Shown here: positions 1 to 64,000 of the stretch, piece after piece | Position numbering within the stretch: the first letter of the stretch is position 1 | Layout of the letters: each line of letters starts with the position of its first letter | DNA from: Tubulanus polymorphus | Lineage: Eukaryota > Animalia > Nemertea | Reading direction: 5' to 3' | DNA length: 64,000 bases | Assembly (NCBI RefSeq): GCF_964204645.1 | Contig: NC_134025.1 | Coordinates: 5,394,001-5,458,000 of the forward strand | Notes under the pieces: generated by a model | Databases searched by the model: none | What the model was told of the DNA's origin: nothing | The model's input: only the letters and a program-made list of their open reading frames with translations | Program-made: the position numbers and the translations under genes

Positions 1-3000
1 ATATTTTATGCGGGGAAATGACCTGCAAAAGAGTTAGACAAACATGGCTTGAACAGCGATGAAATATGCTATCCAGTAACCTTTTTAACCCTGTAAGTGG
101 TTCGTCTAATAGTAAAGAGAATCTGTCATATAGTGTTGGAGCAACATTACTGAAATTGCGTAGTCAGGCGGTGACCCCGTCATCACCAGCCTCCAAAGAC
201 AGATCGAAGAGCCACTTGCTTATGAAAAGATGATAGATGTCAACAACGCGATAATGAAGGAAAGTTAACTCCATTATCATACAGCAAATATGATTTAAAA
301 AATCTTGAAAGGAACATGAAACATCAGGCCTTATGCCGACGCATGAATTCTATCAAATAGGAGAAGTTTATGTACTGACTAACACCTCGCCGATGATCAA
401 TCCATGGGGGTTATTCGCCGAGTATACGCATGCGTAATATGGGCCGTCAAATGGCAGTCACCCATTTGGTGCTCCAGACGGTACAAATATGACACGCCGT
501 GACGTCACGCGAATAGCTAGGACTGAATTTAACGTGATTGTACAGGGTGGGCTGGTAGTATAGAATAATTGCCACTTGTTCGAACAAGACTAGTGACAGT
601 GATAGAAAATAGTTTAGACGCGGGTGTCCGCAGATGAATAGTGATTGATGATTACATAGAGAATTGGGACATGATTAGCTTGTATCTCATTAAGATAGGC
701 CTATCATTAAGATCGCGCTTTATGGCCGATTACCCCCGCAGATTCTTCAGTCGGGCCATTTATTTGAAAACTGTGCAGCACCAACAACCGCGTGGCCAAC
801 CAATAAATACATCCGATGTATCGCATCGAAGTCCCGAGGCAGTGCGAGATTGGAAGAAGACTGTTTGATTATTAGTAGTTTCTTAAGTCGTCGGTAGCGT
901 TTGGGGGTCGTATTTTTACCGGCCCACACACATGATAGCAAACAATGCGGTTTCTGAGGGCAATATCGAAGCTAAGTGGCTTCACTTGTCTATGATGGAG
1001 AATACAGACCAATAATAAACAAAATACATGGACGAAGAGGCCTATAATTTAGCGCATTGGACATGCGAAGTAACATCTTCCTTGTCGAAAACCTAATTTT
1101 GTATAATCTTGATAACAATTTAAAACGTGTTAAAAGTGTTTACAAAAAAATTTGTTTTTGATAAAGAACATGATAAAAACAGAAACGTAATACTGTAAGC
1201 CTACGTTACATTTTGTTGTACACCAAATGGTCAAATAGAACTAAACATTTACGTAAGATCTGTTATATCAATTGATATATACTCTAATTTGTTAGTCTTA
1301 GAATTGTGATACAAACCTTGATCTGAATTGAATATTTTCGAAAATCCAGTTAGAATCCATAGACAAATATTTAAACGGTGATATATTCCATTTCGAATAC
1401 GCTGTATATATGTAAATGCACGCAGATGACTCAAGTATAAAATTTCAGTAAAACTTTCCGTACTGGGTAACGATCTGTGTCGACAAGTGTTGCACGCTAT
1501 ATGATTTATTAAACGAAGCGTGAAGAAAGCAGTACCAAATCAAATGACCGACGTTTCAACAGTGCGCGCATTGATAAAAGGACAGGGGGGTCATCTGTAT
1601 TGTAATTTTTATGGACTAGTTGGTCGCGAGCAATAGCGACCCTCGCTGGAAATCTGTACAACAAAAATGACAATAGCAAAATGCACAGTTGCTACTGATA
1701 GCTGGCCAATTCGTAATCATTACATCGTCAGCGCAGCTCGTCGACTCGACAACGAACTTAAAACTGAATAGCATTCCACGTACTTCAGATTTTGAAAAAA
1801 TCGCGTTTAATCAAAAGCTAATGTGGGGTTGTGTCTATTTATCTTCGCATGAATACATCTATGAGATGCTTTGAGTCAAGCGATTTCAGTCAATATGTCT
1901 CGTGTTTTTGCCCAACTTAATCCGATGCGAAAATAGCGCGTCGAAGAAAACGTTTGAAAAGAAGTTCCCGCGAAAATAATACGAATGCGCTCCTATTTCT
2001 AAGAAAACTTGTGCATAATACGTAGTTTTCGCCGCAGATTAGTATGCTTTCGTTTATTCTCATGCCGGATTATAAGCGACATCTTATCGGGACTAATTAT
2101 TTTCGTATTGTCTCTTCTGGATAGAGTGCCCACTCGGGAGAGGAACGGAACATTTACGCATATAGATATCATTTAACCATATGTACAAATTTAGCAATAC
2201 ATTATTAATTAACTAATTGTTACGGTTTCCTACGTAACGTAGTATATGACACCATATGGTCGATAGATGAAATATTGAAACAAATCGAATCAAATACATC
2301 GATAGATTAATAACGACAAAGATATACATACTTAATGAATAAAATCCTCTAAATCAAATCTATTGTGTAATGATTATGCATTTTGAAATTCCGCAGCTCT
2401 AGACACTGTAGCCACGCGGTTATCGTCATTCTCTCGCACCCTTTATCAATATCCTAACTAATTGAATCATGTTTTATAATCAATTACCCATGAAAGTTAC
2501 CAGAAATTAGCAAATTGGAGACTTAATTAAGTTTGGACTTGTTTGTAATTTCCAATGTTCGTTTATGCGTTTATAGTCCAACTCTGCCATACGTTACACG
2601 AGGCTTAGATCCATTTACTGTAGCTGTCAGCAGCTAATAAACTCACAAAATTGGTCTGGCAATTTAGCGCGTTTGCTTTTGTTTTATGGTCATTATTAGC
2701 TCGGCGCCGTATACGATAAAAAAACTCGTCATTATTTGATAGATAAGATGAAATATTATTGGCATAATTAGTCGCTTTTACTTCGAGTTTGAACACGGAT
2801 GAATGAACCACCAACACTTTAGTTTAGTTACGTCCATGGATTGAATTTAATAAATTCGCGCGTCTGCGATTTCTCGCTGCGAGCGCCGTGAGTTTAAGAT
2901 GCATTTTGAATGAATTTATACAGCTGCGTCAATTGTAAATTTTCACAAATATTCACCGAACAATGTCGATAAAAACGAATATCAGAATTGCGCAAAATTC

Positions 3001-4579
3001 ATGAGTGGAATTTGCGCATTTCATTAAAATAAGATATAAGGTAATTGAACTGAACGGTTAATGCTACACACACAAGTGAACGGAATTATCTTGTTTACAC
3101 GCGGGTACGATATCATTGCAGAACCCGAGGCACTATTTTTATATAAAACGAGACAAAAAGGCTCTTTCTTTGATATAGGCGCAATATTTATATATTTTAC
3201 ATCATCCCAATGCGCAACTTCAATCATGACATCGTCATTGCCAATCCATACCTTGGGTTACTGTAAGTAGTGATAAAAATTGGGGGTAAGTAAATTAAGG
3301 GATTAAATAAAATATTTAAGAATTCTAGCAAAAATATACATTGAAATACTTACGTACCTAATGAGATCGAATGCAAAGGACTCAATGTCACTTAATGAAA
3401 TATTGCTACTTTGTTTACTACACATTTCATTAAATCCGTAAACAGAACGATACTACGGATCCGTGTCATCATGTTGTGTCGTAAAATAAATCCTCGAATA
3501 GATAGATTCTCAAGCTCGTCTGTTCGGCACGAGCTGTGACGGCAACTGTCTCCCCGTACGGTTGGTTCAACGCGACACGCAAGAAGATAAGAAGCTCTAT
3601 CTTTCTTACTCATTAATCACCACCCGAGTCGCGCATACAACAGTAGTCTAACCGCAATATTGGCTATTGTGTACAGCCACAGATGTTCGAGGTATGCGTC
3701 GGTTGTTCGCAGTTTTACCGGCGCACGGATCTTGTAAATTCATTGCTCATCTAGTATTGACATAATGGGAAGGACCGAGCCGTCCATCGATGATCAATTT
3801 ACCATAACTTGCCTCGTGAGTCAAGACGGATACAGCCAATTTCTGTCAACGTACTGCACTCCTTTGTTTACGGCTTGTGATTTTCAGGCCCTGCTGGGGC
3901 AAACTGAGATAAACCCTACTACTCAAAACAGTTTGAAATATTATGAGACTAAAAATAACGCACCTCATTTATTATCATCATAAAACAATATGAAAGATCA
4001 CGTCAATTATGAAACAATGCATACGAAACCACGGGAAATGTGTAAACAACACTGCTGATTAAACACTGGAAATTGCATACGTACAAGTCCGTTACACGTC
4101 AATCGTACAAAAAACTATTTCAAAATAATATCATAAAATATACGTTTACAACTCCTAATAATAAATCATCAATCAGGAAACTTAGATCTATAATAGAAAT
4201 ATGTGGTCAACTTTTAAACGCTTTCATGCGACCCTCATGTGCAGCGTAACGGACTATTATGATAAACACCACATGTTACTGCAAATGGGTGCGACAGGTT
4301 TTTCAAAATATGTACTACACTTTAACAAACAAAAGGTTAAATTCTACTGTCTGCATTAATCAGTTAATTTCATAGACCGGCTTTAACTTCAAACTTCAAA
4401 GAGCACCTCTAAATTCAACGTTTATTGCTATGGAAACGATAGCAGGACCCAGTACCACAGTTGTGAATTAGAGTTAGTTCATTTGCAACGTTCTAACCCG
4501 GAACCAAATCCTTACTCGGAACTGTGGAACTGAGTCCCAGTAATTCTAGATGGTTGGTTGACTACCACTCCATCTATAT

Positions 4580-7041
4580 CTATTGCAATTGTTGGTAAAT
4601 GGACGAATCTTGAGAAATCTCTACTTTGTAAATCTGGCCATTGATCTTCAAAAGATCGCCAGATGAGATATCATGAATGTCCGTTTCGATTATAGTTATC
4701 GGTTCACTATCGAACTGTGAAGGAGACTCTCTACTGCTGGATACTGACTCGAGACCTTTCACAGCTGCAGCCGTATCGTCAACTATCATCGAAACAGTTT
4801 CCCTACAAGAATCGCCAAAGGCTTTAAGTACTTTACCATCATCGGCAGTTCCAGTCTCTGAATTACTCATTGTTTTTGCTTTAAAGATTGTTAACTCTTC
4901 ATTTGTGTTGGAACATGACCGGGACTTATGATTTCGCATGTGCGTGCACAAGTTCTGCTTTTTTTTCGTCACGAAATCGCAAACAATGCACTTATAATCG
5001 GAAGAAATGCCCGACTGCTGATAGTTATGCTGTCCTTCTAAATGTTTATACAAATTAATCAATTTATGAAATTTCATCGCGCATAAATTACAATGAAAGC
5101 ATTTCATTTTGTTAGAGTAGTCAGATCGAACATAGCTTTTCTTCTTGGTTTGAACATTTGTTTCTATATCTGACGCGGTACTTGCATAAGTAACACTATC
5201 TGAATTGAAATCTGGGTTGGTAGTACTAAAAGGCACATCATGCGTTGATGTACCATTTGTTGGATATGATATTTCTAAATCCTTATTTGATGCATCATCT
5301 ATTTTAGGTTGTTGGGAATCCGTTTGAAAAACTTTTGTTTGTTCATCAATATTGTGCACATCGCTACTGACACAAATTGACAATTCTGAAGTACCAGTAC
5401 CGGTAGTTCCAACATTTTCACAGTTTTTATGACGTGTTTTTACATGGCGAGTTAAGTGTTCTTTTTGCGATGCTTTATAGCTACAATAAGCGCATTCGAA
5501 TGCTCGCTCTTTGGTATGAACAACTGCATGACGCTTCAAACGACTCGCGCAATCAGTTACAAAACTACACTTTTCACAAAACAGTTTCAATTCGGGTCCT
5601 TTTGCGTGAAATTTCATGTGTTGTTTCAGATCTTTCTTATGTGTTGTTTTGAACGCGCAATTTATTTTCGGGCACTGCATTTCCACAGATGGTTCTGAAG
5701 TTGAATTCACGTCCGCGTGCTTCCGTTTCATGTGACTACGAAGATCATAAAGTTCACTTGCACATATGTAATCGCACAGAGGGCATTTGATCTTTTTTTC
5801 CTGAAAGAGTAAATTAAATGCTTAAACAGAGCAAGAATTATAGCAATATATCGTAGTTCAGGGAACATTATAAATTTGTCTTACATCGATCAAGCTATAG
5901 CAAATTTTTCCCAAAAAAAAGATATGTTTTACCTTGTGTTTGTACTGAATATGTCGATTCAGGTGGACCTTCTGACGAAATTTTTGTTCACAAAATTTGC
6001 ATATATGTGGACGTTCATCAGTGTGCGTGATCATGTGTCTTTTCAGATTACTGTTTGTTGTTGTACTAAAATCACAAACAGTGCAGGAGTATGGCTTCCA
6101 TCCTGAAATATCATAAATCAAACATTATTAATCAATTATATCAATCAAACACTCTCTTTTATAAAACATATAACAGCTTTGACAAATCCTTATATCCAGC
6201 TATGGGCATACATAAGTCAATTAACCCTTTCAGAGCTGACTAATTAATACCCTTAGTGCTGGAGATAATCTAAAAGTTTTGGAAGATTCAACCCTTGTGT
6301 GTTGAATTACGGGAATACCACTAAAGTGCGTCTACACCACAGTGCAGTGTATCGTTAGATACTTATATTTCATTAATGTTTGACAGGTGCTGCCATCTTT
6401 CATTAGAGATAAAAACTAATTACTAATTACATCAATACACTGCAGTGCGGTGTACTAGCAAAATCCATCACCGATTTATACACCGCACTGCGGTGTAGAC
6501 GCACTGAAAGGGTTAATGTACAGGCTTTAAATGAAAAATATTTGTTTCTTAAGATTCTGTTACTAAGAAACAGAATTAGGGTATCCATGTAAATTATTTT
6601 GCAAAAAAGAAACTTATCATTTACCATTGTGCAATTTCTGATGTTTATGGAAATTTGTCTGTTTTTCTGTTTTGTAAGAACAATTATTCTGCGGACATTC
6701 AAGAACTTTTTTGCTGTAATTATGATGGCTTGGCACTAATTTGTTGCCTTCTGGAATGGAGTCAGTAGACTGTATAATGGAACCACATTCACCAGATTCA
6801 GCGCCATGTCCATTAAATATTAGGCCTATTTCCAAGAGTTGAACTGGCTATAAGAATAATAAGTAAGATTAATAGACAAATGAATAGTTCTTTGTATGGT
6901 GCTTTTTTGTCTCGAATAACTTACATTTGAGTTAACAACTTCACTTGTACCATCACGAAGAATCCTGACTACCGTGGCGAGTGGCTCTTGTTCTTGATGA
7001 ACTGTTTCTGATACATCCATAGAATTTGCATGACAATGCAT
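4580..7041 (-). CDS. C2H2 zinc-finger transcription factor, about 9 fingers; coding exons 7041-6925, 6847-6625, 6102-5933, 5800-4580
   Basis: GT-AG junctions join in frame (phases 0,1,0). Fingers include CTVCDFSTTTNSNLKRHMITH, CKFCEQKFRQKVHLNRHIQYKH and CAYCSYKASQKEHLTRHVKTRH with HTDERP/HTKERA linkers. Start is ATG 7041 or 7020. Probable non-coding first exon about 7329-7440 (donor GTAAG on - strand). Orthology not assignable. Confidence 0.88.
6225..6512. mobile_element. piggyBac-like MITE (288 bp) in a ZnF intron
   Basis: TTAA on both sides (6221-6224, 6513-6516). Termini CCCTTTCAGAGC / GCACTGAAAGGG (11 of 12 inverted match). An extra internal inverted copy of the right subterminal sequence (AGTGCGTCTACACC...) lies at about 6325-6352. 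Confidence 0.8.
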
Positions 7042-7587
7042 TGATCTTAAAACATACAATTGTAAATTAAGAAAACTTTCCTTAGATTTCTTTTTATATA
7101 TAGTACCTAGAATACTGGGGTCAACTTTTTTGTATCAGGTCCCTGTGGATACGTTTCAAGCATTAATAAGGTTTTTTGGGTTGGAGGAAATTGAATTTTT
7201 TTGTGTTACTTATCTTTGATTCCATCTAACACAGTAGGTAACTTGATTGAGGGCCAATCCCCAGGCCTGATACACTGGGGTGAGATTTAAAAAATAAGAT
7301 TTAGCAACAGCTTCACAGTAATTCTTACCCTAGAAGCTGAAGTGTCAAGTTGACCCAAGTTGACAGGGAAGACCAACGCAACGACCGTGAGCAGAACGAT
7401 TCACCACCGCCCGTCCAGCTGATTATTCTCCCATTGAAATTTTCGGAGCTATCCGTCTTCCACAATTCGATTCAATTCAATTATTCTTTATTGTTCCACA
7501 TGAGCCGGCGGGGTATTCTAGGCGGCGTTGTCGGAGGTTATCAGCTGTGGCGACATATGACATGCATGATTGCACGAAACAGGTTAA

Positions 7588-7662
7588 ACTGCAGCTATGC
7601 AGCATGTCCCGTGAGAGGACCTGGGGCCTGTGACGGGACAAGGATGTCCCGTCACAGGTCCC
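7588..7662 (+). repeat. Left TIR with subterminal hairpin
   Basis: Three copies of TGTCCCGT(G/C)A(G/C)AGG. 7627-7640 and 7645-7658 form a perfect 14-bp stem with a 4-nt loop. Confidence 0.85.
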
Positions 7663-8053
7663 GATGGAAAATGAAAACTTTGCATTTCGTAGACGAAATG
7701 TCGAAAGAAACTGCACTCGATTGGTTACTATGTACACTCAAAATAATGTTAAGAACATGTTAATAATCGAAATTTGTTCGTAATTTTATTATTTCAGATC
7801 AATGATATCATCAAATCGAAACATTAAATGTAATAATGAAGATCGGATCAAGAGAAGACAGAACCACAGCTATCGAAATTTCAATTTTTAGTGTATAGAC
7901 TGACTCATACTATCGAAAATAAAGTGAATGTATCTTGACAATTTTGGTGCCAATGGTGTTAGTAACCGTTTGTTAAGCGTTACACTGCAAACAAAAGTAA
8001 AAGTGGAGGGGGCAACTTAATGGCCCTAGATCACTCTCGAGAGAGAATTCAAA

Positions 8054-9857
8054 GTGAGGGACCCGATTCAACACACTGTCCCGTGAGAAGACCCGATTCA
8101 ACTTACTGTCCCGTGAGAGGACCCGATTTCAAATACTGTCCCGTGAGAGGACCCGATTTAACACACTGTCCCGTGAGAGGGCCCAGTTTCAAATAATGTC
8201 CCGTGAGAGGGACCGATTCAACACACTGTCCCGTGAGGGGACCCGATTTTAAATGCTGTCCCGTGAGAGGACCCGGTTCAACACACTGTTCCGTGAGAGG
8301 GCCCGATTTTAAATACTGTCCCGTGAGAGGATCCGATTTTGAATACTGTCCCGTGATAGGGCCCGGTTTCAAATAATGTCCCGTGAGAGGGCCCGATTCA
8401 ACACACTGTCCCGTGAGAGGACCCGATTTTAAATACTGTCCCGTGAGAGGACCCGATTTTGAATACTGTCCCGTGAGAGGGCCCGGTTTCAAATAATGTC
8501 CCGTGAGAGGGCCCGATTCAACACACTGTCCCGTGAGAGGGCTCGATTTTAAATAATGTCCCGTGAGAGGACCCGATTCAACACACTGTCCCGTGAGAGG
8601 GTCCGGTTTTAAATACTGTCCCGTGAGATGACCCGAATCAACTTGCTGTCCCGTGAGAGGACCCGGTTCAACACACTGTCCCGTGAGAGGGCCCGATTTT
8701 AAATAATGTCCCGTGAGAGGACCCGATTCAACACACTGTCCCGTGAGAGGACCCGATTTTAAATACTGTCCCGTGAGAGGACCCGGTTCAACACACTGTT
8801 CCGTGAGAGGGCCCGATTTTAAATACTGTCCCGTGAGAGGATCCGATTTTGAATACTGTCCCGTGATAGGGCCCGGTTTCAAATAATGTCCCGTGAGAGG
8901 GCCCGATTCAACACACTGTCCCGTGAGAGGGCCCGATTTTAAATACTGTCCCGTGAGAGGACCCGATTTTGAATACTGTCCCGTGAGAGGGCCCAGTTTC
9001 AAATAATGTCCCGTGAGAGGGCCCGATTCAACACACTGTCCCGTGAGAGGACCCGATTTTAAATACTGTCCCGTGAGAGGACCCGATTTTGAATACTGTC
9101 CCGTGAGAGGGCCCGGTTTCAAATAATGTCCCGTGAGAGGGCCCGATTCAACACACTGTCCCGTGAGAGGGCCCGATTTTAAATAATGTCCCGTGAGAGG
9201 ACCCGATTCAACACACTGTCCCGTGAGAGGGTCCGGTTTTAAATACTGTCCCGTGAGATGACCCGAATCAACTTGCTGTCCCGTGAGAGGACCCGGTTCA
9301 ACACACTGTCCCGTGAGAGGGCCCGATTTTAAATAATGTCCCGTGAGAGGACCCGATTCAACACACTGTCCCGTGAGAGGACCCGATTTTAAATACTGTC
9401 CCGTTAGAGGACCCGGTTCAACACACTCTCCCGTGAGAGGACCCTATTTTAAATACTCTCCCGCGAAGGAACCCGATTTTAAATACTGTCCCGCGAGAGG
9501 GCCCGATTCAACACACTGTCCCGTGAGAGGACCCGGTTTCAAATAATGTCCCGCGAGAGGGCCCGTATCAACACACTGTCCCGTGAGAGGACTCGATTTT
9601 AAATACTGTCCCGTGAGAAGACCCGAATCAACTTGCTGTCCCGTGAGAGGGCCCGGTTTCAAATAATGTCCCGTGAGAGGGCCCGATTCAACACACTGTC
9701 CCGTGAGAGGACCCGATTTCTAATACTGTCCCGTGAGAGGACCCGAATCAACTTGCTGTCCCATGAGAGGACCCGGTTTCAAATAATGTCCCGTGAGAGG
9801 ACCCGATTCAACACACTGTCCCGTGAGAGGACCCGATTCAACACACTGTCCCGTGAG
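8054..9857 (+). repeat. Left 30-bp minisatellite array, about 60 units
   Basis: Consensus ACACACTGTC/AAATACTGTC CCGTGAGAGG ACCCGATTCA/ACCCGATTTT. Variant blocks recur at 510-bp (8351 and 8861) and 630-bp (8621 and 9251) spacing. Confidence 0.98.
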
Positions 9858-10290
9858 CCAAAAGTTGTTGAATGAGTATCTTTATGACAAATAGTGAATA
9901 TTGGTGGAATATTTCTCTATTTTGATTTGTAGGTGTCCGGCGAACGACAGGACCAAGACGATGACGTGGGCGATGATATTTCAAACGTGAGTCAAAAGTT
10001 GTTGAATAAATATCTTTATGACAAATAGTGAATATTGGTGGAATATTTCTCTATTTTGATTTATAGGTATCCGGCGAACGACAGGACCAAGACGACGACG
10101 TGGACGATGATATTTCAAACGTGAGTCAAAAGTTGTTGAACGAAAAGTTGTTGAATAAATATCTTTATGACAAATAGTGAATATTGGTGGAATATTTCTC
10201 TATTTTGATTTATAGGTGTCCGGCGAACGACAGGACCAAGACGATGACGTGGGCGATGATATTTCAAACGTGAGCCAAAAGTTGTTGCAT
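9853..10290 (+). repeat. Three tandem intron+exon units (134-149 bp), each with a 54-nt phase-0 exon
   Basis: Exons 9933-9986, 10067-10120 and 10216-10269 encode VSGERQDQDDDV(G/D)DDISN. Each is flanked by TAG and GTGAG, with near-identical introns. Confidence 0.9.
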
Positions 10291-12522
10291 GAAAACTTCA
10301 ATGTACAATATGAAAAAATGATCAAATATTGAAAAAAAATATATTTTACTGTATGAAATTACAGGTGTCCGCAGAAGACGGCTGGCTTAGATTGTATGAC
10401 GACGTCTTTGATATACAAAATCTCACCGAGGCAGAACAGATTAAAATCAGTATGAAGTTATCACTCAAAGAGTCACATCTCCGTCAGAGTGCAGAGAAAA
10501 GGCTTCAATCTCTAGTTTCCGAATCCAATCTGAATATTGTGTCGGTCGCGGATGACGGAAGCTGCTTTTTTTGCAGCTGTTGTCGAACAATTGAGGCGAG
10601 AAAACGTTGACATAACAGCACATGAGCTACGATTAATGGCTGTTTCATACCTTTCTGAAAATAGGTATTGCGCTGTAAGTAAATTAAAAACCCATTGATA
10701 TATCAAGACAGCACTACAATAAATATTATATACACATATTATGGTTTGCTTCGCTGGATGGGGCTGATAAGGCCGACTTTCTGGAGTCTCATCTGACATG
10801 GCCATTATATCTTAATAAAATGAGACAAAGAACCACCTGGGCCGATGCTTTAGTTGTCCGTGCCACAGCTGACTGTTAAGGGAGACCAATGGTACTATAT
10901 ACCAGTTCAGAGCAGTCAAACATCAATATGATAGATCCTGTCGAATGTAAAAATGCTGAACCCATCTTACTAGGGCATATTCAAGATATTCACTACGTTG
11001 CCCTAGTAAAAAGGAGCTATATCCCAAGACGACGCGTGTCAGTCGAGAGTGTCAGAGGGTAACCTTGCGGCCTAACCCACGGAAGACGGTAAGTTGATAG
11101 TATATGCCACCCCTTCTGACTATTTGGCAAAAATAATACAGCCATCAGAAGCCTTGTTCATGTCAGCTAAGGGTTAATTAATTGAATTTCATAGCGTCAA
11201 AGTGACAGTTACCTCTGAGAACCGCAGAAAAAAAGAAGACGGGTTGTCGATAAAGGAATCTACTGCGTTTGCAAGAAACCAGATGATGGAAGGTAAAGCT
11301 TAATTATATCATATAAGATCAGGCTGTTGTTTTAAGATTCAGTCGTCATTGTCGAAAAAATCTTTTACCTTCACTTTCACTTTCACTTACCTTCACTTTC
11401 AAAATTTTCTGCATTTGCATTTTAGGAAGTATTTGCAATGCGATGAATGTAGTGGGTGGTTCCATCCGAAATGTATTGGTCTGAACGAAGATACTGTGGA
11501 GAAAATTGACTATAGATGCGAAACGTGTTTTCAGGTAAGCGATGAACTAAAAAAATATTTTGATCAAATAAGCTATGCCTATATCCTTGCTATGCTATCC
11601 TTTTATACAATGTGATTGCATTCTTTTTATATAGGTACCTAAACGATTCATTAAGAGTCAGGTATGGAATCCGATACATAATGCATACGAAACTCTTGCC
11701 ATTTTCCACTAGAAAGTAATGAATCAAATGTTTTTCTTTTCGCAACTTGGCGCGGTTGAATATCACGTTTCTCGTATAATTAATGCCGAGATAAAAGACA
11801 AGTCTCACCAGTTTGTTGAATTTTTCAAACTTTTGTTGATAATATACAATCTTTGGTTTCAGAAGGCCGGAATTCAGGAGACATTTGGACTTGATTAACA
11901 AAGACCATGAAAGAGCCGAAAAAGAACTGAAAGGATATGGCTATGGGCTTTTAACTGATGGGGTAAGCATTGATAACAGAAAATATGAAATGCGTACAAA
12001 TAAATGAGCTTTCTTTCGATCATCGTAATATTCAATATTTTAAAGGGCCATGCATATCTCTATAGTGTAATGAAATCATACGTCAGCCCTACCTTTGCGG
12101 ACAAATCGTAAGTATATACATGAATCAGACGTGAAGTTTTTTTACTATATTTCGAAATAATAATCAATTCATTTCAATTACAGGAAACCATATTCAACTC
12201 GCTACATGACCCTCCGACAACATCATTCTAAAATGCTGAATTCAGTTTTTAAAGAAGGAAAGACGTAAGTTCATTCTCATCTTCTACTGCTAATTTCTTA
12301 AAAGAATTTCATCCATGTTATATTCATTGTATTTAAATATTTTTCAGGTCAGCAGTAACGTATGTTAATGACGTTTTGCTTAAAGAGGCCATTTGTTTAT
12401 TGGTGTCAACCTACCGAAATATCACATACAACGAGGCTGATATTCTTGGAAGAAGAACAGAGGCCAAAAAACTAAAAGATGTACAACGACTTATGTCCAA
12501 ATACTTCTTGCCAGATTATTGA
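9933..12522 (+). pseudogene. 5'-truncated spliced cargo gene: UIM - OTU deubiquitinase - PHD finger - PWWP3A/MUM1 C-terminal-like domain
   Basis: UIM-like LTEAEQIKISMKLSLKES. OTU motifs VADDGSCFFAAVVEQL...HELRLMAVSYL, WPLYLNKMRQRTTWAD and ILLGHIQDIHYVAL. PHD YCVCKKPDDGRKYLQCDECSGWFHPKCIG...YRCETC (11261-11534, split by an intron). Last exon YVNDVLLKEAICLLVSTYRNITYNEAD, stop 12520-12522. Lesions: T7 frameshift 10566-10572, TAA 10877, TAA 11060, TGA 11216, no canonical acceptor near 10757. Confidence 0.85.
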
Positions 12523-13449
12523 AGAGTGAAGCAGTTTTCGATTCTTAAATGGGAGCTGTTGTAGATTGGTTATCCCGTAATGATTGTATTCTATGGAATA
12601 AGTTTTCTTGTTGCGATGAATTTTTGGATTGCTAGAGATGGTCTTTGCTGAATTTTGGTAATGGTTTTAATAGGAACCAGATTGTGACATGGATGTTTGA
12701 ATTGTTGAAATGCTGTCCAGTCTTCTAATAGATGTGTGTAGTATATAGCCTATAGAAGTTCTTTGCAATGATGTTTCAGAAGTTATGAATGATGGTTGAA
12801 AGATTCCAGCCGGGGCCGAGATGGTATTGTAAATTGTTGTTAATTAGTAGATCGTTTTATCTGCCTGGTTTGTTGTCGATGTCTTATGCTGTGTACTACT
12901 TCGTGTTAAATATTATTTTTGTATTGTGTCTTAACAGACAAGGGCGTTTTCTGTCATCCAATATGAAATGATAATTTTTGGTTCAAATTATAATACATCT
13001 ATCCGGAATTGGGAAATATTGCTGAAGAGTTAAAGGGGAAATATGAAAGAATTGATGATAACCTTTTTTTACCGTGTAAAGTAATAATTAATAATTAAAT
13101 GATAAGTAATAATTTAGTTTGGCGACAAAGATTTAGTAATCTAAAATGCTAAATTGATTTCGAATTCCAACGTATGTTGTTTATGTTCAAATATGAATAA
13201 TATAGTCTTCGAATGTAATATGGTTTACAGATTTTGATAAATAAATAACTGAACATAATTTCACATATATACGATTTGTTTTATGTTTTAAGGGGACATA
13301 GCCAATTTGGCTTTTAGTACGTACATCCAGCCATCATTGTACGCATATTGTTGAAATAATAATTTCTTGTTGTAATTTTTATATATGGCAAAAATGCATT
13401 ATCATTATGAGCATGGGACTCAACATTGACAAAGTGGACAATTTCATTA

Positions 13450-16400
13450 GTCCTCTCACGGGACAGTGTGTTGAACCGAGTCCTCTCACGTGACATTCTT
13501 TGAAACCAGGTCCTCTCACGGAACAGTAAGTTGATTCGGGTCCTCTCACGGGACAGTGTGTTGAATCGGGTCCTCTCACGGGACAGTATGTTGAATCGGG
13601 TCCTCTCACGGGACATTATTTAAAAGCGGGCCCTCTCACGGGACAGTGTGTTGAATCGGGTCCTCTCACGGGACAGAGTGTTGAATCGGGCCCTCTCACG
13701 TGACATTATTTGAAACCAGGTCCTCTCACGGGACAGTGTGTTGAACCGAGTCCTCTCACGTGACATTCTTTGAAACCAGGTCCTCTCACGGGACAGTAAG
13801 TTGATTCGGGTCCTCTCACGGGACAGTGTGTTGAATCGGGTCCTCTCACGGGACAGTATGTTGAATCGGGTCCTCTCACGGGACAGTATTTAAAATAGGG
13901 TCCACTTACGGGACAGTGGGTTGAATCGGGTCCTCTCACGGGACAGTGTGTTGAACCGGGTCCTCTCACGGGACAGTATTTAAAATCGGGTTCCTTCGCG
14001 GGAGAGTATTTAAAATAGGGTCCTCTCACGGGAGAGTGTGTTGAACCGGGTCCTCTAACGGGACAGTATTTAAAATCGGGTCCTCTCACGGGACAGTGTG
14101 TTGAATCGGGTCCTCTCACGGGACAGTATTTAAAATAGGGTCCTCTAACGAGACAGTATTCAAAATCGGGTCCTCTCACGGGACAGTGTGTTGAATCGGG
14201 CCCTCTCACGTGACATTATTTGAAACCAGGTCCTCTCACGGGACAGTAAGTTGATTCGGGTCTTCTCACGGGACAGTATTTAAAATCGGGTTCCTTCGCG
14301 GGACAGTATTTAAAATAGGGTCCTCTCACGGGACAGTGTGTTGAATCGGGTCCTCTCACGGGACAGTATTTAAAATAGGGTCCTCTAACGAGACAGTATT
14401 CAAAATCGGGTCCTCTCACGGGACAGTGTGTTGAATCGGGCCCTCTCACGTGACATTATTTGAAACCAGGTCCTCTCACGGGACAGTAAGTTGATTCGGG
14501 TCTTCTCACGGGACAGTGTGTTGAATCGGGTCCTCTCACGGGACAGTATTTAAAATCGGGTTCCTTCGCGGGACAGTATTTAAAATAGGGTCCTCTCACG
14601 GGACAGTGTGTTGAATCGGGTCCTCTCACGGGACAGTATTTAAAATCGGGTTCCTTCGCGGGACAGTATTTAAAATAGGGTCCTCTCACGGGACAGTGTG
14701 TTGAATCGGGTCCTCTCACGGGACAGTATTTAAAATCGGGTTCTTTCGCGGGACAGTATTTAAAATAGGGTCCTCTCACGGGACAGTGTGTTGAATCGGG
14801 TCCTCTCACGGGACAGTATTTAAAATCGGGTTCTTTCGCGGGACAGTATTTAAAATAGGGTCCTCTCACGGGACAGTATGTTGAATCGGGTCCTCTCACG
14901 GGACATTATTTAAAAGCGGGCCCTCTCACGGGACAGTGTGTTGAATCGGGTCCTCTCACGGGACAGAGTGTTGAATCGGGCCCTCTCACGTGACATTATT
15001 TGAAACCAGGTCCTCTCACGGGACAGTGTGTTGAACCGAGTCCTCTCACGTGACATTCTTTGAAACCAGGTCCTCTCACGGGACAGTAAGTTGATTCGGG
15101 TCCTCTCACGGGACAGTGTGTTGAATCGGGTCCTCTCACGGGACAGTATGTTGAATCGGGTCCTCTCACGGGACAGTATTTAAAATAGGGTCCACTTACG
15201 GGACAGTGGGTTGAATCGGGTCCTCTCACGGGACAGTGTGTTGAACCGGGTCCTCTCACGGGACAGTATTTAAAATCGGGTTCCTTCGCGGGAGAGTATT
15301 TAAAATAGGGTCCTCTCACGGGAGAGTGTGTTGAACCGGGTCCTCTAACGGGACAGTATTTAAAATCGGGTCCTCTCACGGGACAGTGTGTTGAATCGGG
15401 TCCTCTCACGGGACAGTATTTAAAATCGGGTTCCTTCGCGGGACAGTATTTAAAATAGGGTCCTCTCACGGGACAGTGTGTTGAATCGGGTCCTCTCACG
15501 GGACAGTATTTAAAATCGGGTTCTTTCGCGGGACAGTATTTAAAATAGGGTCCTCTCACGGGACAGTGTGTTGAATCGGGTCCTCTCACGGGACAGTATT
15601 TAAAATCGGGTTCCTTCGCGGGACAGTTTTTAAAATAGGGTCCTCTCACGGGAGAGTGTGTTGAACCGGGTCCTCTAACGGGACAGTATTTAAAATCGGG
15701 TCCTCTCACGGGACAGTGTGTTGAATCGGGTCCTCTCACGGGGCAGTATTTAAAATAGGGTCCTCTAACGAGACAGTATTCAAAATCGGGTCCTCTCACG
15801 GGACAGTGTGTTGAATCGGGCCCTCTCACGTGACATTATTTGAAACCAGGTCCTCTCACGGGACAGTAAGTTGATTCGGGTCTTCTCACGGGACAGTGTG
15901 TTGAATCGGGTCCTCTCACGGGACAGTATTTAAAATCGGGTTCCTTCGCGGGACAGTATTTAAAATAGGGTCCTCTCACGGGACAGTGTGTTGAATCGGG
16001 TCCTCTCACGGGACAGTATTTAAAATCGGGTTCCTTCGCGGGACAGTATTTAAAATAGGGTCCTCTCACGGGACAGTGTGTTGAATCGGGTCCTCTCACG
16101 GGACAGTATTTAAAATCGGGTTCCTTCGCGGGACAGTATTTAAAATAGGGTCCTCTCACGGGACAGTGTGTTGAATCGGGTCCTCTCACGGGACAGTATT
16201 TAAAATCGGGTTCCTTCGCGGGACAGTATTTAAAATAGGGTCCTCTCACGGGACAGTGTGTTGAATCGGGTCCTCTCACGGACAGTATTTAAAATCGGGT
16301 TCCTTCGCGGGACAGTATTTAAAATAGGGTCCTCTCACGGGACAGTGTGTTGAATCGGGTCCTCTCACGGACAGTATTTAAAATCGGGTTCCTTCGCGGG

Positions 16401-16836
16401 ACAGTATTTAAAATAGGGTCCTCTCACGGGACAGTGTGTTGAATCGGGTCCTCTCACGGGACAGTATTTAAAATCGGGTTCCTTCGCGGGACAGTATTTA
16501 AAATAGGGTCCTCTCACGGGACAGTGTGTTGAATCGGGTCCTCTCACGGGACAGTATTTAAAATAGGGTCCTCTCACGGGACATTGTGTTGAATCGGGTC
16601 CTCTCACGGGACAGTATTTAAAATCGGGTTCCTTCGCGGGACAGTAATTGAAATAGGGTCCTCTCACGGGACAGTGTGTTGAACCGGGTCCTCTAACGGG
16701 ACAGTATTCAAAATCGGGTCCTCTCACGGAACAGTGTGTTTAATCGGGTCCTCTCACGGGACAGTATTTAAAATCGGGTCCTCTCACGGGACATTGTGTT
16801 GAATCGGGACCTCTCACGGAACGGTAACTTGAATCG
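13450..16836 (-). repeat. Right 30-bp minisatellite array, about 113 units, inverted relative to the left array
   Basis: Unit TCCTCTCACG GGACAGTGTG TTGAATCGGG is the reverse complement of the left unit. Runs of 90-bp trimers. A 1290-bp higher-order duplication (rare variants at 13621 and 14911; 13901 and 15191). Confidence 0.98.
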
Positions 16837-17091
16837 CGGGTTCCGTTGTAAAATCCTGCGTGAAAAACGTGCATTCATATCCCCTATTGTCCCCCTGGCC
16901 CTGCAGTAAATTAGAATTTTTCGGTAGGCCCTTATGTATTTATAAATGAAATCAAAATGGAAAATGTAATAATTACAATCGATAGTTGAATTTATTTATT
17001 CATAATCGTTATAGGCAGAATACATAAGAATATATAAGGGACTCGAAACCGCTAGCATTGGAATCGACGTTTCATGTATGAATTCTACATT

Positions 17092-17152
17092 TGTCCCGTG
17101 AGAGGACCCATGTCCCGTCACAGGCCCGGGTCCTCTCACGGGACGCTGCAGT
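17092..17152 (-). repeat. Right TIR with subterminal hairpin
   Basis: 17093-17109 and 17128-17144 are a perfect 17-bp inverted pair enclosing a third motif copy. Ends GCTGCAGT followed by TTAA. Confidence 0.85.
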
Positions 17153-17196
17153 TTAACTCATATGGATTGCACCAAAATGATGAAATACATCGAGAA

Positions 17197-18579
17197 ATGC
17201 TAAGATTTGGCCGTTTAATAGGTACCCAAGTTAGAAGAATGGAGCCTCGCATGAAAATCACCATCAAGGATGTTAGTAGTGGTAAGGTTGACGTAGGCCG
17301 CTGTTAGTGTTAAATCAGTTTTAACCTCTCTCTGTTCTAACCAATCAATCTTTTGCCTTTTTGGTGGTAAGGCTTCTTATAATCGGATTTTACTAACCAA
17401 CAATGTGGTTTGTGAAACTATCCGATCGTGAACCTAAACCAAAGACATCTTCTGACTTGGGTTCAATGATTTGCCAGTACGGGTTGGTCATTGATACGGT
17501 ACTTCCATTCACTATCGATTAAATTGTGACATCCCTGTATTCTTTCTTATTTCATGATATATCACTGACTTATTGAATTATCAAGCCTTAAACAATCAAT
17601 TCATTCACAATTCACTGCAATGTTTCTAATTCAAATTATATTTGTTCAAATTAATGCTTAAGTTTGATGTATCTTTCAGATGAATGTATCGTTCAAGCAA
17701 CTGAGACTCTGAACAGAGGAAATATTATTGCAATTCCAACTGACACCATATATGGTGTAGCAGGGCTTGCTCAAAATAGTGATGCGATCAGTAAGATATA
17801 TGAATTAAAGAACAGAAATCCAGAAAAACCGATTGCTATTTGTGTGGCAGATATTGAGGATGTATTTAAGTATGTTCTGTTTTTTGATTATCAAAGGTTT
17901 TTGATATATGCTTGGTTTAGAAAATTTTATGTTGGATTTTCCAGATGGGGTAAAGTAACGCTTAGTATCAATCAATTACATGAATTGCTTCCCGGACCCG
18001 TCACCTTACTGTTTGAGAGAACGAATGCTTTAAATGCAGATCTCAATCCCAAAACCAGCATCGTAGGAATCCGCATACCAGATCACAATTTCGTTCGTCA
18101 GCTTGTAAGATGTTGTGGTGGACCACTAGCACTGACTAGTGCCAATATCAGCTCTACCCGCAGTACATTAGCCATTCAGGTAGGCAACTGGGTTTGTAAT
18201 GAATTTTACTGAATTGAAAATTACTGCAGGTAATCGCATTACAACTAGATGATAACTTTATTAGCAGCATTTCATTTGCCATTGAATCTATAGGAATTCA
18301 AAGATATCTGGCCGAAATTAGATATGGTTTGTGATGGTGGTATATTAGGAGACACTTTAGAATCTCGTGCTGGATCAACTGTCGTTGATCTCTCTAAGCA
18401 GGGCCAATTCAAGATTGTAAGAGAAGGAAGGTAAGATTATCATACACATTTTTGAATGGAATCTTTCACTTATCGTTATTAAAACAATTAAATCTATCTA
18501 TTCCAGTGCATACAAGGAAACTGTAAATAAACTGGTCAAAAACTTTAATCTACAAGACACCACACAACCAGATTCGTGA
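17197..18579 (+). CDS. YRDC: Threonylcarbamoyl-AMP synthase (YrdC/Sua5 family), 239 aa; exons 17197-17281, 17680-17869, 17945-18179, 18294-18430, 18507-18579
   Basis: Motifs IAIPTDTIYG, IYELKNRNPEKP, LLPGPVT, VGIRIPDH, LALTSANIS and GSTVVDL. Exons total 720 nt in frame. N-terminus MLRFGRLIGTQVRR resembles a mitochondrial presequence. Confidence 0.95.
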
Positions 18580-18988
18580 CACACATAGTGACTAGTCAAC
18601 ACCACTTATCCTGTGATAGACAGTTTTATAAATGATTAATAACATTATGATCTAGGCTTTGTGTTTAATAAACCATCTCGGATGCTGGGTTTGCATTTCA
18701 CAGAAATTGAATAAAAATCCAATGCAATGACAATGTCAGGCAACAATGAAATAAGGATTTACTTTTATTTTATTCAAATATCTGATGATAGACACGTATG
18801 TATAATGTACAGACATGACTTGTAATAATAAACAGTTTTCAGGAATCACAAGTGTTTTTTTCATACTGTCCCCATGGTGTGGCTCCATTTGGGGCCAGTG
18901 ACATCCTACTTGTAAACCCATTTCGTTGGTTCTACAACATGCAGACAAACTGGTTCTGATTTGGTCTATGTAAGTTAGTCAGATTTTG

Positions 18989-19315
18989 TCAGGAGTCCTG
19001 TTTCTGTTTATTGTCTCGTTCTGCTACTAGGATCTTAGTCCATTCTATTTGATCCTGAAGATTTTTTAGATTTTGGGTCTTTTTCATTGCTTGACGCTCC
19101 ACATCACGGTAAACTCCTTCTCTTAACCTCTGAAAATGAAGTTTGAGGTAAATTTAGAACATACATTGGGTTCTACTCTGACTGATGGGCAACCAGTCCG
19201 TGATGTGTAGCCTACTAACCTCTCGCTCGGTCTTTTGTTTGAAATGCACATAAACTATGATACCAGTAGATACGATGATGGAGCCACCTAGAGTCACCTT
19301 CGAAGCCAAAGACAT
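18989..19315 (-). CDS. PET117: Cytochrome c oxidase assembly factor PET117, 78 aa; exons 19315-19220, 19129-18989
   Basis: MSLASKVTLGGSIIVSTGIIVYVHFKQKTERE|RLREGVYRDVERQAMKKTQNLKNLQDQIEWTKIL... has the PET117 pattern: TM segment, VHxxQ, LRxGVxRDxERQ. Confidence 0.92.
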
Positions 19316-19619
19316 CTGAAAAAATAGGGTCGGGTATATCAATTGTAATCTTTCCGGTCCGCATCGTTTTTGACAGCCGATTGATAACCACGAGGTGCTG
19401 CCACCTATGCAGTGTGAAACCACCTTAACTGTCAATGATCGGTTATTCAATAAATGCTTAAACCGACTGAGGCATCAAATTAAGATAATTTGTTCAATTG
19501 ACCCATGAATTAGTCTCATAATTACATTCGGGCATAATTACATTCTATTTTGATAGATAAAATCATAAAAAACCTTCAATTTCCTTTTTGAGCGCTCTGC
19601 GACCTTGAGATTTTATATC

Positions 19620-19682
19620 AGCCAATCAGAGGTCAGAGTTTGGTTACTATGGTAACGGCCCTGCGAGCTTCACTTCCGCCCG
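19620..19682. promoter_or_regulatory. Bidirectional PET117/DZANK1 promoter with CCAAT box, RFX X-box and ETS-like site
   Basis: AGCCAATCAG at 19620, GTTACTATGGTAAC at 19643-19656, CACTTCCGC at 19671. Candidate first-exon donors on both strands nearby (about 19573 on -, 19770 on +). Confidence 0.7.
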
Positions 19683-20219
19683 TTCACTTTTGCTGCAAAT
19701 TTCAATCAAAATCTATGGCTGAATGCGGATTTTGATTGTTTGCAAACAGCCTAGAGAATTGGTTAGAAGGTAAATGTAAAACAGTTACAGATAACTTAAA
19801 CCTCTTTAAGTAAAGAAGGAGAGAGGAGCGTCGTTTGATTATTTGTTTGGATTATGTCAAGCCACAACACAGCAGCAAGCAGGCTAGCTATTTTTCTTAA
19901 ATTTTGGGTTGGTCTTGGGATCAGTTTAAAATTTGTTTTTTAAGTCAATGAAAATGAATGAGAAATTTAGTGGGTTGGGCCAACTTCCTTTCTTCCAAGC
20001 TTGTTCTTTTTTTGTAAGGTCTAGTAAGGATACTGCCCAGTAGTAGTTCAACGTAATTGATGATGGTTAAAATTAAGTCTACTCATCAATTCACCAATTT
20101 TTAACTCAATGTAAATCATTGATTGAAATTAAGTCTACTTATCAATTCACCAATTGTTCTGCGACGCGTCCTACAATGTCAATACAACCACCTTGATTCA
20201 TTTTCAGAACGCTACCACC

Positions 20220-25483
<5,264 letters not shown>

Positions 25484-26267
25484 TGAAATGAGAATAGAGG
25501 GATAGTTTTAATTTCCCTTGATAAAACAATGGTTTGAATTATGTTTAAAATTCAACCGAGTTAAATTGATCTGTAAAGAAATGTGAGAATTTTGGAATTT
25601 TATCGTGTCAATGACATTTCCATCCATGATCAATTGATGTTTGTGTAAATAGACTTATTATTTCAATTATCTATATTATATTTATTTACTTGTATTTGTA
25701 TGAAGTATACAATTTTATATTATTAGTTAATTTATTAAAAACTCATTGAATTATGATTACAAATGCCAAAGTGCAATGGTATGCATGACATATCAGTTTA
25801 TATTGTAGGTGCCTTCACTTATTACACATTCGATGGAAATTATTTTTATATATGTCTTTAGTCAAAAAGAATTTGCCCTTATAATGTCTTAGGTATAATG
25901 ACTGTAGATTATTGTATTTGAACATTTGATGGTCTAGATTGCTCAGAGTCAGAATAGTGATAGAATGTGCTTTAGTAAACGTAATCATGAAAAGTAGTAA
26001 TTTTATATACATGTTATCGCAATTCATAAATTCACTGTGATAAGGATTAACCGCACGGATCCATTCATTCATTCATGATTCATTCAATAAATATTATACT
26101 CATTTGTCCCCTATCTGCAATGTTTAACTTTTTATTTTTTGGGTGCTTTCAGACCAAATAAGCGAGTTTCTGCTATTGGTTGTGGTATTCGTGGACCGAT
26201 CACTTAATAAAATGAATCAGGACTGGGGAGTGACCTATTAACATTCTAATTACGAGTTGGTGAACAA

Positions 26268-26599
26268 AGGCCTTTTTATGAACACTCGATTAGTATATTC
26301 GAGTATGCAAAACGTTTTTATGAGCATGGATTATGTCATAATCCGTCATTTTTATGAACATTGGTTATCATAATTATTTAGCATACTCAGCATACTCGCT
26401 CGGCGAGCAAGTATGCCGATTATCTAATCCAACCGATATGGTGTTCTCGGTAGAAGTCGCTGCTGAGTAGGCCATAATTGAATAATTTCTACCTGGCGTT
26501 TTTATCAACCAACATACCCGGTTATGCTAATTGACACTAATCGGCTATATAATCTAAATAGCTAATCTATTTCGATTTTGCTGGTTCATAAAAAGGCCT
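26268..26599. mobile_element. MITE with 16-bp TIRs, possibly PIF/Harbinger-like
   Basis: AGGCCTTTTTATGAAC at 26268 and GTTCATAAAAAGGCCT ending 26599. Internal copies of TTTTTATGA(A/G)CA. No clean TSD. Confidence 0.65.
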
Positions 26600-26745
26600 C
26601 ATCTTCGAAGCCGAATCTGGAATGTCGTACCTTGGATATTTATGGAGCCATCCTCCATACATTGTATATACTAGAATATTTACCGTCGCGTGCTGCCACC
26701 TAGCAATCAGAGTTTGTTTACATATGGCGGTCAAGATCAACAAGA

Positions 26746-29700
26746 ATGGGTAAAGAATCGAATGATACTGTGCAATATCACGCTAGACTCGACAAAACAC
26801 CAGAACCCCGTGTTTTTGAACACCTAGATATCGAAGACAAACGTGCATTGTGTAATTTAAGAACAGCTGGTTCGGGCTACCGCTCGAAACTCGCATCATT
26901 GAGAGATGAAATCGATGAAAAGTGAGTTTTTGTTGAGACGTTCAACTTATCTTTTTTTTCTTAAAATGATATATGAATTTCAATACTGCGTCGTTTCTAC
27001 CTTGAACATTTTCTAATCCGTACGTATAACATATATAGTTAAACAGTCCTAATGGGCTGGCTAACAACTATAGTAGGCCTATACGTTCAGACTCGTAGAG
27101 CGCGGCCCTGCTGGTGCCCCGGTGGTGGGGAACCCCCTGCAAAAATTTTTAGTTTTGCTCATTTTATGAACTGAGCCAAATTTTCAAACTTTTTCTTGGG
27201 GAGACCCTGCTCAGTACCAACAGAATTATGAATATGAACCCACCTGCATACTTCCCACACTGTAAATATGGGACTGATGTTCATTTACCAAAAAATCAAT
27301 AGGCCTATATGGTGTTTTGGAACGGTGGTTTAGTAAAATCATGCTTCATTTTTATAAGCAATTCATGAATTCATGAAAACATTTTATGCTTAATATTCTT
27401 ACAGGCTACTTGTAAATTATTCTTCTATTATTTAGTTGAGCTATTGTAAATTATTAATACGGTTTGTAAAATGTTTATTTATATGCATGATAATGCTTTG
27501 GTATAGGTTGGCTCAGGTTTTTTTAATACTTAAAGCCTTTTGACTTATTTCAATACTGCTGCTGGTATTTACTCTGTTGGTTGAACGAGTTTCCTTATAT
27601 AATAGCCTATCACTCACTCTATCAGCTAGAATTTAGTCTCAACTTTCACCACTAGATGGTAGCACGAGTTGTTTTTAGTATCTATTATGTGGCAGTTTTT
27701 CATGCGCGCATGCCGGCATCGTTTTGTAAAGCTTATTAAAGATAAATTTGATTGACTGTCGTCGGATGATAGCGAATTAAGACCTGCGCAAATTCACTTC
27801 ACGCATTGTCAAACAGCTAATGCTATTACCGACGAATGATGTCAAATACTCTCGAAGATTACCACCGTACAATTGTGGCCGGTGAAGTCCTAACACCGCC
27901 GCGTGAATACAAAACAAAGTGTCTCTCAAATCAGCCAGAAAATATCCGTTGTACACGTTGATTACGGCTAATTTAAATAAGCCCTTTTGCAGCAATGGCG
28001 AGATAATTGGATGATTATAGTGGCCGGAAAATTTCGTCGATATTAATTCATCGATTTCGCTTATCGCACGCAATCCTGTCAAAGACGCGCATTGATATCA
28101 GGCGCGCGCAGATCACAGTGAGGAACGCGAGACGAAATATCGTCGATTCGCGTAAATGAGTGGCATCATATGTGCGATCATGATTAATGTAAATTTGTTC
28201 ACAGATCACAAGCGCGTTGATGAACGGTTATTACATGTGTCGGGTAAACTTACCCTGAGGCCGACGCACAAAATTTCACTGCTCGGTGTACAGGAATGAG
28301 AACATCGATTTCGATCCCTAGAAATAAACTTGAAATTGGATCCTTTGAAAAAATTTTGAAATTGAGAAAGATTTGAAAACTTTCTCAATTGATATTTAAC
28401 TCGATTGTAAGCTTTTGTAATCGGATTGGCTCGTATGTGAAAATATCCGATCTAGAAATCAAATCACAGTCAGGTTACCGACTAATTATAGCATATAATG
28501 AATTATATGAAAATCCAATTTGCTTCAAATTTTAAAAGCTATTATATTGGCACATTTTCTTGTTGGCCCCTGGCAAAAAATGCCTCTGTGTGATTCTACA
28601 TCTGGTACAGCTGTTTGATAAATAGTTTCCATATACTCCAGACTCAGATAATCATTCAATGTATATCTATATGGCAGCAGGTGTTTATATCAGTACTAGA
28701 CTGCTGTGGAATATTGTAGTAGTACGCACTGCTGTAGATATCCATATATGTATGAAGGCCCCTATGGGTAATTCATGAAAAGAGCCACATGGATAGTATT
28801 CTTGGCATTAAAAAAAATTAGTACACCTTAGGGACAAGTTTCATATACTGGTATCAACTTGAACCCAGGATTTAGTTTGTAAGTACATCATTAGCTCGTA
28901 TGATTAGTGTCTTTGAATGTTATTTGCAATAATCCTTTTCTTTCTGAGATTTCAATCACACGGGCTCGTATTTGAAGTTTTGGGGTCAACTGTTGCTTAG
29001 TTCATCCAGTATCCTTGAAGTTTGGGGTGAACTGTAGCTTAGATCATCCAGTTTCAGAGATACTGGATGATATAAGCTATAGTTTACCCCCAAATTCAAA
29101 TACGAGCCCTGTGATTTCAATGAAATGAACTGTGGATGTATAAACTAGTATGTCCATGATTGAGCAGAGTTAAATTTGATTCATTAGCCTATCGGTATTT
29201 CTACAGCTTTTAAAGGCATCTCGCAGAAGTCTATTACACCAATGGCAGTGACCCCAACACATCAGCAATGTTCCATATAGACCAACATTGAAGGATTTCG
29301 AAAAATTCTGCATTCTATTACTTTTGATTTTCCACCCTTTGTTCATCGATGAAGTCTTCAGTTTCCCAATAGATGACAATTTCTGTTCTAATATTTTGAC
29401 CGGATATGAAATGGTATAGGCCTAGGTCTAATAGTATAAATGGGTGGAGTGAAAAATGACTAACGAGTCATATTGATTTCAGTATTATTAATCATCACTA
29501 CACACATATACACTGATATGCATATTCATAAAGCTATCCATAAAAACTGAATCATGTCATCATGTGCGGCTGCGACACTAAAGCCTCACTCGCTTAATCT
29601 GGACATTTTTGCCTTATGTTTCCTGTACAAATAGGTTAGTAAAGCACTAAAAAGATAGTTGGAATATAAAATTGTATGTTGAGGTGGCATGGTACAGACC

Positions 29701-32700
29701 CATTGATGCGCTGTTATTCCTCTATTCATTAGAACCTTAATTAGGAATGTTAGCGGAGATGATGAGCTTTGATATTTATTAATGACCATGTGAAAAACTT
29801 GTCTTCCGGTGATTCACGATGATAAATAACGTCAGAATGTCCGGATTCTTTGTGAATGCTTCTTCACCTGGAATGAAGCTTTAAAAAGAGTCGTCACATA
29901 GATTAACCCTCTCCACACCAAATGCTATTTTCTGAGTACTATTTTCCTGGACATAACATGTGGACATCTTCACAACTTCAGAGCAGCTTTCTAAATCTAG
30001 GCTACTTGTTAAAAGCAGTAAGGTTTTTGTTGGTTGTCTAGAGATAAATTTTCTGAATATTCAACTTTTAGAACTTGTGTCAAATATTGCTTTATTGATC
30101 CGTAATACTATATGATTGATATGATACAATTTATTGTCGACAATATTAAGCAATATATGTGTTATATTTCAAGGCATCAATAAACTTTCGAGTTAGTTTT
30201 CTCGTGTAAATGAAATGCTGCTCGCCGGCGTTAATTATCTTTTCGTAGAAATTATCATGAATTCAAATATGAAGTGTTCATTCATTGGTCGAAACACACG
30301 TAATCAAACCGTCATTAGTCGGATCTTCGAGAGACGGAAAAAAAAAAACGTTCACGAAATTCCAATTGATGTCGGATTAAGCAGTATTTTGCTTTATCGC
30401 TTGTTTGCAGGTGGCTACGCAGTGATTTATTCTTCGAATGCCCGCTATTATCATCCGTCGTATTCCAATACATGCTAAGTTTAGAGCTTCTGCATATTTA
30501 TAGTCGCTGATCACTCTCTTCATCGACTGACGAACGGGAGGCAAATCCGCTCTCTCATCGTCGACTTCTATTGTCGCGTATTCTTACGCGTAATTGTTGC
30601 CTTCATTATATTATATTTAGTCGATCGAAGTGATTTAGATAACCCGTCATTACGGTCGGTAATTTTATGGACGTACGCGTGTGTATTGAGCTGATATCCG
30701 CAAATATTTATTCATAGCTTCATTCGATTTAGTTTTTGGTTTATTCATTTTAGAGCCCGTGGTTCGAGGGAAGTTAAATGGTCAATAATTCTGATTACAT
30801 TGTCTGGCCTCAGTCAATATTTTCGTTATGGTATTTTATTATATAGGAACAACGCAATTTTTCATTTCAACACGTCATAGCAGTGAATCAAATCCAGTTA
30901 CGCACCCGGTATCAGGTGGAATGGGATTTTTCACAGTTGTTACTTTTCTTGACTTACCCTAAAAAGGCATTGAAATAAATTGGAAAATCGTGAACTTTCT
31001 AATTTTTCTTAAATCGTTTTCAATTTTTCTTTTATCTTTCTTTTTGGATTTTACTATTTTTTCACATCCCTGCACAGAGAATTTCTCATCTTTGCTTCAT
31101 TCTGAAACAGTCGATTTTTATATGCAAGTGCTGGGAAATAATTGACAATTATTCATTGGAACTTATTGGAAACGGATATGGTTTTATCATATGTAATTTA
31201 TCCACCACCAGGCTTTGAAAAAACCTTGTGGATCAGAATGTGAACATATAACTAGGAATAGAATATCCTTACAGAGATGTATCGCTATCAAATGAATGTT
31301 ATAAGTGTTATACAGAGAAATACGTCAGTTCAGTAAGAAATATACTTAATGACTACTTTGTAAACGAATAGATAATTAGAATTGTCTTTGAATTAATTAC
31401 CTAATTGAATATTTGAATATATATGATTAGTCAACCGACTTGTCAAATAGACGAGAAACTATTTAATTCACGTAAAGAATGAAACCGACAATCAAAGAAA
31501 AACGATTAGAGGATTTTTTAATGGCTCATAGCTTATGAGTTAAAACGTCAAAATTGTCTTACAGTTTTTCTTTGATTGCGGGTTTTATTCTGATTGAGAA
31601 GTAATATTAAAAACTTCTTTTTTTTTTAGAGAAAAGCAACTGGACCAGGAGCGTACGATTCGAAAAAAACTCGAAGAAAAGTTGAACAATTCCAGTCTTC
31701 GTGATGTATATAACAGCGAAGAAGTGAACGAAGAACTTCGTCAACGCTTACCGCGAGCTAATAAGAATTTGAAATTTTCATTAGAAATGGACGACGTTGA
31801 CCTTAATACGAGGCCCAGGTACGAACACAGCATTTATTGAGGTCTACCCCTTTGAATCTTGGATGTCTGTGATTTCGCCGCAATCAATCAGTAGCCCTGT
31901 TGATGCTCATCATGCTATTCTATTCCCAGTAATTATAAAGCGATGATTTTGTCAGAAGCTCAATGTCAGATCTGGAGAGAATCCGAGTTGAGCCCGGCGC
32001 ATTTCAATATTCAAATTAACGTGTTGGCAAAAATTGGCTGCTGTCACGTTGATTATTACAGTGCAAATAGAGTATCTTCACTGTAGATAATAATAATCCT
32101 GATCTCTCAAGCCGTAGAATGATAGCTGCGTGAACATTTCATCCCTAACGTCAAATCCTCTTTCAACACAAAGCAATCAGTCAAATGTGTCTTTAAGCTT
32201 CTGAGATGGAAACGATGATCATCGCGAGGAAGTAAAATCCTGACTGATTCGCTGTCTATCTGAAGACATCGCTGTCGGTTTGTTACCGCTTTTGACCAAG
32301 TCCCTGTACTGGGATGTTTGGTTGGAAATCCTCGACTTAACGATGGTTTATGGCAGTAAGCAAGCAAAATTAGGGCATGTCACTGGCTTAAGATTGCTTC
32401 AAAAGGGGCAACCCCTGTAGCCTGTTTTAAGGGATCATTATTTGTAGATGAATACTAATAGACATATAGCAGTGTATCCTATACTTCTTGAAATGGAATG
32501 GAATGCTCGGTTTTTGAAAAAGCGTTATTTTCTTGGAACTAATAGTTGTGAATGTGACACGTTTTCAATTGATTTCAGTAGCCTCAGTCCAGACAGTTAT
32601 ATGAGAGATGTTGAAGAACACATTCGTAAAGTCCAGACAAGAACTGAACAAGCCGTTGCTTCAAAAAGAGGTAACATTTTCTGAATAGAAATTCACTTTT

Positions 32701-35700
32701 GGGTTCAATTAAAATTGTGGGATTGGGTCCTGCTGCGCCTGCTTTAATTGGTTTGCTAGTCAACTTGAATGTTGAAAATGATTTAAATGCTTTGCATCTG
32801 GAATTGTTATGCATGATCCTTTTACCAGTGGTATGATAATTTATTATTGAGACAACAGACTGTCATCACAGGCCCCTCAATATATGCGCTAACATGAAAT
32901 TTCCTAACAGCACTTTTAAAGCTCTTCACCATCTGGTTAAATGCATACAACATATCGGTTTCTGGCTCTTGAACTAGAATTCTCCATTTCAAAGTCTAAT
33001 TTCACTATGATTAGCATAATACGGCTAATTAATTTCAGTACTTGATAAAATGCAGCCCTTTCACTGTTCTGAACTTGTGTTAAGAATTTCATTAAAGCCC
33101 AACGCATCCTTTCCCGGTTTTTGTCGAATCATCTACCGTGATCTTTTGATGATGTAGCGCCGTTTTTCATTTTCAGATGCTGGGGCCAGTAAAAAGTTAT
33201 ACAATCAGACATACGATGATTTCAATCATTCGGAAGATGAACGGTCACAAAATGAACAGAGAAGTAAACATGATAATCAACATCGTGGTCAGGGAAACTA
33301 TCCTGCTTTCTATCCTCCTGCTCCTGGTAGGATATACTCTTTCTGCTTTCACTTCATTCACTTCTGATGAAGTTATACAGAAGATATTGAATTTCGAGAA
33401 TTCTTTCGGCCGCAAAGTTTGGCATCAAATCTGTCTGTTATTACTACAACCTAGTTCAAGCTGTTTTTTATATCAAATGGTTTAGGACTTTTTGAAAATC
33501 ACTCCGATTCCACTATATTAACGCGGGTGTCTGTGGTGGTTTAGCTATGGGTAATGGTTGCTTTTGCGTTGTGGGAATCACATATTATTATCGAATCCTA
33601 GTCTGATGTATTGAATTGTTGAACTATTTATCAAATCTTTAAATGAACCGTTTTTAAAAACATTGAAAAATTTCCTTTAAAATGGTTTAGTGTCACTATT
33701 AGCTATTTTGGATTTTGTATTGATGCTGAAAAAAAAAATCTGGTTAGAGGATATCATCTTAAATAACCGTATTTATTGCATGTTCGTCGTCATTTGTCAA
33801 CATTTTCCAGGTTTTCTACCAATGTACAACTATGCAACAGCACCAATGGCCACACCCACATACTACATGCCTGCTCCAGCACCAGCCTATCCAATGATGG
33901 CTGGGCATATGCCTCCACAGATGGCAGGTGGACCAGGCCCATTTGCAGCCTCTACGCCGACGAAAGGATCATCAGGACCAGCAATGACTGTTGGTCCGGC
34001 AACTTCAACCCCAGATCACAAAGCTTATGCTACACTTTCTGACACAGGGTACTATTCTGCAGTTAGTCCAGATTCCGTAACGCCAGTTCACACTTCAGGT
34101 ATTCAGATTTTCCATTTGATCACGCTGTGCAGCTACCCTTTACACCTCTTGTGAAATTATCTACACCGCATGCAAATTCTTGTCATTGATGACCTATGAA
34201 TTAAGAAACAAAAACAATGCATCTTACTTACAAGCGGGGTGTCACAAGTTTATAACAGCCTAGATTTTTATGCTGTGAACTATGCTCATATTTCAATTTA
34301 AACTGTTATGATATACTGGCATGCAATTATATGTCACATATGCTAATAATTCACTAAATGCAATTCTCGGTAAAATCTATATTTCAGCTCAATTTACACC
34401 ATCACCAGGTTACGGAGGTGCTGGAACAGAAGAAAATGGTATAGCTTCAGTTAATTCACTGGAAAAAGGAAGAGCAAAGAATATGTCTGCAACTGTAAGA
34501 GGAGAAGCCAATGCTAGTACAGTAAATAGTGCCAACATGATGTATGCTGGTATTGATCATAACAAGCAGATCAGTCTGCTATTACAGGAAATTGATAAGC
34601 TCAAAAGCCAAAACAAAAAGGTATGAATCTACATGTTATTGATAAACTTGAGTGTCTACTACCAGAACGTCTTGGCTTCTTACATTTTTATATGCGTTTC
34701 TTTTATATTTGATCATCAGTTGTCTGGCTCTCTTACATTATAGTTGGCTGATCAATTGGCTGAAGCTGAAAAAGACTTCGCTAACATCAAATTAGCTACA
34801 GAAACTAGAGATTTGGAAGCGGAGTCTAAGATAGCTGCCAAAGTTGCAGGTAGATGTATTTGAAATATCTTTTATGATATGATATTCTTTTTTGAGTGTT
34901 TATTTTCACCGTTTTCATGAATTTTCAGCCGTAATCGAAGAGATTTACCGCGCTCAAAAAGAACGGGATGCAGCGATTATGAATCGATTGCGCGTCGCAA
35001 ACGAAGAAAGAGATGCCGCAATCGACAGAATGAAGAAGCTCGAAAAAGATGGGTGAGAAATCTTCAACTTCTATTTTCCCTGAGTTTCATACAATCATAC
35101 AAGCTAAAAGATTACAAATCTTATTTATTCATTCCTTGTAGAATGTTTTTTTGTTATTAAGTTGTATACGTCTATGCATTGTAGATATGTTGTTAATATG
35201 CCCGATGTTGACGGGTACTTATCTGATTTTCCTGGTAATGCAGAAAAAATCAATCCTGAGTCTTCGATTGCCAGTCAGTCTGCTGCACCTATTCAGCAGA
35301 GCAATGTTAGAAGCTTACAGTCACATCCTTACAATAATCAAAATCCACATCATAGGAGCAATCCAAATGTTCCATGGTATATGATAAACATTTTTTTAGC
35401 AATATATTTCATTCATTTTGTTATGGTGCTCGGTTTCCTTCTTTCAAATGCAGCCCCTAATCATTTACATAGGTTCTAGGGTACCAATGCGGTATGAAAA
35501 TGGTGAAGGTGTTTCAATTGCTATTCAAATTTCATGTCTATTTTTCTAGTGGTGTTGTTCTGCTCCCAACAAGAGTAGATATGGAACAATTATACCTGAT
35601 TGTCAAAAACTAATAATTTTTCGAGAGTTTTGGTTTGTATTGGCAGGTCATTTTTATATTGTACAGGGAGGTAACAGGCCTTTATTTTTGTGGTATTTAA

Positions 35701-38700
35701 GTCATCATAGAGGTTTTTGGACCTTTGTCAAGCTTATTTGGTCTTCCACAAGATTCTGATCAGAATTTTTCAGTGCAAGTTATCATTTTATAATAGAATT
35801 TTTGTCATTTTGTTTCTCTGTTTTAGTCGTGATTCCGATTTTGACATCACTGAACATATATATGAACCGGATGAAATGGTAAGGACACCTTGATTTTTGT
35901 CTCAACGTTAGTGCATTCAAATTTTCTGTTCGATGGTCAGCTATTAAGAGTAGTTGCTTGTTCATACGGATTTTATCATATATTTACAGAATGTAGCTGG
36001 ATTACTTAAAAAGATCGATGATTGTGATAATTTCCGTGATGTTGATCGTTTTGGGGAAGTTGTTTCAACGAAAATAAATCACACTCGACATCGTAAGAAG
36101 CACATCACAGCTGAAGAAATGAAAGTTATTCTGGAGGAGAGAGATTCAGCTATACTTAAGGTAAATGGTCAACACCTTTTTTCAATCCAAAGGATCCAAA
36201 AGACTAGGCAGACAATAGTATTAGTTTCGATGAATCTTTGCGTTTGTTTCAAGCACCAAGAATTTGTTTCAAGAATTTTTGGAATTCTACTTGTTACTTA
36301 TATTGATACTTTTTTTTAAAATCTGAAGGTTGCATATTGTATTTTTGGTTTCAGTGCAAGAGGCAAGAACAAGAACTGATGAGATATCAGTCACAAGGCC
36401 AGCAGTATAATCCGAATCCTGTTCAGGATCAAAATTTGCGGGTAAGTTTCCAACCCTCCAGGAACAGGTGCCACCTCCAGGCGAAGTTCAGAACTAAAAT
36501 GATTCCCTCTATTATGGCAAGTAATGAATGTCATTACTTTTGGGATCATGTCTTGATTCAACCCATACTTTGATCAGATACTTATTTCAAAAAGCCTTAG
36601 AATTTGAAGATTGGTAATTGGAGGTTATTAACACAGTTAATACGAGGGCTTAGCCTATATCAATCCATCTTGATATTGCAATAAATCCACTGGAGACTCG
36701 TTCACGCACTTTTGTCACGATTTTTTACAAATCTGTGTCAACAACCAGTGCAAGAATGTCGCTACAACTTTCATACGATTGCTGTTGGCACGTTATTACA
36801 ATCGCTGGAATCTAAGAAGAGGTGCTCTGCCCAGTTTAAGAGCATCAATCGAGTCGAGGAATTATTGTTATGTCTAGATGGTGCTGCCATCTTCTTTCCA
36901 AAATCTAAGTCTACTTTTCATGCGGGAAGAATTTATTCTGAATTAGTACTTATTCGAAAAAACAAATTATCAGATAAAATAATTCGATTGCTTGTGTCTG
37001 GGTCTCGATGACTTATAATCTTTTTCTAAATGTTAGAAAAAACATTTTTTTTTCAAAGATTGCACCTAACGTTTTTGAATTTAAGGCTTGGTCAGGTGGT
37101 GTTGTTGAAGAAGCCCTTATCTTGACAACTCACGTTTTATTTGAACTATACTCAGTTCACCTCAGCCATAAAACTTGTATCTGATTTGTCGGCTTTTTTT
37201 GTTAAAACCGATTGAATTTCCGCTTTGACATGTAAAAATGTTCGTTTTCTTTGGTGCGCCTTTAGAACGAGTTTATGATTTTATGACCTCATACTGGGCG
37301 CTGACTTGTGGGTGGATTATTCCTCTGTTAAATGAGAGAAATGTCGTCTCATTTGTCGAATGTCTTGTATAGATCGCTAAATGTGGATTTTGTCATTTTT
37401 CAAGAGCCCTTGACTGAATATCGTGTAAAGGTGTAGGTCATGTGACATACTGCAGGGATTTTTTTGGACATAGGAAGTCAAGTGGGTGCCTAGTTCATCG
37501 AGTCCCTCTGTAAATTCGTGACTACATATGTTAATGACAGAAAGAAAAGCTTTCCATTCATCGATTCTTATAATTGACGATATTTTTTCTTCGGAGCTTG
37601 TCTCATTTTCATAAGAGGTCTGTACTCGTTAGGGTGGGCGCGCTCAGTGAATCATGCAGTTGTACTAGATTTACTTTGACAGTTTCTTTTTTAGGTTTTG
37701 AACGAGTAATTCGATCTGTATATAACGACACTATTCCTGTAGTATGTTGAGGTCATCGTTTCAGAAAAAACGAACATGCAAATTGATGCTTTTCGAGCTG
37801 TTGTGGTGGGTGGTATTTATGAGTAGCGGCAGATTCTATTACTTCGTTCTGGTTTGTTATTTCATAAGTACCAGTTCTTTCTTCTTTCAGCGTCCATCAT
37901 AATTTTTTCAATGGCATTTACGTGCTTAATGTTACCTCAGATTTCCTATTAACGTGGTACAAAACCTGATATGATTTTTTGATAAATTAGATTTCCAAAA
38001 TAAGTCATTTCTTGCGGGTTTTATTTTCTTTCATGGTGTACTACCTTCGATTATTGGCGTTGATAGTGACTGTCTCCTTTGGCATCTGAATCTTTGTGGT
38101 GACATACGCTAGCATATCTTTGTGATGATTGGTCTGCAGGAAGGAACGCTGGTATCGATTTGATTCCTGAAGGTGCCTGCAGCAAGTTAGTCAGAGGTGT
38201 AATAGTTTGAATGATGAGGGGTGAACTTGCCCTCTAGTTAAATCAAAGTTAGATCACCTGTCCGTCTGTTGGTGAAATGTCGATAAACTTGCGGGAACAT
38301 GGTTGAGTGTGTTTTTGAGCTAGCACGTTCAAGGTGTCTCTAACAATTTCTGTCTCGTCTTTGCCATCGAGAGCTATAGTTATTAATATTCCATGACATC
38401 TCTTAAGTCGGAATATTGCCGTGTACTAGTCATCCACCATATAGAAAACCCTTGAACGCACCAGGAAATTCATAGTATTTTGCACTCGATACCCATGTAT
38501 GCTACACGAAAAAAGAGTTTCAAGACGACTTGAATATAATTGCCTGAGCACCGGCGACTATTGTATGAAGTCCATGTTGCCATCAAGACTTTGAAAGGTG
38601 CGACGGGCTAGCTACTTGATGCATAATACTTCGCTTGAGCACATCTCTTCGAGTCAAGCGAACAACCCCCCTATTCACAATCGACAAGCAATTTCATTTT

Positions 38701-41700
38701 TGCCTACATTATCCCACAACATACCTTGCACTGAGTCGAAGAAGCACTTTGAAAGTGAGAGCACCTTGGTAGATTCCTCCAACTTCCATGTTCGCTAAAA
38801 GAGAACTTCCTGCCCTGATCGACACTACGCGTTTCCATTTCCTGATGAAAAATCTAGTCGGGGATCAATAGCTCTCCTTCACGTCTCTTTTCTGACGCTC
38901 CTTTACCAATGTGTTTTTATCGGTGTTTCCTTCATCAGATAGCTGATAGACATTCGTATTATGATTTTCATCATCTTCGCGTTCGACCGCGGAATGATTG
39001 TCACCAGTAGTTTCTTTTCTAGTACTCTTAGTTGATGTTGACATCGTCGCCATTATACCTCTTGTTCACGAACCTTATCTATTACTTCTAGCTTATATTT
39101 TTACTGAATTGCCACTGCATTGAATGCTGTGTGGAAGAAAAGAAAACTTTTGATTGATTGTTCTAAAAAACCCGAATATTGCCGACGGATCCAGGCTCAA
39201 TGGGAATATTTTGAACAATAGTATTAAGATGATTAGATAACATGATATGAGTGTGAAAATGCTGAAAATAATTGAAGAATTAGATTTGATTTGAGTGTCT
39301 TGGGTGATTAAAGCTCATGGTGTTTTAAACAAACTTGCTTTCTCATCTCATCACCAGTCTTGAAGTAACAAGTCTGAACTTCTTAACTCCCAAGGCTGAA
39401 TCGGCGAAGTGGAAGTGTTTCTATTACCAATCCTATTATTTGAAGATGGAAATCTAAATTGAAGTAGTTAAGCAGTTTAATTGAACAAGCTTGGATGAAT
39501 TGTAGCAGTTCTCAACTATCGACATATGCATGTAAACCATACAGATTAACATCGACATTTTCTTCTGATAATGAACTGGTAATAGTGCACCTTGAACAAA
39601 GTGATGAAAACTGACCGTTTCTATATTGGTAAGCAAAGAAACGGCGTGAATGAAAACAATTTCAAAGATGTTGAATAATATGGTAAAAGAGGATGGGTAT
39701 CTCGGGCATTCAACTCCGGCATGGTTTGCGTATTTTTGTCCATTCATGTCGTTTTCTGTTTGGAAAAATAGAACATTTTACATTCATCCTAGGTTATATT
39801 GTAAGAAGCACTACTACCATGACTACCATCACTACTGCTTTACGTCGGCTTGTCGGAACAAACTCACTCGAAAGTGGTCCACGCTACTCCAGAATAAGGC
39901 GCGACTTTGCTTGATAGCCCTTGAGCACGATTTTCAAGTAGGCAGCTGCATACACTGATTAATATCATTGTAACAGCCATCTACCTCCACCATTTGTCAC
40001 GGGCGCTTTAATCACGTTGCAGGGCTATGATGAGTGAAATTAAGAATTTCATCACTGCGATGTTTATGAGTGATTTTTCAATATACGTCAACATCTGTGA
40101 TTATTCATGACTTTTGTCTCGTGAGTCTCCTCAAAAAACCTTTCGAACGCGTTGTGTGCTGCACCGGTCGAAATGCAACGCTGATCTCATGGACCGAGCC
40201 AACTACTTCAAAGACTTCTGTATTTAACCAGCCTGATCTATCGGCTCGACTTCGCTCTTCGTCAGTGGCCTGTGCTCGCTCTTCACTGTTATTCTTTATT
40301 TTTTGATCACACGTAATGATGATGAATCGTTCAATACCCTTGACACATATCGTTATAGAAATATTTTGAAAACATTGTTCATTCAGTTTTGAATTTCATT
40401 GTGTTTTTTAATGTTTATGTACAGTCTTTCATAAGTTGTTTTGTTTTGTCATCAAGTGAAAGCTGTAATGCCATCGATCTCTCGTTTTTTTGTAATAGGA
40501 GTGAACTCGCTAATCTAAAGTGTACATATTTTTCTATCAGTACTATTTAAGAATGTGCAACATGTCACCATTGACGAGGTCTTATTTGAATTTATTCCCA
40601 TCACGATGTGTTTGCCGGTATCATTACCAGCTACTGGAGTGTTTAGTTTTTGCTTGCCAGATCAGTGTTTCCCCCAAGTCTGTGTTTGCCTTGAAACGTT
40701 GTAGATTGCCTGCCAAGAATCGACAAATCGCGCCATCGCGCCATAACTATCTGTACGCCCCGATAGTGTTTGTCCCGTAGTCTCTTCATCCTTGCAAAGT
40801 ATACATTTGACATCTTCATTGATACTGTATAAATATCATCTTCCGGGCTGATGTTTGTTTGAATCTGGCTTAACCTCTTCCTTGTTGAGTGTCTGTTGGA
40901 CCAATTGAATGCCGGCTCAAGTATTTGCCAATTTTTCATAGGCTTACTTTGCAGCTATGATCTTATTTACTTGGAACACATATCGAAGTATTTATTTTTC
41001 CCCATTAGTAAATACTTTAGTATAGAACAAATATAAACTAGTCCTTCTTTCTATTTACCAAGAGTCACTGATATAGCTATCAGGACTGCAAAATCGCTTT
41101 ATATCATTCAGTTATTTTTTGCCGAAGTTTTATTTGCCCAACACCTCTAAATCGATGGCGATTTGTTGACTTAAACGCTAAATTAGCCAAGTTTAGATAC
41201 GCATCGTTATTCCGTATTGTGGCGTATTTGTTACACTCTTTAACATTCAATTGTGGGAATACTTAATTTTTTTATGTCGTTAGTTCTTATCGACGGAAAC
41301 GCAGACAATACGGTTGACTTAAAAACTGTTGTCACTTCCTTCAGGAAATGTTGCACCTATGATATAAGTTAGTATGTTAGTCAATGAGACTAAAACTTCC
41401 TTCACATCAATTATTATTTCGACTTAGTGTTTCGTATGAAACTGTTTAATGTCATCAGCCTGTATATCGATATTGTTTTTTTTTCTATACGATGATAACG
41501 CACAGCTGTCTGTTTTGAAGATATGTATAATATTCAGATTTATCAGAACTCCATTCAACACGACGAGATAAATGAGATGAGAAAATGTCACATTCCCAAT
41601 AATCACCTGTCGCTATAAAACATCCTGTCGATTTACAGCTTATTTATTACCGATTAAAGAACAATTCAATAATGAGATTTCGTTGATTAATATTCATAGA

Positions 41701-44700
41701 TATGTGGTCTTTTTATAATTCTTTCTCTGAATTTTCTGTGTCAATGTGTTCATTTGTTTTTTTTTGTTGTCTTACCCTTGAAATTTGTGATGGTCATCTC
41801 AGATTTTCTGGAATTATGAGAATGAAAATGAATTGTTATTTGGTGGGGTGCTAACAAATTTTGTTGAGAACCGCAGCTATGTTCATGGCAAATGATGATT
41901 GGCAGTATTGAGCGTGATTCTATGTCAAGGGGTGCAACCAGAGTGAAATATAGACAGGTCAATTAGTTTCAGTAATACTCATCCAAAACTTGTTATTGTT
42001 GTTGGCCTATTATGTGCGTTTTTGAGATCAGCATTTTTCTACGCTGCCCCAATTGTTCTGTACTTCTAGTTGTGTTTAGGACCGAATATGATAACCCATT
42101 GTTCCGAAGAGCTTATTGTATGTTCTTGTATATGTGGTGCAGGGTGGTTCCCTCTTCTCTGGTTTCAAAAAATATAAATCATGCGAGGTGGCAGCGGGCA
42201 GAGTTAAGCAGTTAGACAGTGTGCCCTCTATATGTTAGTCTTATAATCCTAATCGTAAGCCTAATAACCATTGATGAAACACTCTGATATAGAAATAGAT
42301 AATGATATAGAGAATCCCATATTCAGAAAGAAAAATGGAAGGACTAGTAACTAGTAGTTATTCTGAAGATGACTATTTAGATGAAGTCGAAACGTGGAAA
42401 AGGAAATCTTTTACTTAAGGAAATCTTTTCGGACTCGTTTTCTCTTTCTGAATGCAGGATTCTCTATGAACTTGAAGTGTTACTATAGTATCTGAGCGTC
42501 GATGTTCATAATATCGCGAGTAACTTCTTTTCGCATAATTGTACACACTGTACTAGCTACGCGACTTTTCTTGATCATCAAACAGCTCATCTACGATTGT
42601 TGTCAGTACGGGCCCAGTTTCATTAACTGCGGCTGTCTCTTCACATCTCGAGCAAGGGGAAAATTCATCTCACAATAAATTGCATTGCTTGTACTTGAGA
42701 CGAAAGTTGGCGGTGAATAGTGCCGGGTCTATTGTAGAGGACACGGCGTGTTTTGGAGTGTACATCAATATGAGAGGACGTTGAACACGGTTCTCTATGA
42801 CTACGCGGCTCTTCATATCTGTGTCAAATGCATATCTGATCATCGTAATGAACAGCTCAAGACCCATCGTTAAGTGCAATAGAGAAATGCTGCGAGGTTT
42901 AATCGCGATAAAGATACTTCGCAGGTAGCCATGCCTTCCTTCGCTGGTTCTATTGGTTTTTCTCATCTTTGATGAAACGTGCTCCAATGAAAATATTAAC
43001 TTACTTATTTGTGTTATGAAGAATCATTTCGGACCAGTGGTCGACTGAAATTGATTCATCAGCTTATTTTTCGCTTTTTGACTAAGTTACAAATTTCATA
43101 TTCCAAAGGAATATGTGCTTGGGCATTCTGATGTTAATTTCGAAGAAAAACCTATGAAAGTTGAAATTCATCAGTTAATCTAGTTCTGGGTATATATTTC
43201 AATTCTATTTCTAAGCATATACTTTAAAATGGAAATCAGCCGAAATATGATTTCATGGTTCTATTTTCTTTCTCCTGCAGTCTTGTGACATGACAAAAAT
43301 GCTGCGTGACGATGTCATCGTAATGAAAAAAAAATTGAGGCTTTGCTGGATCAGCGCTGCAGCGCACAATAAGCGAATCAAACAGATATGATTCTGCGAT
43401 GAATTAAAAAGATATTCGAATAATCCCCTTTTCGCAGCGGTGGCCAGCATCTGTAACGCGGCTCGGGTTACTTCGATGAATGACGACTCTCGCTGCGACA
43501 CACGGCCTGAAACGTACGTGTATTAGCGAGGGATTACCAGATCGAGGTGTTGTAATAATGAGATGTGAACAAAACAGATGTGTGAAAGTCCGTATAACGG
43601 TAAAAAAAAGACAATCGTTTATCTATTTCCTGTCATACAACGCTTCCCTCGTTGCCAGTGCCGGCGGGCACAGCATTTATATAAGTTGCTTTTGAAAATG
43701 ATGTCATATAAAAGTACGTAAGGATTTCGGCATCTGTTACGGGCAGCTGTTGCGACCAGTCCTTTCGATTGTTTCGTCACGATTATCCGTCGTATATTTT
43801 CCAATCGTTGGGATAGGTGAATAATTTAATTTCGAAAAAATCCGTAGTACTAATCGAGCGCACTTATCCCGTATGTAAATTTCAAGTCAGACTGTTTTGT
43901 CTTGTAAATTGAGCAATGCAAAAATAGCGTAATATCAAATTTCAGTAATTCTAGATATTCCCCGAATATTTTTTAGATGATTTCATACATCGATAATGAG
44001 TCAACGTGATGAATTTATATGCAGTATTTGTTAACAGTATACAAAACGTCATCTCTGCGAAATATGTTGACTTTATCGTATTAAAACAGGTGAAAGCACC
44101 ATTCGAGGTCTGTTCTGAGATCGGGTGCTGTCATTTTTTAACGCACTAGATGAAGTATTGCGCCGAAATTTTGATATCTAATGGGATAATTGAGAGTGAC
44201 GGCGTCAACGTTCAATTGGTTGTTTGGCCGTGGAACCGTACCACTTCGAATGTGCGTTATGAAATTTAGCACGTGGCTTGATTGAAGAGGATAATGGAAA
44301 TAATGAGACAATTTCATAAATTGTACATGTTCCTAATAAAATGCCTCAATCGCCCGACTGAAGAGGCTTCATATAATAAACGCTTGTGTGCGGTGCGCGC
44401 CCATTCTGCCGAACTAATCAAGCATATATTGATGATTCAATCATCGAACTCGTAATGAGATAACGGCGGTCAGTTTGATATTCACATTTTAAGCCGACTT
44501 ATTTGTTTCTATATGGAATTTCTCGAGGAATATTTCTTATTCTAGGCACCATTTCGATGTTGAATAGAAAAAAAGATGTTTTCATTATTAACAACTTTGC
44601 GAATACAGAAGCATTATCACTTTCGTAAAGTGGCACGGTAATCGGCGTTATTTTCGACATGATATTAGAATTGATTGGTATCGATTGTAACAAGTATTCG

Positions 44701-47700
44701 CAGAAGATTTTGATCTAACTCTGCGCGCTGTATGTAAAACGCTGGCAGAGATGGCACCATGTGCGCGCGGATTCCGGCTCCGCAATCTGTGCATATCCCC
44801 GCAAAAGTCCAGTCCGTCAATCTGGCATTAAACACCCACTTGATCTACGCGAAGAATGGGGGACCTGATTAATATTGCATGAAAGTATTTCAAATTAAAG
44901 CACTTAACGCAGCTCGGAACTGAGCTGTGTCGGATTCCTGACATAGTTTCCACCGCCGCGCGACCAATCAGTCTCATGACGGAAGATTTAGACTCGCGAG
45001 ACCCGTCGATTCGCCCCGGGCCTATGACTTCTTAGATCGTCGACGAACAAATAAATCTTTGGCGACGATGAGGATCCATCTGGCGACTATCGTCGAGCGT
45101 TCGAAAAAGCCGGCCTTTTTTTCGAAATGCGAAGAACAAGTTAATTTGATGAAATTGCTTGTCATGACTTCTCAACTGACGAGTTAGTCGATGAATATTT
45201 ATCAGAATTGAATGCACATACACGAATCGCACCAGAGACAACTGACTTACATCCAGCTCGTTTCCTTCTTATGTAGATGTCAATGATTTCATTGGTGATT
45301 TGGGGTTTGATTGAAGTCGCTCGGTCGGCATTATTAGTAGTTATGAGGAGGCAGTTGAGGTACTTGAAACGACAATTTCAGCTCAATCGGTGGTAAACTG
45401 ATAACTTTATAAACTAATGAAATTTGGACTGCGTCTTTGTCACGACAAATGCTTAATAAAACCAGAAGGACGACGCGAGAGTGTAGTTACAAGGTGCCAA
45501 TTTCCTGGTTTCCGCGTACTCCTTCATCCGACCAGGTAGACTTGTGAGGAAATCTCCATCAGCATATATGAGCTCAAAACTTTTTTCGTGTCAACCGTTT
45601 TCTGATGTTGTGAGACTGCATGGCCCAGTTCTGCAATATGTCAGTCCAGAAATGATTGATATTGTAAATGAGATTATTGAACTGGAAGATGTATATGAAT
45701 CTAAAACTTGAACTCCAAAACACTGAACTATATTGCTATGCTAATTTCTAGACATCGCCACCCATTTGGTATCTATGTCGGTTTTTTGTTGAATTCTATT
45801 TCATGAATGTTCCGCTGTGGGGTCGATCATCTTCACCAATGCATTGTCGGCGACTTTAAAAAAGTCACCTCACTTGAATTGGCCGGTGAGTAACTTATTT
45901 CATGACTACTGCGAAGAATGGACTTATTGCCCGAGGACACACAGGTGTACGGACCATTCTTATTCGGCGGCCTCTGTAGAACAATCGAATGATTCAAAGT
46001 GGTTTTCGTGCTTTCTACTTCAAGTTTTGCTAATCCGTCTAATACCTTTAAACTATTGCCCATTTCACTGCCCTATATGTACGGCAATTTCCATGAAATA
46101 TACACATCATTATTGGTGATTCAGAACTATCTCCTGCTTATTGGAGTTTAATTGCTTGGTTTAGTAGTGAAATCGTAAACAATTATCGCTGTTCCACTTT
46201 CATGATTTCGAACACTTGAATTTGATTGAAAATGAAAGTTGACTACGTAGAATAGGAATTCGATGTACTATTCTTCGTCTCTAATATGCTTGTTTCGTCG
46301 TTTGTCACATATCCAATTGGACGAACTTCATGTCGCTGAATTAAAAGGCTAAGATTATTTCCGCCGCGGTCAGATATTTTCAACGCTCGTGCTTTGATTA
46401 TGTGTCTGGCAGATTTGAGCGATGAATTTGTGAAAATACAAGTGAACTCCCGCTGTCCGATTGTCGCTTTCTGTCACGGGGCAATTATCGAAATAATTGA
46501 TCACGTTAAGTCGAAGATATTGGATTGAATGCGTTCGACGAGTCGATTGAGATGATTTTTGTCTTCACCGGAATTGGTACGCCGCCGATTGTCATTCAAC
46601 TGCTCGTTCTTCTATGACAAATTACCATAGCAAAACTCTTAATACAATGAAATTATCAATGGTCAGCCACAGCAGTGCGCGTTTAGTCATTAAAGTTTAT
46701 CTTTGCATTTGCGAGTTATTTGTCCGGTATTGTGCGCCCCGACCGGTCAGTATTTGTTCAAGGTTCGGCGTGGAAATTTAGCCGCCGTACCGGTGCGCAA
46801 ATATTGGCGTTAATTTCGGACGTCGGATAATTGCGCCTCGATTAGGACTTTTCGGTTATAACAACGCGCGTCGGCATCGATGTCAACATAGATCGGTAAC
46901 CGGCGACGACCGGTACCTCGGGTAAAGCTGATTTCGAGCAATATGCATGTTGTAGCCATGGCAACTTAATATTTGCTTTTACGTCTTAGATCTATGATAA
47001 TCGATGTGATATCATTCGCGGCTTTAATATCTTTCGTAATTCCGTCTCGCGAACGCCGAACGAACGAAAGGTCCGCGAGTAATTCGCTCCGACTGATCGC
47101 TTAATTCTAACGAACACAACGCGGATGATCCGCGCGCATTTTGTTTAATCTCCGTTCTCGAAAACGTGGATCAGACCCCGGTTTAGGTGTTTTGCTTTCG
47201 TCTCAATCATAATATTTCAATTTCAGTTCGTGCTTTGTGCAAACGACGACGACGACGACTACTACGGAATCGATAGATATCAAATCCATAACATGATTCA
47301 TTTTCCCAGCAGCGCGGCTCGCTAGCTGCGCAAAAATCACTAATTGTCATGATAAATGCAATTTTTCAGTGATGAATTGATTTAATCCATCTCAATATTG
47401 AAGGTTAAATGAAGTGTAGTTGATTAGATAAATCACCATTATGAAATAGACGCTGGCCGTGTTCATAGCCCGTGCCGTTTAGTGGCGGTTGTTTAAGTAA
47501 TTGATGACCCAGCGAGACCCGAAACCCACTTATATGGAAAAACAAGCATTTTATTGGCTTATGAGGCAGACCTGATGATCACTATTATTTGACAGTAGTT
47601 TCTCATCAACTACTTATAATATATCAAAATACTTTCAAAATCTGAATAATTTCTAGTACATTTTCAATTCAACTACTCTTTTTGATATCACATTACTCCT

Positions 47701-50700
47701 ATTTTTGATGAAAACTACTACAATAAGAGATATCAGGTAGTGCGGTCCGATGACATATTCATTGATCGAGCTGACATCAGTCCCATGCAGAAAACCGAGT
47801 TCCATTCCGAAATCTGGAGTGTCCCAAAATAACCCGATTGTGAACGTGTGTAATTATTAATTTCCATCCTGATTCTCGATCCAAACGGATTTGTTTGCTT
47901 AAATTCCAGTGTTATTAGTGAAAAGCACGATGGAGATTGATGGTGTTTGTTTGCCATATCCTGTAGTTGCCATGACTTCAAAGTTTGAAGATGAGGAAAG
48001 CAATTACTTACGAAAGCCTCAATGGACTACGATGTACCGATCAGTTGGGGTTGCGATTCATTACGCTCAGCGGTCGGTACCTTGATTTTCGGTTGACTAA
48101 TGTCGGCTCATTGACAGCGCCCCATCAAGTTGTTTACATACAGGTTTTTATGGCGCGCAATATGTGATTGTAAGCTTTGGTCAAATTGTCCATCAGCTTT
48201 GTAGCTTTTAATTAATTCCATGCGTCGTTACACGGCATTATTGGCTTTGATGTTAAATTCTCCTCATCCAATTTTTCTAATTGGTCTCGGCGTAATGGAT
48301 ATAATTTATTATCTCGGCCGTGGGTTGGAGTCTTTTGGTATAGGGGAATTTCAGATTCCGGAAAATTTATATTTCTGCTTTAATTCTATGTAATGGCCGA
48401 GCGTTTTAGATATTCCGATTAGATATTCCCTGTTTCGATTATGCTATAAAAAGTCTCTTCCTAGTACGGTCGCAGTTGGACCGGCGTGTATTGATAATTG
48501 TATTATCCACATCATGGCGAGAGTAACTTCTTATGAACCAATAAGATATGATATTTGCTTGTTAGAAATGTTGATAGTTTTTCACAACGATGAGCTGCTG
48601 GCAAATTTGCTCTCGTTTGCATCTCCTCGTTCATAACTGTTCTTTTGCTTGTACAACATACACCTGAAGCTGGGGTGTATTTGTTCTGTATATTTGATGG
48701 AGGCGAAGCACTTCTCTCAGTGGCCTGAAGAGCGCCGGCAAATACCCCCTACCTCCGGCAAACAACCGACTACTAAAACTAGAGTTGTTTAATCACCGTA
48801 TTTACTGAATATTAACTCTAAATAGCGCGAAAATGAACAATATTTTTCCTGCAGATAAGCGTTGCTTTCTTGGTGTGGATTGTGGGTAAATTTGCACAGT
48901 ACTAGGAATGTGTACATGGGTCTGGTTACAGCACCTTTGCCTCGACAGTCGCCATATTGACTTTCTTCTCAAGGCGCTGACGGAGATGGCTCTAGTTCAA
49001 ATTGACAAAGAATTCAGCAATGTTTGACAAATAGTTGTCCGGCTATATATATATGGCTAGCGAAGATGCGACAGTTGATTTAGTCGAATCTGTGGCTATC
49101 TCTTTGCTTGGCTTGTTAGCAGTAATGAGGATAATGTATTCGTTGTCCGATGTTTTCGAGATTCTGAAATATTTGGTCAGCGGTGGCGTCCGATGAGAAC
49201 CGGGTGCATCCTAGAAGTAGTTTGTTGTCCCAGTGGTTTCAAGATGTACACAGATTTTGTCTTGTTATTTACTCATTCATACATCGGTTAGTTTACCTAA
49301 CAGATTATGTGGACGACTGCTGGTATAGTTTATAGACATTTAGTGAAACGTGTACCATCTTGCAACGGTTTGCCCATTTGAAACCTGCTAATCTTTGAAT
49401 TTCACCGGATAACCAACTAAACGGACAGACCTTAAACTTGATTTTTTAATATACTGAGGAAGACAATGTTGAGAAGTGAATATCTCATCTGCTAATTAGT
49501 CTGTTTCTCTGTTGTCAACCGTAATCATCATTTTCGTCATTATCGAGTTGCTCAATTCATTAATATAATCATCATGAGATTATGTAACGAATTTCTGCTG
49601 GTGCACAGCTTCCTTCTCTTAGCGTAGGCAGAAGTATTTACTATTCTCATATTTACTCGCTTGTTCATGGATCAATCGAAACCAAGCTCCGAGCTGTGAA
49701 CACATTGCCCTCAACAATCACTCTTTCTCCTTCAAACTGCGCATGAAATGATTTTTGGTCAACATATTGAACTACCATTAGTATTTACCCTGCTATCCGC
49801 TTGTGATTTTCACTTTATCACATGTCTCAAAAAAGTATTCATTCATTAAGATGTTTGTTATTTGTAGATTATTATTATAAACAGATTTGGTTTTCAGTTG
49901 AAGTGGAATACAAAATCTAACCGAATCATTATCTGTGGTTTAGGCCTTCGTGAAAGTGCTTCAAGACCTTGATAGTATAAGTGAAGACATTATTTTCCAT
50001 GTATGCTGAGTCAAAAAATGTTCTTCCCTCCGTATAGCATAGAAAACATTGAATATGCTTGTATATTATCGACGCTTCTAATTTAGCTCGGTTGCGCGAA
50101 TACCTGAAAATGTCATTTTCAAAACACTCTTATTAGTAATTCAGGCAACAACAACTTCCTCTTAAGATATCGTAGAATTATGCAGAGCCACTTGAAATCT
50201 GGGAAAATAGTATATTCTTTTCAACTTCGAAAAACGCTTTTGGCATCTTATTGTCTGTTCGTACTTCTCAATCAGTCTCAATGCTTGACAATCATGTTGC
50301 ACTAGAGAATGGCCCATACTCCGCTAGGTACTATACCCATCACGGTCTCAAGTATGCTTCATAATTCTTCAATTTATTGATAACCTTTAAACGTGCGAGA
50401 ATGAAACGATGTGCGGAAAATTTCTAATGAGAAAAACTTCAGGTGAATACGGATGACGAAAACTGCTTTCACTGCTAACAAAAAAATTTGTTTCAAAATC
50501 TAATTTTCGTTATCGCAAAATGTTCCCCGAAATAGAATGAATGATAATAATATTAAGAATCATAGAGAAAATCAACAAAAATTAACTCTACGTAAAATGT
50601 TTGATTGATTTGGTGACTGTCCCGTGAAAGTTCCTTAATCTACCAATAGATGGAGCTGCATAGATGTGGTGTGAATATTTCGGAGTGACCCGTTGAACTT

Positions 50701-53700
50701 TGATTATCAGTTAAGCCTTTAAAATATTCAAATTGACTCCGACACCTTTTAATGCAAACTAAAGATGAAAAAGCCAAATCTGTGTGCTTATAATAATTAC
50801 TTTTTGAATAGGGAAAATGTGTCTTTGTTTAATGGCCGCGGTTATGGATCAGGTATGCAAACAGTCTTTTTCAGGTTGGGTCAATGGTCGGCAGAAAGGC
50901 CCCTGTATCTGTCAAGTTAATCTGATCTGTTGATAAATATCCGATGTTTGTTTGCGGGTGCAAACTTTTTTTATCGCTTCAGTCACCTTCATTTATTGAT
51001 TAATCCGGATATCAATGTGATTCTGTTATGTACTAAGCAAATGGCGACTTGCTGCTAAAGCAAATTTGACAGTTTGTACAAGCCTGCTGCAAAATAAACC
51101 CGACTAGAAAGCCATGTGTTTGTAAAAACTACTAAGAATATTTGAAAATGATTTTTTTCATTGTAACCATACAGCTATAATGCGTGTTGGGCTAACACTT
51201 TGAATTTGCCCGGTACATATTTTCGATGACTGAGGGATATTTGATGGTTCATTATGGTTTTGTATGCCGTGCAAATTTAACGAAGTTGTTCCGGTGTTTA
51301 CCGAGATATTTGCTTCTATAATATAACCCGCTGTGATGAACTGTTTTTTTTTAATTCTTTGTTATTTTCTATCGAATCGATGTTTTAGTTTTAGTATTAT
51401 TACTTCTAGTTTCAATGACTAGCTGGCCAAGAAACTTAAAACGTGTCTCTACAGCAATATTCGCGTTGCAAAGATAACGCAAAAAAAAAGAAAATAGATG
51501 AATTTTAGGAGACTTTTAGTCACAGTCTAGATTGTTTTCCTATCACTATACTCACCGGGGTACTCATTTGATTCAGAACTGAATCTCAGTTTGTCTATTT
51601 CATACAATGATGTATTTGCTGATGAAATAAATGACGCTTCATTTTTTTTTCATTTTTGCATTCTCCGAGAAAATACTAGGTACCGGTTTGTTTGTTTTCA
51701 AGAGTAATGTTGACTTAACAGCTAGGCGCTAGCTTGTTCAAAGAAGACTGAATTTAATATTCAAACGAGCTTATTTAATCAGGGGTGCTGTAGATGATTG
51801 ATTTTGCGTGGCATTATTTGCTTAAAGGTGGGATGTTGAATATGTGGGGTTTTTCAACGAGCAGTTTGCTGAATGCGAAAAATTCAATAAAATATAGAAA
51901 TTGCTGGTCTAGAGGATCAACTGATCAAACTACTACTGTTAACTATGTAAATAAGTAGTGACTATAGATATTGAAAAAAATTGAATAATTGTTGAATGCT
52001 CCAAGTCGATTACTGTGACGTGACAGATGAATAAACCAGATGTCTTGTCGAATCGAAATCTATTAATCAATTTCTGGTTGGTTAAGTTTTTAGAATGACT
52101 GCTGAGTAAGTTGTTTCGGGCAACTCGTTTTACCACCTTAATGGCGTACGCAGAATCTATATGCAGAATTTGATGATGAACACATTAACTGACATGACCC
52201 TTTTTCAATATTTTGATTTGGATTGTTTCCATTGTTTAATGCCACTTTCACCATCTGAAATTTTGTCTACTAATTGTATGTATACATGAAAAGTTTTTTC
52301 AAATTCCGAAGTTTAATAGTTTTTGTTTTTACGCCCACGTCTTGTGAAAAGAGGCGCATGCACATGTCTTTTGTTCAGGTATACTTCACCAGCGTAGCAT
52401 CCTCTTCGGTTTATATCATGATTGATTATGTATGAGAATGATGTAGCGCGTACTGCTAGCGTATTCAAAAGACCGTGTCAGCAATTTAGACAAAATATGA
52501 TCGATTTGTTTTTGTAAGCGGATTCAATCTTTCTTTTTTTTTGAAAAATATTCATTGCCCGGGCACCACCTACGTTGATGATTTGTGATTTCATGTTCGA
52601 GGCATTTTTTTGTCCTGAACGAATGAATTTCTGTTGGTGATTTGCAGATTTAACTAGAAAACTAACTTGTAAGTTTATTGACGCCTTAAAAGATAACGCA
52701 TATATTGCTTAATATTGTCGACAATGATATGATATGTTGGGTCAATAATATTATTTCGGATTTGAATATATCGATAATTGAATTGAATTGACTGGCAATC
52801 AGTCTAACCCTGATATATTGACGATGAAGTGCACATCCTTTTTGATAAAAATTTTATCAAAAATGAAACATATTTAATTACAAAATAAACACCAAAATTT
52901 ACAGTTGCAATAACTATTTTGGAACACCAATATTGATGATGCAGTGCACTCGACTCACACAGAACCCCATATAACGCATACTAGGTATCAAAGGTTTGTA
53001 CGGCGTCAAAAGATATGTTCAGTCTGTTCCTTTCTTTAATGTCTTATTAAAGCATATTTGTAGATACCACTAATGGAACGTATAATTTACTAGAAGTTGA
53101 ATTTGCATCCGTTGTTTTGTAAATTTATCATTCATAAAAAGCGAAGCTCTTTTTTTAGGTAATATCAATTACACAATTTGTCCTTATGCTCGTTAGAAAT
53201 AAGAAAGTAATTTTCCATAAGCACAGATGTTATGGTCATGAATTTGCAAAACATTTTACAGGAACATCGAAATAGATGTAAAAAATATCCAAATGAATTC
53301 GCTCAGCTCATTCGATTTCTCAGACAGTTATTTATGGAATGTGTTTATTCTTTTACACATGGCTAGTCTTTCCCATAGACTTTCTCATGCCACTTATACT
53401 GGCAATAGTAAGTTGTCCTACGAATGTTTGTGGACAGTGGTTATTTCTTTATTGTTCGAGATATAATTGACCAGAAAATATGCCTAATAAACAGTGTCAT
53501 GCGCGCTTCAAGTCGGACCGACCGTCAATCATTTCACCAGACTGTGTCCGTTCGGCTATTTTTCACCAGCAGAATTATCTCTGCGTCATCTTTTATGATA
53601 TTCCAACGTATGATATAAGCGAGTGAAATAGCTTTTATTGTTTCAGCTATATCGAAACGATGTCGCTATGATAATAGTACGGGCTAAAGTTTTCGATATC

Positions 53701-56700
53701 CCGTGTATTCTAGAATTCATAGTGTTTAATCTGTGATATGATATGGGCAGAGCATATCCACCTGTCCTCTTCGTAAGTGTCAGCGGTCCTACTTGTTCAA
53801 CTACGACTACCGTTTTTATTCGATTTTTCTGCGTGGAAAGTGGTTCATTTGAATGTTCACGTTGCGATGTGGTGCGAAACAGCAATTTATACAAAGATAA
53901 TCGCTTTAATGGCCATTGCTAGCGACGTTGTACGAGAACGGTGAAATCTTCCCCGATTTTTTTCACCGACGAGATCGTAGTGGCAAGCGCCGCGCGAGTT
54001 AACCATTATTATCCCTAGTGGATAGAAAGAGGAGCGCTCGGTTCATCGGACGACTCTAACCACCAGAATCAATTCATTACTGTCCTACCGGCCTGACATA
54101 TTTAAGCGCATAAATCATAAAACTAGCAGACACGTTAAAAGCTGCGGAGAATACATTGTCAACATGACAAACATCTTTATTATTTAGCCAAACGTATGTC
54201 AACACTGCTACAAATTACACTGGGGTTTAGCTAATGGTCCGCATTACTGTTACATTTCATCGAGTCCATGATCTCTGGTTCCGTCATTAATTCGATCTTT
54301 TTGTATTTGATTAAATGGAACGGGTTTTCCTGCCGGGTTTCCATCACTCCCCCGGTTTTGTTTGCGTTGTCGAACGAGGGTAACGTCGTTTTTCGCGTCG
54401 AATTCCCGAAGATTGGATGTCGCTATTGCGCCCTCGGGAATTGCGCCCGCGTGCTGATTTATATTTTCATATTTCATAATCATGAAAATGAGAAAGCATT
54501 AATTGAAATGCCACGCCTTTGTGTCTCGGTCGCCGACAAATTGTCGTCTGTTTTTAAGGTATATTAACCGGTAATTTCTAAATCTGAACACGGACGTATA
54601 AACTATAGATGATACGTCCGTGAGCTGAATGTGAAATTTACATGAAATTGACATTAACGCACGGTGCAGGCTATAGACAAGAATTTTGAAGAGCCCTCCT
54701 TTTTTCAAATGGAGGACAATCCCACGTAAAAATTCTTCAACACCGAAAGCATAAAATTTAAGGGGCAAGTAGGTTGTATGTACTGATAGTACGATTTCCA
54801 CAGGTTTGAAGCAAAAACGATTCTCAAGAATGTATTTCATCAGTTTTGGAACCAGTTTTTCCAGAAAACTTTGACCAAACCAATAAGTTTGGAATTGATT
54901 ATGTGGATGCGAAAGCATTCCAGTTTGTGACCTGCCGATCTTTGGTCTGTAGACACCCATACGCTACTATCCCTGTACTTATCTACACCGGTATATTTTT
55001 CAGTATTTTTCTCGTGTAAGTGATCATTCGGGTTTATTTATCGGTGATTAATAGTTTTTCATTTCCAGTTCTCATAAACATCGGCTCGGGAATTGACAAT
55101 TTTACGGATTACGTACGCTCAATTATCCACCTCACTGTGTACGGCTTTAATTCTCGTTATTGTCGGTTAAGGATGATAATCCGAAACTAGCGATTTACAT
55201 TCATCGTCGGCGTTATTGCACGATATACTATTGTCACAATAACACGCACGTAATAAAATAAAATGATATATCGCGCGGGTATTTTTAATGATGATTTGTC
55301 GCAGTTCGCGATAATTACAGCGGGATTCATTACTGTAACTGACCAAGGTGGCTGCGAAATGACTGCGAACAATAGGTGACGGTAGTTTGTGAAATCACAT
55401 CCGTTTCATTATGAAAAAATCTAGTTTTACGAGAATCATTTAGCCCGGTGTAATGTTTTCATTGTAAACAATCCATTAGTTCATCGGGACCTCCGGTCTT
55501 TTTTCGCTGATTGCGCTGTGACATTAGCGGATCAGCTGATCATTCTGTTTCTATTATTTCGTAGATACGAATGTTTAATTTGATAAAATCTGAAAGTGAT
55601 TTTTTATGATGATTCATTGTGATGCAGTGGGTTCACTAAGGACTGTTTGTTAAACAACAACCCAAAATAACCAAGCCCCGATGTCAAACAGTTTTCTGAG
55701 CCTGATTGTGGAGCCTAGAAGATCATTCTATAGCCTCAATCACATGGAGATGATTTGGCCGGGGCCAAATTGGCACGCATCAGGCCCGAGTCAAATTTGG
55801 CCTCTTTACACATAAACCCCTCACTCAATACTAGACAATGCTTAAAAAGCGGAGTGAGTCACTTCCGGAACCAGTTGCGATTCGCATACAATTTGACCCA
55901 TGCTAAAATTTGGCTCGGGCCTGGTCTGACGTTTTTGGTTGGGCCAAACAGGCAAGGGTCCATTCGGCACCTGTGTGAACAATTGTTCCGGGCCATAAGA
56001 TGCTCATTATACTGTGGATTAGGCCCCTAATGCAATTCGGTTTCATGAATTTATAGTAAGGCAACTCCAATTTCATGTCAAAATCTCTTCTGTTTGTTGG
56101 GCTGTGATTGTTTGCACAAATACTTAAATGATTAGTGGTCATCTGATACCATTACACATTTTTACATCTATGCAAATATTTGAACATAAATTCAAAATAC
56201 AATTTGATTTGAGCTGACTGCGTTGTGTCCATACCGGTGTGTTTACATCATTTAACATTTTCCAACTCAGTAAACCATGATCAGCACCTGTCCCTGGGTG
56301 TATTGTCATTTGACTAAGGATGTTTTACAGCACTGTGTCCACCTGGTAAGGTTTCTGTTAATTGACGCTGATTCTAGCTGGCCTGTAATCTTAACTACTG
56401 GGATCATCCAATTGTCCCCGGCTTCAATCGGCAGTCATCAATGCTAGGTTGTATTCATGAAGAGTGTGTCATCCATGCGAGCACCATTACAGCTGGTTCT
56501 GAGGTATTAGCCCCAAACTGTGCTGCCCATAACTGCGTATTGTTTTCAAAACAGAAGCATTCATCATCCTGCACCGTTCAACCATTTATAGTTTTAATCC
56601 CGGTGATATTATTGGTCAGATGAACGCAAATTGTTAACGGCTCTTGACTGCATCAGTGAGGGGTGGAAATCATGCATTTAGTCGAAGCCATAGAGCATTG

Positions 56701-58856
56701 ATCACTCAGCATGCAACACAAGAACAGTTGAAAACACCTGATCAGATGGTTCTTTATCAATGCAGTCGAAATAGTTCCAGCAATTTCGTTTTAAATCTCC
56801 ATCCATTTGATACCGTGGTACAGTTTTTCTTTGTCTGAAATTCTAAATCGCGCACAAGTATATTTCATCGAGCTTAAATTGTCGGTTTCATTTCTATCTG
56901 AGTTCGGGCAGAAGTATGGGTGATTTGCACAAGATTTGGAGTATTAAAGAGTTACTCGTTCCAATGAAAGTGAAGATCGGAGTTACAAGATTTAAGCCAA
57001 TTCACACAGAGACCCGGCCCTAGTTGAATTTGCCCCGTGCCTAATTCACAAGTAAACCACTCCGATGCTTAACAATGCTTAAACAAAGTGAAGTGAGTCA
57101 CTTCCACAACCAATTGCAAGTCACATGCAATAATTGGACGTGTCCTAAAATTTGGCTCGGGCCTGGTCCGACATTTTTAGTCGTGCCAAAAATGCCCACT
57201 TGATATTGGCTTTAGGCCCGCTGAGTTCCTGCGTAATTTTTTATTATTCGTCGGGGAATATTTCCATTAATTCGATTCATCGTTGTCGTGACTGAGTGAG
57301 AGATGTTAATAGACGCACAATGTTCGACGCGATGGGACTTGTGTAGAAACACCTGTAAGCAGATTTTCCGGCACACCACTTTCCCATGTTCCGACGACAT
57401 GAAAATGATTTCTGCTTGAGAAAATCTCTCACACTTATCATACCGGCTTTCCACTAATCTTGTCTGATTGTCCAACGGGCATGTTCAGAGCATGAAAGAA
57501 AAATCAACTTGTGTGTTTGTTTTGTTCCCTCGCTGCCGGCATTACTAGACTAAACTTGGCATTTGATTATATGCTCTTAATGGAAATTAGTGCCGGGACT
57601 TTTTACAACACTCAGGTGTTCGTTAATTATAGAAAAATACCCCTGAAAATTTGGTTCGGAGTAAATTTTTCACTACGAGCCATAATTGTCTTGTAGGTGG
57701 TTTTGTGTTCAAGTTTTTTGAATGTCCTAAAAAACCTGACAATAGGCAGATTAGGTCCAGGTCGATACATGCGATTTGAGATAGGCCTAACTATTCGTGG
57801 AATTCTGGTTTCGGGCACTTTCAGATAGTTTCTCGTGCTAAAGCTCAGTGGTCAGTGAAATTTAGAATATTCCGTCTGAATATATACCTAGAAGATGCAC
57901 ATATGTATGCGTGCACGTCATGCATGTTCAACGCGCCATATTGCTTCAATACGCAATGAATTATGATGTATTAGAACAGGTAATTTACATCCAGTCACAT
58001 CCATCTTTTATCCCGGAGGTTATTTACACGAGTAAATGAATAAATGGGTTCGTTTTCACATGTCCATGCCCGTGGCACTCTATGTATATTTCTCATCAGT
58101 TTCGGCATCGATTATATTTGCAATCACGATAATACAACGATAAAATACAAGTGAAAGATACCGAGCTCGGGTCATATAGCTGCGCGACCTTCAGGAACTG
58201 ATCTCTATTTCAAACAGGTTTTGCCGGGGTCGCTAAAGACCTATCGTTATTACACCTATCGTTATAACATGTAGCTTGATGCGCTGTAGGACAAAAACAT
58301 GCTAATACTGATTTTAACAGGGAATGAGGGTTTTTGACCCGGCATGGGCCAAATTTAGCCATATCCGGGTGAACCGTTTACACCGGTGCCAAATGGGTCC
58401 GTTCTTTTTGGCACAGGGCAAATTTGGCCCGGTCACAAATGTTGCACCAGGCCTGTGCCAAATTTTAATACAGGTCAAATTAATTTATGTGAATGGTTGT
58501 GGAAATGACTCTCCTCGCTTGTCACTGATACCAGTCTAATAAGGAGTGAGTGATTTACGTGTGAATGCTGTCTCTAATTAGGCACGGGCCAAATTTGAGC
58601 CAAATCGCTTTCATGCGATTGTGGCTGACTTCTTCAGTCTAAACTCCCAAAAACTAGCCCCAGATCTGTTATGCATTGCCAACCACTGCTGACGCTAGCT
58701 GATATCCCAGTTCACATTAGTTCAATTAAATCTTATGATTTTTTTCTCTTGTATTTTATAGGCAAAATTATCAGCTATTACTCAAGAAAGAGACATGGCA
58801 GTTGCCAAGATACAGCGTTTGGAGGACGAAATTCAAAATCTTCGAGTTTACTACAG
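26746..58856 (+). CDS. MIPOL1: Mirror-image polydactyly 1 homologue (coiled coil), 3' part beyond the window; exons include 26746-26921, 31630-31818, 32579-32670, 33177-33326, 33811-34098, 34389-34620, 34744-34849, 34929-35052, 35185-35376, 35990-36160, 36355-36441, 58762-58856
   Basis: AVIEEIYRAQKERDAAIMNRLRVANEERDAAI, ITAEEMKVILEERDSAILKCKRQEQEL and IQRLEDEIQNLRVYYS match conserved MIPOL1 blocks as I recall them. N-terminal exons are linked by splice phase only. The join between 35376 and 35990 is unresolved. Confidence 0.88.
28957..29113. mobile_element. Hairpin MITE (157 bp) with 8-bp TSD, hAT- or P-like
   Basis: ATTTCAAT at 28949-28956 and 29114-29121. Termini CACACGGGCTCGTATTTGAA / TTCAAATACGAGCCCTGTG. 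The imperfect inversion extends about 55 bp, and one arm segment is tandemly duplicated. Confidence 0.8.
55755..55990 (+). repeat. Old dispersed repeat family, copy 1
   Basis: Shares GTGAGTCACTTCC...CTAAAATTTGGCTCGGGCCTGGTC with the copy at about 57010-57200. Confidence 0.7.
57010..57200 (+). repeat. Old dispersed repeat family, copy 2
   Basis: AATTTGCCCCGTGCCTAATT...GTGAGTCACTTCCACAACC...AAAATTTGGCTCGGGCCTGG. Confidence 0.7.
58335..58605 (-). repeat. Old dispersed repeat family, copy 3 (inverted)
   Basis: Reverse complement reads AAATTTGGCCCGTGCCTAATT...GAGTCATTTCCACAACC...AAAATTTGGCACAGGCCTGG. Confidence 0.7.
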
Positions 58857-60431
58857 GTACGTATACAATTACGATTCAATATGGTAAAAATCTATAATTT
58901 CCCATTGTATTTTATAATGCTTTGAAAGAACTGCCTTCTCTTCCACTAACTGTGAAGAGCTATTTTAGTTATTCCACCTAATGAACCTACTAGAACAATG
59001 TCCTTATTAGAATCAAATATTCATATTGATATTTGACAAAACAAGTCAGTTACACACTGGTATTTTCCATGTGTGGGATGATTCCTTCTGTCAATAAGAA
59101 TTTGATGGATCTTTTCTCAATAATAGATTGATGGTACCTGTATTTGCGTTATTCAAAATGTAGTTGCTGAATTTTTGGACGTTTATTAGAAACAAGGTTG
59201 CCATGGTCTCTGTATGCAACTTGTAAACAAACTCTGAGCAGGTCTCTCGGTGCAGTTAAGATCAAACATAACGACAGGTTCACGATCACCAGAGAATGTT
59301 TGGTCAATTCGTTAGTTGGACAAATTTGTACTCGCCATTTCTAGAGATTCTTGTGCAAATGTTTGAATTTTAACTTAAAATGGTGCGACCCCGCAAATGG
59401 CCGGAGTTCTTTCATCTTTTCATATCGTTGTTGATGTTGTCCAGCTGTTTGTTTGAACGTTTTGAACTTATGATCTGTCGCTGGTTCAATAATTTTGTTT
59501 TAACATTCTCCATCTGATTCAGTGTACTAGTAAATGCCAATCAATAAAAGCAAGTTCAAATTTACTCATCAACACTACTGCGATGCCAAATGTCCCATAG
59601 ATATTTTGTACCTTTCTTGTATTTTGTTCATTAGTCTACTTTTGTGGTGTAATATCAATATTTCCCCCTCCCCCAGGAATCCATGAATCCCTGAATCTCC
59701 TATGCATCTTATTAACTGGCCCGGTGAAGGATCCCGGGACAAATAGTGATGTATCTATACCTCGAATCTGACGTGAATAAGGTACTATCTTTTCATGAGA
59801 CACTGTTTGAGTTTTGGGGCAAAAATAGTGTATTTTTTGCTATATACTTCATATTACACTCATACTTAGATGATACATTTTTGTTTCAACACAACTAATC
59901 ATAGTGCAATCATCTTAATTAGACAGTGCCTTTTTCCTCGCACATTGCTACAAACGCAAAAAGTGTTTGTACAAAGGAAATGTTTTCGATCATATAGAAC
60001 CATTTTCACCAAACAGAAAGTCAAATATTTACAACGTTATGAACATGAGGTAATTCGTTAATGTGTTTGCCAGAAAGTATGAGAAGTGTTTGACTTAGCC
60101 TGTAATTGTGCTGGCATGCTTTTAGTATGACCAATAAGTGTGTAGTAGATAAATAGTCTCCATAAAACAACGATCCAACCCTTAAACACTGTTAAATGGC
60201 AGGAACAAAGCCAGAATGACCATATTTTTCCTTCAATAAACCACTCCTTTCCTTTCTAACTACTGGGATAAACAATTTATGAATTACTAATTCGCTCGTA
60301 TGGTTTGTATGAAAATGAGAAATTGTGGGTCTGGAACATTATATATATATCAGAGGGTACTGAAACATTTTGCTTTTTAAAAACTTTCAACACGTAGGAA
60401 GGTTTGGCAATTCTTTATATTATCAGTACTT

Positions 60432-60527
60432 AACTATCAACTAATAGCTGATGATATACGTTTCTTTGTCTAAACATCTTTTTCCTTAAAAGATTATCGT
60501 TTGATCATCAGCTATTAGTTGATAGTT
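60432..60527. repeat. Perfect 24-bp inverted repeat with 48-nt spacer
   Basis: AACTATCAACTAATAGCTGATGAT (60432-60455) and ATCATCAGCTATTAGTTGATAGTT (60504-60527). Confidence 0.85.
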
Positions 60528-62549
60528 GATATTGTTTTCTGTTTAGGATTTAATAGATTCTTTGATTTGAATTATAGTTGTTTCTATGATAGCCTGAAAT
60601 TTTCTGAAAACAATGGACATACCCTTACAACCTATCATTGCTATTATTATTTTGTTAATTGATTACACTAGTGTTTGTCCCAGTGGTTGTTTAGTTGGTT
60701 TCTACTTGCATAGCATATCCATGGCAAATGCCGTGGAGATGTCTAGGATTGTCCAAGACCCCAGAAAGAACATTGGAAATAAATGGCCAAGTAAGAGGTG
60801 CATTGAGTGCTAGACAAACAAGAGGCCATTTTGATTGCTAAACTTGTTCCATTAGTCATTGGGCAAGTGGGTTTGGAAGACAAAGACAGCTTTGGTTCTT
60901 AGACGTGCCCGGGTTGGTCAATATTGTACCTTTTACGCAACAGTTTCGTCAAAACAAAAGAGAAAGTAAACTCAATAATGAGATTTACATTAGTGAAAAC
61001 TGTCAGACGAGGTCTCAGATCCCATTCTTGTTTATGACTGATAGATTTTCTTTCTTGTGGCCTATTTCTGAGAAATTCGCACAGAAAGTGAAATAATTCA
61101 TTATGAAATATCTGTAATTTCTCTCCCCAGCAACGTGACAAAGTACCCATGACCATAGTAGTACTTCGGCACGCACCCAAAAGCGTTTATCGATTTTCGC
61201 CGACGAACAATTAACTTCACAAAATGGCGCCGATCGACAAACATTTGGGTACCATTGTTAATATCGGCGTTGGCAAAGGTTTAAGCGGAACTGACAAATG
61301 TTTGCACAGTTCCCCCAGCGCCGTTTCATCTCGGCCGCCCGGCGTTACCGCCTGACCTCACCAAATTCGATAATGGCAGCCATCACCGAGAACTTACTAA
61401 AACATTTGTGGTACAACAACGGCTGACAACTTATGTACCAAAGTATTGTTATTTTCTAACAGATGAGGATGATGTTTACTTTCACAAAATTCCAACTGAA
61501 CCAACAAATATTCTGCTTTATGCTTTTTCCTTTATGGTCTTATGTGTTTAGTTTCGAATTTCCGTGCGTTTTAGAATTTCATCATTACAGTCCCATTGAC
61601 ATGTTCAGATGAATAGTCCAGCAAAGCTGTTGGCTTTTCCATCATAGAAACAATTGCGTACTCTGCACTTAAACATCAATAATGCCATCAAGACAGAAAC
61701 CTATATTTTTGTTCATCCAACGGTTATGTCAAATTCACGTTTTAAAGATGGCTGCTAATTCACGTTTTAAAGATGGCTGCTATGATACACAATGGCCAAT
61801 ATTTTTGGAATTATCAAGTTTTAATGTAAAGTTTGATCCTATGCTTAGCCCAAAAGCAGTAATTTCATTGTTGTCCAGCACAATGCCAAGAACATTAGAG
61901 TTGTCATTAACAACTTTTCTTGATTTCTTTTTTCTTATAAATCTGGCTGGGTCAGTCAGTGTTGTCCATACCACTGATTCTTAGATTCAGGACTTGGGCA
62001 GTAGTAGCATATATACGTGAGAAGTAAACATCTGAGTAGTCCTTCGAAGCCGGGGCTTATTATTTAATTTCCTCTCTACCGCTTGTCATACTATCGTTTT
62101 CTTAATTATCGCCCCGACCCTGGCCATTGTACGATATGAAAAATTTACAATATCGCTTGTTTGCCAAGTCGGTGTGTGTGTATGAGTGTGGATGGATGCG
62201 AATGTGAAATGCTAGGGTATTTGTACAGGGTCTGATCAATTCCAGTCGGTATTGTCTCAGCGTGTTTGCATTAATTTGTCCAGTACTGCGTATGAAACTG
62301 GGATTAAACAGACCCTACCAATACTGTAAATAGATTGCGCAAATATTATCTAGATCCATATGACAAGCTTATCAGTAAGCTTCAGCAACTGTCAATATGT
62401 TGCTTCAGACTTGATTGGTTGCTTCTTGAAGGCAGTGGTGAAACTCTAAATATGCAGGTCTTTTACATCCAGTTCCTGATTTTTCCTTATCCCATGGCTT
62501 GTCACCTTGCGACCATCTTATTTGCATCCTAAAGAGCAGATGATTTTGC

Positions 62550-62765
62550 TGGGGTCAAACTGGGAAGGACCAGACCAGAATCAAAATCGGCCCGTGCCTA
62601 ATTAGAAGGCATATTCTCACATAAATCATTCGCTTGTTACTAAAATGCTATCAAAATGAAGCAGTGGCAAGCAAGGTGAGTCAGTTCCAGAACAAATGAG
62701 CCTGGTGGCTGGGCCAAATTTTAATCAGGCATGGATGTAATCGGCACCAGTGGGATCAGTCGGCC
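62550..62765 (+). repeat. Old dispersed repeat family, copy 4
   Basis: GGCCCGTGCCTAATTAGA...GGTGAGTCAGTTCCAGAAC...GGGCCAAATTT, homologous to copies 1-3. Confidence 0.65.
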
Positions 62766-64000
62766 TAAACTATCCTATAACACCAGGGCCTGACAGCTTA
62801 CAACTTCATTGTGAGCAGCTACTTATCAGGTTGTATGGGTTCCTTTATTCTAGGTTAAAACATCACTTTTTGACTACTGAAAATGATATGCAGGTCATAC
62901 TCTGCTTTTTGATGAAAAAGCAATTATGGAGAAATCGGAAAAATCATAATTCTTAAACTGTCAATTGACTTGATTGTTATGGTCTTATCATCTAATGCTA
63001 GCACTGTAAATAATGCCGAATTTGTCTGGCAAATACGAATTGTTGGTATATAAATAATGTTACAAGTTGTCATCAAGCAAAATCCTTCTGGCTATCTAAT
63101 ATTAACTTTCTAAACAAGATACTTGATTACAGTGGCCACATAAATCTAAATGCTATCAAATTAGGAGCATTTTGTACACAAAGTCTGTTTGGAATTTTAT
63201 TTAACATCTACTCAATAGTAATAATTGCTGATGTTTTCGCCTGATAAAATTCAATTTTGCCTGGCAAAGATTCGCAAACAAGTTATTAAGTTGAGGATAC
63301 ACATTGTAGTCAAACAGCGGTATTTGATGCAGTCAAATAGATTTGTGTAAAATATCTGTGTGATGTGAAAACAATACACAGACTGTGTCCCTACGACTAA
63401 TTCAAATTTATTCTCTCCGCAAGATTAAATTTACCATCACTACCAACCCGCTATATATAATAACAGTAGGTCTATGAGGTACCCCTTCCATTAATTGAGC
63501 AAATGTGATAGAGTCAGCCGGACTTTCCGACTGGATTTTGTGACCGATTATGGGAACTGATTCAAAATGATGGATAAATAGATTTCGCACTTTAGGAATT
63601 GAATCATGGCGTCAGGAATGAAATAGTGAGTGTAATATCTTCACTCCTATCAGCGCGCCCTCATAAGTTGGATTTATTGGAAGGAGTTTAAAAATCTTAG
63701 TCATTCTAGTGTATGACTAAGAATTTTTCACCGCGATATATCATGTGAATAAATTTGTGTCGCAGAACAATATGAATCCGAATCGTGGATGCAAAAAAAC
63801 ATTTATTGTATTCCAATATCACCATAGGCGGCAAAGGAGCTATTTTGTGTAATCGCGTTCGGCGAAGAATTTCGGCAGCAATTCAAAGACGAAATATTCT
63901 TATGCTTCACTGAAAAGCGCATTGTTACGATTTTAAGCATTCGCAACGGCAAAGACTTTAAAAGAGCAGTCTATTATCGGGCTCGCGTTTTAAGGGGTTA

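Follow-up and report, generated by a model that had tools for sequence, protein, structure and literature searches.

A foldback-like repeat family with its own OTU-PHD gene in the nemertean Tubulanus polymorphus

The locus studied here raises the question of what kind of element occupies positions 7588 (ACTGCAGC...) to 17152 (...GCTGCAGT) of a 64,000 nt stretch of Tubulanus polymorphus DNA (the window). An earlier note had described a bounded unit that lies between two TTAA motifs and has TIRs and two inverted arrays of 30 bp repeats, and all of these were found here, in a sharply bounded element (Table 1). The TIRs are imperfect and ~60 bp long, and can be aligned over ~60–110 bp if indels are allowed. 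A strong DNA hairpin is predicted at the left end (−29.1 kcal/mol, z −7.7) and at the right end (−22.5 kcal/mol, z −4.4), with 0 of 200 shuffles as good in either case, and a piece of the array interior that was folded as a comparison was unremarkable (z 0.53). The two array arms are 82–84 % complementary across ~1.8 kb, giving the long inverted arms made of tandem repeats that define a foldback element. A 15-mer core, GTCCCGTGAGAGGAC (≤1 mismatch), occurs 134 times, always between 7606 and 17144, compared to 0 expected from 100 shuffles; this core, which occurs in the TIRs and the arrays, is a putative protein-binding site. An exact 21-mer of the array unit gave 0 matches in metagenome contigs, and searches for Rfam families and for tRNAs also gave 0.

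Table 1. Positions of the features of the element and its flanks within the window
Feature	Position	Strand	Remarks
TTAA flank, left, putative target-site duplication	7584..7587		same tetranucleotide after right end
Left TIR, starts ACTGCAGC	7588..7663	+	10-bp internal duplication; core motif in both orientations; hairpin with 18-bp stem
Exon 1, ATG at 7664 (MENENFAFRRRN...), donor GT at 7748	7664..7747	+	matched by residues 1-29 of paralogue P0119
Unique subterminal region on the left, where intron 1 starts	7748..8053	+	~13x read depth
Left array, ~60 units of 30 bp, higher-order structure	8054..9857	+	TRF; within intron 1
Three acidic mini-exons of 54 nt, tandemly duplicated	9933-9986, 10067-10120, 10216-10269 (9933..10269)	+	in 134/149-bp repeat
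Exon encoding the OTU Cys box (DDGSC) and a UIM-like motif	10365..10674	+	+1 frameshift in T7 run, 10566-10572
Exon with OTU C-half including His (HY) motif	10712..11088	+	in-frame TAA at 10877-10879
Two PHD-finger exons	11228-11292, 11426-11534 (11228..11534)	+	Pfam PHD
Orphan all-helical C-terminal domain, exons 1-3 of six	11635-11661, 11743-11799, 11861-11962	+	
Orphan all-helical C-terminal domain, exons 4-6 of six	12046-12107, 12184-12264, 12348-12522 (stop TGA)	+	
3' non-coding region	12523..13449	+	AATAAA/ATTAAA at 13094 and 13240
Right array, ~113 units of 30 bp	13450..16836	-	TRF; inverted relative to left array
Right unique subterminal region	16837..17092		unlike left one
Right TIR, ends GCTGCAGT	17093..17152	-	hairpin with 17-bp stem
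TTAA flank, right	17153..17156		identical to left flank

The TTAA that borders this single copy at either end is, we infer, the target duplication of the element. One copy is compatible with a TTAA duplication, with a TA duplication, or with no duplication and a 12 bp palindromic TIR. From one copy the flanks could equally be read as TA-AACTGCAGC...GCTGCAGTT-TA, as for Tc1/mariner or other TA-targeting families.

Read depth revealed that the unit is repeated. If the flank is taken to be homozygous and present once, raw Illumina depth (X6) rose from a mean of ~9.5 in the flank (14 bins) to ~123 at the left end (7 bins, 7587–8050), a ratio of ~13x, and was ~51 over the gene region (28 bins), or ~5.4x. 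Logan contig depth (X1) likewise went from ~36 in the flank to 360–1217 at the left end and 180–270 over the gene region. The element is therefore multi-copy and many copies lack the central region (~13x at the left end against ~5.4x over the gene), as is characteristic of foldback elements. Three near-identical predicted proteins of T. polymorphus, whose C-terminal halves are identical, are encoded on chromosome-sized contigs of 32.06, 21.62 and 27.38 Mb, and the copy studied here differs from the dominant sequence by ~0.3–0.4 %. This is a young, recently amplified, multi-copy repeat family, and the depth steps and the paralogues on three contigs bear out the earlier view of the unit as a foldback-like, transposase-less member of a real family. 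Letters private to this copy were nearly absent from X6, where 40/40, 36/36, 31/32 and 46/47 reads differed from it, which hints at insertion polymorphism of this copy.

The depth step at 7587 is sharp (~34 to ~158) and places the left-end copy number ~3.6-fold above that of the adjacent flank, although the 138 bp that precede the unit (7449–7586) are themselves at ~3.6x depth. Together with TIRs that lie between identical TTAA flanks, and with copies on three different chromosome-sized contigs, this step argues against a small dispersed gene family that sits in inverted satellite arrays and was spread by segmental duplication or recombination, with no transposon involved. We regard that explanation as highly improbable, even though a transposase is absent from the ORFs of this copy and the target-site duplication was taken from one copy only.

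The element resembles those of the foldback type (Drosophila FB, Galileo and Tetris) in its long inverted tandem-repeat arms, in a central region that is present in some copies, in arm lengths that differ between the two sides and in its higher-order repeats. FB and Galileo generate target-site duplications of 7–9 bp, whereas the flanks of this element share TTAA only; its arrays occupy subterminal instead of terminal positions, and its central gene is of OTU-PHD type rather than a transposase. According to the available text of the respective papers, Galileo belongs to the P superfamily (PMC3573991) and Tetris is a foldback-type DNA transposon (PMC4079207). In the literature searched, no foldback element was described that combines TTAA flanks with an OTU-PHD gene, and no work on transposons of T. 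polymorphus was found.

A spliced gene on the forward strand does lie between the arrays, as had been proposed, but it extends beyond the centre, since its start, at 7664, falls within the left terminal region. Exon 1 begins 77 bases from the left end, the entire left array lies inside intron 1, and residues 1–29 of the paralogue P0119 match 7664–7750 at 93 %. With the first exon in a terminus, an array in the first intron and paralogues on three contigs, the label of 'cargo gene' given in the earlier note is a misnomer; the data support an OTU/PHD gene that belongs to the family and is no one-off. In the present copy the acceptor at 11745 has been lost, as has a 26 bp piece containing the donor after 11802.

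The gene had been described as encoding a UIM, an OTU domain and a PHD finger, and the last two were upheld by profile and Pfam searches. The PHD finger (PF00628) was recognized by Pfam with an E value of 5.3e-8 and 33.2 bits (cut-off 24), and has the Cys4-His-Cys3 pattern, of which the first Cys pair is encoded on the preceding exon. The OTU cysteine protease (PF02338) is real but in fragments, and has both its Cys box and its His motif. Its C-half reached only E 0.013 against Pfam, and the OTU half matched OTUD5 in the PDB (E 9.5e-4). HMMER found 115 relatives of the OTU half; Pfam OTU was present in 14/14 of those examined, and above the cut-off in 13/14. A profile built from 10 relatives matched four pieces of the window collinearly, over positions 3–143 of 153, with bit scores of 1.1, 23.4, 37.2 and 30.5. 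By contrast, the UIM (PF02809) is a by-eye motif, as the stretch AEQIKISMKLSLKES resembles it and Pfam found none at E values up to 1.

The OTU domain is thus complete but dead, because the T7 frameshift and the in-frame TAA interrupt it, and is no working enzyme in this copy. Between the window and an X1 contig of 755 nt (10245–11000, depth 182) there are one substitution and one gap, so the T7 run and the TAA are both kept in this dominant contig of the other copies. Of the suggestion that the element encodes its own ubiquitin/chromatin module, ownership of the gene by the family stands, but a working module is not supported by the data, as the dominant sequence of the other copies already has a dead OTU domain. 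Among 1.84 billion representatives, the protein closest to the OTU half was 35 % identical over the matched stretches (E 1.6e-10), weaker and shorter matches reached 44 % identity, and no parent host gene more than 50 % identical was found. A word-based protein search found no OTU half among longer proteins. Matches of the OTU half to LRP4/LRP6 were rejected, as one query stretch aligned with many YWTD repeats and the best single-domain i-E was 3.7.

The C-terminal ~165 aa form an orphan helical domain. The last exon and residues 160–326 of P0119 matched only their own cluster in word-based searches of 5.8 billion clusters, the ESM Atlas gave no usable match, and the sequence of P0118 found nothing in the PDB below E 0.36. 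A weak lead to Pfam PF20886 (PWWP3A/B C-terminal) was seen at E 0.006–0.014 (16–17 bits, cut-off 27). The orphan domain could in principle matter for mobility. An autonomous element would have its own protein, through this domain and/or the exon-1 region, bind the 15 bp core and mobilize the DNA by an undescribed mechanism or by recruiting a host nuclease. The gene is the sole one of the unit, starts in a terminus and is kept in ~5 of ~13 copy equivalents, and its C-terminal ~165 aa are intact, identical in the three paralogues and without relatives in two word-based searches, all of which favours autonomy. However, that identity is explained by the youth of the copies, with no evidence of selection, the protein has no nuclease or recombinase signature, its AF2 model (P0118) is unusable at pLDDT 43, and copies devoid of the gene region outnumber those that bear it. 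We consider autonomy to have only a small chance of being correct.

No transposase was recognized in the unit, in agreement with the earlier note: PHD was the only Pfam family in the 8 exon ORFs of this copy, and Pfam recognized a family in 0 of the 38 other ORFs. Among the sequences listed, neither a transposase partner nor a longer copy bearing a RepHel, DDE or tyrosine-recombinase gene was seen, and an origin of the unit by deletion from a large element is a guess. The ACTG ends were said to fit neither piggyBac nor Kolobok, and this was confirmed. The termini of piggyBac are CCY...RGG. The element has TTAA on both flanks, as piggyBac does, but its ends are ACTG...CAGT and there is no trace of DDE_Tnp_1_7 in the ORFs of this copy, and a canonical piggyBac was rejected. 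A MITE of piggyBac type, TTAA-CCCTTTCAG...CTGAAAGGG-TTAA (CCC...GGG), lies 1 kb away at 6225–6512 and is present in hundreds of copies, which shows that TTAA-specific integration has been active in this genome. Kolobok elements, in the available text of PMC9587614, generate target-site duplications of 4 bp that are specific for TTAA, have 5'-RR...YY-3' termini, occur in Nemertea and often carry accessory genes; this one copy shares the TTAA flanks, but its termini are AC...GT and neither a transposase nor a KolX-like ORF was detected, and Kolobok was rejected as well. Ginger1 is described in the available text of PMC2836005 as having a CCGG/CCGT target-site duplication, TGTNR ends and a Gypsy-like integrase, with a C-terminal OTU or Ulp1 in the transposase and a PHD in one family. 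It too was rejected, as the element combines OTU and PHD with TTAA flanks, ACTG ends and no rve/integrase. One of the OTU relatives, P0024, contains rve plus OTU.

The OTU ORF, the TIRs, the stem-loops and the tandem repeats are also reminiscent of non-autonomous Helentrons (HLE2/HINE). The element would then have moved by rolling-circle transposition, its OTU gene being the remnant of an accessory ORF and its arrays being HINE tandem repeats. In the available parts of PMC4067079 and PMC11417382, OTU ORFs are recurrent in Helentrons, some HINE copies consist of ~50 % tandem repeat, and HLE2 elements have short TIRs and stem-loops and insert at T^T, and the flanks of this one copy can be read accordingly, as an insertion without duplication (GGTT^AA... 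and ...GT^TTAA). In the available text of PMC11417382, the TIRs of HLE2 elements measure 12–16 nt, only the right repeat is followed by a stem-loop, and autonomous members encode RepHel. In contrast, the TIRs here are symmetric, ~60 bp long and extend to the very ends, hairpins lie inside both ends, inverted kilobase arrays are no described HLE2 feature, and no trace of Rep or helicase was found by Pfam in the ORFs of this copy. A Helentron origin is very unlikely.

The reading that we favour, with a probability of roughly 0.6, is that the unit is a single member of a recently amplified family of the foldback type, with TIRs, kilobase inverted arrays of 30 bp repeats and its own broken OTU-PHD gene, that lacks a recognizable transposase and is likely mobilized in trans. 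As no recognizable transposase is present, the gene for the mobilizing enzyme likely lies outside the element; this enzyme would act by cut-and-paste, bind the repeated 15 bp core and insert the element at TTAA. The ancestral protein, with its UIM-like, OTU and PHD parts, may have acted on ubiquitin and chromatin and thereby helped the element; a copy can evidently do without it in cis, since copies whose OTU domain is dead kept multiplying. Rather unlikely, in our estimation, is an undescribed TTAA-inserting foldback lineage whose ancestor encoded a UIM-like/OTU/PHD/orphan-domain protein from a terminal promoter, and in which a transposase of a new kind, or the orphan domain itself, would act on the 30 bp arrays.

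New here are the status of the unit as a repeat family, the start of its gene in the terminus with an array in intron 1, and an OTU domain that is complete but dead. Of the TTAA-targeting superfamilies that were checked, neither piggyBac, by the general rule for its termini, nor Kolobok matches the ends of the element. A stand-alone OTU-PHD gene that forms part of an element, its first exon being in the terminus and an array inside an intron, broadens the association of DNA transposons with ubiquitin-type proteases that recurs in Ginger1, Helentrons and Ulp1-MULEs, with the caution that the dominant sequence among the amplified copies already carries a dead protease. To our knowledge, there are almost no curated transposons in Nemertea, and our study contributes from this phylum a foldback-type family that is well delimited and evidently recent.

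Our analysis bore out the description of a bounded unit with TTAA on both sides and two kilobase-scale inverted arrays of a 30-bp repeat, in a window that is AT-rich outside the arrays (G+C 35-41 %) and holds spliced genes. The ends of the element are imperfect inverted repeats, alignable over ~60-110 bp, with a 10-bp internal duplication within the left end and a 15-bp core, GTCCCGTGAGAGGAC, in both orientations at each end. Folded as single-stranded DNA, the left and right ends gave strong hairpins of -29.1 kcal/mol (z -7.7) and -22.5 kcal/mol (z -4.4), each with 0/200 shuffles as good. The arrays are mutually inverted and 82-84 % complementary over ~1.8 kb. A scripted fuzzy match allowing up to 3 changes counted 58 units on the left and 98 on the right, spaced at 30 bp in 56/57 and 82/97 intervals, respectively; both arrays contain segmentally duplicated higher-order patterns and have unit types in common. 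With at most 1 mismatch, the core was matched 134 times in the 64-kb window, against an expectation of 0, and always within 7606-17144. Neither a second copy of the element nor a copy of either flank was found within the window, and Rfam and tRNA scans returned no match. The element lies ~500 bp upstream of the Sua5/YciO/YrdC-domain ORF.

Features of the element, its gene, related proteins and neighbouring genes (window positions unless stated)
Feature	Position	Strand	Detail
C2H2 zinc-finger ORF	4580-5821	-	neighbouring host gene
Sua5/YciO/YrdC-domain ORF	17655-18212	+	neighbouring host gene; E 3.9e-34
Element	7588-17152		ACTGCAGC... to ...GCTGCAGT
TTAA, left flank	7584-7587		
TTAA, right flank	17153-17156		
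Left array	8054-9857		TRF
Right array	13450-16836		TRF
Gene part 1			exon 1
Gene part 2			three tandemly duplicated 54-nt acidic mini-exons
Gene part 3			exon with UIM-like stretch and OTU Cys box
Gene part 4			OTU C-half
Gene part 5			two PHD exons
Gene part 6			six exons, ~165-aa C-terminal domain
OTU profile match	profile 3-20		1.1 bits; includes Cys box
OTU profile match	profile 18-56		23.4 bits; next frame
OTU profile match	profile 58-94		37.2 bits
OTU profile match	profile 101-143		30.5 bits; includes HY motif
Extra base	10712		absent from 30/45 reads
Lost acceptor	11745		24/29 reads carry G
Missing 26-bp piece with GT donor	after 11802		present in X1 and X2 contigs
G, changing E to G	11961		A in 23/32 reads
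P0117			218 aa
P0118			167 aa
P0119			326 aa

The + strand gene was first read as 9933-12522, and the earlier note had taken it for a central cargo gene. A search with the last exon led to three predicted proteins of a single species that cluster together, the near-identical paralogues P0117, P0118 and P0119, which map to contigs of 32.06, 21.62 and 27.38 Mb; a protein identical to one exon has the nemertean Tubulanus polymorphus as its source organism. The first exon of P0119 matches window 7664-7750 in a protein-to-window alignment (27/29 residues), which places the ATG 77 bases from the left element end, immediately past the TIR hairpin, and the exon 1 donor at 7748. As the entire left array thus falls within intron 1, the gene is integral to the element and not a central cargo. 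P0119 has two acidic mini-exons against three in the window copy, so exon number differs among copies. Window 9852-10346 is a tandem triplication of a 134/149-bp unit, each with one 54-nt acidic exon.

The UIM-OTU-PHD architecture proposed earlier was upheld for PHD (Pfam E 5.3e-8) and OTU, but UIM had no Pfam match in the gene, which has a UIM-like stretch only. In Pfam, OTU was sub-threshold (C-half read through the stop with X, E 0.013), and OTUD5 in the PDB matched the OTU half at E 9.5e-4. HMMER against 1.84 billion representatives gave 115 matches at E <=1e-3 and none at E <=1e-10. Pfam OTU was present in 14/14 matches examined, above the cut-off in 13; these relatives fuse OTU to kinase, Mab-21, GT4-conflict or LRR-Roc-COR, with an rve integrase in the OTU relative P0024. 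Ten of these relatives were used to build a profile, which matched four pieces of the window collinearly; the OTU domain is therefore complete, although broken twice, by a +1 shift in a T7 run (10566-10572) and by TAA at 10877-10879. For the C-terminal domain, protein searches found no relatives outside its own cluster, the Atlas gave no match and the PDB none below E 0.36; similarity to Pfam PF20886 (PWWP3A/B C-terminal) was weak and sub-threshold (16-17 bits; cut-off 27), and an AF2 model was all helices and unusable (pLDDT 43). The PF20886 similarity covers P0118 residues 88-141 (window 12184-12522; E 0.006, 17 bits). As the earlier note had stated, no transposase was seen: Pfam found no transposase, nuclease or recombinase in the 8 exon ORFs or in 38 further non-array ORFs (0/38).

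Read depth confirmed a multi-copy family. Raw Illumina reads (run X6) were mapped at >=90 % likeness with both directions summed, and 14 flank bins free of other repeats served as the single-copy baseline (~9.5, range 5.4-15.8). Depth stepped up at the bin boundary 7586/7587 to ~123 over the left end (7587-8050; 7 bins, range 107-158), or ~13-fold, and averaged ~51 over 9887-13442 (28 bins), or ~5.4-fold, the increase being ~6-fold for OTU and PHD exons, ~4-fold for those of the C-terminal domain and 1.7-fold in the bin with the 26-bp indel. The depth of Logan contigs of run X1 rose from ~36 in the flank to 360-1217 at the left end, with 180-270 (~5-7.5-fold) over the gene region; X1 is not independent, since it is possibly the assembly's own sample. 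The left end is therefore present in roughly a dozen copy equivalents and the gene in about five, the pattern expected for foldback families, which have many copies without the centre. The 138 bp adjoining the left side (7449-7586), in which 7469 and 7482 show variant letters, stand at ~3.6x (X6) and ~6.7x (X1) single-copy depth, and are either a low-copy repeat hit by the element or flank co-carried in some copies. Window 7035-7172 is another short interspersed repeat (~13-21x in X6).

Against the dominant sequence, the window copy has at least 11 substitutions (among 40 of 170 listed) and 3 indels in ~3.56 kb, a divergence of roughly 0.3-0.4 %. Several differences, listed in the table, do further damage to this copy. 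The extra base and the E-to-G change, both deviations of the window copy, account for the KDKRRPEF and LLTDE of the predicted proteins; the annotated proteins have E at LLTD(E/G). The window copy thus encodes none of P0117, P0118 and P0119 as annotated, and the annotated assembly may not be the window's. The T7 frameshift and the TAA are common to the dominant copies, since the only differences between the window and an X1 contig over 10245-11000 (755 nt, depth 182) are one substitution and one gap; no indel lay at the T7 run among 12 of 26 listed. Window letters were nearly absent from X6 at 12159, 12287, 12492 and 12849 (40/40, 31/32, 36/36 and 46/47 reads differ), which hints that the insertion, or its haplotype, is missing from that individual, a possible, unproven polymorphism.

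TTAA-specific integration has clearly been active in this genome, with ends unlike the element's. A piggyBac-type MITE 1 kb away (6221-6516; inner part 6225-6512), TTAA-CCCTTTCAG...CTGAAAGGG-TTAA, reaches a depth of ~7,700 against ~9.5 for single copy, and loose ends of other copies start at 6220/6221 and 6516/6517, just outside TTAA. Its flanks resemble the element's but its ends differ, piggyBac ends being CCY. Many copies of the MITE have other sequence in place of its stretch 6254-6375, an internal segment. Kolobok makes TTAA duplications and is found in Nemertea, but PMC9587614 gives its ends as 5'-RR...YY-3', whereas the element's are AC...GT, and it was rejected on that rule. The earlier note's statement that OTU and PHD occur in Ginger1 agrees with PMC2836005 (OTU or Ulp1, PHD in one family); the CCGG/CCGT TSD, TGTNR ends and integrase given there are lacking from the element, and Ginger1 was set aside. 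OTU in Helentrons was likewise corroborated for HLE2, which in PMC4067079 and PMC11417382 have 12-16-nt TIRs, a stem-loop past the right repeat and insertion between T and T, their HINEs being half tandem repeat in some cases. The flanks are compatible with such a T^T insertion, but a Helentron is disfavoured by the symmetric TIRs of ~60 bp, the inverted arrays and the absence of RepHel. Repbase, according to PMC4455052, sorts non-autonomous DNA transposons by TSD and first 11 terminal bases.

Taken together, the unit is young, dispersed and sharply bounded, has TIRs, identical TTAA flanks and kilobase inverted arrays, and lacks a transposase, which suggests, with a probability of about 0.6, a cut-and-paste DNA transposon of foldback type that is mobilised in trans; Galileo and Tetris are foldback relatives. 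The array motif is also present in the TIRs, and the core at 30-bp spacing would most simply be a reiterated binding site. No extant host parent gene was found: the best relative is only 35 % identical, despite the library including T. polymorphus proteins, which argues against recent gene capture. In the ancestral element the OTU/PHD protein would have served as an accessory ubiquitin/chromatin module, and it is dispensable in cis, because copies with a dead OTU have multiplied.

Follow-up and report, generated by a model that had tools for sequence, protein, structure and literature searches.

A probable decayed OTU deubiquitinase–PHD finger gene in a multi-copy foldback-type DNA transposon of the nemertean Tubulanus polymorphus

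The transposases of Ginger1 elements carry an OTU or Ulp1 cysteine protease, and one of them, Ginger1-9_HM, combines Ulp1 with a PHD finger; as given in the available excerpts of their description, Ginger1 genes have introns, the integrase is of the Gypsy type, and the target is CCGG or CCGT with a 4-bp duplication (Bao, Kapitonov and Jurka 2010, PMC2836005). The same excerpts record OTU domains in Helitrons and Ulp1 domains in MULEs (PMC2836005). For the deubiquitinase domains of Helitrons and Helentrons, excerpts of another paper propose a role in the protection of transposition proteins, and state that the Helitron VTD deubiquitinases are active and that catalysis by transposon OTU domains was untested as of 2022 (PMC9741609). 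Foldback-type ends are a separate matter. They occur in several superfamilies, and the described elements of this kind (Drosophila FB, Galileo, Tetris and Tm1) are, going by their abstracts, P or Mutator elements. We know of no OTU-PHD gene among the known foldback elements, and the literature that we searched for an OTU-PHD transposon gene or a TTAA foldback element does not describe the architecture reported here.

The DNA that we analysed, referred to below as the window, is a stretch of 64,000 nucleotides from the nemertean Tubulanus polymorphus. Matching inverted termini with TTAA just outside both of them delimit an element at 7588-17152 (9,565 bp, or ~9.6 kb). Its layout is of the foldback type: in order, a terminus, a unique stretch, an array, an inner part, an inverted array, a unique stretch and a terminus. 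The features that define it are as follows.

7584..7587 (no strand): TTAA adjoining the left terminus, a putative target-site duplication; an identical TTAA lies beyond the right terminus
7588..7663 (+): left terminal inverted repeat, in which the 17-bp motif TGTCCCGTSASAGGNCC occurs three times; aligned with 17095-17150 as reverse complement, it is 84% identical over 61 bp
8054..9857 (+): left array of 30-bp units with 58 motif matches, lying within intron 1 of the gene described below
13450..16836 (-): right array of 30-bp units, inverted relative to the left one, with 84 motif matches
17092..17152 (-): right terminal inverted repeat, where the motif again occurs three times; read depth falls from ~96 to ~10 just outside it
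17153..17156 (no strand): TTAA adjoining the right terminus

The terminal inverted repeats are the outermost 60-70 bp (7588-7663 against 17092-17152), and their first 13 bases are identical. The 17-bp motif is the core of the 30-bp unit and occurs 148 times in the 64 kb (3 + 58 + 84 + 3), without a single occurrence in the window outside the element; the chance expectation, from 100 shuffles, is 0. As the unit of the arrays thus repeats the terminal motif, and the long inverted ends are built of tandem repeats, the element has the structure of a foldback element. The TTAA target is used by the piggyBac and Kolobok superfamilies, and the TTAA flanks, which are known from one copy (that in the window), are consistent with a target duplication of either. 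Inspection of open reading frames revealed no transposase in the copy in the window and no integrase anywhere in the element.

How, then, does this element compare with those already described? It shares with Ginger1, as far as the excerpts of its description go, an OTU- or Ulp1-bearing protein of the transposon's own, introns, a 4-bp duplication (putative here) and, in Ginger1-9_HM, a PHD finger. It differs in that Ginger1 fuses the protease to an integrase, whereas this element lacks an integrase open reading frame, is flanked by TTAA instead of CCGG or CCGT, and has long ends made of tandem arrays, so that it does not fall within Ginger1. Like Helitrons and Helentrons it is an invertebrate DNA transposon with a deubiquitinase-type domain, but those are rolling-circle elements that have a RepHel protein and lack inverted arrays, and the excerpts at hand mention no PHD finger for them (PMC9741609). 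The likeness to Drosophila FB, Galileo, Tetris and Tm1 is in structure: these too, by their abstracts, have long inverted repeats of tandem units, strong structural variation among copies and many non-autonomous copies. Their target duplications, however, are different, and their abstracts mention no OTU-PHD gene.

The element lies between two other exons:

4580..5821 (-): C2H2 zinc-finger exon, left neighbour of the element
17655..18212 (+): Sua5/YrdC-like exon, right neighbour (Pfam E 3.9e-34)

Between the right end of the element and the YrdC-like coding sequence downstream lie ~0.5 kb. The original prediction took this promoter position as fitting an insertion guided to active promoters; a single insertion ~0.5 kb upstream of the YrdC-like exon is uninformative on target preference.

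The element contains one gene, made up of 14 exons from start codon to stop codon. In the original prediction this gene began at 9933 and was cargo carried between the two arrays. Neither point held up, for 9933..12522 comprises exons 2-14, and exon 1 lies far to the left, at 7664-7747, where 27 of 29 residues are identical to the start of P0129, one of three paralogous proteins of Tubulanus polymorphus in RefSeq (P0127-P0129). The start codon lies only 76 bp in from the left end of the element, and the entire 1.8-kb left array falls within intron 1 (7748-9932); the gene is therefore the element's own and not inserted cargo. The exons are listed here.

7664..7747 (+): exon 1, with the start codon (MENENF...) and donor AAT/GTTAAG, located by tblastn
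9933..10269 (+): three acidic exons of 54 nt (9933-9986, 10067-10120 and 10216-10269), all in phase 0 and bordered by AG/GT
10365..10674 (+): 310-nt exon for a UIM-like helix and the N half of the OTU domain (Cys loop DDGSC); +1 frameshift in a T7 run at ~10560-10566
10712..11058 (+): exon of ~347 nt, borders uncertain, for the C half of the OTU domain including the His-Tyr motif; in-frame TAA at 10877-10879
11220..11292 (+): exon encoding KKRRR and Cys 1 and 2 of the PHD finger, from frames and splice signals
11426..11534 (+): C half of the PHD finger (Cys-Cys-His-Cys-Cys-Cys); Pfam PHD E 7.5e-9, 34 solved PHD sequences at E <= 0.01
11635..11661 (+): 27-nt exon (VPKRFIKSQ), also present in P0127 and P0129
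11746..11802 (+): exon LGAVEY...; acceptor AA and donor absent in the window copy
11863..12522 (+): C-terminal domain in four exons (11863-11962, 12046-12107, 12184-12264 and 12348-12522), with the stop codon at 12520-12522

Stop-to-stop frames and splice signals served to check the borders and phase of 12 of the 14 exons; exon 1 came from the tblastn match to the paralogue, and the exon at 11746-11802 was defined from reads and the RefSeq paralogue models. In the checked portion of the model the introns are GT-AG and 37-201 bp long. The way the exons join is thus a prediction from the sequence and the paralogue models. Ten of the 14 exons recur in at least one of P0127-P0129: three of the four C-terminal exons are 100% identical to P0127/P0128, and the final exon matches, in 57 of 57 residues, one uncharacterised RefSeq protein of Tubulanus polymorphus that has two cluster mates. 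In RefSeq the paralogues are annotated as ordinary uncharacterised genes.

The acidic repeats that had been noted in the sequence are borne out by the three 54-nt exons. Each acidic exon forms with its intron a tandem unit of 134-149 bp, and the number of such exons varies between copies (two in P0129, three in the window). A derivation of the acidic exon from the array units was considered and rejected: the local alignment score of 14 was reached by 538 of 2000 shuffles.

P0127-P0129 map to three other chromosome-scale contigs of 21.6-32.1 Mb. Depth along the element was taken from a whole-genome Illumina run labelled Tubulanus polymorphus, at a likeness of at least 85% and with the single-copy flank at 17494-19600 as baseline. 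It was ~6.8 in that flank, ~59 over 9860-11779 and ~34 over 11780-12499 in the gene region, and 108-168 (about twice the gene region) in the right unique stretch and terminus, with a steep drop at 17126-17217, the right border of the element. With depths of 5-25 times the flank at a likeness of at least 85%, the gene region is estimated at ~5-9 copies and the element end at ~16-25. Such depth, together with paralogues on three other contigs, marks the element as dispersed and multi-copy.

Must these copies be mobile? They could instead be a small host gene family that arose by segmental duplication, with satellite arrays lying by chance in intron 1 and in the 3' flank. It speaks for this that the borders are seen for one copy and that RefSeq treats the paralogues as ordinary genes of uncharacterised function. 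Against it, the terminal inverted repeats share the 13-bp end and the motif triplets and have TTAA on both sides, read depth drops steeply at 17126-17217, copies of the right end outnumber those of the gene region about two to one, and the copies are on different chromosome-scale contigs. We consider a duplicated host family very improbable and treat the locus below as a transposon.

The predicted PHD finger is significant. When the two exons are joined by their coordinates, the full pattern C-x-C-x11-C-x2-C-x4-H-x2-C-x14-C-x2-C results, and the C half alone scores 35.9 bits against PF00628 (cutoff 24, E 7.5e-9). A word-based protein search with the PHD exon gave no match. The 34 solved PHD sequences matched at E <= 0.01 are headed by KDM5B, SHL, BPTF, PHF2, EBS, KDM5A and PHF8, with E of 3e-6 to 1e-4 for the best of them (KDM5B PHD3, BPTF, PHF2, PHF8 and SHL/EBS). 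The fingers of these best matches are H3K4me3 readers. In the window a Trp before the PHD His aligns with the Trp of BPTF and KDM5B, and a Tyr precedes the first Cys; these are candidate aromatic-cage residues of the kind used by H3K4me3 readers. As we read the alignment, one of the cage positions of BPTF is Asp in the window finger. A complete Cys4-His-Cys3 finger spread over two exons and above the Pfam threshold is thus present, as had been predicted, and so is the basic KKRRR stretch, in the exon at 11220-11292.

UIM motifs accompany host OTU domains, for instance in OTUD5 and OTUD1, and a UIM-like helix had been proposed immediately before the OTU domain of this gene. Pfam PF02809 gave no match to it at E <= 1. 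A likeness to the UIM region of PSMD4/S5a did emerge, at E 0.084 and from two stretches of 7.7 bits each; the UIM assignment is weak.

The OTU domain is broken in the window, and the evidence for it was assembled half by half. An exhaustive phmmer search of 1.84 billion representatives with the C half returned 115 matches at E <= 1e-3 (best 1.2e-10). We scanned 35 of these relatives, namely all 29 of at least 234 aa and six short ones; Pfam OTU was found in 31 of the 35 at E <= 0.001 and in 28 above the gathering score. OTUD5 in the PDB (3pfy/3tmo) matches the C half over 81 residues, which include the His-Tyr motif and catalytic His, at E 9.2e-4; OTUD5 itself differs from the window protein in being a host enzyme with neither a PHD finger nor acidic exon repeats. 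The N half was scored, read through the frameshift with X, against an independent profile of the N halves of 21 relatives, these relatives having been retrieved with the C half only, and reached 36.6 bits; the top score of 2000 shuffles was 4.6. The DDGSC of the window aligns on the DGNC loop of the relatives, and its IHY on the IHY of OTUD5.

In direct Pfam scans, made on the domain as two broken pieces, neither half passes the threshold. The C half scored 16.5 bits against a gathering cutoff of 23.3 for PF02338 (E 0.012-0.013), the N half had no Pfam OTU match even when read through the frameshift with X, and a word-based protein search with the C half found nothing. One match at E 2.8e-8, to LRP4, was rejected as a relative of the C half: it is the sum of six weak matches to repeated YWTD blades, the best single stretch of which has an i-E of 3.5, and that stretch of the query also aligns to OTU proteins. 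In all, homology to OTU domains is significant in both halves, and the predicted DGxC and HY motifs are both there.

A brittle star, an oyster and a freshwater mussel have the closest named relatives of the OTU domain. The partner domains of the relatives are kinase, Mab-21_C, LRR-Roc-COR with GT4-conflict, PDZ, UBA with UIM and, once, an integrase. This integrase case (P0024) is the only one among the 29 relatives of at least 234 aa, the others looking like host multi-domain proteins, and none of the 35 scanned relatives has a PHD or PWP3A-B_C domain. Since the relatives mostly resemble host proteins, an origin by capture from a host lineage may hold.

The C-terminal domain, of ~180 residues, could be placed in no established family. 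A domain like the C-terminal one of MUM1 had been proposed, and PWP3A-B_C (PF20886, the C-terminal domain of PWWP3A/B = MUM1) is indeed the top Pfam match of this region in four scans. The assignment does not reach threshold: where 27 bits are required it scores 14.8-17.0 (E 0.0059-0.029), with profile positions 67-120 of 141 covered, and it stays below 27 on the spliced RefSeq paralogue proteins too (15.8-17.0 bits, E 0.0059-0.014). The gene product contains no PWWP domain. Sequence searches of the PDB with the C-terminal region gave no meaningful match, and the ESM Atlas no usable one for the last exon or for P0128. AlphaFold2, run on P0128 without an alignment, predicted an all-helical C-terminal domain at low confidence (pLDDT 43.2).

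Could the protein itself mobilise the element, the 180-residue domain being a novel module, catalytic or DNA-binding, for recognition of the 17-bp motif? This is the only gene in the element, and its C-terminal domain is kept in all three RefSeq models. Nothing in the gene product, however, matches a transposase, nuclease or DNA-binding family (DDE_Tnp_ISL3 appears only at E 0.11), a fold predicted at pLDDT 43 is unreliable, and the described foldback elements, by their abstracts, use P- or Mutator-type transposases. We regard a mobilising role as highly unlikely.

Is any copy of the gene still intact? That in the window is not: directly after the catalytic Cys, seven consecutive T (~10560-10566) contain a +1 frameshift, and the TAA at 10877-10879 interrupts the C half in frame, so that no open reading frame passes through the OTU domain. 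Downstream, the acceptor before 11746 reads AA, AG at 11745 being present in 25 of the 30 genomic reads among the variants listed, and behind 11802 there are 26 bp missing that in other copies form a GT donor in the right phase. The window copy also has one extra base at 10712 compared with 30 of 47 reads, again among the variants listed. The dominant contig of read run X2 spans 10245-11000 with one substitution and one gap, both away from the OTU lesions; as it differs only at these other sites, it shares the frameshift and the TAA stop. In all three models P0127-P0129 the OTU exons are absent or cut short and the exon for the N half of the PHD finger is skipped. The intact copies envisaged in the original prediction were accordingly not found, the dominant contig having the same lesions and the RefSeq models skipping the OTU domain; a minority intact copy may be present among the genomic reads.

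The phmmer search with the C half also bears on a parent gene in the host. No protein among the 1.84 billion representatives, which include Tubulanus polymorphus RefSeq, exceeds 44% identity to the C half of the OTU domain, and with that as the best identity neither an intact copy nor a host parent was found. The two findings that would have spoken against the original prediction, a single-copy host parent and insignificant PHD and OTU signals, did not appear.

These observations bear on a further explanation, namely that a host gene, or a chimaera of host pieces, was captured by a foldback element (transduplication, as in Pack-MULEs), had no role for the element and decayed afterwards. The element has no transposase, the copies seen have their OTU lesions in common, and the absence of PHD and PWP3A-B_C from all 35 scanned OTU relatives, most of which look like host proteins, would suit a capture. 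On the other hand, the gene is complete, running from a start codon 76 bp inside the terminus through to its stop codon, and no parent is visible, the best identity being 44% in a library with the Tubulanus polymorphus RefSeq proteins. Moreover, by the available excerpts, OTU and Ulp1 modules, one of which is accompanied by a PHD finger, belong natively to several transposon superfamilies and recur among them (PMC2836005). We judge capture of a passive host gene to be unlikely.

We conclude that the locus is likely to be the decayed multi-exon gene of a 9.6-kb multi-copy foldback-type DNA transposon, whose ancestral product was probably a nuclear OTU deubiquitinase with an H3K4me3-type PHD finger. 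Because the OTU domain, the basic stretch and the H3K4me3-reader type of PHD finger all hold, a nuclear, chromatin-directed deubiquitinase is a fair inference from the sequence for the ancestral protein. The proposal that the gene encodes such an enzyme thus stands in its OTU and PHD domains but applies to the ancestor only, no intact copy having been found. The intact protein would enter the nucleus by means of its basic stretch, its PHD finger would dock it on active chromatin, and once there it would take off ubiquitin, the role suggested for OTU and Ulp1 modules in Helitrons, Ginger1 and MULEs. Removal of ubiquitin could protect transposition proteins, or could counter ubiquitin-dependent silencing or repair. 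The present copies would be non-autonomous, their movement depending on a transposase that acts in trans and binds to the 17-bp motif in its many repeats.

A bolder version, which we put forward as doubtful indeed and improbable as a whole, is that this is an undescribed nemertean foldback family whose sole gene encodes an H3K4me3-docking OTU deubiquitinase, with no transposase and with the array to which the transposase binds in intron 1, and that an intact master copy persists and strips repressive or repair-linked ubiquitin at active chromatin, so aiding landing in promoters or continued expression there.

Taken by itself the OTU-PHD gene is a modest variant of already known transposon-borne enzymes. 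Deubiquitinase or deSUMOylase modules turn up repeatedly in transposon superfamilies that are not related (Helitron, Ginger1 and MULE), and the element in the window would add one more carrier, of different structure, from a phylum whose transposons have been little annotated. That its protease is joined to a PHD finger of the type that reads methyl-lysine favours the view that modules of this sort work on chromatin, and an intact copy, if there is one, would offer a defined protein for testing. As every version seen in the genome is broken, the immediate value is for annotation: the paralogues that RefSeq lists as uncharacterised genes of Tubulanus polymorphus would be decayed transposon genes.

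The element, a foldback-type DNA transposon copy (7588-17152), lies between two divergent host genes, of which the following exons flank it:

4580-5821, minus strand, C2H2 zinc-finger exon of a flanking host gene
17655-18212, plus strand, Sua5/YrdC-like exon of a flanking host gene

Just beyond the element, genomic read depth over some 45 bp (17402-17447) is about 2,400, versus about 6.8 nearby, and thousands of genomic reads continue from this stretch into dissimilar sequence at either side. It appears to be a piece of some repeat with a very high copy number.

Within the element's broken OTU-PHD gene, each acidic exon together with its intron forms a tandem unit of 134-149 bp (window 9852-10295). 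There are three such units in the window copy and two in the RefSeq paralogue P0129. At its end, the left array of 30-bp units reads ...CCCGTGAG, and this end is directly continuous with the intron sequence that is found after every acidic exon. A second RefSeq paralogue model, P0127, when compared with window 9934-10452, uses another frame (MIFQTCPANDR...) for the acidic exons and the beginning of the UIM exon and then skips to the 27-nt exon (11635-11661). This looks like the annotation's way around a broken gene rather than a real protein.

Ten genomic reads have array sequence, with a few additional letters, joined straight on to position 11491 in the PHD exon, which means that some copies of the element carry internal deletions. 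A 213-bp skip, from 12411 to 12625, occurs in five reads.

Part of the OTU C half (10748-10852) is similar to LRP4/LRP6 YWTD beta-propeller blades, with a summed E of 2.8e-8. Every single stretch is weak, and we judged the likeness to be due to chance or composition. In other invertebrates, the closest OTU relatives (P0003, P0051, P0083, P0099, P0113 and P0115) have as partner domains Mab-21_C, LRR-Roc-COR or a 'GT4-conflict' glycosyltransferase, fusions of a kind that is typical for systems of immunity or conflict.
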